From Myxococcota bacterium (GTDB taxonomy: Bacteria; Myxococcota_A; Polyangia; Polyangiales; Sandaracinaceae): a stretch of 64,000 nt of DNA. Under the pieces are notes generated by a model, which did not search any database, was not told the origin of the DNA, and saw only the letters and a program-made list of their open reading frames with translations. Both the position numbers and the translations under genes were made by a program. Position 1 is the first letter of the stretch. Each line of letters starts with the position of its first letter. Where the stretch lies: assembly GCA_036149055.1 (NCBI GenBank), contig JAYZQJ010000007.1:64001-128000 (forward strand). The letters are read 5' to 3'. Below are positions 1 to 64,000 of this stretch, one piece after another.

Positions 1-254
1 TCGCCCGTCTGCGAGTCGACGATGCGTCCCCGGATCCCGGTGTCCGCGGTCGGCGGCCCGTCGTCGACGAGCTCGGCCTCGATCTCGGCCTCGACCTCGT
101 TCTCGACCTCGGTCTCGTTCTCGACCTCGGTCTCGACCGAGGCGTCCGCCGTCTCCGGCACGCCGGCGTCTTGCGCGTGCGCAAAAGAGGTTGTCATTGT
201 GACAACCCAGTAGATACACGTCACCCAGCAGAGATCTGCAATCGAAGGTCTCAT
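1..254 (-). CDS. 5' end of probable TonB-dependent receptor (truncated by window edge)
   Basis: Not in ORF track; read by hand: MRPSIADLCWVTCIYWVVTMTTSFAHAQDAGVPE...TGIRGRIVDSQTG. Signal peptide (AHA-Q), acidic linker, start of a carboxypeptidase-regulatory-like domain; GAGG RBS; last gene of tonB-exbBD operon. Confidence 0.7.
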   Translation of the reverse strand, partial: MRPSIADLCWVTCIYWVVTMTTSFAHAQDAGVPETADASVETEVENETEVENEVEAEIEAELVDDGPPTADTGIRGRIVDSQTG

Positions 255-273
255 GGCTGCCTCTGCGCGGCGG

Positions 274-708
274 CTAGCGGAGCCGCTCCGTCATCACCGC
301 GATGTGCGCGGCGCCCGCGGAGCGGGCCAGGTCCATCACCTCGACCGCGCGCTCGAAGGGCGCTCCGTCGTCGGCGTCGAAGTAGATCTTCCGCTCCTGA
401 CGCGCGACGAGCATGCGGCGCAGGCGGACGGGGAACGTGGCGTCGGGGAAGACGTCCCGGTTGATCTGGATCTGCCCGTTCCGGTTGACCGTCACCACGA
501 TCGGCGGGTTCGACTGGTCGACGGGCATCTGCTCGGCCTGCACGTTCGGTGGCAGGTGGAGCCAGAAGAAGCGATGCATGGCCGGCATCACGACCATGAA
601 GATGATGAGGAGCACGAGCACCACGTCGACGAGCGGGGTGACGTTCATCTCGGGCTTGGCCTTGCCCTTCCTCTTGCCCTTCCCCCCGGTCTCGATCTCC
701 ATGCCCAT
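274..708 (-). CDS. exbD: Biopolymer transporter ExbD/TolR
   Basis: MNVTPLVDVVLVLLIIFMV motif. Confidence 0.92.
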   Translation of the reverse strand: MGMEIETGGKGKRKGKAKPEMNVTPLVDVVLVLLIIFMVVMPAMHRFFWLHLPPNVQAEQMPVDQSNPPIVVTVNRNGQIQINRDVFPDATFPVRLRRMLVARQERKIYFDADDGAPFERAVEVMDLARSAGAAHIAVMTERLR

Positions 709-725
709 GACGGGTCTCCTTCAGC

Positions 726-1172
<447 letters not shown>

Positions 1173-1177
1173 GGCGC

Positions 1178-1912
1178 TCAGGCGGCGGACGGGACGGCGT
1201 CCGCGGCGCCCTCCTCTTCGAGGCTCGTCTCACCCGAGACGGGCGGGGCGATCACGCCGGCCTCGAGCTGATCGACCAGCTCGCTGCCCGCGTTGGCGAG
1301 GCCGGCCTCGTACTTGGCGACCCGGCCGCTGAGCCAGTTGAAGACCAGCACCGCCGGGATGGCGACGAGCAGGCCGTAGCCGGTGACGATGAGCGCCTCG
1401 GAGATCATCGGGCCGATGGTGCCCATGCCGCCCGACGCCTCCTGACCGATGGCCTTGAAGGCGGCGAGGATGCCGAGCACGGTCCCGAGCAGCCCGATGA
1501 AGGGCGCCGTCGAGCCGGTCGAGGCGAGCACGCTGAGCCCCTTGTTCAGGCTCTCGCTCAGGTTCTCGCCCTTGCGCTCGAGGGCGCGCTGGGTGAACTC
1601 CGCCGACTTGTGCGCGGAGTGACCGGCCGCGCTGCGGTCGAGGAACGTCTCGACGCCGATGGCGATGAACTGCGCGAGGTGGCTCTTCTCGTGCTTCTTC
1701 GCGATCGAGAGCGCCGCCTCGTACTCCCCGCGCTCCAGCTTGGCGCCCGCCTCCGAGGCGAACGCGCGCGAGCGCGCGCCGGAGACGAGCAGGAGGATCA
1801 GCCGATCCACCAGCACGTAGATGCAGAAGAGTGCCTGGAGCGTCAGGACGATGACGACGCCTCGCACCAGGTTGTTCATGTTGGCCCACATGTGGAGCAG
1901 ATCCATCTCCAT
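1178..1912 (-). CDS. exbB: MotA/TolQ/ExbB proton channel
   Basis: STAPFIGLLGTVLGI, ISEALIVTGYGLLVAIPA; start moved to ATG 1912 after GAGG. Confidence 0.92.
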   Translation of the reverse strand: MEMDLLHMWANMNNLVRGVVIVLTLQALFCIYVLVDRLILLLVSGARSRAFASEAGAKLERGEYEAALSIAKKHEKSHLAQFIAIGVETFLDRSAAGHSAHKSAEFTQRALERKGENLSESLNKGLSVLASTGSTAPFIGLLGTVLGILAAFKAIGQEASGGMGTIGPMISEALIVTGYGLLVAIPAVLVFNWLSGRVAKYEAGLANAGSELVDQLEAGVIAPPVSGETSLEEEGAADAVPSAA

Positions 1913-1934
1913 GGCGGCTACCTCGCTTGTTTGT

Positions 1935-2699
1935 TCAGAGAACGTCGGGGCGGAAAGTGAAAACGTACGAGAGGACGTAGGGCACCGGGCGACCCTCCAG
2001 GGTGGCCGGCTCGTAGACACGCGTGTTGACGCACGAGAGGATCGTGTCCTCCGGGATGAGGGCGTGCCCTTCGGCGATGGTGGCGCGCATGACGCGGCCG
2101 TCGGCGCCGATGACCACCCGGACCCGGATGCGGATCGTCTCGGCGGTCTGGCCCTCGAGGCTCTCGGGGCGCTCGGGCACCCCGCAGCCGGAGATCATCT
2201 GGGGCGCCTGCACCTCGACGCGCTCCTGCTGGGGCGGCGGGCGCGGCGGGGTCGGCGGCCCGGGCGGCGGCTCCGGCGGCGCAGGCGGCTCGGGCTCCTC
2301 GACCGGGCCGGTGCCGCCCTCGACGCCGCCCTCGACTCCGTCCACCGGCCCGACCTCGCCGGCCTCGGCCAGCTCGCCCTCGGCCTCGCTCGGGCGGGCG
2401 TCGGGGATCGAGCTCGGCGGCGCGTCGCTCGCGGCGGCCGCGGCGGGCGGCGGGCGGCGGCGCTGAGGCTCGGGCTCCGGCTCCGGCTCGGGCTCCGGCT
2501 CGGGCTCGGGCGCCTCGTCCAGGGTGGCGAACTCGACGTCCACCTCTTGCTCCTGCTGGACGATCTGGTGCGCGGTCGCGACCGCCCCGGCGATGCCCGC
2601 CGCGAGCAGCCCGAAGAGCGCCGCCGCGATCACGAGGGAGACGGTCCGCCGGCCGCGGCCCTCTTCCTTCCGAGCGTTCTTGTCGAAGTCGCTGAACAT
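1935..2699 (-). CDS. tonB: Energy transducer TonB
   Basis: N-terminal TM, (EP)n and Pro-rich spacer, C-terminal VVIGADGRV...YEPATLEGRPV. Confidence 0.88.
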   Translation of the reverse strand: MFSDFDKNARKEEGRGRRTVSLVIAAALFGLLAAGIAGAVATAHQIVQQEQEVDVEFATLDEAPEPEPEPEPEPEPEPQRRRPPPAAAAASDAPPSSIPDARPSEAEGELAEAGEVGPVDGVEGGVEGGTGPVEEPEPPAPPEPPPGPPTPPRPPPQQERVEVQAPQMISGCGVPERPESLEGQTAETIRIRVRVVIGADGRVMRATIAEGHALIPEDTILSCVNTRVYEPATLEGRPVPYVLSYVFTFRPDVL

Positions 2700-2743
2700 G
2701 CGCGAGCGCCCGCCGGACGAGACGTCGTCGGCAGGCACGCGCA

Positions 2744-2777
2744 GAGCTAAGGGCCGTCTGTGAACGGGTCGTGACAG
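2744..2777 (-). promoter_or_regulatory. Pho-box-like (PhoB/OmpR-family) site plus -10 for the tonB operon
   Basis: Minus strand CTGTCAC-GACC-CGTTCAC (7-4-7), 10 nt spacer, then TAGCTC; more 11-bp-phased GTCA half-sites at 2836-2864. Confidence 0.6.
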
Positions 2778-2901
2778 ACGGGGGGCGGTCCTCGGTCAAC
2801 CACTTCGAAGCTTCGGGACCGGGCGAATTCGCTATGTGACTCGTGAGAAACGTCATCATGACCTGACGCAGCGTCGCCGCAGTCCCGGCTTCGACGGATC
2901 G

Positions 2902-4311
2902 TCAGCGGCCGCGGGCGAGCACGAAGCGGACGGCCTCCGGGAGCACGTCGCGCAGGCGGTCGACCACGATCTCGTGGGGGAGGGCGCGGCCGGGTGGCAG
3001 CGCGAGCACCGCGCGGGCGTCGAGGGTGCGGCCCGGGTCCATGCGCGGCGCGTCCAGGAGCGCCTCGGCCAGCTGGCGGGCGTGCTCCAGGTCTCCGGTC
3101 GCCGCAGCGAGGAGGCGCAGGCGGGCCCCGAGGCTCTGGCGGGCCATGCGATCGTCGATCGCCCGGGCGGCGCCTCGGGCGTCCCCCTGCGCCAGCGACT
3201 CGAAGGCGACGAGCGGCGCCTCGTCCTCCACCGGCACCCGGGTCGCGACCACCTGGGAGCCGCGGCCGCGGGTGGCGCGCTCGCCGTCGAGGAGCTGCCC
3301 CGCCTGCGCCAGCCGCTCGATCGCCGCGATCGCGCCCCCGTCCGTGCCTCGCAGGCGCGCCGCCGCGGTCACCCGCTCGGCCGCGCGGAACCGGCCGGTG
3401 CTCACGCAGGCCGCCGCCACCGCCACCGTCTCCGAGCGGCCCTCCGCCTCGCGGAGCGGCGCCTGCACCCGCAGGTCGAGGACCAGCGCCGCCGCCTCGT
3501 CGATGCAGCGCGCGCAGGTGGCCACGTGCCCCTCCGCCCGGGCCCGGGCCGCGCCACGCAGGCTCCCGTCGACGAAGCCGGCCAGCGCGAGGTCGGCCAG
3601 GCAGCCGCCCGTCCTGGGGGTCAGCCGCGACAGCAGCCGCTCGCCGACCGCCCGCCACGTCTTCTCCACCCTCGCCCGGACCCGGCGCGCGTCCGGATCC
3701 TGCTCGGTGCGCAGGGCCAGCTCGACCCGCTCGGGCATGTCGGCCGCGTCGAGCAGGGCGCGGTAGCAGCGCGCGCTGAGCTCCGGCTCGCCGTCCTGGG
3801 CGAGGCGCGCCGCCACGCGCTCGAGGTTCGCCAGGGCCACCGTCGGGTTGAGGCCCAGGGTGGCGGCCATGTCTCCGCGCGAGAGCCCGCGGAGCCGCAG
3901 CCGGACGAGCGCCACGACGTTGGGCGGCAGCTTGGCGAGGATCTCCTCGACCCGGGCCGAGGGCTCGCTCACCGCCAGGTCCTCCAGGTAGAGCCCGCTC
4001 GGCGTCGGGGCGGGGGCGATGGCGGCGCCCGGGTTCGTGACCGAGGCGGCGTGGCGGAGCGTCGCGTGGCGCGCGGTGACGCCGAGGGCGCTCCGCAGCT
4101 GACAGGCGCCCGCCCAGCCCGCGAGGGGGCCGTCGGGGCGGCGCAGCTCCTCCCAGGCGGCGTCGACCACCGCCTCGAGGTCCGCCTCCGGATCGAGCAG
4201 CCTCGCCGCGACCGCCCGCACGAACGCCCCGTGCCGCGAGATCAGCGCCGACCACGCGGCCCCGTCGCCGGCCAAACCGGCGCGCACGAGGGCGTCGTCG
4301 TCCCCAACCAC
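2902..4311 (-). CDS. ECF sigma-factor-like protein fused to zf-HC2 anti-sigma domain and helical C-terminus
   Basis: DDALVRAGLAGDGAAWSALISRH (region 2), LAKLPP...GLSRGDMAATLGL (region 4 HTH), CLADLALAGFVDG...HVATCARC (HxxxCxxC). Confidence 0.65.
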   Translation of the reverse strand: MVGDDDALVRAGLAGDGAAWSALISRHGAFVRAVAARLLDPEADLEAVVDAAWEELRRPDGPLAGWAGACQLRSALGVTARHATLRHAASVTNPGAAIAPAPTPSGLYLEDLAVSEPSARVEEILAKLPPNVVALVRLRLRGLSRGDMAATLGLNPTVALANLERVAARLAQDGEPELSARCYRALLDAADMPERVELALRTEQDPDARRVRARVEKTWRAVGERLLSRLTPRTGGCLADLALAGFVDGSLRGAARARAEGHVATCARCIDEAAALVLDLRVQAPLREAEGRSETVAVAAACVSTGRFRAAERVTAAARLRGTDGGAIAAIERLAQAGQLLDGERATRGRGSQVVATRVPVEDEAPLVAFESLAQGDARGAARAIDDRMARQSLGARLRLLAAATGDLEHARQLAEALLDAPRMDPGRTLDARAVLALPPGRALPHEIVVDRLRDVLPEAVRFVLARGR

Positions 4312-4445
4312 CCCGTCGATCTACGGCGCTCCCGAGCGGCCGGTCAACGCGCCGCGGAAAGCAGCCGAAATCACCGGGGATTCGTTGACACGGTGGGGCC
4401 CCCCCGACATCATTCGGCGCGAGGGTCAGCCCCCCTCGCCGACCC

Positions 4446-5807
4446 ATGTCCGACCGTATCGGCAACTGCAGGATCCTCGGTGAGATCGGCAGCGGCGGCA
4501 TGGCCGTCGTCTACCGCGCCGTACAGGAGCCGCTCGGCCGCGAGGTCGCCATCAAGTCGCTGAAGCCGTCCATCGCGGTCGACAGCGGCTTCGCGAAGCG
4601 CTTCGAGCGCGAGGCCCACTTCATGGCCTCGCTGCAGCACGAGAACATCCTCCACGTCTACGACTTCATCAAAGACCGCGGGACGATGCACATCATCATG
4701 GAGTTCGTGCAGGGCATCGACCTGTACGACCTCCTGGAGATCACGCCTCGCCTCCCGGTCGACGTCGCCTCGATCATCGCCCTGCAGGTGGCCCGCGCCC
4801 TGGACTACGCCCACTTCCGCGGCGTCATCCACCGCGACATCAAGCCCGCCAACATCATGATCAGCAAGCAGGGCGAGGTGAAGCTGATGGACTTCGGCAT
4901 CGCTCGCGACGACAAGCTGAGCGATCTGACCGAGACCGGGACCGGGCTGGGCACCCCGAGCTACATGAGCCCGGAGCAGATCCTCGGCGACAAGCTCGAC
5001 TTCCGGAGCGACGTGTTCTCGCTGGGCATCGTGCTCTACCAGATGGCCACCGGGCAGAAGCCGTTCGTCGAGGACGACGCCCGCACGGTGATGCAGAAGA
5101 TCCGGCTCGACCGGTACGTCAGCCCGCGCAAGCTCAACCCGGACGTGCCGCGCGCGCTCGAGCGCATCATGGCCCGCTGCATGGAGAAGATGCCGGCCAA
5201 CCGGTATCCGACCACGCAGGCCCTGATCGACGACCTGATGGACTTCCTCAGCGCGCGGGTGCCGATCAACCACAACGCGCGCGTGGTCATGTACCTGCGC
5301 GAGCTGGGCGTGGTGACCGAGGAGGAGGCCGACGAGATCCTCGCCGCCTCGACCCCGAACCGCAGCCGCCGCGCGAGCGGGGACACGGGCACCGTCCGGC
5401 TGATGTGGCTGGTCAACGCGGTGCTCTTCGCGGCCATCGTCGGCACCGGCGGCGCCATCCAGGCCACGGCCGGCAACCTCGAGGACGCGGCGCCGCGCTT
5501 CACCTCGCAGCCGAGCTCCAGCATCCTGCCCGAGCAGGCCGGGCACCTCTCCTTCGTCATCGAGCCGTGGGCCGAGGTCCACATCGCCTCGGAGCGGACC
5601 GGGGGCCAGTGGCAGCACCTCCTGACCACCCCGTCGGCGCGCCGCGTGGCGCTCGCCCCCGGCCGCTACTGGCTGAAGTTCCGCAACCCGTTCTTCGACG
5701 AGATCGTGCAGGTGGTGCAGGTCCGGGCGAACGAGAGCCGGGTGATCGAGCTCGACATGGAGCAGGGCGAGAGCGACGAGATGCCGGGCGAGGAGGCCCC
5801 CGAGTGA
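4446..5807 (+). CDS. Membrane Ser/Thr protein kinase with PEGA-like C-terminus
   Basis: IGSGGMAVVY, HRDIKPAN, DFG, GTPSYMSPE, TM helix, VIEPWAEV. Confidence 0.95.
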   Translation: MSDRIGNCRILGEIGSGGMAVVYRAVQEPLGREVAIKSLKPSIAVDSGFAKRFEREAHFMASLQHENILHVYDFIKDRGTMHIIMEFVQGIDLYDLLEITPRLPVDVASIIALQVARALDYAHFRGVIHRDIKPANIMISKQGEVKLMDFGIARDDKLSDLTETGTGLGTPSYMSPEQILGDKLDFRSDVFSLGIVLYQMATGQKPFVEDDARTVMQKIRLDRYVSPRKLNPDVPRALERIMARCMEKMPANRYPTTQALIDDLMDFLSARVPINHNARVVMYLRELGVVTEEEADEILAASTPNRSRRASGDTGTVRLMWLVNAVLFAAIVGTGGAIQATAGNLEDAAPRFTSQPSSSILPEQAGHLSFVIEPWAEVHIASERTGGQWQHLLTTPSARRVALAPGRYWLKFRNPFFDEIVQVVQVRANESRVIELDMEQGESDEMPGEEAPE

Positions 5808-6961
5808 GAGCTCTCGTCCCTGCAGCGCGCGGCGAAAATGACTGCGCGCGCCTCGCCGGCGGGACGCCGCGCCCGGCGCGCCAGTCGCTCCTCCGAAATG
5901 CTAGAGCATTTCGTCGTCGGCCCGGCGCGCCGGACGCGACGTCGCGCTCGCCGATCCATCACGCGCATATTCGCCGCGCGCTGCTCGCCGCGCTCGCGGT
6001 GGTCACCCTCGGCGCCGCCGAGGTCCGGGCGGAGCCCACCACCTTCGTACACGTCGTGCGCCCGGGCGAGACGCTCGCGTCGATCGCCCAGCGCTACTAC
6101 GGCGACCCGCGCCGCGAGAGCGTGCTGGTGGCCGAGAACGGGCTGACCACCCAGGGCGGCGCCGCGATCGTGGTCGGCCTCCGCCTCGTCGTGCCCACCG
6201 TCTCCTACCACCGCGTCCAGGCGGGGGAGACCTGGGCCTCCATCGCGACGGCGCATTACGGGGATCCGCGCCGGGTCTCGGCGCTGATCGAGGCCAACTC
6301 TCAGGTCTCGGGCAACCAGCCCGACGAGGGCGCGGAGCTGCTCGTGCCCTATCCGCTCCGTCACGTGGCCCGGCAGGGCGACACGATGCAGCGGGTGGCG
6401 CAGCTCTACTACGACGACAGCTCGATGGCGCAGCAGCTGATGCGCTTCAACTCGATGCGGCGCCGGCGGCTCTCGCGCGGGCAGATCGTGCTCGTGCCGC
6501 TCCCGGATCTGCTGCTCTCGGACGAGGGGCGCGCGCTCATCGAGGACGACACCGGTGAGTCGTTCGAGGGCGGGCAGCTGCGCGATCTGCAGACGCGGAT
6601 CAACGAGCAGCTCCCGGTGCTGCGCGAGCACGTGCGGCGCGGCCGCTTCACCGAGGCGGTGGCCCTCGGCAACCACCTGCTCGGCGCGGGCGAGCTGACC
6701 GGCAACCAGGTCGTGACCATCCAGCGCGAGCTCGCCGTCAGCTACGTCGCCCTCGACCGGAGCGACCTGGCGGTGGAGGCGTTCGTGGCCGCGCTCGAGC
6801 GCCAGCCCGATCTCGAGCTCGACACCCGCCGCACCTCACCCACCGTGCTCGGCGCCTTCCAGCGTGCGCACGAGGCTCGGGAGGAGCGACGCGCGGACGC
6901 GGAGGCCGACGCGGGCGTGCCGGACGCCGGGACCGACCCGGGCTCCGACCCGGAGGAGTGA
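5804..6961 (+). CDS. Exported protein with three LysM domains and TPR-like C-terminus (start uncertain)
   Basis: HVVRPGETLASIAQRYYG, HRVQAGETWASIA, HVARQGDTMQRVAQLYY; signal peptide near 5970-6030; GTG 5804 overlaps the kinase stop and is the nearest canonical in-frame start upstream of the signal. Confidence 0.8.
   Translation: MRALVPAARGENDCARLAGGTPRPARQSLLRNARAFRRRPGAPDATSRSPIHHAHIRRALLAALAVVTLGAAEVRAEPTTFVHVVRPGETLASIAQRYYGDPRRESVLVAENGLTTQGGAAIVVGLRLVVPTVSYHRVQAGETWASIATAHYGDPRRVSALIEANSQVSGNQPDEGAELLVPYPLRHVARQGDTMQRVAQLYYDDSSMAQQLMRFNSMRRRRLSRGQIVLVPLPDLLLSDEGRALIEDDTGESFEGGQLRDLQTRINEQLPVLREHVRRGRFTEAVALGNHLLGAGELTGNQVVTIQRELAVSYVALDRSDLAVEAFVAALERQPDLELDTRRTSPTVLGAFQRAHEAREERRADAEADAGVPDAGTDPGSDPEE
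5894..5913. promoter_or_regulatory. Perfect operator-like palindrome
   Basis: CGAAATGCT-AG-AGCATTTCG, AT-rich against the background. Confidence 0.4.
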
Positions 6962-6963
6962 CC

Positions 6964-9027
6964 TCACCGCCGCTGCAGGCGGAGCAGGAAGCCGTCGGTG
7001 GGGCCGACCGCGTCGCGAGACTCCAGGCCCACGCGCATGGAGCCCTCGAAGCTCCCGGCGACCGCGATCTGCCCGGCGTCGTCGACGCCGATCCCGAGGG
7101 CCACCACCTCGCTGCCTCCCAGCTCGAGCGCCCAGCGGAGGCCGCCGGTGCTCACCCCGAGCTCGGCCACGAAGCTCTCGCGCGAGCCGGCCGGGGTGAA
7201 GAACGGCGCGCCGTCCACCAGCGGCAGGTCGCCTCGGAAGTAGCCGGTGACGAAGACGGCCCCGGCGCGGACGGCCACCCCGTGGAGCACGTCCTCGCCG
7301 GCGCCGCCTCGGGCCTGCGTCCAGAGCACGGCGCCGTCGCGATCCATGCGCGCCACGAAGGCGTCCCCGTCCGATCCTCCGCCGGCCAGCGACCGCCCGC
7401 CGAGCTGACCGCCGCTGGTCTCGCCGACGACGATCGCGTCGCCGCTCGCCTCGTGCACCGCGACGCCGAGCGCCTGGTCGTCGCCCGGGCCGCCGCCGGT
7501 CACGTCCGTCACGTACGCGCCGTCCAGACCGAGCACCGCGATGAAGAGGTCTGCGCCCGTCGCGCTCCGCGTCGGCCCGCCGAAGCTCGCGCCGTCTTCG
7601 AAGGAGCCGACCACGAACACCCGGTCTCCCGACACCGCCACGCCTCGCGCCTCGTCCGCGCCGGGCCCGCCGAGGAAGCGCACCCAGACCACCGAGCCGT
7701 CGCCTCGCACCCGGGCCGCGAACGCGTCACGGCCGCCCGCGAGCGCGCCCTGGAACTCGTAGGGCGAGGTCGCCACCACGGCGTCGCCCTGCACGTAGCC
7801 GACGACGATGGCGTCGTCGCTGCCCTGGATGGCGTCGACGTCGTGCCCGAAGTCGACCCCCGCCCGGCCGTCGCGACCCGAGCCGACGTGGCCGCCGCGC
7901 GCCGCGTCGTAGTGCGCCCACCAGGCGTCGATGTTGCTCGTGCTGAAGCTGGGGCCGCCCGGAGGGCTCGTCGTGCCGCGCGCCTCGCCGGTCCACCACA
8001 CCTCGCCCGGCACCTTCAGGGTGACCCCATTGACGGTCGTGAAGCCGGTGCTCGGCGTCACGAGCTGGTCGGTCCAGGCGCCGGCCGCGTCGTAGCCCAC
8101 GACGAAGCCGGCCGTGCCGTCGGCGTCGAGCGGGGGCCCGCCGAAGTCGGCGATCCCCTCGAGCCGACCGACGACGACGATGGGGCCCGACGCGTGGGCG
8201 TCGAGCGCGAAGGGCAGGACCCGGGAGCTCGGGCCGCCGAACGCGGCGAGGCTGGTCACGTCGACCAGGACCTCGCACGCGCCGCTCACGCAGGCCTGGT
8301 GGGAGGCGCAGACGACCTCGCACGCGCCGCAGTGCAGGCGGTCGCTCTCGAGGTCGACCTCACAGCCGTCCGCGGCGTCGCCATTGCAGTCCGCGGTGCT
8401 CCGGCTGCATCCCGACCCGGCGTCCACGCCCCCGTCCGCTGGCGCGGGAGCGACCGACCTGCAGCCGACGTCCGGGTCGCACCACTCTTCGTCGCCGCAC
8501 GCGCCGGTCACCGGGAGATCGAGGCAGGCGCCGGCCACGCACTCGGCGGTGAGGCAGCTCTCGGTCGCGGGCTCGCAGTCCGTGGCCGCCTCGCACAGCA
8601 CGTCCGCCGGGCAGGCCTCGGGCGTCTCGGGCGTGCACTCGTACGGGACGCACTCGCCGTTGAGGCAGGCCTCCGCGCAGGTGAGGCTCGCGCACGCGCG
8701 ATCCACGATCGCCGGCACCACCCGGTCGCTCTGCAGGCGCACGGCGATCTCGGTGCCGTCGACGACCGCGCCGCCGGCGAGCAGGGTCACCGCGACGCGG
8801 TGGTTGCCCGCCGGGAGCGACAGCGAGGCCACCCGCAGCCCCCGCCGCACCTCGTCGCTCCGCGCGATCGCCCGCTCCACCATCTCCCCCGCGACCTCGA
8901 CCCGGACCGCGTCGAACTGCACCGCTGGCTCGTAGTCCGTGTAGAGCTCCACGAGGAGGGCGTGGTCTCCGGTACAGCCGGCGCAGAGGAGCGCGAAGGC
9001 GAGAGTCGGACGGTTCAAGGCGTCCAT
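6964..9027 (-). CDS. Lipoprotein with Cys-rich repeats and beta-propeller (SBBP-like) domain
   Basis: Lipobox LCAGC; CNGDAADGCEVDLESDRLHCGAC; repeated DAFVAR/GGPGDD...GVAV blades. Confidence 0.75.
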   Translation of the reverse strand: MDALNRPTLAFALLCAGCTGDHALLVELYTDYEPAVQFDAVRVEVAGEMVERAIARSDEVRRGLRVASLSLPAGNHRVAVTLLAGGAVVDGTEIAVRLQSDRVVPAIVDRACASLTCAEACLNGECVPYECTPETPEACPADVLCEAATDCEPATESCLTAECVAGACLDLPVTGACGDEEWCDPDVGCRSVAPAPADGGVDAGSGCSRSTADCNGDAADGCEVDLESDRLHCGACEVVCASHQACVSGACEVLVDVTSLAAFGGPSSRVLPFALDAHASGPIVVVGRLEGIADFGGPPLDADGTAGFVVGYDAAGAWTDQLVTPSTGFTTVNGVTLKVPGEVWWTGEARGTTSPPGGPSFSTSNIDAWWAHYDAARGGHVGSGRDGRAGVDFGHDVDAIQGSDDAIVVGYVQGDAVVATSPYEFQGALAGGRDAFAARVRGDGSVVWVRFLGGPGADEARGVAVSGDRVFVVGSFEDGASFGGPTRSATGADLFIAVLGLDGAYVTDVTGGGPGDDQALGVAVHEASGDAIVVGETSGGQLGGRSLAGGGSDGDAFVARMDRDGAVLWTQARGGAGEDVLHGVAVRAGAVFVTGYFRGDLPLVDGAPFFTPAGSRESFVAELGVSTGGLRWALELGGSEVVALGIGVDDAGQIAVAGSFEGSMRVGLESRDAVGPTDGFLLRLQRR

Positions 9028-9067
9028 CGTAACCCATTCGGGGGAGGCCGTCTGGCACGCTCTGGCA

Positions 9068-9083
9068 CGGCACGATCCGTGCG
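9068..9083 (+). promoter_or_regulatory. Possible sigma54 -24/-12 promoter
   Basis: CGGCACGATCCGTGCG: GG-N10-GC, 13 nt upstream of ATG 9096. Confidence 0.35.
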
Positions 9084-9095
9084 ATGTAGACGTGC

Positions 9096-10256
9096 ATGCT
9101 TCGCTTCCTCCTTCTCTGTCCCGCCCTCGCGCTGATCGGCTGCTACGAAGACCATGGCCTCCGCGGCGCCGCCCCCGAGGCGCCCGATGCGGGGCCGGCC
9201 GTCGACTGCGTGGAGGTCCCCGCCGAGGACCCCGAGGCCGTCCGCCCGGAGAAGGTCGACCTTCTCCTCATGGTCGACAACAGCAACTCCATGGACGAGG
9301 AGCAGGACTCGCTGGCCCGCTCCCTCCCGGGCTTCGTCCGGGCCCTCGTGAGCGGGGACGCCGATCTCGACGGGCGGGTCGACTTCGCGCCGGTCGGGAG
9401 CCTGCACGTCGCGGTCGTCAACTCCGACATGGGCACCGGCGCCCACGAGGTGCCCACCTGCGAAGACGCCCGCTTCGGCGACGACGGCGTCATGCGCCCC
9501 GCGAACACCGCGCTCGACGGCTGCGCGCCCGACGACGCGCCGTTCCTGACCTTCGAGCCGGGCGGCGACGAGTCGGTCGACGCGTTCGCCGCGCGCGCCG
9601 CCTGCCGGACCACCGTCGGCACCGGCGGCTGCGGGTTCGAGCAGCAGCTCGAGGCGGCGCTCAAGGCGGTCACCCCGAGCACCTCGCCGATCCGCTTCTT
9701 CGGCGACTCCGTGGGTCACGGCGACGGCGCCAACGCGGGCTTCCTCCGCGACGACTCGATCCTCGCGGTGGTCGTGGTGACCGACGAGGACGACTGCTCG
9801 GCCCGCGACCCCGCTCTCTTCGATCGGGACTCCTTCACCTACCGCGACACCGACCTCAATCTCCGCTGCAACCTCCACCGGGACGCCCTCTACGGCGTGT
9901 GGCGCTACGTGGCCGGGCTGATCAGCCTCCGCGAGCGGGAGCCCGGGCGGCTCGTCTACGCGACGATCGCCGGCATCCCGTCCGACCTGAGCGGTGAGCC
10001 CGAGGCGGTGAGCCTGCTCGACCTCCGGCTGGAGGAGCGGGTGGACCCGGACATGCGCAACCGGCTCCTCCCGTCGTGCGACGTGACCGGGCGCGGTCAG
10101 GCGTTCCCGCCGCGCCGGCTCCTCGAGGTGGGCCAGCGGCTGCGAGAGGCGGGCGCGCGCACCACCCACATCTCGATCTGCCAGGAGGACTTCAGCCCGG
10201 CGGTCGCCCTGGTCCTGGAGGAGATCCGGGCCGCGGCCCGGCCGGTGTGCGAATGA
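9096..10256 (+). CDS. Myxobacterial vWA-like lipoprotein
   Basis: Lipobox LIGC; VDLLLMVDNSNSMDEEQ (MIDAS DxSxS), GCGFEQQLEA, VTDEDDCS. Confidence 0.8.
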   Translation: MLRFLLLCPALALIGCYEDHGLRGAAPEAPDAGPAVDCVEVPAEDPEAVRPEKVDLLLMVDNSNSMDEEQDSLARSLPGFVRALVSGDADLDGRVDFAPVGSLHVAVVNSDMGTGAHEVPTCEDARFGDDGVMRPANTALDGCAPDDAPFLTFEPGGDESVDAFAARAACRTTVGTGGCGFEQQLEAALKAVTPSTSPIRFFGDSVGHGDGANAGFLRDDSILAVVVVTDEDDCSARDPALFDRDSFTYRDTDLNLRCNLHRDALYGVWRYVAGLISLREREPGRLVYATIAGIPSDLSGEPEAVSLLDLRLEERVDPDMRNRLLPSCDVTGRGQAFPPRRLLEVGQRLREAGARTTHISICQEDFSPAVALVLEEIRAAARPVCE

Positions 10257-10306
10257 CGTCACCGTCTTCGACCTGCGCCCGGGGTGGGTTCGGGTCATGA
10301 TCTCCC

Positions 10307-11533
10307 ATGCGCGAGGTCGCGTTCGTCCTCTGTCTCGTCGCCTGCGGCGCGCCCACGGCGCCGGAGGACGCGGGATCGGACGCGGGCGCCCCGGACGACG
10401 CCGCGGCCCCGGACGCGGGCGCGAGCCCCTGTGACGCGGTGCGGGTGCCGCCCCGGACGGTGGAGGCGGACACCTCCTGGCCCTGCGGGCGGTGGACGCT
10501 CGACGGCCCGGTCACCGTGCGCGCCGGCGCCACCCTGACCCTCGAGCCGGGCAGCACGATCGAGGCGGGCGACGAGGACGCGCGGGTGGTGGTCGAGCGC
10601 GACGGTCGGCTGATCGCCGAAGGCACGCCGGCCCGCCCGATCGTGATCCGAGGCGCCGACGGCTGGGACGGCGTGCACCTCCGCGGCGCCGCCCGGATCA
10701 ACGTGGGGGCCTGCTTCGAGGACCCGCGCCCCGACACGCCGGAGTGCGAGCTGCCCGGCTGGCGCGAGCGGCAGGATCCGCGCGGCGCCTACGGCGGGGA
10801 CGACGACACCTCGGACTGCGGCGTGCTGCGCTACGTGCGGGTGATCGGGGCGCCGCTCACCTTCTCGGGCTGCGGCTCGGACACCCTCGTGAGCCACGTC
10901 CGGGTGGACGACGCGCCCGGCGACGGAGTCACGGTCCGCGGCGGGGTGGTGCCGCTCGGGCACCTGCTGGTCGTTCGCCCCGAGGGGCGCGGGCTCGTGG
11001 TGGACGAGGGCTATCGCGGCGACGTGCAGCTCCTGGTGGTGGACCACGCGGGCGACGACGCGCTCCGGATCGGCAGCCGCGCCGATCGCCCCGAGGCGCC
11101 CCCGCGGACCGACGCGCGCCTCTGGAACGTCACCCTCCTCGGCGACGAAGACGGCCGGCCGCTGTGGATCGGCGACGGGGCCTTCGCCGCGGTGCGCAAC
11201 CTCGTCGCCGTCGACTTCGGCGAGGGCCCGCGCTTCGAGGTCGAGGACGAGGCGTGGCCGGGCAGCGTGAGCCTCGCGCACGCGCTGCTCGTCCGGGTGG
11301 CCGAGCCCGGGTCCGAGCGCGACGAGGAGTGGCTGGACGATCCGGAGCGCGCCATCCACACCGAGCCCGACCCGGAGCTCGAGGGCTACGCGCCCGGGCG
11401 ATCGCTCCCGGAGGGAGAGGAGCCGTCGTTCGGTCCCTTCACCCCCGCCGACTTCGGCAACCGGCGCGCGGTCTTCCTCGGCGCCGTGCCCTTCGCCGGC
11501 GACGACTGGACCCGCGAGCTCGGCCCGCCGTGA
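10307..11533 (+). CDS. Right-handed beta-helix lipoprotein
   Basis: Lipobox LVAC; VTVRAGATLTLEPG, LIAEGTPARPIV, YGGDDDTSDCGVLRYVRV. Confidence 0.7.
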   Translation: MREVAFVLCLVACGAPTAPEDAGSDAGAPDDAAAPDAGASPCDAVRVPPRTVEADTSWPCGRWTLDGPVTVRAGATLTLEPGSTIEAGDEDARVVVERDGRLIAEGTPARPIVIRGADGWDGVHLRGAARINVGACFEDPRPDTPECELPGWRERQDPRGAYGGDDDTSDCGVLRYVRVIGAPLTFSGCGSDTLVSHVRVDDAPGDGVTVRGGVVPLGHLLVVRPEGRGLVVDEGYRGDVQLLVVDHAGDDALRIGSRADRPEAPPRTDARLWNVTLLGDEDGRPLWIGDGAFAAVRNLVAVDFGEGPRFEVEDEAWPGSVSLAHALLVRVAEPGSERDEEWLDDPERAIHTEPDPELEGYAPGRSLPEGEEPSFGPFTPADFGNRRAVFLGAVPFAGDDWTRELGPP

Positions 11534-12663
11534 GCGTCGACCGCCCGATCTTCGATCGGCTGCCCGGCTTCGACGCGCCGTGGGAGCCGCTGGGCGACTT
11601 CCCGACCCCGGTCGAGCCGATGCGCGAGACGGGAGCGCGGCTCGGCGCCCCGGACGCGTTGTGGATCAAGCGAGACGATCTCTCGTCGCCGGTCTACGGA
11701 GGCAACAAGGTCCGCACCCTGGAGGCGCTCTTCGGGCTGGCGAAGGCGCGAGGCGCCGCCCGCGTCTACTCGACCGGCGCCTACGGGAGCAACCACGCCA
11801 CCGCCACCGTGCTGCACGCCCCGCGCGCCGGGCTCGAGCCGGGGGTGATCCTCTTCCCGCAGCCGAAGAGCCACGCCGCGGTCGAGAACCTCCGGGTGAT
11901 GCTCTCGCGCCGGCCGGCGCTGCGGGCCCTGCCGCACTGGTCGTTTCTCCCTCTCGGCATGCAGTGGCAGGCGCTCCAGGACCGCCGGGCCGGGATCGAG
12001 GCGTTCCAGATGGTCCCCGGCGGCGCGACCCCGGAGGGCGCGCTCGGCTACGTGTCGGCGGCGCTCGAGCTGGCCCTCCAGGTCGAGGCGGGCGAGGCCC
12101 CGCGACCGCGTCAGGTGCTGCTCGGGGTGGGCTCGACCTGCACGAGCGCGGGGCTCCTGCTCGGGCTCCGGATCGCCGCGGCGCTCGGGATCGGCTGGAA
12201 GACGCCGCCCCGGATCGTCAGCGTGCGCGTCACCCCGTGGCCGGTCACGAGCGCCTTCCGCATCGTCGGCCTCGCGGTCCGCACCGGCCAGCTCCTCGCG
12301 CGCATCACCGGCGAGCGTCGCTGGGGGCGGTCCCGCGCCGAGCTCGCGGCCGGGCTCGAGGTCGACGGCGGCCAGCTGGGGCTCGGCTACGGTCGCCCGA
12401 CCGCGCGCGGCGTCGAGGCCATCCGTTGGGTCCGCGAGGCCGAGGGGCTGGAGCTCGACACGACCTACAGCGCCAAGGCGTTCGCGGCCGCCCTCGCGCG
12501 GGCCCGCGCCCACGCCGCCCGGACCGACGAGCCGGGCCCGCTCCTCTACTGGTCGACCAAGAGCACCGCGCCCCTGCCCGAGGTCGACGAGGCCGACTGG
12601 CGCTGGGCCCCCCGCGCGATGACGCGGTGGATCGAGCGGGCTCAGAAGAAGCCGCGGGCCTGA
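11530..12663 (+). CDS. PLP-dependent D-cysteine desulfhydrase/ACC deaminase family
   Basis: PTPVEP, LWIKRDD...GGNKVRTLE, GSNHA, LDTTYSAKA; GTG overlaps the upstream stop. Confidence 0.88.
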   Translation: MSVDRPIFDRLPGFDAPWEPLGDFPTPVEPMRETGARLGAPDALWIKRDDLSSPVYGGNKVRTLEALFGLAKARGAARVYSTGAYGSNHATATVLHAPRAGLEPGVILFPQPKSHAAVENLRVMLSRRPALRALPHWSFLPLGMQWQALQDRRAGIEAFQMVPGGATPEGALGYVSAALELALQVEAGEAPRPRQVLLGVGSTCTSAGLLLGLRIAAALGIGWKTPPRIVSVRVTPWPVTSAFRIVGLAVRTGQLLARITGERRWGRSRAELAAGLEVDGGQLGLGYGRPTARGVEAIRWVREAEGLELDTTYSAKAFAAALARARAHAARTDEPGPLLYWSTKSTAPLPEVDEADWRWAPRAMTRWIERAQKKPRA

Positions 12664-12926
12664 TCCGGGGTCACCCCGTCGACCGCGACCCGCTTGCTCC
12701 GCCCGGTCTCGCCGCTGGTGATGCGCACCGCCGACTTCGCCACCCCGAGGCGCTTGGCGAGGAGCTTCACGAGCGCCGCGTTGGCCGCGCCGTCGACCGG
12801 CGGCGCGGTGAGCGACACCTTCAGCGCGCCGTCGTGGGCCCCGCCGATCGCGTCTCGGCTCGCCCGCGGGCTGACCCGCACCCGGAAGGCGCAGCCGGTC
12901 TCGGTGGCCTCGATCACCACGGTCAC
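12642..12926 (-). CDS. DUF167/YggU family protein
   Basis: VRVSPRASRDAI, LKVSLTAPPVDGAANAALV, ITSGETGRSKRV. Confidence 0.9.
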   Translation of the reverse strand: MTVVIEATETGCAFRVRVSPRASRDAIGGAHDGALKVSLTAPPVDGAANAALVKLLAKRLGVAKSAVRITSGETGRSKRVAVDGVTPDQARGFF

Positions 12927-12962
12927 TCGACGGAGCCTAGCCGCTCGGCCAAGCTCCGCGCG

Positions 12963-13517
12963 ATGGCGAACAAGACGGGGCTGCCGGGCGCCCCGAAGGA
13001 GAAGCTCGGCGCGCCGACGATCATGGACCGCGCGCTCGCCGCGAGTCACGGCGTCACCTACGTGCACCTCGCGGTCTTCTCGATCGACGTCGACCGGATC
13101 CGCGAGGCGGTCGAGGGCTACGACGACCCGCGCCCCTTCGGCTGGGAGGTGTTCCTCACCGAGCAGTACCTCCTGACCCACTTCGACCCGGCCAAGCGCC
13201 CCGAGGAGGCGGCGTTCTTCGAGGAGGTCGTGCTCTCGATCCTCGACGGCCGGCCCGACGCGCTCGGCTCGCAGCTCTCGTTCGCGGTGTGGGACGCGAT
13301 CCAGCGCGGCCGGTTCCCCAAGCGCCTGGAGGGCGCGTTCCGGAGCTGGAAGGCGCGGCCCAAGGAGCTGGTGAAGGATCTCGCGAAGCTGTGGGCCGAC
13401 GAGGAGGCGCTCCGGGAGTCGCTCGCGCGCGGCTGCCTCGAGGTCACGCTCGAGCCGCCGCTCGCCCCGCCGACCGTCGAGGCGCTCCGGGATCTTGCCG
13501 ACCCCCTGGTCGGTTGA
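12963..13517 (+). CDS. Hypothetical protein
   Basis: Good GC3 codon bias, MANKTGLPG...; no family recognised. Confidence 0.75.
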   Translation: MANKTGLPGAPKEKLGAPTIMDRALAASHGVTYVHLAVFSIDVDRIREAVEGYDDPRPFGWEVFLTEQYLLTHFDPAKRPEEAAFFEEVVLSILDGRPDALGSQLSFAVWDAIQRGRFPKRLEGAFRSWKARPKELVKDLAKLWADEEALRESLARGCLEVTLEPPLAPPTVEALRDLADPLVG

Positions 13518-13550
13518 CCCGGGCCATCCCTCGGACGAGAGTTCGCGCCG

Positions 13551-14462
13551 ATGCACCCGATCCTGTTCGAGATCCCCGGCGTGGGCCCCGTCTACTCGTA
13601 CGGAGTGATGCTGGGCACCTCGCTCTTCGCCGCGTGGTTCCTGATCATGTGGCTCGGGGAGACCAAGGAGGGCCTCGACACGGACACGATGGCCGGCACC
13701 TTCATCACGACCGCCATCGTCGCGATCGTGATGAGCCGGGTCCTCTACATCCTCACCAACCCCGAGGACTTCGGCGACCCGGCCGACTGGTTCAGGCTCA
13801 GCGCGGGCGGGCTCGTCGCCTACGGCGGCTTCCTCGGCGGGCTGCTCGGCTCCTGGCTCTATCTGCGCCGCAAGCCGGGCGCGAGCCTGCTCGGGTGGGC
13901 CGACGTGGTCGCGCCGACCCTGGGCATCGGGCTCGGGGCGACCCGGATCGGCTGCTACCTCTACGGCTGCGACTTCGGCGCGCCGCTCTCGGCCGACGCG
14001 CCCTCCTGGCTGCGCGATTGGGGCACCTTCCCGCGGCACGCCGACGGCACCGGCTCGCCGGCCTGGTCGCACCACGTCGCCGAGTACGACCTGTCGCCGC
14101 TCAGCGACTACAGCCTCCCGGTCCACCCGACCCAGCTCTACGAGTCGCTCTTCGGCTTCGCGCTCGCCGGCCTCGCGCTCTGGCTCTGGCGGCGCCGCGC
14201 CTTCAAGGGCCAGATCATCCTCACGATCACCGCCCTCTACGCCGTCTGGCGCTTCTTCATCGAGTACGTGCGGGACGATCCGGAGCGCGGCTTCTACCTC
14301 GGCTTCTCGACCTCGCAGCTCATCTCGCTCGCGCTGCTCCCGATGGTGGGCTTCCTCTATCAGCAGCTCGCCAAGCAGGCGAAGCAGGCCCCGGTCCCGG
14401 CCGAGGAGCCGCCGGCCGAGAAGCCCCGGAAGAAGAAGGCGAAGAAGAAGAAGCGCGCCTGA
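13551..14462 (+). CDS. lgt: Prolipoprotein diacylglyceryl transferase
   Basis: MHPILFEI, YSYGVM, GGLVAYGG, RIGCYLYGCDFG, HPTQLYE, RFFIEYVR. Confidence 0.95.
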   Translation: MHPILFEIPGVGPVYSYGVMLGTSLFAAWFLIMWLGETKEGLDTDTMAGTFITTAIVAIVMSRVLYILTNPEDFGDPADWFRLSAGGLVAYGGFLGGLLGSWLYLRRKPGASLLGWADVVAPTLGIGLGATRIGCYLYGCDFGAPLSADAPSWLRDWGTFPRHADGTGSPAWSHHVAEYDLSPLSDYSLPVHPTQLYESLFGFALAGLALWLWRRRAFKGQIILTITALYAVWRFFIEYVRDDPERGFYLGFSTSQLISLALLPMVGFLYQQLAKQAKQAPVPAEEPPAEKPRKKKAKKKKRA

Positions 14463-14584
14463 CGGCCTGTCAGGAGGCGCCCGGGGGCGATGACAGAATG
14501 TCAGCCACCGGGGCGTCGGGCGGCCCGGATCCTCGCGGGATCGGCCTCGACACGCTCGGCACGCCGGCTGCAATGCCTGAAGGC

Positions 14585-15028
14585 ATGCAGTCCCGATTCG
14601 TGCTCTACAGCGTGCTCGCGACCCTCTTCATCGGCGGCTTCGCCTTCGTGGCGGACGCGCTGGTGGTCTCGGACGAGGAGCACCTCGGCGAGCTGGCCGA
14701 GGCGGTGACCGAAGGCGACGGCCAGGCGCGGGTCGACGCGGCGATGCGCTGGATGGATCTCTCGCGCGCCGAGGTGACCGTCCGGCAGAACGGCTCGAGC
14801 GCCACCTTCGACGAGGGCGACGGCTTCCGGCTCCAGCGGGAGGTCGAGGACGCGCTCTCGGCGTTCCGCGACCCGGACGCGGAGGTGGTCCAGCGCTCGG
14901 TCGACGTCGACGGGGAGCGAGCCACCGTCGCCGTCCGGGTGCGCACCGGCGGCGCGGCCCACGACGCGAGCTTCCACCTCGTCCGGAGCGGGCAGGGCTG
15001 GCTCGTGGAGCGGCTCTCGACGCGCTGA
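14585..15028 (+). CDS. Hypothetical membrane-anchored protein (NTF2-like)
   Basis: N-terminal TM; VDVDGERATV...FHLVRSGQGWLV. Confidence 0.65.
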   Translation: MQSRFVLYSVLATLFIGGFAFVADALVVSDEEHLGELAEAVTEGDGQARVDAAMRWMDLSRAEVTVRQNGSSATFDEGDGFRLQREVEDALSAFRDPDAEVVQRSVDVDGERATVAVRVRTGGAAHDASFHLVRSGQGWLVERLSTR

Positions 15029-15068
15029 CCTTTGCATCGGGCCCCGGCCTCCCTATGTCGGTGTCGTC

Positions 15069-16430
15069 ATGCACGTCATCAACCCGACCACGGGCGAGAA
15101 GGGCCAGCAGTTCGAGCTCCACACCGACGAGGAGGTGGAGGCGAAGCTGAAGCTCGCCGCCGGCTCCCAGGCGCAGTGGGCCCAGACCCCGCTCCATCAC
15201 CGCGCGGAGCTGCTCCGGCGCGTGGCCGAGAGCCTCCGGTCGCAGAAGCGGCCGCTCGCCGAGCTCATGACCCGGGAGATGGGCAAGCCGATCGCCCAGG
15301 GGGAGAGCGAGGCGGAGAAGTGCGCCTGGGTCTGTGACTACTACGCCGAGAACGCGGCCGCGTTCCTGGCCCGGGAGGACATCGAGACCGACGCGAGCGA
15401 GAGCTACGTCGCCCACCGCCCGTACGGCGTGGTCCTCGCGATCATGCCGTGGAACTTCCCCTTCTGGCAGCTCTTCCGGCACGCGGCGCCCGGGCTGATG
15501 GCCGGCAACGCCATCCTGCTGAAGCACGCCGCCAACGTGCCCGGCTGCGCCGAGGCGATCGAGCGCATCTTCGTCGAGGCCGGCTTCCTCCACGGCCTGG
15601 TGACCAACCTGCGCATGGACCACGACGTGTCCGAGCGGGTCATCCGCGATCCCCGGGTCGCGGGCGTCACCCTCACCGGCTCGACCGCGGCCGGCAAGAA
15701 GATCGCGTCGATCGCGGGCGAGGCGCTCAAGAAGACCGTGCTCGAGCTCGGCGGCAGCGACCCCTACGTCATCCTCGACGACGCCGACCTCGAGGAGGCG
15801 GTGGAGGCCTGCGTGAAGAGCCGGCTGATCAACAACGGCCAGAGCTGCATCGCGGCCAAGCGCTTCATCGTCACCGAGAAGAACCACGACGCCTTCGTCG
15901 AGCGCATGGTCGCGCGGATGGCGGACCAGTCGATGGGCGACCCGATGGAGGAGAGCACCGACGTCGGGCCGCAGGCGCGCGAGGACCTGCGCGACGAGCT
16001 GCACGCCCAGGTCGAGAAGAGCGTGGAGGCGGGCGCGACCGTGGCGCTCGGCGGGGAGATCCCCGACCGGCCCGGCTTCTTCTATCCGCCCACCGTGCTC
16101 ACCGGGGTGGCGAAGGGCATGCCGGCCTACGACGAGGAGCTCTTCGGCCCGGTCGCCGCGGTGATCCGCGCGAAGGACGAGGAGGAGGCGATCGCGATCG
16201 CGAACGACACCTCCTTCGGGCTGGGGGCGGCGGTGTTCACCGCCGACGTCGCGCGGGGCCGCGAGATCGCCGAGACCCGCCTGCACGCGGGCTGCTGCTT
16301 CGTGAACACGTTCGTGCGGAGCGACCCGCGGCTGCCGTTCGGCGGGGTGGGGGAGAGCGGCTACGGCCGCGAGCTCGCCCGCCAGGGCATCCTCGAATTC
16401 GTCAACCAGAAGACCGTCTACGTCGCCTGA
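15069..16430 (+). CDS. NAD(P)-dependent succinate-semialdehyde dehydrogenase family
   Basis: IMPWNFPFWQ, LELGGSDP, NNGQSCIAAKR, EELFGP, PFGGVGESGYGRE. Confidence 0.93.
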   Translation: MHVINPTTGEKGQQFELHTDEEVEAKLKLAAGSQAQWAQTPLHHRAELLRRVAESLRSQKRPLAELMTREMGKPIAQGESEAEKCAWVCDYYAENAAAFLAREDIETDASESYVAHRPYGVVLAIMPWNFPFWQLFRHAAPGLMAGNAILLKHAANVPGCAEAIERIFVEAGFLHGLVTNLRMDHDVSERVIRDPRVAGVTLTGSTAAGKKIASIAGEALKKTVLELGGSDPYVILDDADLEEAVEACVKSRLINNGQSCIAAKRFIVTEKNHDAFVERMVARMADQSMGDPMEESTDVGPQAREDLRDELHAQVEKSVEAGATVALGGEIPDRPGFFYPPTVLTGVAKGMPAYDEELFGPVAAVIRAKDEEEAIAIANDTSFGLGAAVFTADVARGREIAETRLHAGCCFVNTFVRSDPRLPFGGVGESGYGRELARQGILEFVNQKTVYVA

Positions 16431-16548
16431 TCGTCCGCCGACCGGGACCGTGTCGCTTTTGTGACGGGGCGCCGAAACGTGTTGAACGAATCGATTCGGG
16501 GAACATGATCGCGGCGTCTTGAGCGGAGACGAAAGACCATCTGGGAAG

Positions 16549-17652
16549 ATGGAGGGGCCGAGCGGTTTCGGGCTCGCCAACCTCTACGACTTCTTCGTCG
16601 AGATCGTCGTCCGCGAGCGGGTCTTCCTCACCCTGCTCGGCGTCGGCTTCCTGGTCGCCGCGCTCACCTACGACATCCCGCGGATCGCGATGTGGGTGGG
16701 CTTCGGGGTCGCCGGCTACTCCGCGGTCGCCAACGACAGCATCCAGACCATCGGCACCTTCATCGCGTCCAACCGCGAGCAGCGCTGGTGGCATCTCTGG
16801 CTGTTCATCGGCGGCATCTGGCTCGCGACCGTAGGCTACAGCTGGTGGGCCTACGACGGCGACGTCACCTACGGGCGACTCGCGGCGAAGGGCTTCGACG
16901 AGTCGCCGACCAGCTTCTCGTTCCTGCAGGTCGCGGCGCCGCTCTTCCTGCTCGTCCTGACCCGGCTGCGCATGCCGGTCTCGACCACCTTTCTCCTGCT
17001 GTCGAGCTTCGCCGCCGGCGCAGGCAGCGTCGCGTCGGTGATGACCAAGAGCCTGGCCGGCTACGGCGTCGCGTTCGGGGCGGCGTTCGTGATCTGGATG
17101 GCGACCACCAAGATCATGGACCGGCACTTCACCGGGCCGCCGGCTGGCTTCTGGCGGCCGTTCCAGTGGGTGACCAGCGGGCTGCTCTGGAGCGTCTGGA
17201 TCCAGCAGGACGCGGCCAACATCGCCGTCTATCTCCCTCGCCAGCTGAGCCCCATCCAGGTGCTCGCGTTCGGCGGAGTCGTGTTCGTGGGGCTCGGCTT
17301 CCTCTTCAAGATGGGCGGCGAGCGGGTCCAGGAGATCGTCGACGAGAAGTCGAACGTCGTCGACGTGCGCGCGGCCACCGTGATCGACCTCGTCTACGCG
17401 GTGATCCTCTACGTCTTCAAGATCTGGTCGAACGTGCCGATGAGCACGACCTGGGTGTTCATCGGGCTGCTGGGCGGCCGCGAGCTGGCGATGTCGATCC
17501 GCAAGAGCTCGGAGCTCAGCCTGAAGCAGGCCGGCAAGCTGATGGGGCGCGACGTGCTCGCGGCCGGCATCGGCCTGATCGTCTCGCTGGCCCTCGCCTA
17601 CGCGGTGAACCAGGACTTCCGCGACGAGGTCTGGAACACCTTCGCGGGTTGA
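16549..17652 (+). CDS. PiT/PHO4-like inorganic phosphate (or sulfate) permease
   Basis: ANDSIQT, MPVSTT, QDAANI, VPMSTT duplicated signature; many TM helices. Confidence 0.7.
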   Translation: MEGPSGFGLANLYDFFVEIVVRERVFLTLLGVGFLVAALTYDIPRIAMWVGFGVAGYSAVANDSIQTIGTFIASNREQRWWHLWLFIGGIWLATVGYSWWAYDGDVTYGRLAAKGFDESPTSFSFLQVAAPLFLLVLTRLRMPVSTTFLLLSSFAAGAGSVASVMTKSLAGYGVAFGAAFVIWMATTKIMDRHFTGPPAGFWRPFQWVTSGLLWSVWIQQDAANIAVYLPRQLSPIQVLAFGGVVFVGLGFLFKMGGERVQEIVDEKSNVVDVRAATVIDLVYAVILYVFKIWSNVPMSTTWVFIGLLGGRELAMSIRKSSELSLKQAGKLMGRDVLAAGIGLIVSLALAYAVNQDFRDEVWNTFAG

Positions 17653-17666
17653 GCGAGACTGCCGGC

Positions 17667-18176
17667 ATGAGCGACGAGCAGCGCATCGAGTCCTTCGAGG
17701 AGTTCTGGCCCTACTATCTGTCGGAGCATCGGAACCCGACCTCCCGCCGGCTGCACTTCGTCGGCACGAGCGGATTCCTGGCGAGCTGCGCGGCCAGCGC
17801 CGCCCTCCACCCGGTCCGCTTCCCGCTGGCGATGGCCGGCTTCGCGGCGATCGGGCGCGACGCGCTGAAGAAGGGCGAGACCGACGGCCCGTCCTTCAAG
17901 CACATCGCCGGCATGCTCGCCTGCGGCGTCGCCGGCTCCCCGCTCACCTTCCCCGCCGGCGTCGTCTTCGCCTACGGCTGCGCGTGGATCGGGCACTTCA
18001 AGGTGGAGCACAACCGCCCCGCGACCTTCAAGTACCCGCTCTGGTCGCTCGCGAGCGACTTCAAGATGTGGTCGCTGATGCTCCGCGGGAAGCTCTGGAG
18101 CGGCGACCCGCTCGAGGAGCTCGGCCTCGAGGACCCCGACGTGGAGCCGCCCCCCGCGCCCCACGTGATGGCCTGA
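17667..18176 (+). CDS. DUF962/Mpo1-like membrane protein
   Basis: FEEFWPYYLSEHRNPTSRRLHFVG, AWIGHFKVEHNRPATFKYPLWSL. Confidence 0.9.
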   Translation: MSDEQRIESFEEFWPYYLSEHRNPTSRRLHFVGTSGFLASCAASAALHPVRFPLAMAGFAAIGRDALKKGETDGPSFKHIAGMLACGVAGSPLTFPAGVVFAYGCAWIGHFKVEHNRPATFKYPLWSLASDFKMWSLMLRGKLWSGDPLEELGLEDPDVEPPPAPHVMA

Positions 18177-18186
18177 GTCCCCGACC

Positions 18187-18279
18187 TGGGAGGAGGGGAC
18201 TGGGAGGAGGGGACGGAGTGAACTTGTGAACTCACGTCGGCGTCATGCCTACGTAAGTTCACAAGTCAACTCCGTCCCC
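18187..18279. repeat. Long imperfect inverted repeat (REP/MITE-like hairpin) with a 14-nt tandem duplication; likely bidirectional terminator
   Basis: Arms 18209-18237 and 18251-18279 (29 nt, 3 mismatches); TGGGAGGAGGGGAC x2; between convergent genes. Confidence 0.75.
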
Positions 18280-19750
18280 ATGTCTTCGGATGGGGGCGGC
18301 GTCGGCGGCGGACCCACGGGGCGGCGAGCAGGACGGTGAGCCAGAGGGCGCTCGGGCGGGAGCGGGTCGCGCGGCAGCCGCAGCCTGCTGACTCGGGCGG
18401 CGAGGCGGGGCCGGCGTCCAGGGGCGCGCCGGCGTCGGGGCCCGGCGGCGCGAGGCCGAGGAGAGTCCGGAGCGCGGGCGCGGGGGCGACGACGCCGCGG
18501 CCATAGAGCGGGTCGTGGCCGGTCTCGTCGGGGGTCGCGAACGGCGCCGGCCGCGTGGTCTCGAGCAGCACGTCGTGGATCTCGGCGGCCGTGGCCTCGG
18601 GATCGGCGCTGAAGAGCAGGCCGGCGACGCCCGCCACCACGGGGCAGGCGGACGAGGTGCCGCCGAAGAGGCTCGTGTAGTCGGTGTCGTTCTCGCCCTC
18701 GGCGCCCTGGATGTCGGTCGTGAACGTGCCGGTCGGCGCGGTGAGGTCGAGCGACGGGCCGAAGTTGCTGAACGGCGCGGCCTCGTCGAAGAGGGTCAGG
18801 GCGCCCACCGCGATCACCCCGCGCACGCCGGTCAGCTCGTCGTCCGACAGCGCGCGGTTGTCGTTCCCGGCGGCGAAGACGACGAGCGCGCCGAGACCGC
18901 CGCGCCCGTTGTCGTGGAGGTCCTCCAGCACCGCCCGGAGCATCGGCGGGGCGTCGATGGGCTCGGCGAAGCCCCAGCTGTTCGAGACGACCGCCGCGCC
19001 CTGATCGAAGGCGTAGCGGAAGGCGGCGATGTCCGCGCTGAGCGGCGTGAGGCTGCCGCGCGTGCCCAGCAGGCGGACGCAGCGGAGCGTGCACTCGGGG
19101 CAGACCCCCGCCACGCCGACGCCGTTGTCGCCCACCGCCGCCGCGATGCCCGCGCACGCGGTCCCGTGCTCGTTCCCCGGCTCGCCCGGGACGAAGCTCG
19201 GGTCGTCGTCCTCGTCTCGCACGTCCCGGCCGCCGAGCAGCGCGGCCTCCAGGTCGGGGTGCGTCATGTCGCAGCCGTTGTCGACGATGACGATGGTGGT
19301 CGACGGGTCGCCGGTCTCGATCGCCCACGCCTCCTCGACGCCGATCCGCTCCAGGTACCACTGCCCGCCGTAGCGCGGATCGTTCGGGGGCACGTCGATC
19401 GCTTCCGTCTGCCGCGGCAGGTAGAGGTCGGGCATCACGTCGAGGAGGGCGCCGTCGCCCGCGAGGCGATCCGCCAGCGCCGCGCCGTCCCCCGACGCGT
19501 CACGCACCCGCCAGATGCCGAGCCGCGGGTGGATCGCGCGGGGCACGTCCAGGTCGCGTGAGGCGGCCCAGCGCGCGGCGTCGACCCCGGGCCGAACCCG
19601 CACCAGCGCGTGCGCCCCGACCTGCGCCTCGATGCGCGCGCCGCCCGCTTCGTAGGTCGTCGCCGTCAACGCGTCCGGCGCGGTCTGCGCAGACGCCATC
19701 GCGCCCTGCAGAAGAAAAAACGAAGCGATGAGATTGACAGCCGTTCTCAT
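18266..19750 (-). CDS. S8 subtilisin-like peptidase with MYXO-CTERM
   Basis: IVDNGCDMTHPDL (D), HGTACAG (H), GGTSSACP (S); GCGCR...TM...RRRRR tail. Confidence 0.93.
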   Translation of the reverse strand: MRTAVNLIASFFLLQGAMASAQTAPDALTATTYEAGGARIEAQVGAHALVRVRPGVDAARWAASRDLDVPRAIHPRLGIWRVRDASGDGAALADRLAGDGALLDVMPDLYLPRQTEAIDVPPNDPRYGGQWYLERIGVEEAWAIETGDPSTTIVIVDNGCDMTHPDLEAALLGGRDVRDEDDDPSFVPGEPGNEHGTACAGIAAAVGDNGVGVAGVCPECTLRCVRLLGTRGSLTPLSADIAAFRYAFDQGAAVVSNSWGFAEPIDAPPMLRAVLEDLHDNGRGGLGALVVFAAGNDNRALSDDELTGVRGVIAVGALTLFDEAAPFSNFGPSLDLTAPTGTFTTDIQGAEGENDTDYTSLFGGTSSACPVVAGVAGLLFSADPEATAAEIHDVLLETTRPAPFATPDETGHDPLYGRGVVAPAPALRTLLGLAPPGPDAGAPLDAGPASPPESAGCGCRATRSRPSALWLTVLLAAPWVRRRRRPHPKTWGRS

Positions 19751-19755
19751 TCTCA
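19729..19755. promoter_or_regulatory. Fur-box-like palindrome at the divergent S8/HmuY junction
   Basis: TGAGATTGACAGC-C-GTTCTCATTCTCA, imperfect 27-nt dyad with a 7-1-7 core. Confidence 0.6.
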
Positions 19756-19798
19756 CCAAGGTAGCGCACCTTCGCGGCCCCACGGAAGAGGAAACACG

Positions 19799-20593
19799 AT
19801 GCGCTTGATACTCGGCCTGACCCTGACTCTCTTCGCCGTCGGTTGTGACGACGGCGCGATGGTCGTCGACGACGCCGGGACGACTCCCGAGACCGACGCC
19901 GGCCTCCCGCCCGGGGACTCGGGCGCTCCGCCCGTCGACTCCGGGGCGGCACGCGAGGTCGCCTGCGTCGACGAGTCGATCTCGCAGCTGATGCTCTTCG
20001 ACGACGTCTCGAGCGGCGCCATCACCGAGGAGAGCGCGGAGAGCGGCACCTTCGTGCACCACGTCGACGCGACCGCGGGCGGCCGGGCGCCGACCGAGAG
20101 CTACGTCTACGCGCGCTTCACCGACGCGGGCCTCGAGAAGGTCGAGATCGACGACGAGTCGGCGTTCGAGTCCAACGACTGGCACATCGCGCTCCGCCGC
20201 TTCGTCATCCGCGTCAACGGCGGCGTCTCGGGCCCGGGCACCGTCACCGCGGCCCGCACCGCCCCGGACACCGCCTTCGAGACCCTCGACGCCGTGCCGG
20301 ACGGGCTGATGTACCGCGAGGAGGCGTACTTCACCGACACCTGCGAGTACGTCTCCGACGGGTCGGGCATCGGCTCTCCCGCCACCGCCCTCGCGAGCTT
20401 CTGGACGTACGCCGGCTGCGTCGCGATGACCGGCAACGTCTACGTGGTCGCGCTCCCGAGCGGCCGTCACGTCAAGCTGCAGGTCCTCTCGTACTACAGC
20501 CCGGACGTCCAGACGACCTGCGACGAGAGCAGCACCATCAGCAGCCCGTCGGGCGCGGGCAACCTGCGAATCCAGTGGGCCTTCATCGACTGA
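19799..20593 (+). CDS. HmuY family heme-binding lipoprotein
   Basis: Lipobox AVGC; WHIALRRFVIRVNGGVSGPG, VYVV..GRHVKLQVLSYY. Confidence 0.85.
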   Translation: MRLILGLTLTLFAVGCDDGAMVVDDAGTTPETDAGLPPGDSGAPPVDSGAAREVACVDESISQLMLFDDVSSGAITEESAESGTFVHHVDATAGGRAPTESYVYARFTDAGLEKVEIDDESAFESNDWHIALRRFVIRVNGGVSGPGTVTAARTAPDTAFETLDAVPDGLMYREEAYFTDTCEYVSDGSGIGSPATALASFWTYAGCVAMTGNVYVVALPSGRHVKLQVLSYYSPDVQTTCDESSTISSPSGAGNLRIQWAFID

Positions 20594-22056
20594 TCGCGCT
20601 CGGCGCGGCGTGCCTGACGCTCGCCTGCGAGGCGGACGTGGGCGCCACGCGCGCCGCCCAGCGCCCGGACACGCCGGACACCACCGATCTCCCGCCGGTG
20701 TTCGGCGACGCCGACGTGGTCGAGACCCACGACTCGGTGGGGGGGCGCTTCCGCGTCCACTTCACACGCGCCGGACAGCACGCCGTGCCCCTGGACGACG
20801 ACGACATGGACGGAACCCCCGACTACGTGCAGGAGGTCGGCGAGGAGTACGAGCGGGTGCTCGCGTTCTTCACCGACGAGCTCGGCTTCGCCGCCCCGCT
20901 CTCCGACGCGGACGTGCCCGACAACGGCGGCGACGATCGCTTCGACGTCTACCTGCTCGACTTCCCGCCCGGCGCCGACGGCTCGTTCCGGCGCGACGAG
21001 TGCACGCTCGCGCCGACGCGCTGCCCCGGCCACATGCTGCAGGAGAACGACTTCGCCGGCCGGGGCTATCCCTCGCGCTCGGTCGCGACCCGCATCCTCG
21101 CCAGCCACGAGCTCTTCCACGCCGTACAAGCCGGCTACGAGGCCGAGCCCGGCGTCGTGGTCGGGGAGGGCACCGCGGTGTGGGCGTCCGAGGCCTACGA
21201 CCCGAGCCTCGACGACTTCGAGAGCTTCGTCGGCGGGTACCTCTCTCGGCCCGAGCGATCGCTCGGCCAGGAGCCCACCGGGCCGGTCGACCCGTTCTCC
21301 TATGGCGCCGGCCTCTTCTTTCGCTTCCTCGAGGAGCGTCACGACCGCGGGGTGATCCGCGAGCTGTGGGAGACGCCCGCGCCTGGTGGCGCGATCGACT
21401 GGCTCGCGGCGCTCGACGCCGTCCTCGCGACCCGCGGGAGCAGCTTCCCGGAGGCCTTCGCCGAGCTCGCCCGGTGGAACCTCTACACCGCGCGCCGCGC
21501 CGACGCGGAGCTGGCCTGGGCCGAAGGGGCCGCCTACCCGCCGGTCACCGAGCGCGCGGTCGAGCTCCCCTACGCCGACGACCTGGTGCGCGTGTTCCCC
21601 GCCTCGGTCCGCTACTACGCGGCGCCCACCGGCGGCCGGGGTGAGGTCGAGGTGGCGTCGACCGCGGCCGATCCGGCGGACCTCGCGGACGTGCGGCTGC
21701 TGCTGGCGTTCGAGGAGGACGGCCGCATCACCCACACCCGGGAGACCGCCGAGGCCCGGCTGAGCGCGCCCGCGCAGACCGCCACGACCGTGCACGTCGC
21801 GCTCGTCGGCACCGCGACCTCGGGCGGCAGCCGGCGCGTCGGGCTCTGCGTCGGCTCTCCGGCCGAGGTCTCGGCGTGCCTGGGCGAAGGGACCGAGGCG
21901 GACGGCGGGCCGACCCCGGTCGACGCCGGCGCCCCCGACGCAGGGCTCGCCCCTCCCACTTCCGGCGGCTGCGCGGTGGGCACGCCGCGCGCCCTGCCCG
22001 CGGGGTGGGCGCTCCTCGCGGCCCTCGGGCTCCTCGCGCGCAGGAGGCGGCGGTGA
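20575..22056 (+). CDS. Putative zinc metalloprotease (MXAN_6640-like) with MYXO-CTERM
   Basis: FRVHFT, DGTPDYV, FDVYLLD, SHELFHAVQ (HExxH), EGTAVW; GGCAVG...RRRRR. Confidence 0.85.
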   Translation: MGLHRLIALGAACLTLACEADVGATRAAQRPDTPDTTDLPPVFGDADVVETHDSVGGRFRVHFTRAGQHAVPLDDDDMDGTPDYVQEVGEEYERVLAFFTDELGFAAPLSDADVPDNGGDDRFDVYLLDFPPGADGSFRRDECTLAPTRCPGHMLQENDFAGRGYPSRSVATRILASHELFHAVQAGYEAEPGVVVGEGTAVWASEAYDPSLDDFESFVGGYLSRPERSLGQEPTGPVDPFSYGAGLFFRFLEERHDRGVIRELWETPAPGGAIDWLAALDAVLATRGSSFPEAFAELARWNLYTARRADAELAWAEGAAYPPVTERAVELPYADDLVRVFPASVRYYAAPTGGRGEVEVASTAADPADLADVRLLLAFEEDGRITHTRETAEARLSAPAQTATTVHVALVGTATSGGSRRVGLCVGSPAEVSACLGEGTEADGGPTPVDAGAPDAGLAPPTSGGCAVGTPRALPAGWALLAALGLLARRRRR

Positions 22057-24092
22057 AGCGCGCGCTCGTCGCGGTCCTGTTCATCGGGCTGGGCTCCACG
22101 CCCGCCGCGGCACAGGAGCGCGAAGCCGATGACGTCGTGCTGAGCGACGAGGACGTGCTGAGCGACGAGGACGTGCTGAGCGACGGGGACGTGCTCGAGC
22201 CGGCGCAGACCGAGGACGGCGACGAGCGCGATCTCTTCGACGAGGACGAGCTCACCGTGCCCGAGGTGGTCGTCACCGGCTCGCGCATCGAGGAGCCGGC
22301 CGGGCAGGCGGCGGTGGCGACCGAGGTGATCCGCCGCGAGGAGATCGAGCAGATGGGCGCGCGGGACGCCGCCGAGGTGCTCGAGGAGCGCGCGGGCCTG
22401 CAGCTCCAGCGCTCCTTCCGCGGCACCGAGCTGTGGCTGCGCGGCATGGACCCGGCCTACACGCTCGTGCTCGTGGACGGGGACCGGGTGCCCGGTCGGA
22501 TCGGCGGCGCCGTCGACCTGTCCCGCTACGGCGTCGAGAACATCGAGCGCATCGAGATCGTGCGCGGCCCGAGCTCGGCGCTCTACGGCTCCGACGCGAT
22601 CGGCGGCGTCGTCAACCTGATCACCCGCGACTCGGACCGCGACTTCGAGGCGGACGCGCTCGCGTCGTACGGCCTCAACAACGTCATCGACGCCACCGCG
22701 CGGGTCGCGGGCCGGCCCGAGGAGCACCTCCGGCTCCGGCTCGCGGGCGGGCTCCACTACGCCGACGCCTTCCGTCGCGGCGACGACGAGGCGACGACCG
22801 GCAGCTCCCGCCTCCAGTGGTCGCTCGGCGGTCGCGTCGACTGGCGGCCCGACGCCCGCCACCGCTTCCGGGTCAACGTCGACTACCTCCAGCTCCAGAT
22901 GCAGGGCGTGGACGAGGGCGCGGGCGGCGCGCTCTTCGACCGCACCCAGCTCCAGGAGCAGGCCCGGGTCTCGGGCGAGCACGTGCTGCGCGGCGCCGAC
23001 GGCCTGACGCTGCTCACGCGCTTCACCTACAACCAGTTCCGCGAGCAGTACCTCAACGACCAGCGCGGCAGCAGCCAGCTCGACGACTACGAGGACAACC
23101 GCGAGCACATGGGCCAGGTGACGACGCTCGTGCGCTTCAACCTCGAGGGGCTCGGCACGCACTCCGTCACCGTCGGGTTCGAGGAGCTCTTCCAGTCCCT
23201 CGACTCGGATCGGCTGACGACCTTCGCCCGCCGCGCGCGCTTCGCCGCGCTCGCTCAGGACGAGTGGATCCCCTGGGAGGACGGCGACGCCTCCCTGACC
23301 ATCGTCCCCGGGCTGCGCTACGACGTCGACTCGCAGTTCGGCGATCAGCTCTCGCCCAAGCTCTCGGTCCGCTTCGACCCGGTCTCGCAGCTCGTCCTGC
23401 GCGCCACCTACGGCCGCGGCTTCCGCGCCCCGTCGTTCCAGCAGCTCCTCCTGCGCTTCGAGAACCCGACCGTCGGCTACATCGTCGCCGGCAACCCGAG
23501 CCTCGGCGCGGAGACCTCGCACGGCGTCGACGCCGGCTTCGAGTGGCGACCGATCGACGAGCTCTCGCTCTCGGCGAGCTTCTTCCGCAACGACATCGAG
23601 GGGCTCATCGCCACCGTCACCGTCGACGACCCGACCGCGACCGGCACCCTCTTCAGCTACGCCAACGTCTCGAGCGCGTGGACCATGGGCGTCGAGTCGA
23701 CCGCGACCTTGCGGGTGGACGACGTGCTCGGCGTCATCGCGGGCTACACCCTCACCGAGACCTGGGACGGCCAGAACGAGCGGCACCTCGAGGGGCGCGC
23801 CCGTCACCGCATCACCGCCGCCGCGCGGGTGGCCTACGAGCCCTGGGAGATCAGCTTCGTCGCGCGCGGCGCGCTCATGGTCGACCGCGTCTACTACGTG
23901 GACGTCGACGACGACGGGATCGAGGAGGCGCTGTACCCCGATCCGATCGCGCAGGTCGACCTGCGCCTCTCGAAGACGTTCACGCGCCACCTCGAGCTCT
24001 TCGTCGGCATCGACAACCTGCTCGACGCCGGAGACGCCTACAGCGTGCTTCGGCCCTTCACCGTCTACGGCGGCGCACGCGGCCGCTACTGA
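22053..24092 (+). CDS. TonB-dependent receptor (probable heme/iron)
   Basis: EVVVTGSR TonB box, IERIEIVRGPSSALYGSDAIGGVVNLIT plug, GFRAPS, IDNLLD, terminal Y. Confidence 0.95.
   Translation: MKRALVAVLFIGLGSTPAAAQEREADDVVLSDEDVLSDEDVLSDGDVLEPAQTEDGDERDLFDEDELTVPEVVVTGSRIEEPAGQAAVATEVIRREEIEQMGARDAAEVLEERAGLQLQRSFRGTELWLRGMDPAYTLVLVDGDRVPGRIGGAVDLSRYGVENIERIEIVRGPSSALYGSDAIGGVVNLITRDSDRDFEADALASYGLNNVIDATARVAGRPEEHLRLRLAGGLHYADAFRRGDDEATTGSSRLQWSLGGRVDWRPDARHRFRVNVDYLQLQMQGVDEGAGGALFDRTQLQEQARVSGEHVLRGADGLTLLTRFTYNQFREQYLNDQRGSSQLDDYEDNREHMGQVTTLVRFNLEGLGTHSVTVGFEELFQSLDSDRLTTFARRARFAALAQDEWIPWEDGDASLTIVPGLRYDVDSQFGDQLSPKLSVRFDPVSQLVLRATYGRGFRAPSFQQLLLRFENPTVGYIVAGNPSLGAETSHGVDAGFEWRPIDELSLSASFFRNDIEGLIATVTVDDPTATGTLFSYANVSSAWTMGVESTATLRVDDVLGVIAGYTLTETWDGQNERHLEGRARHRITAAARVAYEPWEISFVARGALMVDRVYYVDVDDDGIEEALYPDPIAQVDLRLSKTFTRHLELFVGIDNLLDAGDAYSVLRPFTVYGGARGRY
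22137..22196 (+). repeat. 18-bp in-frame tandem repeat (VLSDED) x3.3
   Basis: GTGCTGAGCGACGAGGAC repeated. Confidence 0.9.
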
Positions 24093-24100
24093 GGTACGAG

Positions 24101-25735
24101 ATGACACGATACGTGACGTGGTTCATGGCGCTCACCCTGCTGGGATGCGCGCCCACCCTCACCCCGGACGGCGACGACGCCGGGGTGATCGACTCCGGCC
24201 CGTGGACCGGCGGGGACATCCCGCCGTCGAGCGGCAGCTTCACCCACTCCGTCGCGGACGGCGTCGTGACCACGGTGGTGGACGCGACGAGCGCCACGGA
24301 CTGGCAGCACCTCGACATGGACAGCGGCCACTCGGTCGAGCCGAGCGAGGGCTGGGAGCTGGCCTTCTCGCGTTTCCGCGTGCGCATCAACGGCGGGACC
24401 ACCGGGAGCGGGGGGGTGCAGGTCGCGGCGCTCGACGGCGTCGCCTGGGACGACGTGACCCGGGCGCCCGAGGAGGGCTGGACCGTCCCCGGGCCCGACG
24501 GTGAGGTCGACGACGACACCGAGCCCGACAACGTGTTCAACGACGGCGAGCGCGACTGGTACGACTACGACGTCGAGACGCACACGCTGACCCCCCGTGA
24601 CGTGACCTACGTCGTGGCCTCGACCGAGGGGGCCTTCTTCAAGCTGCGCTTCGAGGCCTACTACGACGACGCGGGCTCACCCGCGGTGGTGCGCTTCCGC
24701 TGGGCCCCGGTCGCGGCGCCCGCCTCGATGCTGCCCGACGCGGGCACGGGCGGCCCGGTCGACGGCGGCGTCGCTCCCGACTCCGGCACCGAGCCGCTGC
24801 CCGACCACGCCATCACGGTGAACGCCGGCGACGGCGCGGCGTGGGTCTACGTCAGCGCGACCGAGGGCGTCGTCACGCCCGCCGACCCCGAGAACGACCC
24901 GAGCTGGGACATCGCGTTGCGTCGCACCGAGGTCCGCACCAACTCCGGCACCAGCGGGGTCGGCCTGGCCGGCGCCCGGATCGACGGCTCGGGCCTCGCG
25001 TTCGACGCGCTGACGGACGCCTCGACGTTCGGCTTCGTGGTGGACGAGGTGGTCGACACCGGCCGGCCCGGCACCGAGCCGACCAGCCTCAGCCCCGTGC
25101 TCACCGACTGGTACGACTACGATCCGGCCACCCACAGCGTGGCGCCGAGCGACCTCACCTTCGTCGTGCGCACCGGGGTCGGCGGCTACGCGAAGCTCCG
25201 CATCTGGGGCTGGGACGACGGCACGTACCAGCTCTCGCTCGTGCCGATCGAGCGGCGTGTCGAGCGCCTGGAGCTCGACGTCGACGCGACGAGCAGCGAC
25301 GCGTGGACCTACCTGAGCCTGCGCGACGGCGCGCTCGTGACGGTGATGGACCCGAGCGCCGAGACGCACTGGGACCTCGGGATCTCGCGCACCCGGTTCC
25401 GCACCAACTCCGGCACGAGCGGCGGAGGCATGGGCGCCGCGGTGGAGACCCCCGTCGACACGATCGCCGCGCTCGGCGACGCGCCGACCGAGGGCTGGAC
25501 CCCCGACGAGACCATCACGCCGGCCCGCCCCGGCGCCGAGCCCTACAGCGCCAACCCGGTGCTCGAGGGCTGGTACGACTACGACCCGGCGACCCACGTC
25601 GTGTCGCCCCGCCCGGTGGTCTACGCCGTGCGCACCGCGGACGGACACGTCGGCGCCCTGCGCATCCTCAGCTACGCGAGCGGCACCTACCGCGTCGCGA
25701 TCGCCTTCGCTGGACCCGGACGTACTTCCTTCTGA
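24101..25735 (+). CDS. Lipoprotein with three tandem HmuY domains
   Basis: Lipobox LLGC; WELAFSRFRVRINGG, WDIALRRTEVRTNSG, WDLGISRTRFRTNSG, each followed by WYDYDxxTH. Confidence 0.85.
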   Translation: MTRYVTWFMALTLLGCAPTLTPDGDDAGVIDSGPWTGGDIPPSSGSFTHSVADGVVTTVVDATSATDWQHLDMDSGHSVEPSEGWELAFSRFRVRINGGTTGSGGVQVAALDGVAWDDVTRAPEEGWTVPGPDGEVDDDTEPDNVFNDGERDWYDYDVETHTLTPRDVTYVVASTEGAFFKLRFEAYYDDAGSPAVVRFRWAPVAAPASMLPDAGTGGPVDGGVAPDSGTEPLPDHAITVNAGDGAAWVYVSATEGVVTPADPENDPSWDIALRRTEVRTNSGTSGVGLAGARIDGSGLAFDALTDASTFGFVVDEVVDTGRPGTEPTSLSPVLTDWYDYDPATHSVAPSDLTFVVRTGVGGYAKLRIWGWDDGTYQLSLVPIERRVERLELDVDATSSDAWTYLSLRDGALVTVMDPSAETHWDLGISRTRFRTNSGTSGGGMGAAVETPVDTIAALGDAPTEGWTPDETITPARPGAEPYSANPVLEGWYDYDPATHVVSPRPVVYAVRTADGHVGALRILSYASGTYRVAIAFAGPGRTSF

Positions 25736-25748
25736 AAGGGACAGGATC

Positions 25749-27740
25749 ATGCGCGCTCGAATTCTCATCGCACTCCTCCTGACCGCCTGCGGGAGCGCCT
25801 CGGCGCCGCCCGTCCAGTCCGCCGACGACTCGGCGGGCGTGAGCGAGGCGCCCCCGGCGCCGCCCGGCGACGACGGCGTCGACGTCGAGGCGGGGCTCTT
25901 GCCGCCGATGCCGGTGGCCGTGACCAGCTTCGGGGCGGCCGTCTCCGGCGACCACCTCTACGTGCTCGGCGGCCACCACGGCACGCCTCACCAGTACTCG
26001 CGGGAGGGGCAGTCGCGCTCGCTGTGGCGCGTCCCGCTCGTCGGCGGCGAGTGGGAGCAGGCCGGGCACATCGAGCACGGCCTCCAGGGCCTCGCGCTCG
26101 TCGCCCACGACGGAGTGGTCTGCCGCTTCGGCGGCAACCGCATCCTCAACCCCGCGGGCGAGCCGGCGAACATGCGCTCGGTGGACGACGCCGCCTGCTT
26201 CTCGCCGGCGACGAACGAGTGGACGGCGCTGCCGGAGCTGCCCGCGGGCCGCTCGTCGCACGAGGCGGCGGTGATCGGAGAGGTCGCCTACGTCGCGGGC
26301 GGATGGCAGCTCGACGACGGCGGTCCGACCGACGCGACCTGGGCCGAGGACGTGCTCGCCCTCGACCTGCACGGAGGAGATCGGGAGTGGCGCCGCATCG
26401 AGGCCCCCTTCCGGCGCCGCGCCGTGGGCGTGGCCAGCGCCGCCGGCAAGCTCGTCGTGCTCGGCGGCCTGACCCCGGAGCGCGAGGTCTCGCGTCAGGT
26501 GGACGTGCTCGACCCGGCCACCGGCGAGTGGAGCCGCGGTCCCGACTTCCCGAGCGACGCGTTCGGCGCCGCGGCGGTCGGCGTGGGCGACCGCGTCTAC
26601 GCCTCGGCGCGCGACGGCGTCGTCTACGCCTGGCAGGTGGGCAGCGAGGCGTGGGCCCCGGCCGCGTCGCTCGCGTTCCCGCGCTTCTTCCACCAGCTCC
26701 GGCCCGCGGCCGACGGGGAGCTGATCGCGGTCGGCGGCATCAGCGGCATGCACACCGCGGGGCGGACCCGGCACGTGGAGCGCGTCGCCCTCGACGCCAC
26801 CGCGCCGCAGCTCCTCACCTGGACCGCGAACTACCCGGGCGCGGCGAAGAACCGGCAGGCGGCGTTCGTGAACGACGACTACCTCTACCTCTTCGGCGGC
26901 AACAACAGCCTCGGCCAGCACGACTTCGAGCCGGAGAACTTCGTCTCGGACGGCTGGCGGCTGCACCTCCCGTCGATGACCTGGGAGTCGATCGCCCCCT
27001 ACCCCGCGAACCGCCAGACCATGCAGACCGTCACCCTCGGCGGCCAGGGCGTCGCGGTCGGCGGCTTCGGCCACGACGGCGAGGCGGCGGTGACCCATCC
27101 GCAGGCGTTCGCCTTCGACTTCGCGTCCGGCCAGTGGTCCGAGCGCGGGGGCCTGCCCCGGGGGCGCACCCAGTTCGGGCTCGTGAGCCACGGCGAGCGC
27201 CTCTGGATCTTCGGAGGCCTCAACTACGATCCGTCGCGAGAGGGTCAGGCGGCCTTCGATCACGTGACCGGCTCGCTGGCCACGCCCGAGGGCGAGCCCG
27301 GTGGCGCCTTCGCGGACGCCTCGGTCGAGCTCCCCGGCCCCCGCCGCGCGTTCGCGGGCGCCGCGCTCGAGGGCCGCTACTACATCGTCGGCGGCATGCA
27401 GGAGGGCTTCCAGCTCGTCGACGACTGCCTCGTCCACGACTTCGACTCGGGCGACTTCGCGCCGATCGCCTGCCCGCGCCGCACGCGGCTGAGCGGCCAC
27501 CTCATCCCCCTCGAGGGCAAGCTCTACCTGCTCGGCGGCTCGTACCGCGGCGACGACAGCATGGAGACCGATCGCTCGGTCGAGGTCTACGACCCGGCCA
27601 CGAACACGTGGGAGGTCCTGGTGGAGGAGCTCCCCTTCGACACCCGGCACATGCACGCGCTCGCCTACCGCGATCGCATCCTGATGTTCAGCACCCACAC
27701 CGAGGACCCGAGGGCCCGGGTCGCGCTCCTGGCGCCCTGA
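25749..27740 (+). CDS. Kelch-repeat lipoprotein (about two propellers)
   Basis: Lipobox LTAC; repeated LYVLGG/YVAGG/YLFGG blades, VEVYDPATNTW. Confidence 0.88.
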   Translation: MRARILIALLLTACGSASAPPVQSADDSAGVSEAPPAPPGDDGVDVEAGLLPPMPVAVTSFGAAVSGDHLYVLGGHHGTPHQYSREGQSRSLWRVPLVGGEWEQAGHIEHGLQGLALVAHDGVVCRFGGNRILNPAGEPANMRSVDDAACFSPATNEWTALPELPAGRSSHEAAVIGEVAYVAGGWQLDDGGPTDATWAEDVLALDLHGGDREWRRIEAPFRRRAVGVASAAGKLVVLGGLTPEREVSRQVDVLDPATGEWSRGPDFPSDAFGAAAVGVGDRVYASARDGVVYAWQVGSEAWAPAASLAFPRFFHQLRPAADGELIAVGGISGMHTAGRTRHVERVALDATAPQLLTWTANYPGAAKNRQAAFVNDDYLYLFGGNNSLGQHDFEPENFVSDGWRLHLPSMTWESIAPYPANRQTMQTVTLGGQGVAVGGFGHDGEAAVTHPQAFAFDFASGQWSERGGLPRGRTQFGLVSHGERLWIFGGLNYDPSREGQAAFDHVTGSLATPEGEPGGAFADASVELPGPRRAFAGAALEGRYYIVGGMQEGFQLVDDCLVHDFDSGDFAPIACPRRTRLSGHLIPLEGKLYLLGGSYRGDDSMETDRSVEVYDPATNTWEVLVEELPFDTRHMHALAYRDRILMFSTHTEDPRARVALLAP

Positions 27741-27748
27741 GCGTCAGC

Positions 27749-29185
27749 TCACCAAGGGACCGGGCGGTAGTCCTTCAGGAAGAGCCCGTAGGGGTGCTCC
27801 CCGGTGAGGAAGCCCTCGAAGATCGGGTCGACGATCCGGGCCGCGCCGTCGACGATGTCGAGCGGGGGGTGGAAGCCGTGCACCTCGGTCTTCCTCGTCG
27901 CGATCGCGGCCGGGTCCTCGTCGGTCACCCACCCGGTGTCCACGCTGTTCATGTGGATGCCGTCGGCGAGGTAATCGGAGGCGGAGGTGCGCGTCATCAT
28001 GTTGAGCGCGGCCTTCGCCATGTTCGTGTGAGGGTGCCGGTCGGTCTTGAAGCGGCGGTAGAACTGCCCCTCCATCGCGCTGACGTTGACGATGTGCTTG
28101 TCGCGCCCGGGCGTGCGTCGCATCAGGTCGCGCAGCCGCGCGTTGATCACGTAGGGCGCCACCGCGTTGACGAGCTGCACCTCGAGGAGCTCCACCGTCG
28201 GAACCTCGTCGAGCGCGAGCCGCCAGGAGTTGCGTCCGCGGAGATCGACCTGCTGCCCGTCCGCGTCGAGCTGGTTCGCGGGGAAGAGGCGGAGATCGCG
28301 GCCGAGGTCTTCGGGCAGCAGCGCGCTCTGGGAGAGCGCCGCCGAGTCCGGGAGATCGGCCTCGGCGCGGACCTCGACGAGCGAGCGCGCCTCCGGGGGC
28401 AGGGCCTTCGCCTCCTCGCCCTGCATCAGGTGGCGATAGAAGCCCGCGGGGCGACGCACCGTCTGGCACGCGTTGTTGAGGATGAAGTCGAGGCGATCGC
28501 GGGTCTCGTTCACGTGCGCGCAGAAGCGCTCCACGCTCGGCGTGTGCCGGAGGTCGAGCCCGTAGACCGCGAGGCGATCGCGCCAGTCCTCGAAGTCGAC
28601 CTCGCGCGCGTAGCGAGCGGCGGCGTCGTGCGGGAAGCGCGTGGTCACGATCACCGAGGCGCCGGCCCGGAGCAGCTTGATGGCCGCCTGGTAGCCGATC
28701 TTCACGCGTGAGCCGGTCACGATCGCGACCCGCCCCGAGAGATCGGCCGACCGCGTGCGGCGCTCGTAGTTGAGGTCGCCGCAGGGGATGCACATCTGGT
28801 CGTAGAAGTGGTGGACCTCGCGGAAGGTCCGCTTGCAGATGTAGCACTTCCGGTCTTCGCTCAGCTCCGGCGCGTCGCCCTCGGGCAGCGGCGGCGGGAG
28901 CGCGGGGGGCGTCTCGTAGAGCGCGGCCGTCCGGGCCCGACGGATCCCGGTGCTGCGCAGCACCGCCTCGTCGCGCGCCTTCGCGGCCAGCTTCTTCTTT
29001 CGCCGCCGCGCCTTGGCCGCCGCGCGCAGCTCGGACTTCAGCGGGAGCGTCACCCGCCCGGCCGCCTCGAGCAGCGCCCTCCGCGCGTCCTCGGGGAGCA
29101 CGTCGAGCAGCGTGCGATCCTCGGCGATCGCCTCCAGCGTCTCCCGGCACGCCTCGAGCTTCCCGGCGATGTCGTCTCGACTCAC
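27749..29185 (-). CDS. SDR family oxidoreductase with N-terminal Zn-ribbon
   Basis: CYIC...CIPC; VAIVTGSRVKIG, ILNNAC, IVNVSAMEG, HTNMAKAAL. Confidence 0.88.
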   Translation of the reverse strand: MSRDDIAGKLEACRETLEAIAEDRTLLDVLPEDARRALLEAAGRVTLPLKSELRAAAKARRRKKKLAAKARDEAVLRSTGIRRARTAALYETPPALPPPLPEGDAPELSEDRKCYICKRTFREVHHFYDQMCIPCGDLNYERRTRSADLSGRVAIVTGSRVKIGYQAAIKLLRAGASVIVTTRFPHDAAARYAREVDFEDWRDRLAVYGLDLRHTPSVERFCAHVNETRDRLDFILNNACQTVRRPAGFYRHLMQGEEAKALPPEARSLVEVRAEADLPDSAALSQSALLPEDLGRDLRLFPANQLDADGQQVDLRGRNSWRLALDEVPTVELLEVQLVNAVAPYVINARLRDLMRRTPGRDKHIVNVSAMEGQFYRRFKTDRHPHTNMAKAALNMMTRTSASDYLADGIHMNSVDTGWVTDEDPAAIATRKTEVHGFHPPLDIVDGAARIVDPIFEGFLTGEHPYGLFLKDYRPVPW

Positions 29186-30027
29186 GCGGGGGGCATAGCG
29201 TCGAGAGCGGCGGCGCGCATGATCTCGACCGGCGCCTCCCGCCCCGTCCACCGCTCCAGCGCGAGCGCCGCCTGCCAGACGAGCATGCCGAGGCCGTCGA
29301 CCGCGCGGAGGCCGAGGCGCCGGGCCCGGGCCAGCGCGGCGGTCTCGAGCGGGGCGTAGACGAGGTCGACGACCACCGCGCCGGAGCCGAGCGACTCGAG
29401 CGGGAGCGCGGCCGCGAAGCCCTCGGGATCGGCGGCGCTCTCCAGGGTCGCGCTGGTGGCCTGCACGAGCAGATCGGCCTCGCCCTCGAGCGGGCCGTGA
29501 GAGAGGCGGGCGCCCGCGAGGGGCTCGAGGTCCGCCACCAGGGCCTCCGCCTGCGCCGGCCGACGCGCGTGCACGCGGATGGAGGCCGCGCCCGCCTCGG
29601 CGAGCCCGGCCACCGCCGCCCGCGCCGCGCCGCCCGCGCCGACCACCCACACCCTCCGCCCGGCGAGCGCGACGCCGGCGTCCTCCAGGGAGCGCACGAG
29701 CCCCGGCGCGTCGGTGTTGGAGCCGACCAGCGCGTCCCCCTCCCGCGCGATCGTGTTCACCGCGCCGATCGCCGCCGCCGCCGGCTCCACGCGATCGAGG
29801 TGCGCCATCACCGCGCGCTTGTGGGGCACGGTGACGTTGGCCCCGAGCGCGCCGAGGGCCCGGAGCCCCTCGACCGCGGCGCCGAGCGCCTCCGGGCGCA
29901 CGTCGAACGCGAGGTAGCGCGCGTCGACGCCCAGGGCCGCGAGCGCGGCGGCGTGGATCGCGGGCGAGCGGGAGTGCGCGACCGGGTGCCCCAGGAGGGC
30001 CAGCAGACGGGTGGCCGCGGTGCTCAC
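29182..30027 (-). CDS. aroE: Shikimate dehydrogenase
   Basis: GHPVAHSRSPAIH, GANVTVPHK, GAVNT, NTDAPG, GAGGAARA, DGLGMLVWQA. Confidence 0.95.
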   Translation of the reverse strand: MSTAATRLLALLGHPVAHSRSPAIHAAALAALGVDARYLAFDVRPEALGAAVEGLRALGALGANVTVPHKRAVMAHLDRVEPAAAAIGAVNTIAREGDALVGSNTDAPGLVRSLEDAGVALAGRRVWVVGAGGAARAAVAGLAEAGAASIRVHARRPAQAEALVADLEPLAGARLSHGPLEGEADLLVQATSATLESAADPEGFAAALPLESLGSGAVVVDLVYAPLETAALARARRLGLRAVDGLGMLVWQAALALERWTGREAPVEIMRAAALDAMPPA

Positions 30028-31517
30028 TCCGCATCTCCCGGCCGCGAGTCGATCACCTCGGCCTCGAGTTCGCCGCGCGCGAGCCGGACCCGGACGCGGT
30101 CGCCGGCCGCCACCTCGCCCGCGTCGAGGAGGGCCCGGCCGGTCTCGGCCGAGAGCGCGATGGCGTAGCCGCGCTGCAGGACCTCGAGCGGAGAGAGCGC
30201 CGAGAGCCGGCCCACCACCGCCGCGAGCCGCGCCCGATCCGCCGAGACCCGAGGCGTCATCAGGCGGCGGAGCGACTGGTCGAGGCTCTCGAGGGCGCGG
30301 CGCCGGCGCTCGACGAGGGGCGGCGCGGCGGCGGCGACCGCGGCCGCCTGCTCGTCCAGCGCGCGGCGCCGGGCGGCCAGCGAGGGCGGCAGCGCGCGCC
30401 CCAGCCGGGCGACCAGGGCGTCGAAGCGAGCGCGGTCGCGGCCGAGGGAGGCGCGCGGATCGCGGCGGTGCAGCCGGTGCTGGAGGTGCACGTGGCGCTG
30501 CCGGCCGCGCGCGATCTGCGCCTCGACCGACCGCTCCAGAGACGCCCGGGCCACGTGCAGCCGATGCGCGATCTGCTCGAGGGCGCGCGAGGGGTCCGCC
30601 ACCCGGTGCCCGAGGCGCTCGAAGGCGTGTCGGCGCCGGCCGAGCGCGGCGTCCATCGCCTGCTCCAGCTGGCGCGTGCGGGCCCGGAGCTCCCGCTCGA
30701 GCGCCTCGCGGTCGGGCACGACGAGCTCCGCCGCGTTCGACGGCGTGGCGGCGCGCACGTCGGCCACCAGATCCACGACGCAGGCGTCGACCTCGTGCCC
30801 CACGCCGCTGACCAGCGGGACCGGGCAGGCCGCCGCCGCCCGGGCGACAGACTCTTCGTCGAACGCGCTCAGGTCCACGCTCGCGCCGCCGCCGCGGGTC
30901 AGGATGACCACCTCGAGGTCGGGGACCTGCCCGATCGCCTGGAGCGCGCGCACGATGGAGACGGGCGCGTCGGGGCCCTGGACCTGACAGTGGGCCACGA
31001 CGATGCGCACCGGGGCGCGGCCGCGGGCGACCCGGATCACGTCGTGGAGCGCGGCCCCTCGGCGGCTGGTGACCACGCCGATGACCCGAGGGTAGATGGG
31101 CAAGGGGCGTTTCCGCGAAGCGGCGAAGAGGCCTTCGGCGTGCAGCTTCTTCTTGAGCCGCTCCACTCGCTCGCGGCGGTCCCCTTCGCCCACCGGCAGC
31201 GCGAGCCGAGCGACCAGCTGGAAGCCGCCCCGCGGCTCGTAGAGCGAGAAGCTCGCCTGGAGCCGCACCAGCTCGCCTTGCCGGAGCTGGGCCCGGCTGT
31301 GCGCGACCTCGGTGCGAAACATGATGACGCGGATGCGCGCCTCGGCCTGGGGATCGCAGAGCGTGAAGTGGAAGTGCCCGGTGGCGCCGCGGTTGACGTC
31401 GGTGATCTCTCCCTCGACCCACACCGTGCCCCAGCGCTCGAGCTTCTTGCGCGCGAAGTGGTTGAGGTCGCGCACGCGGAGCACGCGGGGTTTGCCGTCC
31501 GACACGAGCGCGAACAT
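30024..31517 (-). CDS. xseA: Exodeoxyribonuclease VII large subunit
   Basis: VWVEGEI, GAALHDV, VQG, RGGG, SGVGHEVD, ATPSNAAE, LSPLEVLQRGY. Confidence 0.96.
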   Translation of the reverse strand: MFALVSDGKPRVLRVRDLNHFARKKLERWGTVWVEGEITDVNRGATGHFHFTLCDPQAEARIRVIMFRTEVAHSRAQLRQGELVRLQASFSLYEPRGGFQLVARLALPVGEGDRRERVERLKKKLHAEGLFAASRKRPLPIYPRVIGVVTSRRGAALHDVIRVARGRAPVRIVVAHCQVQGPDAPVSIVRALQAIGQVPDLEVVILTRGGGASVDLSAFDEESVARAAAACPVPLVSGVGHEVDACVVDLVADVRAATPSNAAELVVPDREALERELRARTRQLEQAMDAALGRRRHAFERLGHRVADPSRALEQIAHRLHVARASLERSVEAQIARGRQRHVHLQHRLHRRDPRASLGRDRARFDALVARLGRALPPSLAARRRALDEQAAAVAAAAPPLVERRRRALESLDQSLRRLMTPRVSADRARLAAVVGRLSALSPLEVLQRGYAIALSAETGRALLDAGEVAAGDRVRVRLARGELEAEVIDSRPGDAE

Positions 31518-31539
31518 AGCAGCCGTGCCAGGGTGGGGG

Positions 31540-32310
31540 ATGCCGGCCGCGATCATCGGCCTCGGGTCGAATCTGGGATCTCGCGAGGCGCTGCTCCGAG
31601 CCGCGATCCGCTCGCTCGACACCCACCCCGGCATCGAGGTCGCGGCCCAGTCCAAGCTCTACCGCAGCCCGGCCATGCTCCCGGACGGCGGCGGCCCGCA
31701 GCCCGACCACCTGAACGCCGCGGTTCGGCTCGAGGTCGCGCTCTCCCCCCGCGCGCTGCTGACCGTGCTCCACCGGGTCGAGCAGCGCTTCGGTCGAGAG
31801 CGTCGGGAGCGCTGGGGCCCGCGGACCCTGGACCTCGACCTGCTCCACTGGAGCGAAGGCGAGATCGAGGAGGAGGGCCTGACCGTCCCTCACCCGGGGC
31901 TGGAGGCGAGGCCGTTCGCGCTCGCGCCGCTCCTGGACGTCGCGCCGGAGCTCGAGCCGCGGTACGGCGCCGTGCTCGCCGGGCTGGACAGCCCCCTGGA
32001 GGTCCTGCCCTGGGCGCACACCGAGCGGCATCCGGATGGCCTTCGGGTCCGCGGGGTGGATGACGCCGACGCGCTCGCGCTCGGCCTCGACGCCTGGCTG
32101 GGCGGGCCGGCCACCGGGCAGGCGTCGGCGGTCGCCGCCTCGGATCCCCCGGGCTTCGCGCAGGCGGTGCGCGGCGCCGCGCTCGCGGTGATCACGGGCT
32201 GGGAACCGGGCGTGATCCGGGGCCTCCGGGTCGGGGAGGCCTCCGCGCAGCCGGCGCCCATCCGGGCGGTGTCGGTCTCCGACGGGGCCGCCTGGCTGCA
32301 GTTCCGCTGA
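31540..32310 (+). CDS. folK: 6-hydroxymethyl-7,8-dihydropterin pyrophosphokinase with C-terminal extension
   Basis: IGLGSNLG, RERWGPRTLDLDLL, LTVPHP, RPFALAPLLDV. Confidence 0.92.
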   Translation: MPAAIIGLGSNLGSREALLRAAIRSLDTHPGIEVAAQSKLYRSPAMLPDGGGPQPDHLNAAVRLEVALSPRALLTVLHRVEQRFGRERRERWGPRTLDLDLLHWSEGEIEEEGLTVPHPGLEARPFALAPLLDVAPELEPRYGAVLAGLDSPLEVLPWAHTERHPDGLRVRGVDDADALALGLDAWLGGPATGQASAVAASDPPGFAQAVRGAALAVITGWEPGVIRGLRVGEASAQPAPIRAVSVSDGAAWLQFR

Positions 32311-32336
32311 CCGGAAACGGGGCGTTGCCCAAGTTG

Positions 32337-32366
32337 TTGTTTTCGCGGGGCTCGCGAGGGTACGAT
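32337..32366 (+). promoter_or_regulatory. sigma70-type promoter candidate
   Basis: TTGTTT-N18-TACGAT upstream of ATG 32401. Confidence 0.4.
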
Positions 32367-32400
32367 GGTGCCCCTTTCTCCCCTTTGGAGGCGTGCGAAA

Positions 32401-34515
32401 ATGGCCGACACGCGCAAGGACAAGCGCGCTCCCATCTCTCTCAAGGTGCGCTTCAAGAGCGCTACCCTCGACGAGTTCATCGAGCAGTACAGCGTGGACA
32501 TCAGCCGGGGCGGCATCTTCATCAAGTCGAAGACGCCGATGTCCGTCGGCACGCTCCTGAAGTTCGAGTTCCAGCTGAAGGATGAATCGCGGCTGATCCA
32601 CGGGGTGGGGCGCGTCGTGTGGAAGCGGGAGCCGGCGGACGGGGACGACCCGCCGGGGATGGGCATCAAGTTCATCAAGATGGACCCGGAGAGCCGGGCC
32701 CTCGTCGAGCAGATGGTCCAGAAGCGCGGCGACAAGCCGGGGCGCTTCGAGGAGGGCCAGGACGGCGGCAAGCCGGATCCGACCGCGGGCGGGTTCTTCC
32801 CGAGCACGACCCCCGAGTCCGAGCTGCCCGCGCCGGAGGACCGCACCCAGGTCCGCCACGCCAGCGAGTTCCTCGCCAGCGCCCTCGCCGAAGGGGACGC
32901 CGACAGCGCCAAGCAGGAGGCGGAGGCGAAGGCGGAGGAGGCCCGCAAGCGCACCGAGGAGATCGAGAAGAAGCGCGCCGAGGCGAAGAAGAAGCGGAAG
33001 CCGCGCATCAAGAAGACGCTCGTCGGCATGGGCATCCCGGCGGCCGGGGAGAACGAGGGCGAGGAGATCGAGCCCCCGTCGTCCGAGGCCGACGAGCCCG
33101 CCGAGGAAGAGGCCAAGCCGGCTCGCGAGGTGAGCGAGTCCGCCGAGACCCTCGCGATGGATCGCGAGGCGATCGAGAAGCAGGAGGCCGCCGCGGAGGA
33201 GGCCGAGGAGGCCCCCGCGAAGGCCGCCGAGCCCGAGCCCGAGGAGCCGGAGGCGGCCGAGGCGGACGACGCGGACGACGCGGACGAGAAGGCCGCCGAG
33301 GAGGCCGCGGCCGCGGCAGCCGCCGAGAAGGAGGCCGCCGAGAAGGCGGCCGAGGCGAAGGCCAAGGACGAGGCCGCGGCGAAGGCGGCCCAGAAGAAGG
33401 CCGAGAAGGCGAAGGCCGAGAAGGCCGAGCCGAAGCCGAAGCCCAAGCCGGCGGTGTCGGAGGCGCGGCCTCAGACGGCCGCCGCGGAGGAAGAGCCCAA
33501 GTCGCGCATGGGCATGATCTTCTTCGCGCTCGTCGCGGCCGTCGTGGTCGGCGTGATCGTCTACATGCAGATGCAGCCGGGCGACGATCCCGTCACCGAG
33601 CCCACCGACGTCGTCGATCCCGGCGAGGAGGAGGGCCTGGCCGCCGAGGGCGAAGGCGAGGAGCCGATCGAGGAGGCCATCGAGGAGCCGGTCGAAGAGC
33701 CGACCCCGACGGTCAGCGTCAACGTCACCACCGAGCCCGAGGGCGCGACCGTGTTCGTCGGGGGTGAAGAGGCGGGCGCCGCGCCGCTCGACGTCGACCT
33801 GCCGATCGGCGAGGCGGTGACCGTCGCCGCGCGACTGACCGGCTACACCGAGGCCACCCAGGAGGTCACGGCGGCCGAGGAGGGCACCGAGGACATCAGC
33901 CTCACCCTCGAGGCGATGGACTACGTCATCAGCGTCACCACCAGCCCGGGCAACGCGCGGGTCCGCGCGACCGGCGGCGGGAGCGGCCAGGTCACCGGGA
34001 CCGGTGAGATCGAGCTGCGCGGGGCGCCCGACGAGGCCGTCGAGCTGACCGCGTCGCTCCGCGGCCACGACAACGCGACCGCCACCGTGGAGCCCGGCGC
34101 GTTCACCGCGCAGGACGGGCGCATGGTCGCGTCGGTCACCCTCACGCTGACCGAGCGGGAGCGTCCGCGTCCCACCGGCGGCGGCGGCGGAGGCGGCGGC
34201 TCTGCAGGCGGCGGCTCTGCAGGCGGCGGCTCTGCAGGCGGCGGCGGCTCGGCGGGCGGCGGCGGTGCTGGCGGCGGCTCGGCGGGCGGCGGCGGTGCTG
34301 CGGGCGGCGGCGCTGCAGGCGGCGGCTCTGCTGGCGGCGGCGGTGCTGGCGGCGGCGGTGCTGGCGGCGGTTCTGCGGGCGGCGGCTCTGCGGGCGGCGG
34401 CTCTGCGGGCGGCGGCGGTGGCGGTGGCTCTGCGGGCGGCGGCGGTGCTGGCGGCGGCGGTGCGGGCGGCGGCGAGGCCCCCGAAGAAGAGGCTCCGCCG
34501 GACAACCCCTTCTGA
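32401..34515 (+). CDS. TIGR02266 PilZ-domain membrane protein with PEGA domain and Gly-rich tail
   Basis: RKDKR...DISRGGIFI...PPGMGIKF; Glu/Ala/Lys coil, TM, VTTEPEGATV. Confidence 0.88.
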   Translation: MADTRKDKRAPISLKVRFKSATLDEFIEQYSVDISRGGIFIKSKTPMSVGTLLKFEFQLKDESRLIHGVGRVVWKREPADGDDPPGMGIKFIKMDPESRALVEQMVQKRGDKPGRFEEGQDGGKPDPTAGGFFPSTTPESELPAPEDRTQVRHASEFLASALAEGDADSAKQEAEAKAEEARKRTEEIEKKRAEAKKKRKPRIKKTLVGMGIPAAGENEGEEIEPPSSEADEPAEEEAKPAREVSESAETLAMDREAIEKQEAAAEEAEEAPAKAAEPEPEEPEAAEADDADDADEKAAEEAAAAAAAEKEAAEKAAEAKAKDEAAAKAAQKKAEKAKAEKAEPKPKPKPAVSEARPQTAAAEEEPKSRMGMIFFALVAAVVVGVIVYMQMQPGDDPVTEPTDVVDPGEEEGLAAEGEGEEPIEEAIEEPVEEPTPTVSVNVTTEPEGATVFVGGEEAGAAPLDVDLPIGEAVTVAARLTGYTEATQEVTAAEEGTEDISLTLEAMDYVISVTTSPGNARVRATGGGSGQVTGTGEIELRGAPDEAVELTASLRGHDNATATVEPGAFTAQDGRMVASVTLTLTERERPRPTGGGGGGGGSAGGGSAGGGSAGGGGSAGGGGAGGGSAGGGGAAGGGAAGGGSAGGGGAGGGGAGGGSAGGGSAGGGSAGGGGGGGSAGGGGAGGGGAGGGEAPEEEAPPDNPF
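34176..34473 (+). repeat. Low-complexity coding tandem repeat (GGGSA/GGGGA units)
   Basis: 15/18-bp units such as GGCGGCGGCTCTGCA and GGCGGCGGCGGTGCT. Confidence 0.95.
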
Positions 34516-34530
34516 TCCGAGCCGAATGGA

Positions 34531-34566
34531 GAGAGACGGAGCGCTTCGGCGCTCCGTTTCTCGTTT
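34531..34566. terminator. Intrinsic terminator hairpin with cUUCGg loop
   Basis: GAGAGACGGAGCGC-TTCG-GCGCTCCGTTTCTC between convergent genes. Confidence 0.8.
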
Positions 34567-35264
34567 CAGGGCTCCTCGACGGAGGCGAGCCTCCGCGCGG
34601 CGCCGCCCTCCGGGGTGGGGGCGAGCCAGCGCACGAGCGCGAAGCCGACCACGAACCCGCCGATGTGCGCGAAGAACGCCACGCCGCCCGCCGTCTCGGG
34701 CAGCCCGAGCGCGGTGAAGCCCTGAAGCGTCTGGAGCCCGAACCAGACGAAGAGGAAGATCCAGGCGGGTGACTCGAAGAGCACGAAGACGATCGGGAAG
34801 ATGAAGGTCACCACCGGCGCGCGGGGGTGCAGCATCATGTAGGCGCCGAGCACGCCCGCGATCGCGCCCGACGCGCCGACCATCGGGATCTGGCTGTCGG
34901 GCCCGATCGCCACCTGGGCGGCGACCGCGCCGAGGCCGGCCAGCAGGTAGAGCGCGAGGTAGCGGAGCTTGCCCAGCTCGTCTTCGATGTTGTCCCCGAA
35001 GACGTGCAGGAACCACATGTTCCCGATGAGGTGCGTCCAGCCGCCGTGCAGGAACATGCTCGTCAACGGCGTCAGCCAGCTCCCGAGGGAGGGCTCGCGC
35101 ACGAGGTAGTACGGGATGACCCCCTTGCGGAGCAGCAGCGCCGCGCCGGCGACGTCGTCCAGGGTGAGCTGGTAGAGCCAGACCGCGACGTTGAGCGCGA
35201 TCAGGGACCAGGTCACCAGCGGGAAGCGCCGGGTGGGGTTGATGTCCCGAACGGGGATCAGCAC
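34566..35264 (-). CDS. Rhomboid intramembrane serine protease
   Basis: SMFLHGGWTHLIGNMWFL, VGASGAI, AFFAHIGG. Confidence 0.95.
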   Translation of the reverse strand: MLIPVRDINPTRRFPLVTWSLIALNVAVWLYQLTLDDVAGAALLLRKGVIPYYLVREPSLGSWLTPLTSMFLHGGWTHLIGNMWFLHVFGDNIEDELGKLRYLALYLLAGLGAVAAQVAIGPDSQIPMVGASGAIAGVLGAYMMLHPRAPVVTFIFPIVFVLFESPAWIFLFVWFGLQTLQGFTALGLPETAGGVAFFAHIGGFVVGFALVRWLAPTPEGGAARRLASVEEP

Positions 35265-35324
35265 CTCGGGAAGCTGTGGCGCGGGCCCCCCGACGTCAAT
35301 CGCGGCTCGTGCTACCAGGTCCGG

Positions 35325-37259
35325 GTGCGATCGTCGGAGCTGCTCGGAGCGACGGGACCGCTCGCGTCGGCCCTCGCGGGGTACGAGCTGCGCGAGCCGC
35401 AGCTCCGCATGGCCGAGATGGTCGAGACCGCGCTCGAGCGCGAGGGCGTCGCGCTGATCGAGGCCGGCACCGGGACGGGCAAGACGCTGGCGTACCTGGT
35501 CCCTGCGCTCCGCTCGGGCCGGAAAGTGATCGTCTCGACGGGCACCCGGGCGCTCCAGGACCAGATCATGGAGCGCGACCTTCCGGCGCTCACCCGCCAC
35601 CTCGGCCTGCCGGTGCGCGCGGCGTGCATGAAGGGGCTGTCGAACTACCTCTGCCGCCGCCGCTTCGGCGAGCTGAAGGACTCGCCCGAGTCGGAGCGGC
35701 CGAGCGTGGCGCGCCACCTCCCGCTGATCGAGGCGTGGTCGCAGCGGAGCCGCCTCGGCGATCGCGCGGAGCTCGCCGAGGTGCCCGAGGACGATCCCGT
35801 CTGGGCGGCCGTGCAGTCGGGCTCCGACACCCGCGTGGGTCCCCGCTGCGCGCACTTCGAGTCCTGCTTCGTGACCGCCATGCGGCGCGAGGCCGAGGAC
35901 GCGCAGCTGGTCGTGGTCAACCACCACCTGTTCTTCGCGGACCTCGCGATGCGCGGCTGCGCGGACGGCCCCCGCGGCGGGGCGGTGCTCCCCGACTACG
36001 ACGCGGTCATCTTCGACGAGGCCCATCAGATCGAGGACGTGGCCACGCTCTTCTTCGGCGTGCAGGTGTCGGAGACGATGATCGAGCGCCTGCTGAAGGA
36101 CGCCGAGCGCGCCTTCTCCGCGCGCGGGCTGCTCGACGAGCGGACCGATCGCGTCCTCCGCACGGTGCTCGGTCGGGCCGAGGCGTTCTTCGAGCAGGTC
36201 CCGGCCGGAGGCGGCGAGGGGCGGGTGGAGCTGCCGGCCGGCCTCTTCGAGGGCGCGCGATCGCGGGCCTACCACGACCTCGACGCGGCCCTCGAGGCGA
36301 TGACCCTCGTGTGCCGTCGGCAGGAGAGCGAGGGCGAGTCCTTCGGGCAGCTCGCGCGCCGCACGCGTCGCATCCGGGACGAGCTCGCGCAGGTCGCCGA
36401 CGGGGGCGAGCCCGGGCGACAGATCACCTGGTCGGATCGGCGTCGCGACCGCCGCGTGGTCGGCGCGAGCCCGGTCGACGTGAGCGCGATCTTCCGCGAC
36501 GAGGTCATCCGCCGCGTGCCGAGCGTGGTGCTGACCAGCGCCACCCTCACGGTCTCGGGCAGCTTCCAGTTCGTGAAGCGCCGCCTCGGCGTCGACTTCG
36601 AGGTCGACGAGGCGATCCTCGAGTCGCCCTTCGACTACGCGTCGCAGGCCGCGCTCTACGTGCCGCCGCTCCCGGATCCGCGCGCGCCGGGCTACTCGGA
36701 CGCGGCGGTCGATGAGATCGCGCGGCTGGTCGCGCTGACCCGGGGCGGCGCCTTCGTGCTGTGCACCTCGGTGCGCATGATGGAGCGCTTCGCGGCGCGC
36801 GCTCGGCCTCGCCTCCGCGGCCGCCCGATCTACGTGCAGGGCGACGCGCCGAAGGGCGCCCTGCTCGAGCGCTTCCGGCGGGACGGGGACGCGGTGCTCT
36901 TCGCGACCGCGAGCTTCTGGCAGGGCGTCGACGTGCCGGGCGACGCGCTCCGCCTGGTCATCATGGACAAGCTCCCCTTCGACGTGCCGAGCGATCCGCT
37001 CGTGGAGGCCCGCTGCCGCCGGGTCGAGGAGGAGGGGGAGTCCGCGTTCGCCCGCTACCTCGTCCCGTCCGCGGCGCTGACCCTGAAGCAGGGCTTCGGC
37101 AGGCTCGTGCGCAGCCGCCGGGATCGCGGCGTGGTCGCGGTGCTCGACGGTCGCCTGCGCACGAAGGGCTACGGCAAGGTCTTCCTGCGCAGCCTCCCGC
37201 CGGCGCGCCGCTGCGACACCTTCGAAGAGGTCGAGGCGTTCTGGCGGTCGATCAGCTGA
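35325..37259 (+). CDS. DinG/YoaA family ATP-dependent helicase
   Basis: EAGTGTGKTLAYL, DEAH, TSATL, SFWQGVDVPG, QGFGRL. Confidence 0.95.
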   Translation: MRSSELLGATGPLASALAGYELREPQLRMAEMVETALEREGVALIEAGTGTGKTLAYLVPALRSGRKVIVSTGTRALQDQIMERDLPALTRHLGLPVRAACMKGLSNYLCRRRFGELKDSPESERPSVARHLPLIEAWSQRSRLGDRAELAEVPEDDPVWAAVQSGSDTRVGPRCAHFESCFVTAMRREAEDAQLVVVNHHLFFADLAMRGCADGPRGGAVLPDYDAVIFDEAHQIEDVATLFFGVQVSETMIERLLKDAERAFSARGLLDERTDRVLRTVLGRAEAFFEQVPAGGGEGRVELPAGLFEGARSRAYHDLDAALEAMTLVCRRQESEGESFGQLARRTRRIRDELAQVADGGEPGRQITWSDRRRDRRVVGASPVDVSAIFRDEVIRRVPSVVLTSATLTVSGSFQFVKRRLGVDFEVDEAILESPFDYASQAALYVPPLPDPRAPGYSDAAVDEIARLVALTRGGAFVLCTSVRMMERFAARARPRLRGRPIYVQGDAPKGALLERFRRDGDAVLFATASFWQGVDVPGDALRLVIMDKLPFDVPSDPLVEARCRRVEEEGESAFARYLVPSAALTLKQGFGRLVRSRRDRGVVAVLDGRLRTKGYGKVFLRSLPPARRCDTFEEVEAFWRSIS

Positions 37260-38151
37260 CCGGGGGCGCCTCGCGAGCGAGGAAGACCATGTCGCGCCCG
37301 ACCGGCACCTCGTCGTTCGGCATCAGCACGTAGCAGGGCTCCCGGACCCGTAGCTCGGCGATGCGATCCCGCGCGATGACCTCGCCCGCCTCGATGCGCT
37401 CGAGCCCGTGCAGCGGCCGGGTGAAGCGGAAGCCCTCGCTCGGGCGGCTGATGATCTCGACCACCTCGAGGAAGGTCGGCTCGCCGCTCGGGGGCGCGCC
37501 GTCGAGCACCGCGCTGGCGCGGAGGAAGGCGAGCGCGCAGTCCCAGGCCGCGTCCACCGTGCCCGGGTCGTCGTGGGGCCCGCACTCGACGCTGACCGCC
37601 GGGCGGTCGACGCGCTGCATGATGCCGATCGTCACCTTGTCCATCAGCAGGCCGGGCGCCGCCCAGCCGTGGGTGACGAAGCCGAAGCCGAGCTGCCGGG
37701 AGAGCTCCGCCGCCCGCGGCACGTCGTTGATGATCGCGAACGGGGGCGTCGGCGAGGTCGCCGAGTGCAGATCCAGCAGGGCGTCGAGGTCCGCGAGGAG
37801 CGGCTCGAGCACGTGGGCGCGCGCGTGCTCGGGAGACCATCGCTCGCGGGGCAGCTCGTCCACGAACGAGAGATCGAAGAGGCGGTTGAGGTCGGCGCCG
37901 CCGCGCGTGAAGCGGCGCCCCTCCTCGATCGCGGCGGGGTTGCCCTCGATCAGCACCCAGGTGCCCGCGGTCGGCGCGATGCGTCCGTCGGCGACGTCGC
38001 GCTCCAGGCGCCGTATCACCTCGACTCCACAGCGCTCGTTGCCGTGCACGCCGCCCAGGATCCCGATGTGCGGGCGGGGCAGGGACGGATCGAGGGAGAT
38101 TCGGGTGACACCCTCGAGGGTCGGATGGCGAACCAGGGTCGCTCGAGTCAT
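37252..38151 (-). CDS. Succinylglutamate desuccinylase/aspartoacylase (M14) family
   Basis: GGVHGNE, DLNRLF, LDLHS, VECG. Confidence 0.9.
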   Translation of the reverse strand: MTRATLVRHPTLEGVTRISLDPSLPRPHIGILGGVHGNERCGVEVIRRLERDVADGRIAPTAGTWVLIEGNPAAIEEGRRFTRGGADLNRLFDLSFVDELPRERWSPEHARAHVLEPLLADLDALLDLHSATSPTPPFAIINDVPRAAELSRQLGFGFVTHGWAAPGLLMDKVTIGIMQRVDRPAVSVECGPHDDPGTVDAAWDCALAFLRASAVLDGAPPSGEPTFLEVVEIISRPSEGFRFTRPLHGLERIEAGEVIARDRIAELRVREPCYVLMPNDEVPVGRDMVFLAREAPPVS

Positions 38152-38320
38152 ACAGCTCGCGCGGATGCTAGCTCGGAGGCGTCCCCAAATCGACCGCTCG
38201 CGTCATCGACAGGGCCCGTCTCGCGTGAGATCCTCGCCGGTCCGGGGTAGGATTCCACTCCCCCGAGGCGGTTTCATGGGGCGACCCCACGAGCAGCGCG
38301 GCACCTCGCCCGAGGTGTCC

Positions 38321-41300
38321 ATGAGCGACTTCCCGAGCACGGACCGGTTCGAGATCCGCCGTCGCCTCGGCTCGGGCAGCTACGGCGTGGTGTTCGAGGC
38401 CTTCGATCGCGAGCGGCGGAGCCCGATCGCGCTCAAGTGGCTCAGCTACGTCGAGCCCGAGACCATTCATCGGTTCAAGAACGAGTTCCGGAGCCTCGCG
38501 GAGATCAGCCACGACAACCTCGTGCAGCTCTTCGACCTCGAGAGCGACGGGGACCGCTGGTTCTTCACGATGGAGCTCGTCCGCGGGGTGCCGCTGCCGG
38601 AGTTCTTCCGGCCGGACGCGATGCCCCCCGGGGCCGAGACCATGCGCCGGCTCGCGGCGAGCGACGTGATCCCCCGGGTCCGGCGCGGAGAGGGCAGCGT
38701 GCCTCCGCCCGGCACGACCCTGCCGCCGCTCGACGTCGACCCGGAGGAGCTGCGCGCGGTGTTCCGCGAGCTCGCCCTCGGGGTCGCCGCGCTGCACGAG
38801 GCGGGCAAGCTGCACCGCGATCTGAAGTGTCAGAACTGCCTCGTGACGCCGGACGGCCGGGTCGTGCTCCTCGACTTCGGGCTGGTGCGAGACCTCGAGC
38901 AGGTGCGGCGGGCCGAGCCGAACGACATCGCGGGCACCCCCCTCTACATGGCTCCGGAGCAGTGCGCGGGCGCCCCGACCGAGCGCTCGGCCGACTGGTA
39001 CGCGTTCGGCGTCATGCTCTTCCGCGCGCTGACCGACTCGTTCCCGTTCGACGGGCGCATGTACGAGGTGATGGCGGCCAAGCAGCAGTTCCCGGCGCCT
39101 CGCCCGTCCGACCGCGTGCTCGAGATCCCCGAGGATCTCGAGTCGCTCTGCGTCGATCTGCTCGCCCGTGACCCGAGCGACCGTCCGGGGGCGGAGGCCA
39201 TCCTCCGGCGCCTCGGGGCCGGGCCGGATCGAGCGCGCGCCTCTTACCCGGGGCGCTCCGCGGAGGTCTTCGTCGGCCGGCGCCGCGAGCTCCGCGCGCT
39301 CGAGTCGGCGCGCCGGGCGGTCGAGGCCGGCCAGCCGCGCGCGGTCTTCGTGCACGGGGCGAGCGGCATCGGCAAGAGCTCGCTGATCCGGCACTTCCTC
39401 GACCGCCTCCAGACCAGCGATCCCGACGCGCTCGTGCTCGAGGGGCGCTGCTTCGAGCGGGAGACGCTCCCCTACAAGGCGCTCGACAGCGTGGTCGACG
39501 CGCTGGTGAGCCACCTGCTGACGCTCCCGCAGGAGGAGGCCGAGGAGGTCGTCCCGCCGGAGATCGGCGATCTCGTGCGGGTGTTCCCCGCGCTGACCCG
39601 CGTGCCGCACCTCCGCGACGGCAACGCGGTCCTCTCCGACGTCCCGGACCCGCAGGAGCAGCGACGCCGCGCGGTGGCCGCGTTCCGCGAGCTGCTCGCC
39701 CGGCTGGCTGCGCGCCGCGAGGTGATCGTCTTCATCGACGATCTGCAGTGGGGCGACCGGGACAGCGCGCACCTGCTCGGGCCGACCATGGCCACGCTCG
39801 ACGCCCCTCCGATCTTGTGGATCGGCGCCTGCCGCAGCGACGAGGCGGCCGACAGCCCCTTCCTCTCGGCGATCGAGGCGGACGACGACGTGATGAGCGT
39901 CATCCAGGTCCCCGAGCTCGAGGACGAGGAGGCGCGCACCCTGCTCGAGCTCCGGCTGAGCGGGACCGCGCGGGACGAGGAGCTCCTCGACGAGCTCGCG
40001 GACGAGGCCGCCGGCAGCCCCCTGCTCATCGATCTGTTGATCCGGCACGCCCGGGAGCAGTCGCGGGGCGGCGTCGACCTCGGGCGGGTGCTCGAGGCGC
40101 AGATGGCCGACCTCGACGAGCACGCGCGCGCCCTGCTACGGGTGCTCGCGGTGCGCGGGCGACCGATGCTCTCCCGGCTCGCGGCCGAGGTGGTGGGCGT
40201 GGACGCGTTCGACGTCAAGGCGTTGACCGGCCTGCGGAACGCCCGGCTCCTGCGCGCCCGCGGCACCGAGGACGGCGAGGAGCTCGAGATCTATCACGAC
40301 CGGATCCGGCAGACGGTGGCGCGGAGCATGGACGCCGAGGTCGAGCGTCAGGTGCACGCCCAGCTCGCGCGAGCGCTGCGCGGCGCCCCCGACGTGGAGC
40401 CGGAGAGCCTGGCGCTGCACTACCGCGGCGCGGGGGAGCTCGGCGAGGCCTTCCACTACACGCTCGAGGGCGCGCGCCGCGCGGAGAGCGCCCTGGCCTT
40501 CGAGCGAGCGGCGGATCTCTACCGGTCCGCGCTGGCGCTCCGGCCGCAGGTCGAGGACGCGCGCGAGCGGGAGGCGGAGCTCTGGGTCGCGCTGGCCGAC
40601 GCGCTGCGCAACGCCGGTCGAGGCGCGGAGGCGGCGGAGGCCTATGTCGCCGCGGCCGCGCTCTCGCCTCGCCGCCGCGCCCTGGAGCTGCGCCGCCGGG
40701 CGGCCGAGCAGTACCTCTTCAGCGGTCACCTCGACGAGGGCCGCGCGGTGCTGCGCACGGTGCTCGAGGCGGTGGGGCTCACCTTCCCGACCCACCCGGC
40801 GCGCGCGTTCGCCGAGTTCCTCACCCGCCGCGCCCAGGTGAGGCTCCGGGGGCTGTCGTTCCGCGAGGCGAGCCCCGAGCGCATCCCCGAGGAGGAGCTC
40901 CTGCGGATCGACACCTGCTGGAGCGTGTCCATCGGGCTCGCGATGATCGACCCGGTCCGCGGCGGCGTCTTCCAGGCGAGACACCTCCTCATGGCGCTCG
41001 ACGCCGGGGACCTGGGGCGGGTCGCGCGGGCGGTGGCCGTCGAGGTCCCCTTCGCCGCGACCGCGGGCACCTCCGCCCACGCCCGGACGCTCGAGCTCCA
41101 GCGCCGTGGCCGCGAGCTCGCGGAGCGCGCGGGCTCTCCCTACAACCTCGGGCTGCTGGCCTCGTCGAGCGGCGGCGCGGCGTGGCTCGAGGGGCGCTGG
41201 CGAGACGCCTTCGGCCTCGAAGAGGAGGCGCTGCGCATCCTCCGCGAGCAGTGCACGGGCGTGGCCTGGGAGATCGCCAGCTCCACCATCGTCTACCTCG

Positions 41301-42046
41301 ACGTGCTCTGGCGCATGGGGCGCTGGAACGAGCTCTTCGAGCAGGTCCCGGCGATCCTGGCCGACGCGACGTCGCGCGGTGATCTGCTCCTCGAGATCTA
41401 CCTGCGGGTGAAGTTCCGGGCGCTCGGGGAGCTCGCGCGGGGTCGCCCGGACGATGCGGTGCGCGAGGCTCGCGAGGGCCTGGCGCGCTGGTCGCAGCCG
41501 AGCTTCCAGCTGCTCCATCTGTGGGAGCTCTTCCTGCGGGTGGAGGCCCAGATGTACGCCGGCCGACCGGGCGCGGCGCGCGAGCGGCTCGAGGCGGCCT
41601 GGGGCGCGCTCTGGCGCTCGCAGCTCCTTCAGCTCCAGATGTACGACGTGACCATGCAGGACCTCGCGGCGCGCGTGAACGTGGCGTGCGCGACGGAGAC
41701 GTCGGGCCGGGCGCGCGCGAGGCTGCTCAAGGGGGCGCGCAAGCACCTGAAGAAGCTCGACAAGTCGGCCGCCCCGTGGGCCCGGGGGCTCGTCGCCCTC
41801 ACGCGCGCCGGCGCGGCCACCCTCGACGGGACCGAGCGCGAGGTCCGCGCCTGGCTCGACCGGGCGGAGGCTGAGCTGACCGGGGCCGACATGGAGCTGC
41901 ACGCCGAGGTCGCGCGGGCTCGGAGGGCACAGTGGGACGGCCACGCGGCCCGCCTCGCCGCGAGCCGGGAGGCGATCGAGCGCGCCGGCGTCGCGGAGCC
42001 CGCGCGCTTCCTCGACACCTGGGCCCCCGGTCGATGGGACCGCTGA
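38321..42046 (+). CDS. Ser/Thr kinase - STAND/AAA ATPase - TPR protein
   Basis: LGSGSYGVV, HRDLKCQN, DFG, YMAPE; GASGIGKS; FIDDLQWGD; helical repeats. Confidence 0.93.
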   Translation: MSDFPSTDRFEIRRRLGSGSYGVVFEAFDRERRSPIALKWLSYVEPETIHRFKNEFRSLAEISHDNLVQLFDLESDGDRWFFTMELVRGVPLPEFFRPDAMPPGAETMRRLAASDVIPRVRRGEGSVPPPGTTLPPLDVDPEELRAVFRELALGVAALHEAGKLHRDLKCQNCLVTPDGRVVLLDFGLVRDLEQVRRAEPNDIAGTPLYMAPEQCAGAPTERSADWYAFGVMLFRALTDSFPFDGRMYEVMAAKQQFPAPRPSDRVLEIPEDLESLCVDLLARDPSDRPGAEAILRRLGAGPDRARASYPGRSAEVFVGRRRELRALESARRAVEAGQPRAVFVHGASGIGKSSLIRHFLDRLQTSDPDALVLEGRCFERETLPYKALDSVVDALVSHLLTLPQEEAEEVVPPEIGDLVRVFPALTRVPHLRDGNAVLSDVPDPQEQRRRAVAAFRELLARLAARREVIVFIDDLQWGDRDSAHLLGPTMATLDAPPILWIGACRSDEAADSPFLSAIEADDDVMSVIQVPELEDEEARTLLELRLSGTARDEELLDELADEAAGSPLLIDLLIRHAREQSRGGVDLGRVLEAQMADLDEHARALLRVLAVRGRPMLSRLAAEVVGVDAFDVKALTGLRNARLLRARGTEDGEELEIYHDRIRQTVARSMDAEVERQVHAQLARALRGAPDVEPESLALHYRGAGELGEAFHYTLEGARRAESALAFERAADLYRSALALRPQVEDAREREAELWVALADALRNAGRGAEAAEAYVAAAALSPRRRALELRRRAAEQYLFSGHLDEGRAVLRTVLEAVGLTFPTHPARAFAEFLTRRAQVRLRGLSFREASPERIPEEELLRIDTCWSVSIGLAMIDPVRGGVFQARHLLMALDAGDLGRVARAVAVEVPFAATAGTSAHARTLELQRRGRELAERAGSPYNLGLLASSSGGAAWLEGRWRDAFGLEEEALRILREQCTGVAWEIASSTIVYLDVLWRMGRWNELFEQVPAILADATSRGDLLLEIYLRVKFRALGELARGRPDDAVREAREGLARWSQPSFQLLHLWELFLRVEAQMYAGRPGAARERLEAAWGALWRSQLLQLQMYDVTMQDLAARVNVACATETSGRARARLLKGARKHLKKLDKSAAPWARGLVALTRAGAATLDGTEREVRAWLDRAEAELTGADMELHAEVARARRAQWDGHAARLAASREAIERAGVAEPARFLDTWAPGRWDR

Positions 42047-43263
42047 TCCGGCGCGTCGCGCTCGCCGCCGCGCTGCTCGGGTGCGCCGAGGATCCCGCGC
42101 CGACCCAGCCCCCGGAGGAGACCCTCCCCGAAGTGACCGAGCCAGGGCCCGGGTCGGATCCCGAGCCCGAGGCGCCGCCCGAAGAGCCGGCCGATCTGCC
42201 CGCCCCGGAGGCGGCCGCGCCCGCCGCCCTCGGCGCGGTCCCCGAGCTCACCGAGCCCGGCTGCGCCTTCGCGGCCCCCGCCGCGATCGGGCCCGGCGAG
42301 TGGGGCGACGTCGCGGCGTCGGAGGGCGGCTTCGTGGCCGCGGTCCTGCACGCCGACGAGGCCGGCGAGACGCTCACCACCTTCCGGCTCGACCCGGCGG
42401 GAGGCTCGGCGCCCTTGACCGAGCGCCGGCTCGACCACCCGGTGCCTCCCGCCCGACGCGGCGCCGGCCCGATCGTCGACGCCGCGCGCGTGGCGTGGGT
42501 CGACGCGGAGCGCGGCCTCCACGTGGCGCCGCTCCAGGGCGGCGACCCGGCGCCGGTCGGCCAGCCCGCCTCGCTCCGCTTCACGCCCGCGCTGGTCTCC
42601 GGCGGAGAGGCCCGCGCCATCGCCTGGACCGACGACTCCGGCACCCCGATGCGGGTCCGCGCGCGGCGGCTCGGCGCCGACGGCCGCCCGACCGGCGAGG
42701 CGGCGGACCTGACGCCCTCGGGCGGCGGCGGGGCGGCGCCGGTCGCGCACGGGGAGGGCCTCGTCTTCCTAGACCCTCGGGCGGCGATGAGCGTCGCCCA
42801 CCGCGCGTCGGTGGGGCCCCAGGGCTTCGGCGAGGCCGCGGTGGCGCGCCCGGTGGGCCTCGTGACCGCGCCGCCCCAGATCGCCGCGATCGGCGAGCCG
42901 CCGGGCCTGCTCGCGTTCACCGCGGTGGGCGCCGCCGCCACGACCGCGGTCGGGCTCGTGCCCCTCGAGGGGGCGACCCCGGCGCAGCCCATCGTCCGCG
43001 GCACCGGGTACGGCACGCTGCACGTGGACGGCGACGGACGGCTGCTCGTGGCCGACGCGCCGCTCGACCGGCCCCCGGAGTCGCCGCGCGAGCTCCACGT
43101 GCACGCGGTCGGCGCGGACGGCGCGCTGAGCGAGGCGACCGTGATCCGGGGCCCCGACGGGCACGCGCGTCGCGGCCGGATCGCGTCGTCGGGGGAGCTC
43201 GTCGCGGTGCTGTTCGAGGCGGCCGGCCGCGTCTACGTGTCCCTGGGACGCTGTCGGCCCTAG
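42034..43263 (+). CDS. Hypothetical lipoprotein (propeller-like)
   Basis: Lipobox LLGC, Pro/Glu linker. Confidence 0.7.
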   Translation: MGPLIRRVALAAALLGCAEDPAPTQPPEETLPEVTEPGPGSDPEPEAPPEEPADLPAPEAAAPAALGAVPELTEPGCAFAAPAAIGPGEWGDVAASEGGFVAAVLHADEAGETLTTFRLDPAGGSAPLTERRLDHPVPPARRGAGPIVDAARVAWVDAERGLHVAPLQGGDPAPVGQPASLRFTPALVSGGEARAIAWTDDSGTPMRVRARRLGADGRPTGEAADLTPSGGGGAAPVAHGEGLVFLDPRAAMSVAHRASVGPQGFGEAAVARPVGLVTAPPQIAAIGEPPGLLAFTAVGAAATTAVGLVPLEGATPAQPIVRGTGYGTLHVDGDGRLLVADAPLDRPPESPRELHVHAVGADGALSEATVIRGPDGHARRGRIASSGELVAVLFEAAGRVYVSLGRCRP

Positions 43264-43276
43264 GGAAGAGCAACGA

Positions 43277-44698
43277 ATGAAGAGAGTGAACGTCGACGTC
43301 GCCGTGATCGGCGCCGGGACGGCCGGCCTGAACGCGCGCCGCGAGGCCGCGCGCGCGGGCAAGTCCCACGTCTTGATCGAGCGGGGGGCCTACGGCACCA
43401 CCTGCGCCCGGGTGGGCTGCATGCCGTCCAAGCTGCTGATCGCCGCCGCCGAGGCCGCGCGCGGCGTGTCGCGCGCCGCCACCTTCGGGGTGCGCGCGGC
43501 CGGCGTGGAGATCGACGGGCGCGCGGTGATGGAGCGGGTGCGCGCGCTGCGCGACGACTTCGTCTCCGGGGTCGTCGAGTCCACCGAGGCGATCGACGAC
43601 GAGGCGCGCCTCCGCGGCGAGGCCCGCTTCGTCGACACCACCACCCTGCGGGTGGGCGACGACGTGGAGGTGCGCGCCGGCGCGGTGGTCATCGCCACCG
43701 GGAGCGCGCCCTGGATCCCCCCGGCCTTCGAGGGCGTAGGCGCCGACACCAGCGACACGATCTTCGAGTGGGAGACGCTGCCCGCGCGCCTCGCGGTGAT
43801 CGGCACCGGGGTGATCGGGCTGGAGCTCGGCCAGGCGCTCTCGCGCCTCGGGGTGGAGGTGGCCTTCTTCAACCCGAACGAGGAGGTCGGCGCGTTCACC
43901 GATCCCGAGCTGGCCCAGGCGCAGCGTCAGCTGCTCGAGGCGGAGCTGGAGCTGCACACCGGGGTCGAGGAGCTCGGCGCGCGGCGCGAAGGCGAGACGA
44001 TCACCGTCACCTGGTCGCGCGACGGCGAGCGACACTCCCGCGCCTTCGATCGCGTGCTGGTCGCCGCAGGTCGCCGCCCGAACCTCGAGGGCCTGGGCCT
44101 CGAGCGCACCGGCCTCCCGCTCGACGAGCGCGGCGTGCCGCCCTGGGATCCGCGCACGTGCCGCTGCGGGGACGCGCCCATCTTCATGGCCGGCGACGTG
44201 ACCGGGCATCGGCCGCTCCTGCACGAGGCCTCCGACGAGGGGCACATCGCGGGCGAGAACGCGTCGTTCCCCTGCGCCGTCGGCGCCCACGTGCGGCGCA
44301 CCCCGCTGCACATCGCCTTCACCGACCCCCAGAGCGCGATGGTGGGGACCTCGTTCGAGGCGCTGCCCGAGGACGCCGCGACCGCGAGCGCGTCCTTCGT
44401 CGACCAGGGCCGCGCCCGGGTGATCGCGCAGAACCACGGCCTGATCCGCGTCTACGCCGATCGATCGAGCTGCGAGCTGATCGGGGCCGAGATGCTCGGC
44501 CCGCAGGTGGAGCACCTGGCCCACCTCGTCGCCTTCATGGTGCAGCGGAAGCTGACGGTGCAGGAGACGCTGCAGCTGCCGATCTATCACCCGACGCTCG
44601 AGGAGGGCCTGCGGACGGCGCTGAGGCAGCTCGCCAAGGCGCTCGAGATCGACGGCAGCTGCCGCCACGAGGACCTCGCCGACTGCCCGGGTGGGTGA
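43277..44698 (+). CDS. Dihydrolipoamide dehydrogenase-like flavoprotein disulfide reductase
   Basis: IGAGTAG, TCARVGCMPSK, IGTGVIGLE, YHPTLEE. Confidence 0.92.
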   Translation: MKRVNVDVAVIGAGTAGLNARREAARAGKSHVLIERGAYGTTCARVGCMPSKLLIAAAEAARGVSRAATFGVRAAGVEIDGRAVMERVRALRDDFVSGVVESTEAIDDEARLRGEARFVDTTTLRVGDDVEVRAGAVVIATGSAPWIPPAFEGVGADTSDTIFEWETLPARLAVIGTGVIGLELGQALSRLGVEVAFFNPNEEVGAFTDPELAQAQRQLLEAELELHTGVEELGARREGETITVTWSRDGERHSRAFDRVLVAAGRRPNLEGLGLERTGLPLDERGVPPWDPRTCRCGDAPIFMAGDVTGHRPLLHEASDEGHIAGENASFPCAVGAHVRRTPLHIAFTDPQSAMVGTSFEALPEDAATASASFVDQGRARVIAQNHGLIRVYADRSSCELIGAEMLGPQVEHLAHLVAFMVQRKLTVQETLQLPIYHPTLEEGLRTALRQLAKALEIDGSCRHEDLADCPGG

Positions 44699-44701
44699 CG
44701 A

Positions 44702-45823
44702 TCACTCGGCGGCGATGGCCGGCGCGCTCACCTTGCTCCTGAGCGTGCCGCTCGTGCGCTCCGAGAAGACGATCGAGGGGAAGAGGCCGGGCGCGACCGC
44801 CGACGGCGTGACCTCGCTCGAGGGGAACATCTGCACGAACGCGGGCGCCCCGGGCACCCGGTCGACGACCGAGCGCTCCAGCACCATCGAGATGTACTGC
44901 TCGGCGCCCTCCTCGGGCGTGTTCGCGTTGAGCACCACCTCGACGTCGTAGGTCCGCGCGAAGCCCTGCAGGCCCGGGATGCGCGACTCGTAGGGGCTCC
45001 AGTTGTCGGCGCTGGTCCCGTTCTCGCTGCAGCCGAAGACGCCTCCGTCGGCGTGCGCGAAGAGCGTCTGGTTGCCGCTGGTGTGGCCCGGGGTGCGCAG
45101 CAGCAGGCAGCCGTCCCCGAGCGAGAGGTCCCCGTCGGTCAGCACCACCCGGTCGAGCGGCACGTCGCGCTTGCCGTCGGCGATGAACCACGCGCGCTGC
45201 ATCGGGTGGAGTCGATCCCAGTCCTCCCACTCGGCGCGGGGCGCGAGCAGCTTCGCGTTGGGGAAGCGCGCCTGCATCGGGCCGCGGAGCCCGTCGCCCT
45301 TCACCGTGCCGAGGCTCGGCCGGAGGTCCTGGGTGTGGAAGTGGTCGAAGGCGATGACGTCGATGTCCTCGGGCGCGACGCCGAGCTCGCGCAGCCCGTC
45401 CTCCACGGTGCCGAACGAGCGGCCGATGAGGTCCTCGGCCCAGCCGAAGCGCTCGAGCAGGTGCGCGAAGAACGGCGTGTTGCGAGAGGTCTCGCGATCG
45501 GTCGGGTTGAAGAGGATGTTCCGGAGCCGGCCCTCGGCCTCGACCTGTACCAGCAGGCAGCGGTGACGCAGGGTGACGTACGGGAAGGGCAGCGGGCAGG
45601 CGGTCTGGAAGGCGTACTTCGTCGGGTAGACGAGGTCGGTGACGTCGAGCGTCCGGACGGCCACCACCTTCGGCCCCTCGCGGAGATCGTCGCCGAGCCG
45701 CTCGCCCGCGCGTCGCACCGCGTCGAGCCTTCGCCCCGCGCTCCGGTGGGCGCGCGCCTCGTCGAGGTCGTGGATCTGTCGGACCCAGGGCAGGTCCGGG
45801 TGCACGGGATCGCCGGTCTTCAT
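44702..45823 (-). CDS. Metallo-beta-lactamase-fold protein (atypical motif)
   Basis: IDVIAFDHFHTQD, TPGHTSGN. Confidence 0.75.
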   Translation of the reverse strand: MKTGDPVHPDLPWVRQIHDLDEARAHRSAGRRLDAVRRAGERLGDDLREGPKVVAVRTLDVTDLVYPTKYAFQTACPLPFPYVTLRHRCLLVQVEAEGRLRNILFNPTDRETSRNTPFFAHLLERFGWAEDLIGRSFGTVEDGLRELGVAPEDIDVIAFDHFHTQDLRPSLGTVKGDGLRGPMQARFPNAKLLAPRAEWEDWDRLHPMQRAWFIADGKRDVPLDRVVLTDGDLSLGDGCLLLRTPGHTSGNQTLFAHADGGVFGCSENGTSADNWSPYESRIPGLQGFARTYDVEVVLNANTPEEGAEQYISMVLERSVVDRVPGAPAFVQMFPSSEVTPSAVAPGLFPSIVFSERTSGTLRSKVSAPAIAAE

Positions 45824-45826
45824 CGC

Positions 45827-46279
45827 TCACACGATGGAGCATCCGGCGCCGCGATCAACCTTCTTCGACAGCTCCGCCCAGCTGCGCCCGGGCTCGGCGT
45901 CGGTCGCGCTCGGCAGGCCCTCCTGCTCCCAGCCCGCCTCGAGCGCGCGCCCGAACGGATCGGTCGCGCCGCTCCACCCGCCGCGCTGATCCAGCACGTG
46001 CGTGTAGCCGCGGGCCTCGAGCTGCTGCGCCGCCCGGAACGAGCGGCCGCCGGCCTTGCAGCCGAGCACCAGCTTCGCGTCCTTGGGGAAGGACGCCTCC
46101 ACCGCGGCGATGAAGTCGGGGTTCGGCTCCATTCCGCCTGCGCCCATGTGCATCAACGGCACGTTGTAGGCCCCGGCGGGGTGACCCTGCTCGAACTCCG
46201 GCACGGAGCGGACGTCCAGATACGTCCACCCCTCGTCCAGCCGCGCCTTCGCGTCCTTGGGGGAGATGCGCTCGACCAT
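45827..46279 (-). CDS. Rhodanese-like protein
   Basis: LDVRSVPEFEQGHPAGAYNVP, CKAGGRS, GGWSG. Confidence 0.92.
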   Translation of the reverse strand: MVERISPKDAKARLDEGWTYLDVRSVPEFEQGHPAGAYNVPLMHMGAGGMEPNPDFIAAVEASFPKDAKLVLGCKAGGRSFRAAQQLEARGYTHVLDQRGGWSGATDPFGRALEAGWEQEGLPSATDAEPGRSWAELSKKVDRGAGCSIV

Positions 46280-46310
46280 GCCTGGCATGTGACCGCTGCC
46301 GGGGGGCCCG

Positions 46311-47237
46311 TCAACCCAGCGCGTCGCGCACGAACACGTCCTCCAGCGTCTCCCGATGGGGAGTCACCCCCAGCACCCGAGCGCCGGCCGCGAGCGCCGC
46401 CTCGAGCACCGGCTGCGCCCCCTCCGCGCCCTCGGCGAGCACGACCCAGCGGTCGTCGTCCTCGCGCACCGTCACCGCGAGCCTCTCGAGCTCGGTCACC
46501 AGCGCGGGCGTGACCTCGGCGAGCTCCACCTCCACCCGGCGCGTGTCGGCGCGGAGCAGCTCGGCGAGGCGCCCGTAGTGGATCATCTCGCCCCGGCGCA
46601 TGATGCCGACCCGATCGCAGAGCAGCTCCACGTCCGCGAGGATGTGGCTGGTGAAGAGGATCGTCTTGCCGGCCCGACGCTGCTCGAGGATCAGGTCGCG
46701 CACCTCCTTGCGCCCGATCGGGTCGAGGCCGCTCATCGGCTCGTCCAGGATCAGCAGCTCGGGATCGTGGAGGAGCGCCTGGGCGAGCCCGATGCGCTGC
46801 ATCATGCCCTTGCTGAACTTGCCGATCGGGCGATCGGTCGCGTGGCCGAGGCCCACCCGCTCGACCATCTCCTTGCCCCGCTTCTCCCGCGCCGCGGCGT
46901 CCAGGCCCGCGAGCCGCCCGCAGAGATCGAGGAACTCGAGCGGCCGGAGGTACTGATAGACGTACGGATTCTCGGGCAGGTAGCCGACCCGGCCCATCAC
47001 CGACGGCCCGGGGCTCTCCTGCCCGAAGAGCGTGATCGAGCCCGCGCTCGGGAAGATCAGCCGCAGCACGCACTTGATCGAGGTGGTCTTGCCCGCCCCG
47101 TTGGGGCCGAGGAGGCCGAAGATCTCTCCCGGGCGGACCTCGAAGTCGATGCCCCGGACCGCCTCGACGCGCTTGCGGAAGAACCCGATCCGGAAGGTCT
47201 TCTCCAGGCCCTTCACCACCAGCACGTCGTCGCTCAT
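46311..47237 (-). CDS. ABC transporter ATP-binding protein (PilH-like)
   Basis: [32 protein letters not shown]. Confidence 0.93.
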
Positions 47238-48310
47238 GGCGCGCCCCCGGTCGCCCGCCCGAAGGCGGCCAGCACGTGGTCCACGTCGGCGTCGGTCAGC
47301 AGCGGGTGGAGGGGGATGGCGAGGCCCTGGGTCTCGATCCGCTCGGCGTGCGGGAAGGGGCCCCCGGCCGCGCGTCCGGCCAGGCTGCCGACCCGGTGGA
47401 GGGCGTAGCTCAGCCGCCCCGCCTCGACCCCGTCCGCCCGGAGGGCCTCGACCACCGCGTCCCGATCCAGGGCGTCCGGGAGCACCACGCCGAAGGTCTG
47501 CCAGTTGCTCTCCGCCCCGGCGACCGGCGCCTGCAGCCCGAAGCCCCCGAGCGCCTCCTGGTAGCGCGCCGCGATCGCCCGGCGGCGGGCCACGATCGCG
47601 TCGAGCCGGTCGAGCTGAGCGAGCCCCATCGCGGCCGCGAGCTCCGTCAGCCGCTGGTTGCCCGCCGGCTCCGCGAACGCGCCCGGGCCGCTGATGCCGT
47701 GGTTTCGGAGCTGCCGCAGCCGGGCGGCCAGGGCGTCGTCGTCGGTGAGGCAGGCCCCGCCTTCGCCGGTGGTGAGGAGCTTGCGCGGGTGGAAGCTGAG
47801 GCAGGCGATCGCGCCGAACGAGGGAGAGGGGCGGCCGCCGATCTCGGCCCCCAGCGAGCAGGCCGCGTCCACCACCACCGGCAGATCGGGCAGCGCGCGC
47901 TCGACCCCGGGGTGATCGGCGGGGTTGCCGAACTGGTCGATGACGATGGCGGCCCGGGTGTCGGCGCGGCGCGCGGCGGCCAGCGCCTCCGGGCTCGCGT
48001 TCCAGCTGGCGGGGTCCACGTCGACCAGGCGCGGGGTGGCGCCGCGGCGGCAGATGGCGTGGGCGGGGCTCGGCCAGCTGAGATCGGGGCAGAGGACCTC
48101 GCCGCCGCTCACGTCGAGCGCCTCGAGGGCGAGCTCGAGGGCCGCGGTGCCCGAGCCGCAGGCGATCGCGTGTCGGCGACCGCAGCGCTCGGCCAGGCGC
48201 GCCTCGAACGCGGCGACCCGTTCTCCCATGACGAGCATGCCGCTCTCGAGCACGGCGGCGACGCCCTCCTGCTCGGGCGGGCCGATCCAGGGCTTCGCGA
48301 GTCGAATCAC
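47234..48310 (-). CDS. DegT/DnrJ/EryC1/StrS aminotransferase
   Basis: SGTAALEL, DAACSLG, SFHPRKLLTTGEGG. Confidence 0.93.
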   Translation of the reverse strand: MIRLAKPWIGPPEQEGVAAVLESGMLVMGERVAAFEARLAERCGRRHAIACGSGTAALELALEALDVSGGEVLCPDLSWPSPAHAICRRGATPRLVDVDPASWNASPEALAAARRADTRAAIVIDQFGNPADHPGVERALPDLPVVVDAACSLGAEIGGRPSPSFGAIACLSFHPRKLLTTGEGGACLTDDDALAARLRQLRNHGISGPGAFAEPAGNQRLTELAAAMGLAQLDRLDAIVARRRAIAARYQEALGGFGLQAPVAGAESNWQTFGVVLPDALDRDAVVEALRADGVEAGRLSYALHRVGSLAGRAAGGPFPHAERIETQGLAIPLHPLLTDADVDHVLAAFGRATGGAP

Positions 48311-48359
48311 GCGGGGAGCATACGCAATTCGGGGCCCGGGGTTGGTATACTTCGCGGCC

Positions 48360-51300
48360 GTGCCCACCCCCTCGACCCCGCCGCCGGAGAGCCTCGGGCG
48401 CTACCGGATCGTGCGTCGCCTCGGCGCGGGCGGGATGGCCGAGGTGTTCCTGGCCAAGAGCACGGGCGCCGAGGGCATCGAGAAGATCCTGGTGGTGAAG
48501 CGGGTGCTGCCCACCTTCGCGCGCAGCCCGAAGTTCATCTCGATGTTCGTCGACGAGGCGAAGGTGGCGATGCGCCTCAACCACCCGAACATCGTGCAGG
48601 TCTACGCGTTCGAGCAGGTCCGGGACGAGTTCCTGCTCGCGATGGAGTTCGTGGATGGCCTCGATCTGGGGCGCCTCATCTCGGGAGCCCGCAGGCAGGG
48701 GCGCCGCATCCCGGCCGCGCTCGCCGCCTACGTGGTGAGCGAGATGGCCAAGGGGCTCGACTACGCGCACAACCGCAAGGACGAGAGCGGCGTGCCGATG
48801 GACATCGTGCACCGGGACGTCAGCCCCCAGAACGTCCTGCTCAGCTACGACGGCATCGTGAAGATCGCCGACTTCGGCATCGCGCGGGCCCGCCTGGTCA
48901 GCGAGGAGACCGGGGTCATCAAGGGGAAGTTCTCCTACATGTCGCCCGAGCAGGCGCGCGGTCAGCGCGTGGACCGGCGCAGCGACGTGTACTCGATCGG
49001 CGTGCTGCTGGCCGAGCTGCTCATGAACCGCTCCATGTACCCCGGCCAGCAGGGCATGGAGGTGCTCGAGCAGGTCCGCGACGGCAAGCTCACCCTGCCG
49101 CGCCAGGTCGACCGCGGGTGCCCGCCGGAGCTCGACGAGGTCGTGCGCCGGGCCACCGCCTTCGATCGGGAGGAGCGCTTCCAGACCGCCCGCTCCCTCG
49201 CCGGGGCCCTGTCGCGCTGGCTCCACGGGCAGGAGGAGATCCTCGACGCGCTCGACCTCGAGCAGTTCATCAACGACATCGCGCCCCGCGAGGTCACCAG
49301 CCCGGACGGCCCCACCGGCGGGCGGACCTCGGGCACCGCGGAGACCCACGCCTCGCTGCCTCACGCCGCCGGCCGCGAGCTGCGCGAGCGCCGCAACGTG
49401 GTGGTGGTGCACGGGCGGCTCCGGGGCGAGGCCGAGATCACCGGGGTCGAGCGCACCGGCCGGAGCATCTCGGACCAGGCGGTCCGGGTGCTCGACGACA
49501 TCGCCTACAAGTACCACGCGATCCTCGACTGGCCGGAGGGGCAGGGGAAGCGGAGCTTCCGGCTCCTGATCGGGCTCGGCCGGGTCTCGGTCGACGACCC
49601 GCTGCACGCCGTCCGGCTCGCGATGGACGTGCTCGACGCGCTCGAGGGCCTCAGCGCCGACCTGCTGGTGCCGCTCACCGCCTCGGTGGGCCTGTCGCGC
49701 GGCGTGGTCGCGACGGTCCGCGCGGCCAGCGGACGGCTCCGCTACCAGCCCCTCGAGGGCGTCTTCGAGGTCGCGCGCGAGCTGGGGGATCACGGCGAGG
49801 CGAGCGAGATCCTCGCGACCGGCGAGGTCTTCCGGCTGGCGCGCCGCGCGTTCTCGTTCGACGAGCGGGACGTCCGCGAGATCACGGTGACCGGGACCCA
49901 GGCCGGGCCCCGGCGCTTTCGCGCGTATCGTCTGCGAGGCGCCCGCACCCGTGAGGAGCGCGCGGCCGAGGCCCTCGCGGTGGCCGGCCAGGTCGGGCTC
50001 TTCGGCCGCTCCATGGAGATCCAGGCCCTCGTCGACGCCTACGAGGAGCTCGTCCGGGACCGGCAGAGCGCCTACTTCTGCATCACCGGCGAGCTCGGCG
50101 TCGGCAAGAGCGCCCTCGTGGCCGCGGCGGTCGACGCGTTCGAGCCCGCCCCGCGCCTGCTGCGCATCGAGTGCGTGTTCGGCAGCGCCGAGGTCCCCTA
50201 CGGCGCGGTGGGCGAGCTGGTGCGCGAGGCCTGCGACATCCCCGAGGACGCGTCGGCCGAGGAGGCGCGCCGGCAGCTCGCCGAGACCCTCGAGCGCACG
50301 CTCCCGCCGGACGCGCGCGGCCCCACCGCCGACGCGCTCGAGCCGCTGATCGCGCCGATCGCCTCCGAGGACCCGGGAGACCGCAGCGCAGGTTTGATAC
50401 GGGCCGTGCGCACCCTGCTGGCCGGGCTCGCGAGCGGCGGCCCGCTGGTGGTGTGGGTCGACGCGCTGCAGTTCACCGACACCCCGAGCCTCCAGCTCAT
50501 GTCGCGCTTGATGGCGCACACCTATCCGGCGCCGCTGATGGTCGTGCTCTCGAGCCGGGCCGACGAGCGGGTGGAGGAGCTGCTCGGCGGGGTGCCGCGC
50601 ATCGATCTCGAGGAGCTGGACGACGACGATCGCCACAGCCTCGTCGAGGCGCGCTTCGGCGGCGCGAAGGTGCCCCGCGAGATCCAGGACAAGATCGTGC
50701 ACCGCGCGGGCGGGAACCCGTTCTTTCTCATCGAGCTCATCGACGCGCTGCTCGAGCGCGACGTGGTCCGCATCGAAGGGGAGGGGGCGGCGCGGGAGGT
50801 GGTCCGCCGCAGCGGCGCCGCCTTCGCGCTCCCGACCACCCTCGAGGACGTGATCGCGGCCCGCCTCGCCGAGCTCCCGGAGCACGAGCGACACGCGCTG
50901 CGCTGGCTGGCGGTGACCGGACCCGGGCTCCGGGTGTCGGAGCTGCGCACCCTGACCGGCGAGGATCTGGCCGGAGATCTGAGCGCGCTCGCCGAGCGCG
51001 GCCTGGTGCAGGAGCGGGCGGGCGGGGTGCTGTTCTTCCCGAGCGCGGTCGTGCGCCACGTCGCCTACGAGAGCATCGACTCGAGCGACCGGGTGCGCAT
51101 GCACCGGATGATGGCGAACTACCTCACCGCGCTCGACGCGGTGCCGCCCGCCCGGCTGGCCCATCACCGCGAGCAGGCCGGGGACCGCTCCGGGGCCGCG
51201 AGCGCGTATCTGGCCGCGGCGCAGGCGGCTCACCTCATGTACAGCCACGAGGACGCGATGCGCTTCTACGGGCGCGCGCTCTCGATGGTCGCCCCGGACT

Positions 51301-52589
51301 CGCGCCTCGCCTTCGAGGCCCACGAAGGGCGAGAGCAGATCCTCCGGGCGCTCGGGCGCCGAAACGAGCAGCGCAACGAGCTCGAGGCGCTCCGCGCGCT
51401 GGCGGAGCGGTCCCGGGACTCGCATCAGATCGCGATCGCCTTCAGCCGCCTGGCCCGCTTCGACCTCGACGCGGCTCGCCCCACCGGGGTCGACGCCCTG
51501 CTCCGGCGCGCGCTCGACGCCGCCATCCAGGGTGAGGACAAGGCCTCCGAGATCGAGGCGCTGCGCCTGCTCGGCCAGCTCCGGCGTGACCAGGGTGATA
51601 CCCAAGGCGCGATCGAGGCGCTCGACCGGGCCCTGGCGCGGGCCGGCCGCGACGTGGACTTCCTGAGCGCGCGCGGGCAGACCCTGGTGCAGAAGGCCAT
51701 CCTGCTCTGGCGCTCCGGCCGCATCGACGACTCGCTCGAGGCGGCGGCCGAGGCGGTCGCGATCTTCCGCCGGCTGGGCCTCAAGGGACACGAGGCCCAC
51801 GCCCTGTCGAGCCTCGGCGTCGCGCTCGCCCACAAGGGCAGCTTCGAGGACGCGATCTCGATGATGCGCACCTCGATCCTGCTCGATCGCGAGATCGGCG
51901 ACCGGCTCCACCTCGGTCGAAAGGTATCGAACGTGGGCCAGCTTTACGCCGAGCTGGGCGACGTGGACAACGCGCTCGGGTTCCTGCAGCGGGCGCTCGA
52001 CGTGTTCGAGCGGGTCGACGACCAGTCGGGTCAGTCGGACACCCTCTGCGCGATGGCGGAGCTGCTCGCGGAGCAGGTGGGCGATCTCGAGGCGGCCGAC
52101 GGAGTGCTCTCGGACGCCCGCGCCCTCGCCGAGCGCATCCAGGATCCCTACGATCTCGCGCACGTGGACCTGGTCGAGGCCGGGCTCTGGATGGAGAAGG
52201 GGCAGCCTCGCCGCGCCGAGCGGCTCGCCAAGGAGGCGGCGTCGCACGCCCGGGCGGCCGGGGCCCGGGGCTACGAGCTGCTGGCGATGGCCGCGCGCTC
52301 GGACGCGCTGGCCCGGCTCCACGAGCGGGACGAGGCCCGGCGCCTGGCGGGCGAGGTCCTGCGCACCGCGCGGGATCGCTCCGACGTCGAGCGCGCCGAC
52401 CGGGTCTACTACCAGGTCGCGGTGGCGCTCGCGCGCTGCGAGCAGCCGAAGGAGGCGGAGCGGGCCATCGCCAACGCGCGGGCGGTCGTCGACGGGCGCC
52501 TCGAGCACATCCGGGACGAGCGGCTCCGCGCCCTCTATCTCGACTCGAAGTGGGTGCGATCCATCCGGCGGGATCTACCGACTGCCTGA
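48360..52589 (+). CDS. Ser/Thr kinase - degenerate class III cyclase-like - STAND ATPase - TPR protein
   Basis: GGMAEVF, HRDVSPQN, KGKFSYMSPE; RERRNVVV..DDPLHAVRLA..SVGLSRG; GELGVGKS; GNPFFL; TPRs. Confidence 0.9.
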   Translation: MPTPSTPPPESLGRYRIVRRLGAGGMAEVFLAKSTGAEGIEKILVVKRVLPTFARSPKFISMFVDEAKVAMRLNHPNIVQVYAFEQVRDEFLLAMEFVDGLDLGRLISGARRQGRRIPAALAAYVVSEMAKGLDYAHNRKDESGVPMDIVHRDVSPQNVLLSYDGIVKIADFGIARARLVSEETGVIKGKFSYMSPEQARGQRVDRRSDVYSIGVLLAELLMNRSMYPGQQGMEVLEQVRDGKLTLPRQVDRGCPPELDEVVRRATAFDREERFQTARSLAGALSRWLHGQEEILDALDLEQFINDIAPREVTSPDGPTGGRTSGTAETHASLPHAAGRELRERRNVVVVHGRLRGEAEITGVERTGRSISDQAVRVLDDIAYKYHAILDWPEGQGKRSFRLLIGLGRVSVDDPLHAVRLAMDVLDALEGLSADLLVPLTASVGLSRGVVATVRAASGRLRYQPLEGVFEVARELGDHGEASEILATGEVFRLARRAFSFDERDVREITVTGTQAGPRRFRAYRLRGARTREERAAEALAVAGQVGLFGRSMEIQALVDAYEELVRDRQSAYFCITGELGVGKSALVAAAVDAFEPAPRLLRIECVFGSAEVPYGAVGELVREACDIPEDASAEEARRQLAETLERTLPPDARGPTADALEPLIAPIASEDPGDRSAGLIRAVRTLLAGLASGGPLVVWVDALQFTDTPSLQLMSRLMAHTYPAPLMVVLSSRADERVEELLGGVPRIDLEELDDDDRHSLVEARFGGAKVPREIQDKIVHRAGGNPFFLIELIDALLERDVVRIEGEGAAREVVRRSGAAFALPTTLEDVIAARLAELPEHERHALRWLAVTGPGLRVSELRTLTGEDLAGDLSALAERGLVQERAGGVLFFPSAVVRHVAYESIDSSDRVRMHRMMANYLTALDAVPPARLAHHREQAGDRSGAASAYLAAAQAAHLMYSHEDAMRFYGRALSMVAPDSRLAFEAHEGREQILRALGRRNEQRNELEALRALAERSRDSHQIAIAFSRLARFDLDAARPTGVDALLRRALDAAIQGEDKASEIEALRLLGQLRRDQGDTQGAIEALDRALARAGRDVDFLSARGQTLVQKAILLWRSGRIDDSLEAAAEAVAIFRRLGLKGHEAHALSSLGVALAHKGSFEDAISMMRTSILLDREIGDRLHLGRKVSNVGQLYAELGDVDNALGFLQRALDVFERVDDQSGQSDTLCAMAELLAEQVGDLEAADGVLSDARALAERIQDPYDLAHVDLVEAGLWMEKGQPRRAERLAKEAASHARAAGARGYELLAMAARSDALARLHERDEARRLAGEVLRTARDRSDVERADRVYYQVAVALARCEQPKEAERAIANARAVVDGRLEHIRDERLRALYLDSKWVRSIRRDLPTA

Positions 52590-52592
52590 CGA

Positions 52593-53762
52593 ATGCTCGC
52601 GCTGGTCATGAGCGGAGGCGGGGCGCGCGGTGCCTACGAGGTGGGAGTGCTGTCCTACCTGTACGGGCAGCTGGCGCAGAGCCTCGGCCCGCCGCGCTTC
52701 GACATCGTCTGCGGCACGAGCGTGGGCGCGATCAACGGCGCCTTCATGGCCTCGGTCGCTCACGATCCGGGCCCGGGGACCCGGCGCCTCGAGGCCCTCT
52801 GGCGGGACCTCGAGATGCCCCAGGTGCTCGGGTTCAACATGATCCAGGCCCAGCGCCTCCACCGGGTCCTGCTCGGCGGGCGGCGCGGCGCGGGGCTCTT
52901 CGACGCCTCGCCGATGACCGACATCATCCGGTCCGAGATCGACTACCGGCAGCTCGCCCGGAACGTGCGGGCCGGCCGCCTCAAGGCGCTCACCGTCACC
53001 GCGACCCACGTCCCGACCGGTCAGCCCACGGTGTTCGTCGACAAGCACCCGAGCGTGGCCCTGCCGAAGCTCTCGGCCCGCAACGTGGTGGTGCGCACCG
53101 CGCACGTGATGCCCTACCACGTGCTCGCATCGGCTGCGATACCGATCCTCTTCCCGCCGGTCTTCATCCGGACCGATCTCTACTGCGACGGGGGGCTGCG
53201 CCTGAACACCCCGCTGGGACCGGCGATCCGCCTGGGCGCGGACCGGGTGCTCGTGATCGGCATGACCGGCCAGACCCACGACCGGGTGGAGATCCCGCCT
53301 TCGCGCTTCCCCGGCTTGCCGTTCCTGCTCGGCAAGGTGCTCGACGCGTTCCTGCTCGACCACGTGAACCTCGACATCGAGGAGCTCGAGCGGATCAACG
53401 AGCTGCTCCAGGACGGGATCGCCGCTTACGGGCCCGAGTTCCTCGACCGTGTCAACGCCGAGGCCGCCAAGCGCGGGCACCCGCCGAGGCGGCTCATCGA
53501 CTCGCTCGTCATCCGCCCGAGTCGCGACATGGGCGAGATGGCCGCCGACTTCCTCCGGCGGGAGCGGGTCGCGATCCGGCGGCGCCTCGGCCGGGCGTTC
53601 CTCCGGCTGATGGACGTCGGGGAGGGGGCCGACTCCGCGGATCTGGCGAGCTACCTGCTCTTCGACGGGGGCTTCTGCTCCGAGCTGATCGAGCTCGGCC
53701 GGGCCGACGCCGCCGCCCGCCACGACGAGCTCACCGCCTTCCTGAGCCCTCGCGGGTCGTGA
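52593..53762 (+). CDS. Patatin-like phospholipase
   Basis: GGGARG, GTSVG, ASAAIP, DGG. Confidence 0.94.
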   Translation: MLALVMSGGGARGAYEVGVLSYLYGQLAQSLGPPRFDIVCGTSVGAINGAFMASVAHDPGPGTRRLEALWRDLEMPQVLGFNMIQAQRLHRVLLGGRRGAGLFDASPMTDIIRSEIDYRQLARNVRAGRLKALTVTATHVPTGQPTVFVDKHPSVALPKLSARNVVVRTAHVMPYHVLASAAIPILFPPVFIRTDLYCDGGLRLNTPLGPAIRLGADRVLVIGMTGQTHDRVEIPPSRFPGLPFLLGKVLDAFLLDHVNLDIEELERINELLQDGIAAYGPEFLDRVNAEAAKRGHPPRRLIDSLVIRPSRDMGEMAADFLRRERVAIRRRLGRAFLRLMDVGEGADSADLASYLLFDGGFCSELIELGRADAAARHDELTAFLSPRGS

Positions 53763-53794
53763 TCCCCCAGGGCTGGGGAGCGCCTGGGACAAAT

Positions 53795-53871
53795 TGTGGA
53801 TAAAGTTCCCCAAGCCTTCGAGACCACGGGCGTTTCGACAGAAAAAAAGCCTGTGCTATCGTTGGGGATAG
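53795..53871 (+). promoter_or_regulatory. DnaA box plus sigma70 promoter
   Basis: Perfect TGTGGATAA 53795-53803; TCGACA-N16-TATCGT with extended TG; TGGGGATAG 53863-53871. Confidence 0.55.
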
Positions 53872-53890
53872 AGGTATCAAAGAGCGTGAC

Positions 53891-54634
53891 ATGCCTCCGT
53901 TGAAAGAGGTCTCAACCTCGCCCTCACCCGAGGAGTGCCTTCGAGAGGCTCTCCAGGCGGAGAGCCCCAGTATACGGGCACATTTCGCCGAACGAGGGCT
54001 CGCGGCGGAGGGGCCGCTCGAACCTGATACAGAGGTGCTCTTGCTACGCCAGCTCTACCTGGCGCACCTCGACTCGCATCGATTTCGCGACGCCGCGGAC
54101 ACCGCCCTCCGCATGAGCGCGCTCGGTCCGCTGAAGGACGTCTGTCACCACGACGCGTCCCGGGCGCTCGCCGCCCTCGGAGACCTCGACGCGGCGGTGG
54201 CCCAGCAGCGCCTCGCCGCCCGCGCCGCGCCCCCGGACCGCCGCAGCTTCCAGTGGTGGTCGCTGGCGACGCTCCTCCAGCAGGCCGGCGACCGGCAGTC
54301 TGCCATCCGGGCGCTGCGCCGCGGCGAGCGCTGGGCCCACGACGACCGGCCGCTCCTCCGGGCGCACCGGGCGTGGCTCCGGATCGAGGAGGGGCAGATG
54401 CCCCGCGAGCTGGACGCGATCTGCGCCGACCTCGAGCGCTCCCGGGGCGCGGCCGGCTACGGCCAGCTCGTGCTCGGCATGATCCGTCACCGGATGGGCG
54501 ACGCCGCGCGGGCGGCCGTGCACCTCCGCGCCTTCCTCCGGCGAAACGCCTCCGCGGACGCGGCCAAGGCGATCACCCTGCGCGAGGAGCTCCGGCTCGC
54601 GCGTGAGGCCCTCGCCGGCATCGACTCCGAGTGA
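53891..54634 (+). CDS. TPR-like hypothetical protein
   Basis: Helical repeats (ALAALGDLDAAV, LGMIRHRMGDAARA). Confidence 0.7.
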   Translation: MPPLKEVSTSPSPEECLREALQAESPSIRAHFAERGLAAEGPLEPDTEVLLLRQLYLAHLDSHRFRDAADTALRMSALGPLKDVCHHDASRALAALGDLDAAVAQQRLAARAAPPDRRSFQWWSLATLLQQAGDRQSAIRALRRGERWAHDDRPLLRAHRAWLRIEEGQMPRELDAICADLERSRGAAGYGQLVLGMIRHRMGDAARAAVHLRAFLRRNASADAAKAITLREELRLAREALAGIDSE

Positions 54635-54735
54635 CAGCCGCCCGTAAGGCGGGAGGACGCCTTCTTTCGCCCGGCGGCCTGCGGTAGGTTCCCCACGCGG
54701 CCGCGGGGGATGGCGGGCCGCGAGGAGGAGGATCG

Positions 54736-56154
54736 ATGAGGCACCTTGGCTTGATGACGGCGCTCGCGCTGACCTGCGCGGCGTGTGGTGAGTCCCACAG
54801 CGCGGACGCCGGGACCACGATCACCTTCGACGCCGCGCTCCCCGACAGCGGGCCGGGCGATCTCTGCGGCAACGGGGAGCTCGACCCGGGCGAGCGCTGC
54901 GACGACGGCAACACCACGCCGGGAGACGGCTGCGACGCCGAGTGTGTGCGCGAGCCCTACTGCGGCGACGGGAGCGTCGACGGCGACGAGGTCTGCGACG
55001 ACGGCAACAACGCCTCGGGCGACGGCTGCCGGAGCGACTGTCGCAGCGACGAGACCTGCGGCAACGGCATCACCGACCACGCCCGCGGCGAGCTCTGCGA
55101 CGGCGAGGCCAACTGCGGCCCCGACTGCATGACGGTCCCCGGCTGCGGCGACGGCACCGTCACCGACCCCGAGGTGTGTGACGACGCGAACACCGATCGC
55201 TGGGACGGCTGCGACGCGGCGTGTCGCGAGGAGATCGTGCTCGTGATGAGCTCCCTCGGGCTCGGCGACCGCCGGACCGGGTGCGACTTCAACGGCGACG
55301 GCAGCCCCGACAACGCCTTCGCGCGGGCCCTCGGCCTGCTGGCCACCGCGATCGGGCCGCTCATCGAGCAGCAGATCTCGAGCGGCGACCTGATCATCCT
55401 GCTCGGCATGCTCGGCCTGGACGACCCGACCGGGGTGAACGACGACGACTTCCGGATCGCCTGGATGGTCGGTGAGGACGCCGACGGGGACCCGGACAAC
55501 AACTTCACGGGCGCCGGCCAGTTCCGCGTCACCCCCGACGCCCTCGGCCCCGACGGCGCGCCGCTCACCTCCATCCAGAGCCGCGTCGCGAGCAGCGACC
55601 TGACCGGCGGGCCGGAGGACATCCCGCTCCCGATCGGCTTCCTGCCCATCGAGCTCAAGCAGGGCCGCATCGAGGGCACCACGGTGCCGGACGCGGGCGA
55701 GCTGTTCCGCATCGACGACGGTCTCCTCTGCGGTGGCATCCCGGTGAACCTGCTCGCGCTCCTCGGGGGCTTCCTCGGCGACATGCTCGAGACCGAGCCC
55801 GCCTGCGACGGCGGCGATCCGCCGACCCTGCTCGACCTGATCATCGCCGGCGGCGAGGCGACCGCGAACTTCGGCGGCATGATGTTCCCGCTGCGCTTCA
55901 GCGCGACGCCGCCCGACCTCGACCTCGACGGCGACGGCCTCGAGGGCTTCACCATCACCTCCGACGGCCCCGACGGCTGCCAGCCGGTGGTGACCGCGTG
56001 CACCGACGGCGACGGCACCGTCATCGACGGCCGGGGCTGCTTCTCGGATCCGCGGATCGGAGACGGGCACTCGGCGGCCTTCGACTTCACCGCCGTGCGC
56101 GGGCAGACCCTCGGAATCGCGGGAGGAACCGGCGGTCCCATGCCGGGCATGTGA
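54736..56154 (+). CDS. Lipoprotein with Myxococcus cysteine-rich (DUF4215) repeats
   Basis: CGNG..E.CDDGN...GDGC repeats; lipobox CAAC; GGAGG RBS. Confidence 0.88.
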   Translation: MRHLGLMTALALTCAACGESHSADAGTTITFDAALPDSGPGDLCGNGELDPGERCDDGNTTPGDGCDAECVREPYCGDGSVDGDEVCDDGNNASGDGCRSDCRSDETCGNGITDHARGELCDGEANCGPDCMTVPGCGDGTVTDPEVCDDANTDRWDGCDAACREEIVLVMSSLGLGDRRTGCDFNGDGSPDNAFARALGLLATAIGPLIEQQISSGDLIILLGMLGLDDPTGVNDDDFRIAWMVGEDADGDPDNNFTGAGQFRVTPDALGPDGAPLTSIQSRVASSDLTGGPEDIPLPIGFLPIELKQGRIEGTTVPDAGELFRIDDGLLCGGIPVNLLALLGGFLGDMLETEPACDGGDPPTLLDLIIAGGEATANFGGMMFPLRFSATPPDLDLDGDGLEGFTITSDGPDGCQPVVTACTDGDGTVIDGRGCFSDPRIGDGHSAAFDFTAVRGQTLGIAGGTGGPMPGM

Positions 56155-56197
56155 GGCTCGCGGCGGGCTCCACGGAGTGCTAGCCTCGCGGGCCTCT

Positions 56198-57496
56198 ATG
56201 CCGGGGGAGCCGCAGACGGAGCTCGACGCGGCCTGGGCCGCCTTCGTCGCGGGCCAGCGGGAGGTCGCGATCCGGCGATGCGTCGCGCTGCTCGAGGCGT
56301 CGCCGGGTCAGCTGGGCGCGGCGCTGCTGCTCACCGAGTTGCTGGCCGAGGCGCGGCCCGACGCGGTGAAGGCGACCGGGGAGCGGCTCGTGTCCGCGTT
56401 CATCGCGCGCGGAGACCTCCCTCGCGCCGTCGTCGCAGCCCGCACCCTGCCCGGCGCCGCCGCCACCAAGGCGATCCGGGCGATCGCGGTCGCGTTCGGC
56501 AAGGGCTCGAAGCGCGTCGCCGACGTGGCCCCGGCGCCTCCGCCGCTGCCCGCGGAGACGGCGGACGCCGACGGCCCCGACGTCAGCGGCGAGGCGCTCC
56601 TCGATCGCGCGGCCGAGGCGCTCCGCACCCTCGACGTGGGCGAGCTCGATCCGGCCGCCAAGATCCCGCTGCTCCCGCTCTTCGGCGCGCTCTCGCCGCC
56701 GGCCCTGGAGCAGCTGCTCTCGGTCTGGGAGCTGCGCACCCTCGCGGAGGGCGAGGCGGCGATCCACGAGGGCACCGAGGGCCGGGACGCCTTCGTCGTG
56801 GTCCGCGGCCACCTCCGCGCCGAGCGGGGCGAGGGCGACGACGCGCTGACCCTGGCCGAGCTCGGGCCCGGCGCGCTCTTCGGCGAGATGGCGCTCGTCA
56901 GCGAGTCGCCGCGCGCGGCCTCGGTCATCGCCGCCGAGCCGGTGCAGCTCCTGGCCGCCAGTCGCGAGGCGCTCGAGAAGCTCGCCGCCAAGACGCCGGT
57001 CATCGGCCAGCAGCTCTCGGAGTTCTGCCGGGCCCGCATGGTGTCGAACCTCGTGCGCCACAGCCCGATCCTCGCCGCGGTGGGCGCGTCCGAGCGCGCC
57101 GCCCTGATGCGCCGCTTCGAGACCCGCCGCTTCAAGCCGGGCGAGCACCTCATCACCTTCGAGCAGGAGCCCGAGGGGCTGTTCCTGGTGGCGAGCGGCG
57201 CCGTCGACGTCGTCGGCCGCGACGCCGACGGGGACGCCCTGAAGGTCGCCGAGCTCGGCCCGGGCGACGTGGTCGGCGAGATCAGCCTCGTGCTCCGCCG
57301 CCCCGCCACCGCCGACGTCGTCGCCACCCACCAGACGGTCGCGCTCGAGCTCGCCGCGGAGCAATTCCGCGAGGCGATCCGCGAACATCCCTCCCTCCTC
57401 GGTGAACTCTACGAGCTCGCCACGAAACGAGAGGACGAGATGAGGACCGTCGTCGCCCAAGAAGCCCTCGACGTCGAAGAGGTGGTGCTCCTGTGA
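56198..57496 (+). CDS. Protein with two cyclic-nucleotide-binding domains and a helical N-terminus
   Basis: LGPGALFGEMAL..PRAASV; LGPGDVVGEISL..PATADV. Confidence 0.9.
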   Translation: MPGEPQTELDAAWAAFVAGQREVAIRRCVALLEASPGQLGAALLLTELLAEARPDAVKATGERLVSAFIARGDLPRAVVAARTLPGAAATKAIRAIAVAFGKGSKRVADVAPAPPPLPAETADADGPDVSGEALLDRAAEALRTLDVGELDPAAKIPLLPLFGALSPPALEQLLSVWELRTLAEGEAAIHEGTEGRDAFVVVRGHLRAERGEGDDALTLAELGPGALFGEMALVSESPRAASVIAAEPVQLLAASREALEKLAAKTPVIGQQLSEFCRARMVSNLVRHSPILAAVGASERAALMRRFETRRFKPGEHLITFEQEPEGLFLVASGAVDVVGRDADGDALKVAELGPGDVVGEISLVLRRPATADVVATHQTVALELAAEQFREAIREHPSLLGELYELATKREDEMRTVVAQEALDVEEVVLL

Positions 57497-58347
57497 TGCC
57501 GTCTCCCGTGCATCGCGCGCCATCGGAGGGTCAGCCGCTGCGCTTCGTCTTCGCTGGCGTCGCGTTCGACGTGCACCCCGCGCCCGGCCTCGAGGTCGAG
57601 GCGCCGACGCCGCTGCGCGACTTCGCGATGCCCTACGACGTGGCGCCGGTGAGCGCCCACGTGCGCTGCGCGATCCAGGGCGGCGCCGCGCCGGGCGCCC
57701 CGGGCCGTCGGGTCGACTGGCGATGGGACTCCGCGTCCTGCTCGATCTCGGCCGCGAGCTGTCGCGCCACGGTGACCCGCTCGGTGCCCGGTCACTACGC
57801 CGCCAGCCTCAGCCTCGGCGACAACCCATGGGCGCTCTCCGACGGCTTGCAGGGCGTCGCCGCCGCCGCGGTGTGTCGCGAGGGCGGTCTCATCCTTCAC
57901 GCCACGGGCGTGCTCTTCGAGGGGCGCGCAGTGCTCTTCCTCGGCCCCTCGGGCGCGGGCAAGTCCACGGCCGCGAGCCTCTGCGCGGGCGCTCGCGCGT
58001 TCGCCTTCGACCGCGCCGCGGTCTACTCGACGTCGGACGGCTGGTACGCGGTCGGGCTGCCGGGGGGAGACCCGGTCGCGCTCGAGAGCGCTCCGGCGCG
58101 GCCCCATCCCGTCGGCGCCCTCCTCCGGGTGGTCCAGCGCGACGCGGTCGCCGTGCGCCGCGCCGGGACCCTGGACGCGCTCACGCTGCTCCGCGAGTCG
58201 GCCCAGGCGCCGGGCACGCACGAAGACGAGGCGCGCTGCCTCGATGCGGTGACCCGGCTCGCGTCCGAGGTGCCGTGCGGCTTCGTCGAGACCGCGCTCG
58301 GCCACGATCTGGGGGCGGCGCTCCGCTCCATCTCGTCGGGGAGCTGA
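57496..58347 (+). CDS. HprK-related P-loop kinase
   Basis: GGLILHATGV..AVLFLGPSGAGKST. Confidence 0.75.
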   Translation: MPSPVHRAPSEGQPLRFVFAGVAFDVHPAPGLEVEAPTPLRDFAMPYDVAPVSAHVRCAIQGGAAPGAPGRRVDWRWDSASCSISAASCRATVTRSVPGHYAASLSLGDNPWALSDGLQGVAAAAVCREGGLILHATGVLFEGRAVLFLGPSGAGKSTAASLCAGARAFAFDRAAVYSTSDGWYAVGLPGGDPVALESAPARPHPVGALLRVVQRDAVAVRRAGTLDALTLLRESAQAPGTHEDEARCLDAVTRLASEVPCGFVETALGHDLGAALRSISSGS

Positions 58348-58348
58348 C

Positions 58349-58636
58349 ATGCCGGTCTCACTCGACACCGTCGTCGCACAGGCAGAGCGGACCGCAGCGC
58401 GGGTGATCGATGGCAAGGCCGTCGTCATCGTCATCGACAAGCAAGAGCTCCACACGCTCAACCCCACCGGCACCTTCATCTGGGAGCGGGCGGAGAGCGC
58501 GCGGTCCGTCTCGGAGCTCGTCGACCAGGTGGTCCGTGAGTTCGAGGTGGACGACGAGACCGCCAGGCGTGACGTGGTCACGTTCGTCGAGCGGCTCGTG
58601 GGCCTCGGCGGGCTGACGGTGGTGGAGGCGAAGTGA
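58349..58636 (+). CDS. PqqD family RiPP recognition element
   Basis: HTLNPTGTFIWE, ELVDQVVREFEVDDETARRDVVTFVERL. Confidence 0.92.
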   Translation: MPVSLDTVVAQAERTAARVIDGKAVVIVIDKQELHTLNPTGTFIWERAESARSVSELVDQVVREFEVDDETARRDVVTFVERLVGLGGLTVVEAK

Positions 58637-59937
58637 GCGTCGACTTCCGTCGCAAGGCGAGCGTCGCGACGGTCCTCGCGGGCCTCCGTCTCGACCCCCA
58701 CGCGCCGATGAGCGCGATGGTCGAGATCGCCGACCGGTGCAACGAAAAGTGCGTCCACTGCTATCAGGTGCAGGGGCAGAAGGGCGAGCTCGACACCGAA
58801 GAGTGGAAGGCCATCTTCGACGAGCTCGCCGAGATGGGGGTGATCCTCCTGACCCTCTCGGGCGGCGAGGCCACGCTGCGCCACGACTTCCTCGAGCTGG
58901 TCGCCCACGCGCGAAAGCTCCGCTTCTCGGTGAAGCTGTTCACCAACGGGCTCAACATGACGCCCGAGCTCGCCCGCTCGCTCTCCGAGCTGGCGGTGCA
59001 GGACATCCAGATCAGCCTCTACTCGACCCGCGCGGAGGTGCACGACTGGGTGACCAACGTGCCCGGGTCGTGGCAGCGCACGGTCGATGGCGTGCGGCAC
59101 CTGGTGGCGGAGGGCCTGAGCGTCACGATCAAGTCGCCCGTCATGAGCTTCAACGCCGACGAGGTGGACGATTACATCTCGCTCGCCGAGTCGCTCGGTG
59201 CGGGCTTCATGCTCGATCCGAACCTCGACGGGACCGAAGAGGGGAGCGCCGAGCCGCAGCAGTTCGGCATCGACGACGAGACGTACCTGCGCCTCCGGAG
59301 CCACCCGGCGCTCGTCACTCCGGTGAAGGGCGACGCCGCGCCCCCGAAGCAGCTCGAGCGATCCGTCTGCGGCGCTTGCAGCGGGCACGTCCACGTCGAG
59401 GCGAACGGCGAGATGCGTCCCTGCACGATGCTCGACGTCCCGGTGGGCGACGCCCGGCGCTCGGTCCGGAGCGCGTGGGCGGAGAACGCGCAGGGGCGCG
59501 CCATCCGCGAGCTGACCTGGAACGACCTCCATGGGTGTCGCGATTGCGACCTCCAGCCCCGCTGCGGGCGCTGCTTCGCGAGCGCGCGGCTCGAGGGCGG
59601 CGACGCGCTGGGGCCCTATCCCGGCGCCTGCCGCCGCGCCAAGCTGCATCATCAGCTCGCGACGGGGAGTGAGCCGATCATCGACGATCCGTCGGGGCTC
59701 GGAGTGGAGACCGGGCCGTACCGACGGATCGCCGGCGACCGCTTCGAGCGCATCCCGGACCGCGTGCTCCCGACCGACGACGCGAAGGCGCGAGAGCTGA
59801 GCTGGACGCGCGGGGCGCGGACGGCGACCGCGCCGCAGCTGATCCGGCCGGGAGACCTCGTTCGAATTCGGCGCCCCGGGGCTAAGAAGTCGAAACTCGA
59901 GGCCGTACCGCCCCGGCATGAAGCGACGCCCGATTGA
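58633..59937 (+). CDS. Radical SAM/SPASM protein
   Basis: CNEKCVHC, SGGE, TNG; CGAC..GEMRPC; CRDCDLQPRCGRC...C. Confidence 0.95.
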   Translation: MSVDFRRKASVATVLAGLRLDPHAPMSAMVEIADRCNEKCVHCYQVQGQKGELDTEEWKAIFDELAEMGVILLTLSGGEATLRHDFLELVAHARKLRFSVKLFTNGLNMTPELARSLSELAVQDIQISLYSTRAEVHDWVTNVPGSWQRTVDGVRHLVAEGLSVTIKSPVMSFNADEVDDYISLAESLGAGFMLDPNLDGTEEGSAEPQQFGIDDETYLRLRSHPALVTPVKGDAAPPKQLERSVCGACSGHVHVEANGEMRPCTMLDVPVGDARRSVRSAWAENAQGRAIRELTWNDLHGCRDCDLQPRCGRCFASARLEGGDALGPYPGACRRAKLHHQLATGSEPIIDDPSGLGVETGPYRRIAGDRFERIPDRVLPTDDAKARELSWTRGARTATAPQLIRPGDLVRIRRPGAKKSKLEAVPPRHEATPD

Positions 59938-60019
59938 TTGCAGCGGCAGGTCTCATCAGTATATGAGCAACGAGCTTGAATTGGTGCCGCCCGGCGGCGC
60001 ATCCGAGGGGAGGAAGCCT

Positions 60020-63000
60020 GTGTCCGTTCATCAGAAGCTGTTCTTGGTGCCGCTGGCGTTGTCGCTGGCGTTGGCCAGTGGCTGCGAGTGCGATCCGGTG
60101 ACCGAGGCGTCGATCACCCTCACCGCGCCGGCCGACGGAACCACCCTGACCCTCGCGGACGACACGAACGAGGCCCTCGAGGGCCTGCAGATCGAGGTGA
60201 CCGCCGACATCGTGGGCCTCGGCGCCGGCGACGAGCTCGGGCTCCGCGTGGACGGCGCGACCGCCTCCACCGCGTTCGTCGGCACCGAGACCACCGTGCG
60301 CTTCACCGACGTCACCCTCAGCTCGGGCAGCCACACCCTCCAGGCTTTCAGCGTGGTCGGCGGGGTCACCTCGCAGGAGGTGATGGTCACCGTCAACGCG
60401 GACTGCTTCGCGGTGAACATCGTGACCCCCGAGCCGGGGGGCGACGTGACCACCCTGGGCCCGGCCGACGACACCGACGGTGAGATGTGTGAAGGAACCT
60501 TCGAGACCACGGTGGTGGCGTCGACCGGCGCCCCCGATGGCAGCGAGGCGCGCGTGTACGTCAACGGCACGCCGCGGCGCACCGCCCGCGTGATGGGCGG
60601 CGCGGTGCGCTTCGAGGGCGTCGCGTTCGACAACCGCGGCCCGACCCCCAACACCCTGCGCGTCGAGGTCTCGGATCCCGACGGGCTGACCTGTGACACG
60701 ACCTTCGGCACCGACATCCTGGTGGACTGCGACGGAGTCAGCTGCGCGATCACGTTGCCCGATTCGGAGTCTCCGTTCCTGAACGAGAGCGACGACCTCT
60801 ACGCGGCGGACGGATTCCAGACCGACTTCGAGGTCACCACCGACGCGGACGGCGCCGGGCAGCCGGTGCGCCTCATCATCGACGGCGACAGCGTCGGGGC
60901 GCTCACCGCCACCCCGGACGGCCTCGTGGCTCGCTTCACCGAGGTGGAGCTCTCGGAGGGCGTGCACCGGGTGCGCGCGCAGTGCGTCGACGAGGTCGGC
61001 AACGTCTCCTTCTCCGGCACCGCCGAGTGGACCGTGGACGTGACGCCGTGCGGTGTCGCCTTCGTCGAGCCGACCGAGGGCCAGCTCTTCAACACCGACC
61101 TCGACGAGTCGACCCCCGAGTTCGACATCCTCTCCAGCGGCACCGCGGGCGCCGACTGCGTCGGTCTCCGGGTGGGCGCGTGCGGTGGCATCGACGCGCT
61201 TCCCTTCGGCACCGCCTCCGAGACCTGGGAGCAGCCGCTCGCGCTCGCCACGACCGCGATGCAGCAGGTGTGCGTCGAGACGCGCGACGAGGCCGGGAAC
61301 GTCAGCCGCGAGATGGTCGGGATTCGCATCCGGACCGAGGCGCCGCAGCTCGAGATCGCCTCGCCCAGCGCGGGCGCTGGTTACAACGTCATGGGCACCG
61401 CGGGCCGCACCGCCGACCTGGACCCGGGCACGCCGAGCTGTGAGGCGATGGTCGAGGTCTACTGCACCGACCCGGGCGAGATGGTGACCCTCCTCCGCGA
61501 GACGCCCTCGACCGTCATCGGCATGGCGAGCTGCGTGGCCGATGCGGGCGTGCCGGCCCCCTACGCGGGCATCGCCACGTTCACGATGGCCGCGCTCCCG
61601 ACGCAGAGCGACGGGATGCCGTACAACATCCTCGCGCGTCAGGAGGCCGACGGGCTCACCGGCACCTCCTCGCCCATCAGCGTCCGCGCCGACTGCGACG
61701 CGCCCAACCTCACGGTCACGCGGCCCATGTGCGGCGCGATGCTGCGCCCGGCGACGCAGGACGAGGACATGTCCACGCCCGGGTTCCAGTACCGGACCAA
61801 CGTCGCCTACACGAACGGGCGCATGGGCGACAGCGTCGTGCTCGAGATCCGGCCGACCGGCGGCGGCGCGCCCGTCTCGCCTCCGATCATGCGCACCTTC
61901 ACGTCGTCGCCGCTCGTGTTCAACGGCGTCGACTACGCGTCCGGCGGCATGCTCGACATCATCGCGACCGCGACCGACAGCGGCGGCAACGTCGCCTCGA
62001 ACCCGACCTGCTCGGTCACGGTCGAGGATCTGCCGACGGTGACCCTCACCGCGCCGATGGACGGCGAGGTGCTGTCGACGGGCGACGACTGCGACGGCGG
62101 CGCGGCCGGCCTGCAGGTCCGCGTGCAGGGCACGACCGATTCGCCGGCCGGCTCCACCGTCGCCGTCGTCATCGGCGGCAGCACCACGATGGGCACCGTC
62201 GGCTCCGGCGGCGCGATCGACGAGTGCGTGTCCATCTCGGACGGGAGCCGCACGATCCGGGTCGAGGTCACCGACACGCGGGGCACGGGCTCCGCGAGCG
62301 TGGCGGTCACGGTCGACACGATGCCCCCGACCACGGCCATCGACGACCTGTCGGCGACGGTCACCGACCGTCGAGGCGGCCTCGTTCGCCTCGACTGGAC
62401 GGCGGTCGCGGACGCGGGCGGCGGTGACCTCACCGCGTACGAGCTGCGCTGCGCGGCGGCTCCCATCACGTCCGAGGCGGACTGGACCGCGGCGACGCCC
62501 GTCCCGGTGATGTCCGTGCCCGGCTCCGGGGGCTCGAGCGAGACCGAGGTGGTCGGCGGCTTCCGGCCCGGCGTCACCCGGAACTGCGCCCTCCGTGGCG
62601 AGGACCCGACGGGCGCGATGACGCCGCTGCCGGCGTCGAGCACCACGATCACCGTGTCGTTCCTCCAGCAGGAGGTGACCAGCGGCACCCCGACGGCCAG
62701 CCGCTTCGGTGTCGACGTGGCCGCGGTCGGCGACGTCAACGGCGACGGCATCGACGACGTGCTCGTCGGTGGCCAGGGCGAGGCCTTCCTCTACTTCGGC
62801 TCGGCGACGGGGCTCGGGGCCACCGCGAGCGTCTCGTTCCCGGCCGCGGGCGGCAGCCTCAGCCACGGCCGCGAGGTCGCGGGCCTCGGCGACTTCAACG
62901 GCGACGGTCGCCCGGACTTCGCCATCACCGACCGTGAGCTCACCGTGGGCGGCGAGTCGTTCCAGGGCGCGGTCTACGTGTTCTTCGGACGCCCGAGCAC

Positions 63001-64000
63001 GACCCCCTGGCCGAGCACCGTGGCCACCGGGGCCACCGGACCGGGTCCCTTCGTCTGCAGCGGCGCCGACCTCTGCTTCGTCGGCGACGACGGAGTGCCC
63101 GGCTCGGGAGCCGACACGTTCGGGCTCCTCGGCTGGTCGGTCGCCCCGGCGGGTGACTTCGACGGCGACGGCTTCATGGACCTCGCGATCGGCGCGCCCT
63201 TCGCGGGGGGCTCCGGCCGCGCCTACATCCTGCTCGGCGACAGCTCCTTCACCTCGGGCTCGGCCATCTCCGTGCCCGGCACCGGGAGCGGTCCGCAGGG
63301 CTTCTTCGTCCAGGCCACCGGCGCGATGTACTCGCAGCTCGGCAACGTGGTCGAGACGCTCGGCGGCGACCTCGGCGCCGACATGCGGCAGGACATCCTC
63401 ATCGGCGCGGCGGGCCGCACCGGCGGCAGCCCGATCCCGGCGGCGGTCCTCTTCCTCGGTGGGCGTGCCCACGCGGGCGGCGGCCTCACCAGCATCGCTC
63501 CGGCCGGCCTCCAGGTCCTCGGCACCGGCCAGGCGAACTCCTTCGGGATCGCCATGTCGGGCGCCGGTGACATCAACGGCGACGGCATCCTGGACGCCCT
63601 CGTGTACGAGAACGCGCTCAACAACCGCGGGCAGGTCACTGCCTACCTCGGCAGCGCGACCGGGTTCACGGGCGCGACCACCTTCACCTACACGAACGAC
63701 ACGCCGGGCCCGAGCAACGACCGCTTCGGCCGCTTCATGAGCATCGGGCGTCACCCGGCGTTGATGCTGCTGTCGGACATCGATGGAGACCGCGTCTCGG
63801 ACGTGGTACTCGGGTCGGTGGAGAGCGAAACGATGCCCGGCACCAGCGCCCTCTTCTACCGCTCCATGTCCTCCTCCTCTCAGGTCCGGTCCGCTCGTGA
63901 CGTGCAATTCGGCTCCGCGAGCACCACGGCGGCGACCGACGGTTTCCGACCGACGTTCGTCGGTGACGTGAACGGGGACGGCGCCGCGGACATCGCAATC
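60020..64000 (+). CDS. Giant surface lipoprotein: Ig-like repeats, FN3-like domain, FG-GAP/VCBS repeats (truncated by window edge)
   Basis: Not in ORF track; GGAGG RBS, VSVHQKLFLVPLALSLALASG-C lipobox; GDVNGDGIDD, GDFNGDGRPD, GDINGDGILD; same frame at 64000. Confidence 0.88.
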   Translation, partial: MSVHQKLFLVPLALSLALASGCECDPVTEASITLTAPADGTTLTLADDTNEALEGLQIEVTADIVGLGAGDELGLRVDGATASTAFVGTETTVRFTDVTLSSGSHTLQAFSVVGGVTSQEVMVTVNADCFAVNIVTPEPGGDVTTLGPADDTDGEMCEGTFETTVVASTGAPDGSEARVYVNGTPRRTARVMGGAVRFEGVAFDNRGPTPNTLRVEVSDPDGLTCDTTFGTDILVDCDGVSCAITLPDSESPFLNESDDLYAADGFQTDFEVTTDADGAGQPVRLIIDGDSVGALTATPDGLVARFTEVELSEGVHRVRAQCVDEVGNVSFSGTAEWTVDVTPCGVAFVEPTEGQLFNTDLDESTPEFDILSSGTAGADCVGLRVGACGGIDALPFGTASETWEQPLALATTAMQQVCVETRDEAGNVSREMVGIRIRTEAPQLEIASPSAGAGYNVMGTAGRTADLDPGTPSCEAMVEVYCTDPGEMVTLLRETPSTVIGMASCVADAGVPAPYAGIATFTMAALPTQSDGMPYNILARQEADGLTGTSSPISVRADCDAPNLTVTRPMCGAMLRPATQDEDMSTPGFQYRTNVAYTNGRMGDSVVLEIRPTGGGAPVSPPIMRTFTSSPLVFNGVDYASGGMLDIIATATDSGGNVASNPTCSVTVEDLPTVTLTAPMDGEVLSTGDDCDGGAAGLQVRVQGTTDSPAGSTVAVVIGGSTTMGTVGSGGAIDECVSISDGSRTIRVEVTDTRGTGSASVAVTVDTMPPTTAIDDLSATVTDRRGGLVRLDWTAVADAGGGDLTAYELRCAAAPITSEADWTAATPVPVMSVPGSGGSSETEVVGGFRPGVTRNCALRGEDPTGAMTPLPASSTTITVSFLQQEVTSGTPTASRFGVDVAAVGDVNGDGIDDVLVGGQGEAFLYFGSATGLGATASVSFPAAGGSLSHGREVAGLGDFNGDGRPDFAITDRELTVGGESFQGAVYVFFGRPSTTPWPSTVATGATGPGPFVCSGADLCFVGDDGVPGSGADTFGLLGWSVAPAGDFDGDGFMDLAIGAPFAGGSGRAYILLGDSSFTSGSAISVPGTGSGPQGFFVQATGAMYSQLGNVVETLGGDLGADMRQDILIGAAGRTGGSPIPAAVLFLGGRAHAGGGLTSIAPAGLQVLGTGQANSFGIAMSGAGDINGDGILDALVYENALNNRGQVTAYLGSATGFTGATTFTYTNDTPGPSNDRFGRFMSIGRHPALMLLSDIDGDRVSDVVLGSVESETMPGTSALFYRSMSSSSQVRSARDVQFGSASTTAATDGFRPTFVGDVNGDGAADIAI

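Follow-up and report, generated by a model that had tools for sequence, protein, structure and literature searches.

The SynChlorMet cassette (ScmA/C/D/E/F, TIGR04248-04252) contains two radical SAM (rSAM)/SPASM genes, and quinohemoprotein amine dehydrogenase contains Ig and beta-propeller domains. In the qhp operon, as described in PMC7876137, a small leader-bearing peptide is cross-linked by an rSAM enzyme, loses its leader to a dedicated protease and ends up as a subunit of an exported protein. Lasso kinases are described to phosphorylate the C-terminal Ser of precursors, with a nucleotidyltransferase-like gene acting afterwards and a His-Lys-Asp-Asp motif reported as essential (PMC9266682), and YxxP is given as the recognition motif of lasso-type RREs (PMC12710340).

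The locus analysed here lies at the end of a 64,000-nt stretch of DNA (the window, G000:C7:64001-128000), which cuts the lipoprotein gene. The four chained genes named in the first-pass annotation were re-found as plus-strand ORFs with overlapping or near-abutting ends, and all domain assignments (two cNMP_binding stretches, weak kinase matches, PqqD, and Radical_SAM plus SPASM) were recovered (Table 1). Their reading as a system for peptide maturation, of the type with kinase, PqqD and rSAM/SPASM, was upheld. The same annotation had called the system an orphan, with neither a short precursor ORF nor a peptidase on either side. A 54-aa ORF was, however, found 61 bases beyond the window end, followed by an S24/S26 peptidase-GNAT gene as putative leader peptidase; both appeared to be absent because the window edge cuts the operon. 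Kinase, PqqD and rSAM form the front half of a cluster that continues to lipoprotein, peptide and peptidase-GNAT. The explanation we favour, with some reserve, is that the enzymes mature the 54-aa peptide by thioether formation, C-terminal phosphorylation and leader removal, and that the product acts at the surface with the lipoprotein. It is based on the observed gene content, gene order and co-occurrence, from which we infer the chemistry and the partner steps. The cassette is covered by contigs from four RNA runs, which come from 3 samples and 2 studies; one contig of 7,408 nt reaches from the kinase to the peptidase, although carry-over of DNA is possible in these runs.

Table 1. Genes of the locus and their coordinates.
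Feature	Coordinates	Strand	Basis or remark
Double cNMP-binding protein gene	56177/56198-57496	+	ORF call, Pfam cNMP_binding x2
HprK/PEPCK-like P-loop kinase gene	57493/57496-58347	+	ORF call, sub-threshold TIGR04249/TIGR04352
Stand-alone PqqD/RRE gene	58349-58636	+	PF05402 E 1.7e-17
Radical SAM/SPASM maturase gene	58633-59937	+	Radical_SAM + SPASM domains
Ig/FG-GAP predicted lipoprotein gene, 1,362 aa	59963-64051 (G000:C7:123963-128051)	+	51 nt run beyond window
Precursor peptide gene, outside window	G000:C7:128061-128225 = L083:10062-10226 = extended window 64061-64225	+	
S24/S26-type peptidase-GNAT gene, outside window	64239-65171 (extended) = G000:C7:128239-129171 = L083:10240-11172	+	

None of the cassette proteins reached a curated family cut-off, and no description of such a system was found in the literature searched. 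SynChlorMet is resembled in the HprK-like kinase, the stand-alone PqqD, the rSAM/SPASM enzyme and the short Cys-bearing precursor. Nevertheless, the scores stayed under the cut-offs for ScmC (21.7 versus 125 bits), ScmD (33.6 versus 100 bits), and ScmE and ScmF (105.4 and 91.4 versus 400 bits), ScmA was matched by one of 45 precursors at E 0.065 and not by the peptide of this locus, and there is one rSAM gene instead of two as well as an added integrin-like lipoprotein. The cut-off for the HPr-rel-A system was also missed, HprK-related kinase A scoring 21 versus 200 bits. With the phosphorylated lasso peptides (paeninodin PadeK, pseudomycoidin PsmK/PsmN) the locus shares a YxxP leader, a discrete RRE, a kinase and a Ser at the C-terminus. 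An NTP_transf_5 gene is often shared too; 8 of the 32 proteins scanned next to precursors, out of 81 called, are of this type. Neither a lasso cyclase nor a B2 transglutaminase-like protease was detected in the cassette itself or among these 32 proteins; an rSAM enzyme and an S26 peptidase are present instead, the predicted core begins with Cys, and the kinase carries x-D, not D-D. Sactipeptide and ranthipeptide systems (SkfB, CteB, StsB) are similar in having an apparently RRE-dependent rSAM/SPASM enzyme, seven auxiliary Cys and a Cys-bearing core. Here, however, the rSAM falls under all family cut-offs, the core contains only two Cys at variable spacing, and a kinase, an S26 gene and a lipoprotein are present that those clusters lack. 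The qhp operon is resembled in the rSAM, the small leader-bearing peptide, the protease and the exported protein; a heme subunit, a QhpF-type exporter, QhpG and a conserved Trp for a quinone cofactor are missing, and the putative partner is a non-enzymatic-looking integrin-like lipoprotein. A conventional precursor, which the first-pass annotation had considered as an objection, was not encountered: the peptide lies outside the described RiPP classes. The system is an undescribed rSAM RiPP variant with an embedded integrin-like lipoprotein as its odd feature. For an uncharacterised rSAM branch, the locus supplies a specific, highly probable substrate together with the complete set of enzymes; leader and kinase follow the lasso-type logic here, whereas a putative S26-like peptidase would remove the leader.

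The precursor consists of 54 aa (MHRDRSTEEREERSTPYVPPAIEESAKFETLALSCGKVPGDGTPQCEVFNPTQS), with a leader motif formed by Tyr17 and Pro20 (YxxP), Cys35, Cys46 and a C-terminal Ser54. Its ORF starts 9 nt after the lipoprotein gene and has its own ribosome-binding site. Of the three loci from the related-locus search, L041 was used, L042 was dropped as a distant partial match and L040 was left out as a probable duplicate. The precursor was present in all 34 order-level loci reaching past the lipoprotein (33 by profile, one divergent copy by ORF call) and in 15 of 20 distant loci, the other five (L105, L106, L111, L114 and L115) being other systems without any cassette gene. Across 45 precursors, the Pro of YxxP was invariant and the Tyr was found in at least 90%, and no conserved acceptor residue, aromatic, Val-Tyr end or Trp was detected in the cores. 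Further features were scored in 44 of 49 precursors after dropping five odd ones: the distance from Tyr to the first Cys is 18 in 40, two Cys occur in 37 with a spacing of 6-19 residues, and the C-terminal residue is S/T in 34. Genes for variable tailoring enzymes (sulfotransferase, methyl-, glycosyl- and acetyltransferase) follow the precursor. A remote substrate or a flanking Cys-rich exported protein had been suggested previously. The genome-wide scan with the precursor profile yielded the single operon copy alone, and a remote precursor was rejected on this basis. The Cys-rich lipoprotein upstream was likewise rejected as substrate, being a direct neighbour in no more than 11 of 41 loci.

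Both the kinase and the stand-alone PqqD are found in 41 of 41 order-level loci. The best NCBIfam models for PqqD are lasso PqqD models, under their cut-off; that PqqD recognises the YxxP leader and that the peptide is the substrate appears highly probable. The kinase profile weakly matches PEPCK and HprK chains, and its matches to ScmC and HprK_rel_A are weak (E about 1e-4, far under cut-off). Its His and Lys (Walker A) are invariant, and the occurrence of FDR where many relatives have D-D was confirmed. The first Asp is missing and the second kept in 23 of 23 close kinases, whereas overall 14 of 38 kinases do have the first D. The kinase would probably add a phosphate to the C-terminal Ser54 of the peptide.

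The rSAM enzyme (one per order-level locus; predicted structure with pLDDT 93.7) carries CxxxCxxC and seven conserved SPASM Cys at positions 246, 264, 302, 305, 311, 314 and 333, which are kept in 55-56 of 56 enzymes. These Cys suggest a possible thioether cross-linking activity and would fit an open auxiliary site, which in CteB is described to bind the substrate Cys (PMC8172795). Nevertheless, a seven-Cys SPASM domain is not diagnostic of thioether chemistry. The best solved match by sequence and fold was SkfB, with only 27% similarity, followed by PqqE, and the six positions of the catalytic-site profile of PMC10288494 are occupied by Y, S, F/T, S, T and M/Q/D. We consider it somewhat probable that the enzyme forms a thioether by linking the thiol of one Cys, or of both, to a carbon of the backbone or of a side chain. 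Alternatively, it might act on the same substrate by making a C-C link, by epimerisation or by oxidation of the C-terminal Ser/Thr, with the two Cys forming a disulfide or binding metal. The lack of a conserved acceptor, the variable Cys spacing, the nearly equal matches to the PqqE, SuiB and anSME folds and the eighth Cys of this enzyme (19 of 56 sequences have one) argue for such a chemistry; on the other hand, the eighth position is Gly/Ala/Ser in 37 of 56, and the core has neither a conserved aromatic nor the Val-Tyr end used by C-C linkers and MftC, a requirement described for the latter (PMC10288494). We regard this chemistry as possible, and thioether formation as the preferred reading.

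The peptidase shows SMxP, HR and GD motifs (TIGR02228, E 5e-6) and is fused to a GNAT acetyltransferase part (PF00583, E 7e-13). An S26-like gene was detected in 28 of 34 order-level loci and in 13 of 15 distant precursor loci, and none within 3-5 kb downstream in the remaining 6 of 34. The S26-type domain is likely to be the leader peptidase of the precursor. The residue at -1 is A/S/T/G in 40 and that at -3 is A/S/V/G in 41 of 44 precursors, and small residues at these positions are the signal-peptidase-I rule. With good probability, the domain would remove the leader before Cys35, leaving a 20-residue core; that GNAT acetylates this freed core is a more doubtful suggestion. Weighing against the overall maturation scheme are the lacking acceptor, the low similarity to SkfB, the kinase without the first Asp and the loci without an S26 gene. 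The first-pass annotation had also reported no exporter, and the loci examined indeed share no conserved one; a nearby ABC ATPase was rejected as dedicated exporter, as it is present in 28 of 32 family genomes with or without the cassette.

Across loci the lipoprotein measures 800-2,400 aa; that of this locus consists of an Ig-like stalk and a C-terminal FG-GAP (integrin-alpha-like) head, these being the only families seen. The head profile matches integrin alpha chains (E 3e-28). Among order-level loci of sufficient length, 35 of 36 encode the propeller head, as do 12 of 15 distant loci with a precursor. Unusually, such a large lipoprotein stays immediately upstream of the precursor despite gene rearrangements: it directly precedes the precursor in 12 of the 15 distant loci, 10 of which are reordered to lipoprotein-precursor-kinase-rSAM. 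The rSAM, precursor and propeller (E<=1e-40) co-occur in the same 8 of 32 family genomes, of which the positives contributed to the precursor profile and the 24 negatives did not; the loci are related by descent, and locus counts are thus not independent.

Whether the lipoprotein is the functional partner of the peptide we judge to be evenly balanced; if so, the mature peptide would work at the cell surface together with it. An intact-looking lipoprotein without cassette in G081 (95% complete), a G060 lipoprotein encoded at a different locus without an adjacent precursor and the lack of a conserved exporter to carry the peptide out speak against a partner role. The peptide could be an ordinary diffusible signal or antimicrobial, with the lipoprotein as immunity factor or as co-regulated adhesin without peptide contact. 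The lipoproteins of G081 and G060 fit this alternative, as do the variable tailoring genes and the three of 15 distant precursor loci without lipoprotein, two of which carry other peptidase genes instead. However, the adjacency of lipoprotein and precursor outlasts rearrangement, a dedicated exporter is absent, and the cassette is retained with a shortened lipoprotein in genomes of 2.7-4.0 Mb (L062-L064). We regard a diffusible peptide as possible, but not as the preferred reading. Far less probable is that the rSAM matures the giant lipoprotein itself with the peptide as helper. In nearly all order-level loci the lipoprotein gene does come directly after that of the rSAM, and it encodes many Cys. 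However, no long-enough locus lacks a YxxP-leader peptide, rSAM and peptide occur without lipoprotein in L045 and three distant loci, and the reading frames of lipoprotein and peptide are random (16/16/14 of 46), ruling out a read-through fusion.

Returning to the partner reading, binding of the peptide on the lipoprotein head is a tentative proposal. Equally speculative is the further idea that the cross-linked, phosphorylated 20-residue peptide is a dedicated ligand or small subunit of the integrin-alpha-like head, the two forming a peptide-receptor pair that evolves fast, serves adhesion or self-recognition and is encoded by a single operon phylum-wide in myxobacteria. If the peptide is such a ligand or subunit, a native partner would be known for bacterial FG-GAP heads, and RiPPs would have a function in structure or recognition on the cell surface.

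A role of cyclic nucleotides, as proposed in the earlier reading, is not supported. That the system is an orphan under the control of the cyclic-nucleotide-binding protein is most improbable, even though the cNMP stop codon overlaps the kinase start and the gene lies next to the cassette in 22 of the 38 loci at order level; it does so in 0 of the 20 distant ones. Apart from the existence of a precursor, the cNMP gene is not co-conserved with the cassette, a situation that the first-pass annotation had itself named as refuting its reading: of 32 family genomes 28 carry the gene, 20 of these 28 without rSAM, compared to 8 of 32 for the rSAM, and 4 of 10 cassette-bearing genomes (G007, G028, G016 and G327) gave no match at E<=1e-20 with this query. 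In cassette-free loci other genes begin 5-170 nt after the cNMP gene, and in 8 of 19 the site is empty, the cNMP gene being joined straight to a downstream histidine-kinase gene. Gating was rejected on phyletic pattern and empty sites, and the cNMP protein is most likely a neighbour at the insertion site, outside the cassette. A same-genus genome was found as sister in both the cNMP tree (100/99) and the rSAM tree (95/87), each of 17 rows; faster evolution (0.97 versus 0.23 changes per column) therefore fits better than a recent cassette swap.

The operon described here is genuine and represents an rSAM RiPP variant so far undescribed, which has its own precursor and an integrin-like lipoprotein embedded in it. 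The four ORFs of the first-pass annotation and their overlaps were recovered, and searches against Pfam and NCBIfam gave their domains. The window covers positions 64001-128000 of its contig and its end falls within the lipoprotein gene 3′ of the rSAM gene, and the precursor and the peptidase that had been reported as missing are both present beyond this edge, outside the view of that annotation, which had nevertheless recognized a genuine peptide-maturation cassette. The original observation is thus partly confirmed and its interpretation partly supported. The relatives that carry a name comprise a Sandaracinaceae MAG and proteins from Polyangiales, which points to a myxobacterium of the Polyangiales as the probable source.

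Features of the cassette and its surroundings (window coordinates; the last three rows in extended window coordinates)
Feature	Coordinates	Domains or remarks
Conserved upstream block	47925-56154	Ser/Thr kinase-AAA-TPR protein, patatin, TPR protein, lipoprotein with myxo_disulf repeats
cNMP gene	56198-57496	cNMP_binding, two copies; no Pfam domain for DNA binding or catalysis
Kinase	57493-58347	weak HprK/ScmC-like match
PqqD	58349-58636	PqqD
rSAM	58633-59937	Radical_SAM/SPASM
Predicted lipoprotein, 1,362 aa	59963-64051	Ig-like and FG-GAP repeats
Precursor ORF, 54 aa	64061-64225	own ribosome-binding site
S24/S26 peptidase	64239-65171	fused to GNAT domain

rSAM matches (E ≤ 1e-40) were obtained in 56 of 201 order-level genomes, our own included. 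Approximately 20 kb were fetched around the matches in 40 of the 55 other genomes, selected by score and contig span, and locus L041 was added. Kinase and PqqD were detected in all 41 order-level loci, and the FG-GAP head of the lipoprotein in 35 of the 36 of sufficient length (L045 being the exception). All 34 loci reaching past the lipoprotein have a precursor, which was identified by profile in 33 and is divergent in one; 28 of the 34 also carry an S26-like gene with the SMxP, HR and GD motifs. At the phylum level, 48 of 301 genomes showed matches; 45 match rows lay outside the order, and from these 20 loci were fetched as a distant set. Fifteen of these 20 loci contain a precursor, 13 of them together with S26; the other five are unrelated systems. 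The lipoprotein gene lies directly 5′ of the precursor in 12 of the 15, and ten of those 12 show the order lipoprotein-precursor-kinase-rSAM, usually with PqqD in front. As the genomes compared are kin, none of these counts are independent. Locus L115 represents another system: directly after its different, distant rSAM gene comes a 34-aa peptide that has three Cys close to its end.

Of 49 precursors collected, five odd sequences (probable frameshift, or first Cys missing or shifted) were dropped and 44 were scored. In an alignment of 45 precursors, the leader Pro and the second Cys were invariant, and the Tyr and the first Cys were conserved in at least 90%. Two Cys occur in 37/44 precursors, the distance from Tyr to the first Cys is 18 residues in 40/44, and the C-terminal residue is Ser or Thr in 34/44. 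The Cys spacing ranges between 6 and 19, and the precursors share no conserved acceptor residue. The leader motif YxxP is a lasso motif according to PMC12710340. The peptide itself had no match in Pfam or NCBIfam, the precursor set gave single weak matches only, to ScmA and to the lasso leader model, and every named one among 79 database relatives is a "hypothetical protein". The remote substrate proposed earlier was not borne out, as a genome-wide profile scan found the operon precursor as a single copy.

A profile of the lipoprotein head gave a match to integrin alpha chains (E 3e-28), and the protein ranges from ~800 to 2,400 aa across loci. Its adjacency to the precursor, surviving rearrangement, and their shared presence in the family speak for a link between the two. 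It speaks against an obligate link that the lipoprotein occurs without the cassette in G081, elsewhere without a precursor in G060, and is absent from 3 of the 15 distant loci. No fixed reading frame is kept between lipoprotein and precursor across loci. In G081 (L086) the lipoprotein stands alone at the cassette site, and in G060 (L123) it lies at a second locus beside genes that by eye are sulfotransferase- and glycosyltransferase-like. Among distant cassettes without an FG-GAP protein, L109 is located beside a 1,034-aa C25 peptidase and L104 beside S41 and M16 peptidases. No conserved exporter was found in the loci examined. The small genomes G007 and G028 (2.7-2.9 Mb; L062, L064) have the complete cassette; its lipoprotein is shortened, to 846 aa in L064, and no match to the cNMP gene was found in them. 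Swappable tailoring-type genes follow the precursor in L041, L044, L046, L049 and L050: sulfotransferase (three loci), APS kinase, a methyltransferase-S26 fusion and glycosyltransferases.

The kinase retains the His and the Walker A Lys. As the first-pass annotation had noted, it has FDR where many relatives have DD; the first Asp is absent and the second kept in 23 of 23 close kinases, the second corresponding to the catalytic base of HprK. According to PMC9266682, lasso kinases require His-Lys-Asp-Asp and phosphorylate a C-terminal Ser. With the terminal Ser kept beside these x-D kinases, kinase activity is plausible. In family f17 (L071-L073, L075-L080, L082) the cassette opens with S26, kinase 1, kinase 2 and PqqD. 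Kinase 1 is mostly S-D-D, kinase 2 is without both Asp where read and is likely a pseudokinase, and in most loci an NTP_transf_5 gene lies antisense 3′ of the precursor. Small residues at positions −3 and −1 constitute the cleavage rule of signal peptidase I. In the precursors, −1 is A/S/T/G in 40/44 and −3 is A/S/V/G in 41/44, and together with the S26 motifs this pattern points to the S26 domain as the protease predicted to cut before Cys35. An S26-like gene in L081 (14815-15531) has Cys replacing the predicted catalytic Ser, and the L081 precursor is without the first Cys.

The CxxxCxxC motif and seven SPASM Cys are kept in 55-56 of 56 rSAM sequences, an eighth (C249) in 19 of 56. The structure model is confident (pLDDT 93.7). 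The closest solved match of the enzyme is the sactisynthase SkfB, followed by PqqE, and the enzyme reached no NCBIfam cut-off. In CteB, the substrate Cys is bound at an open auxiliary site (PMC8172795). By analogy, the seven-Cys SPASM domain makes thioether formation the leading interpretation, although this feature is not diagnostic. The cassette shares leader and kinase logic with phosphorylated lasso peptides and would share chemistry with sacti/ranthipeptides, and it appears to work like a hybrid of the two, but it does not fully qualify as one of the former and is at most a candidate for the latter. It likewise resembles the SynChlorMet cassette without belonging to it; the qhp operon (PMC7876137) would be a parallel if the peptide joins the exported protein, but does not include our cassette either. 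Full-text searches, mostly of journals outside subscription and judged by listings and abstract openings, found no published description of the operon. The RRE-Finder paper notes some 300 discrete RREs of lasso type next to rSAMs but gives no details on them (PMC7470986), and the spreadsheet of the rSAM compendium PMC10288494 had no match to six taxon terms.

The cNMP gene is a neighbour of the cassette. Of the order-level loci, 38 extend far enough upstream to show it, and it adjoins the cassette in 22 of these. The proposed coupling to a cyclic nucleotide is not supported, as the gene occurs in 28 of 32 family genomes, whereas rSAM, lipoprotein head (E ≤ 1e-40) and precursor are confined to the same 8 of 32 (27/31 and 8/31 without the unpublished genome G119), and it is next to the cassette in 0 of 20 distant loci. 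In addition, a search of ten genomes that carry the cassette left four without a match to the cNMP protein at E ≤ 1e-20. Site 1 of the protein retains the conserved Arg (PRAA), and site 2 does not (PATA). Of the 20 family genomes with the cNMP gene and without an rSAM match, 19 were read. In eight of these, two near-closed genomes among them, the gene directly joins a histidine-kinase gene, the same one that stands 3′ of the cassette in our genome; the others show the lipoprotein alone (one), a contig ending inside a kinase gene (one) or other genes (nine). In a comparison with the same-genus genome (L043), identity amounts to 81-91% in flanking genes and falls to 41-61% in cassette genes, with the break at the cNMP/kinase border, and the rSAM branch is ~4 times longer than the cNMP branch (trees of 17 rows). 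Since the two genomes are sisters in both trees, the cassette appears to be inherited, fast-evolving and often lost.
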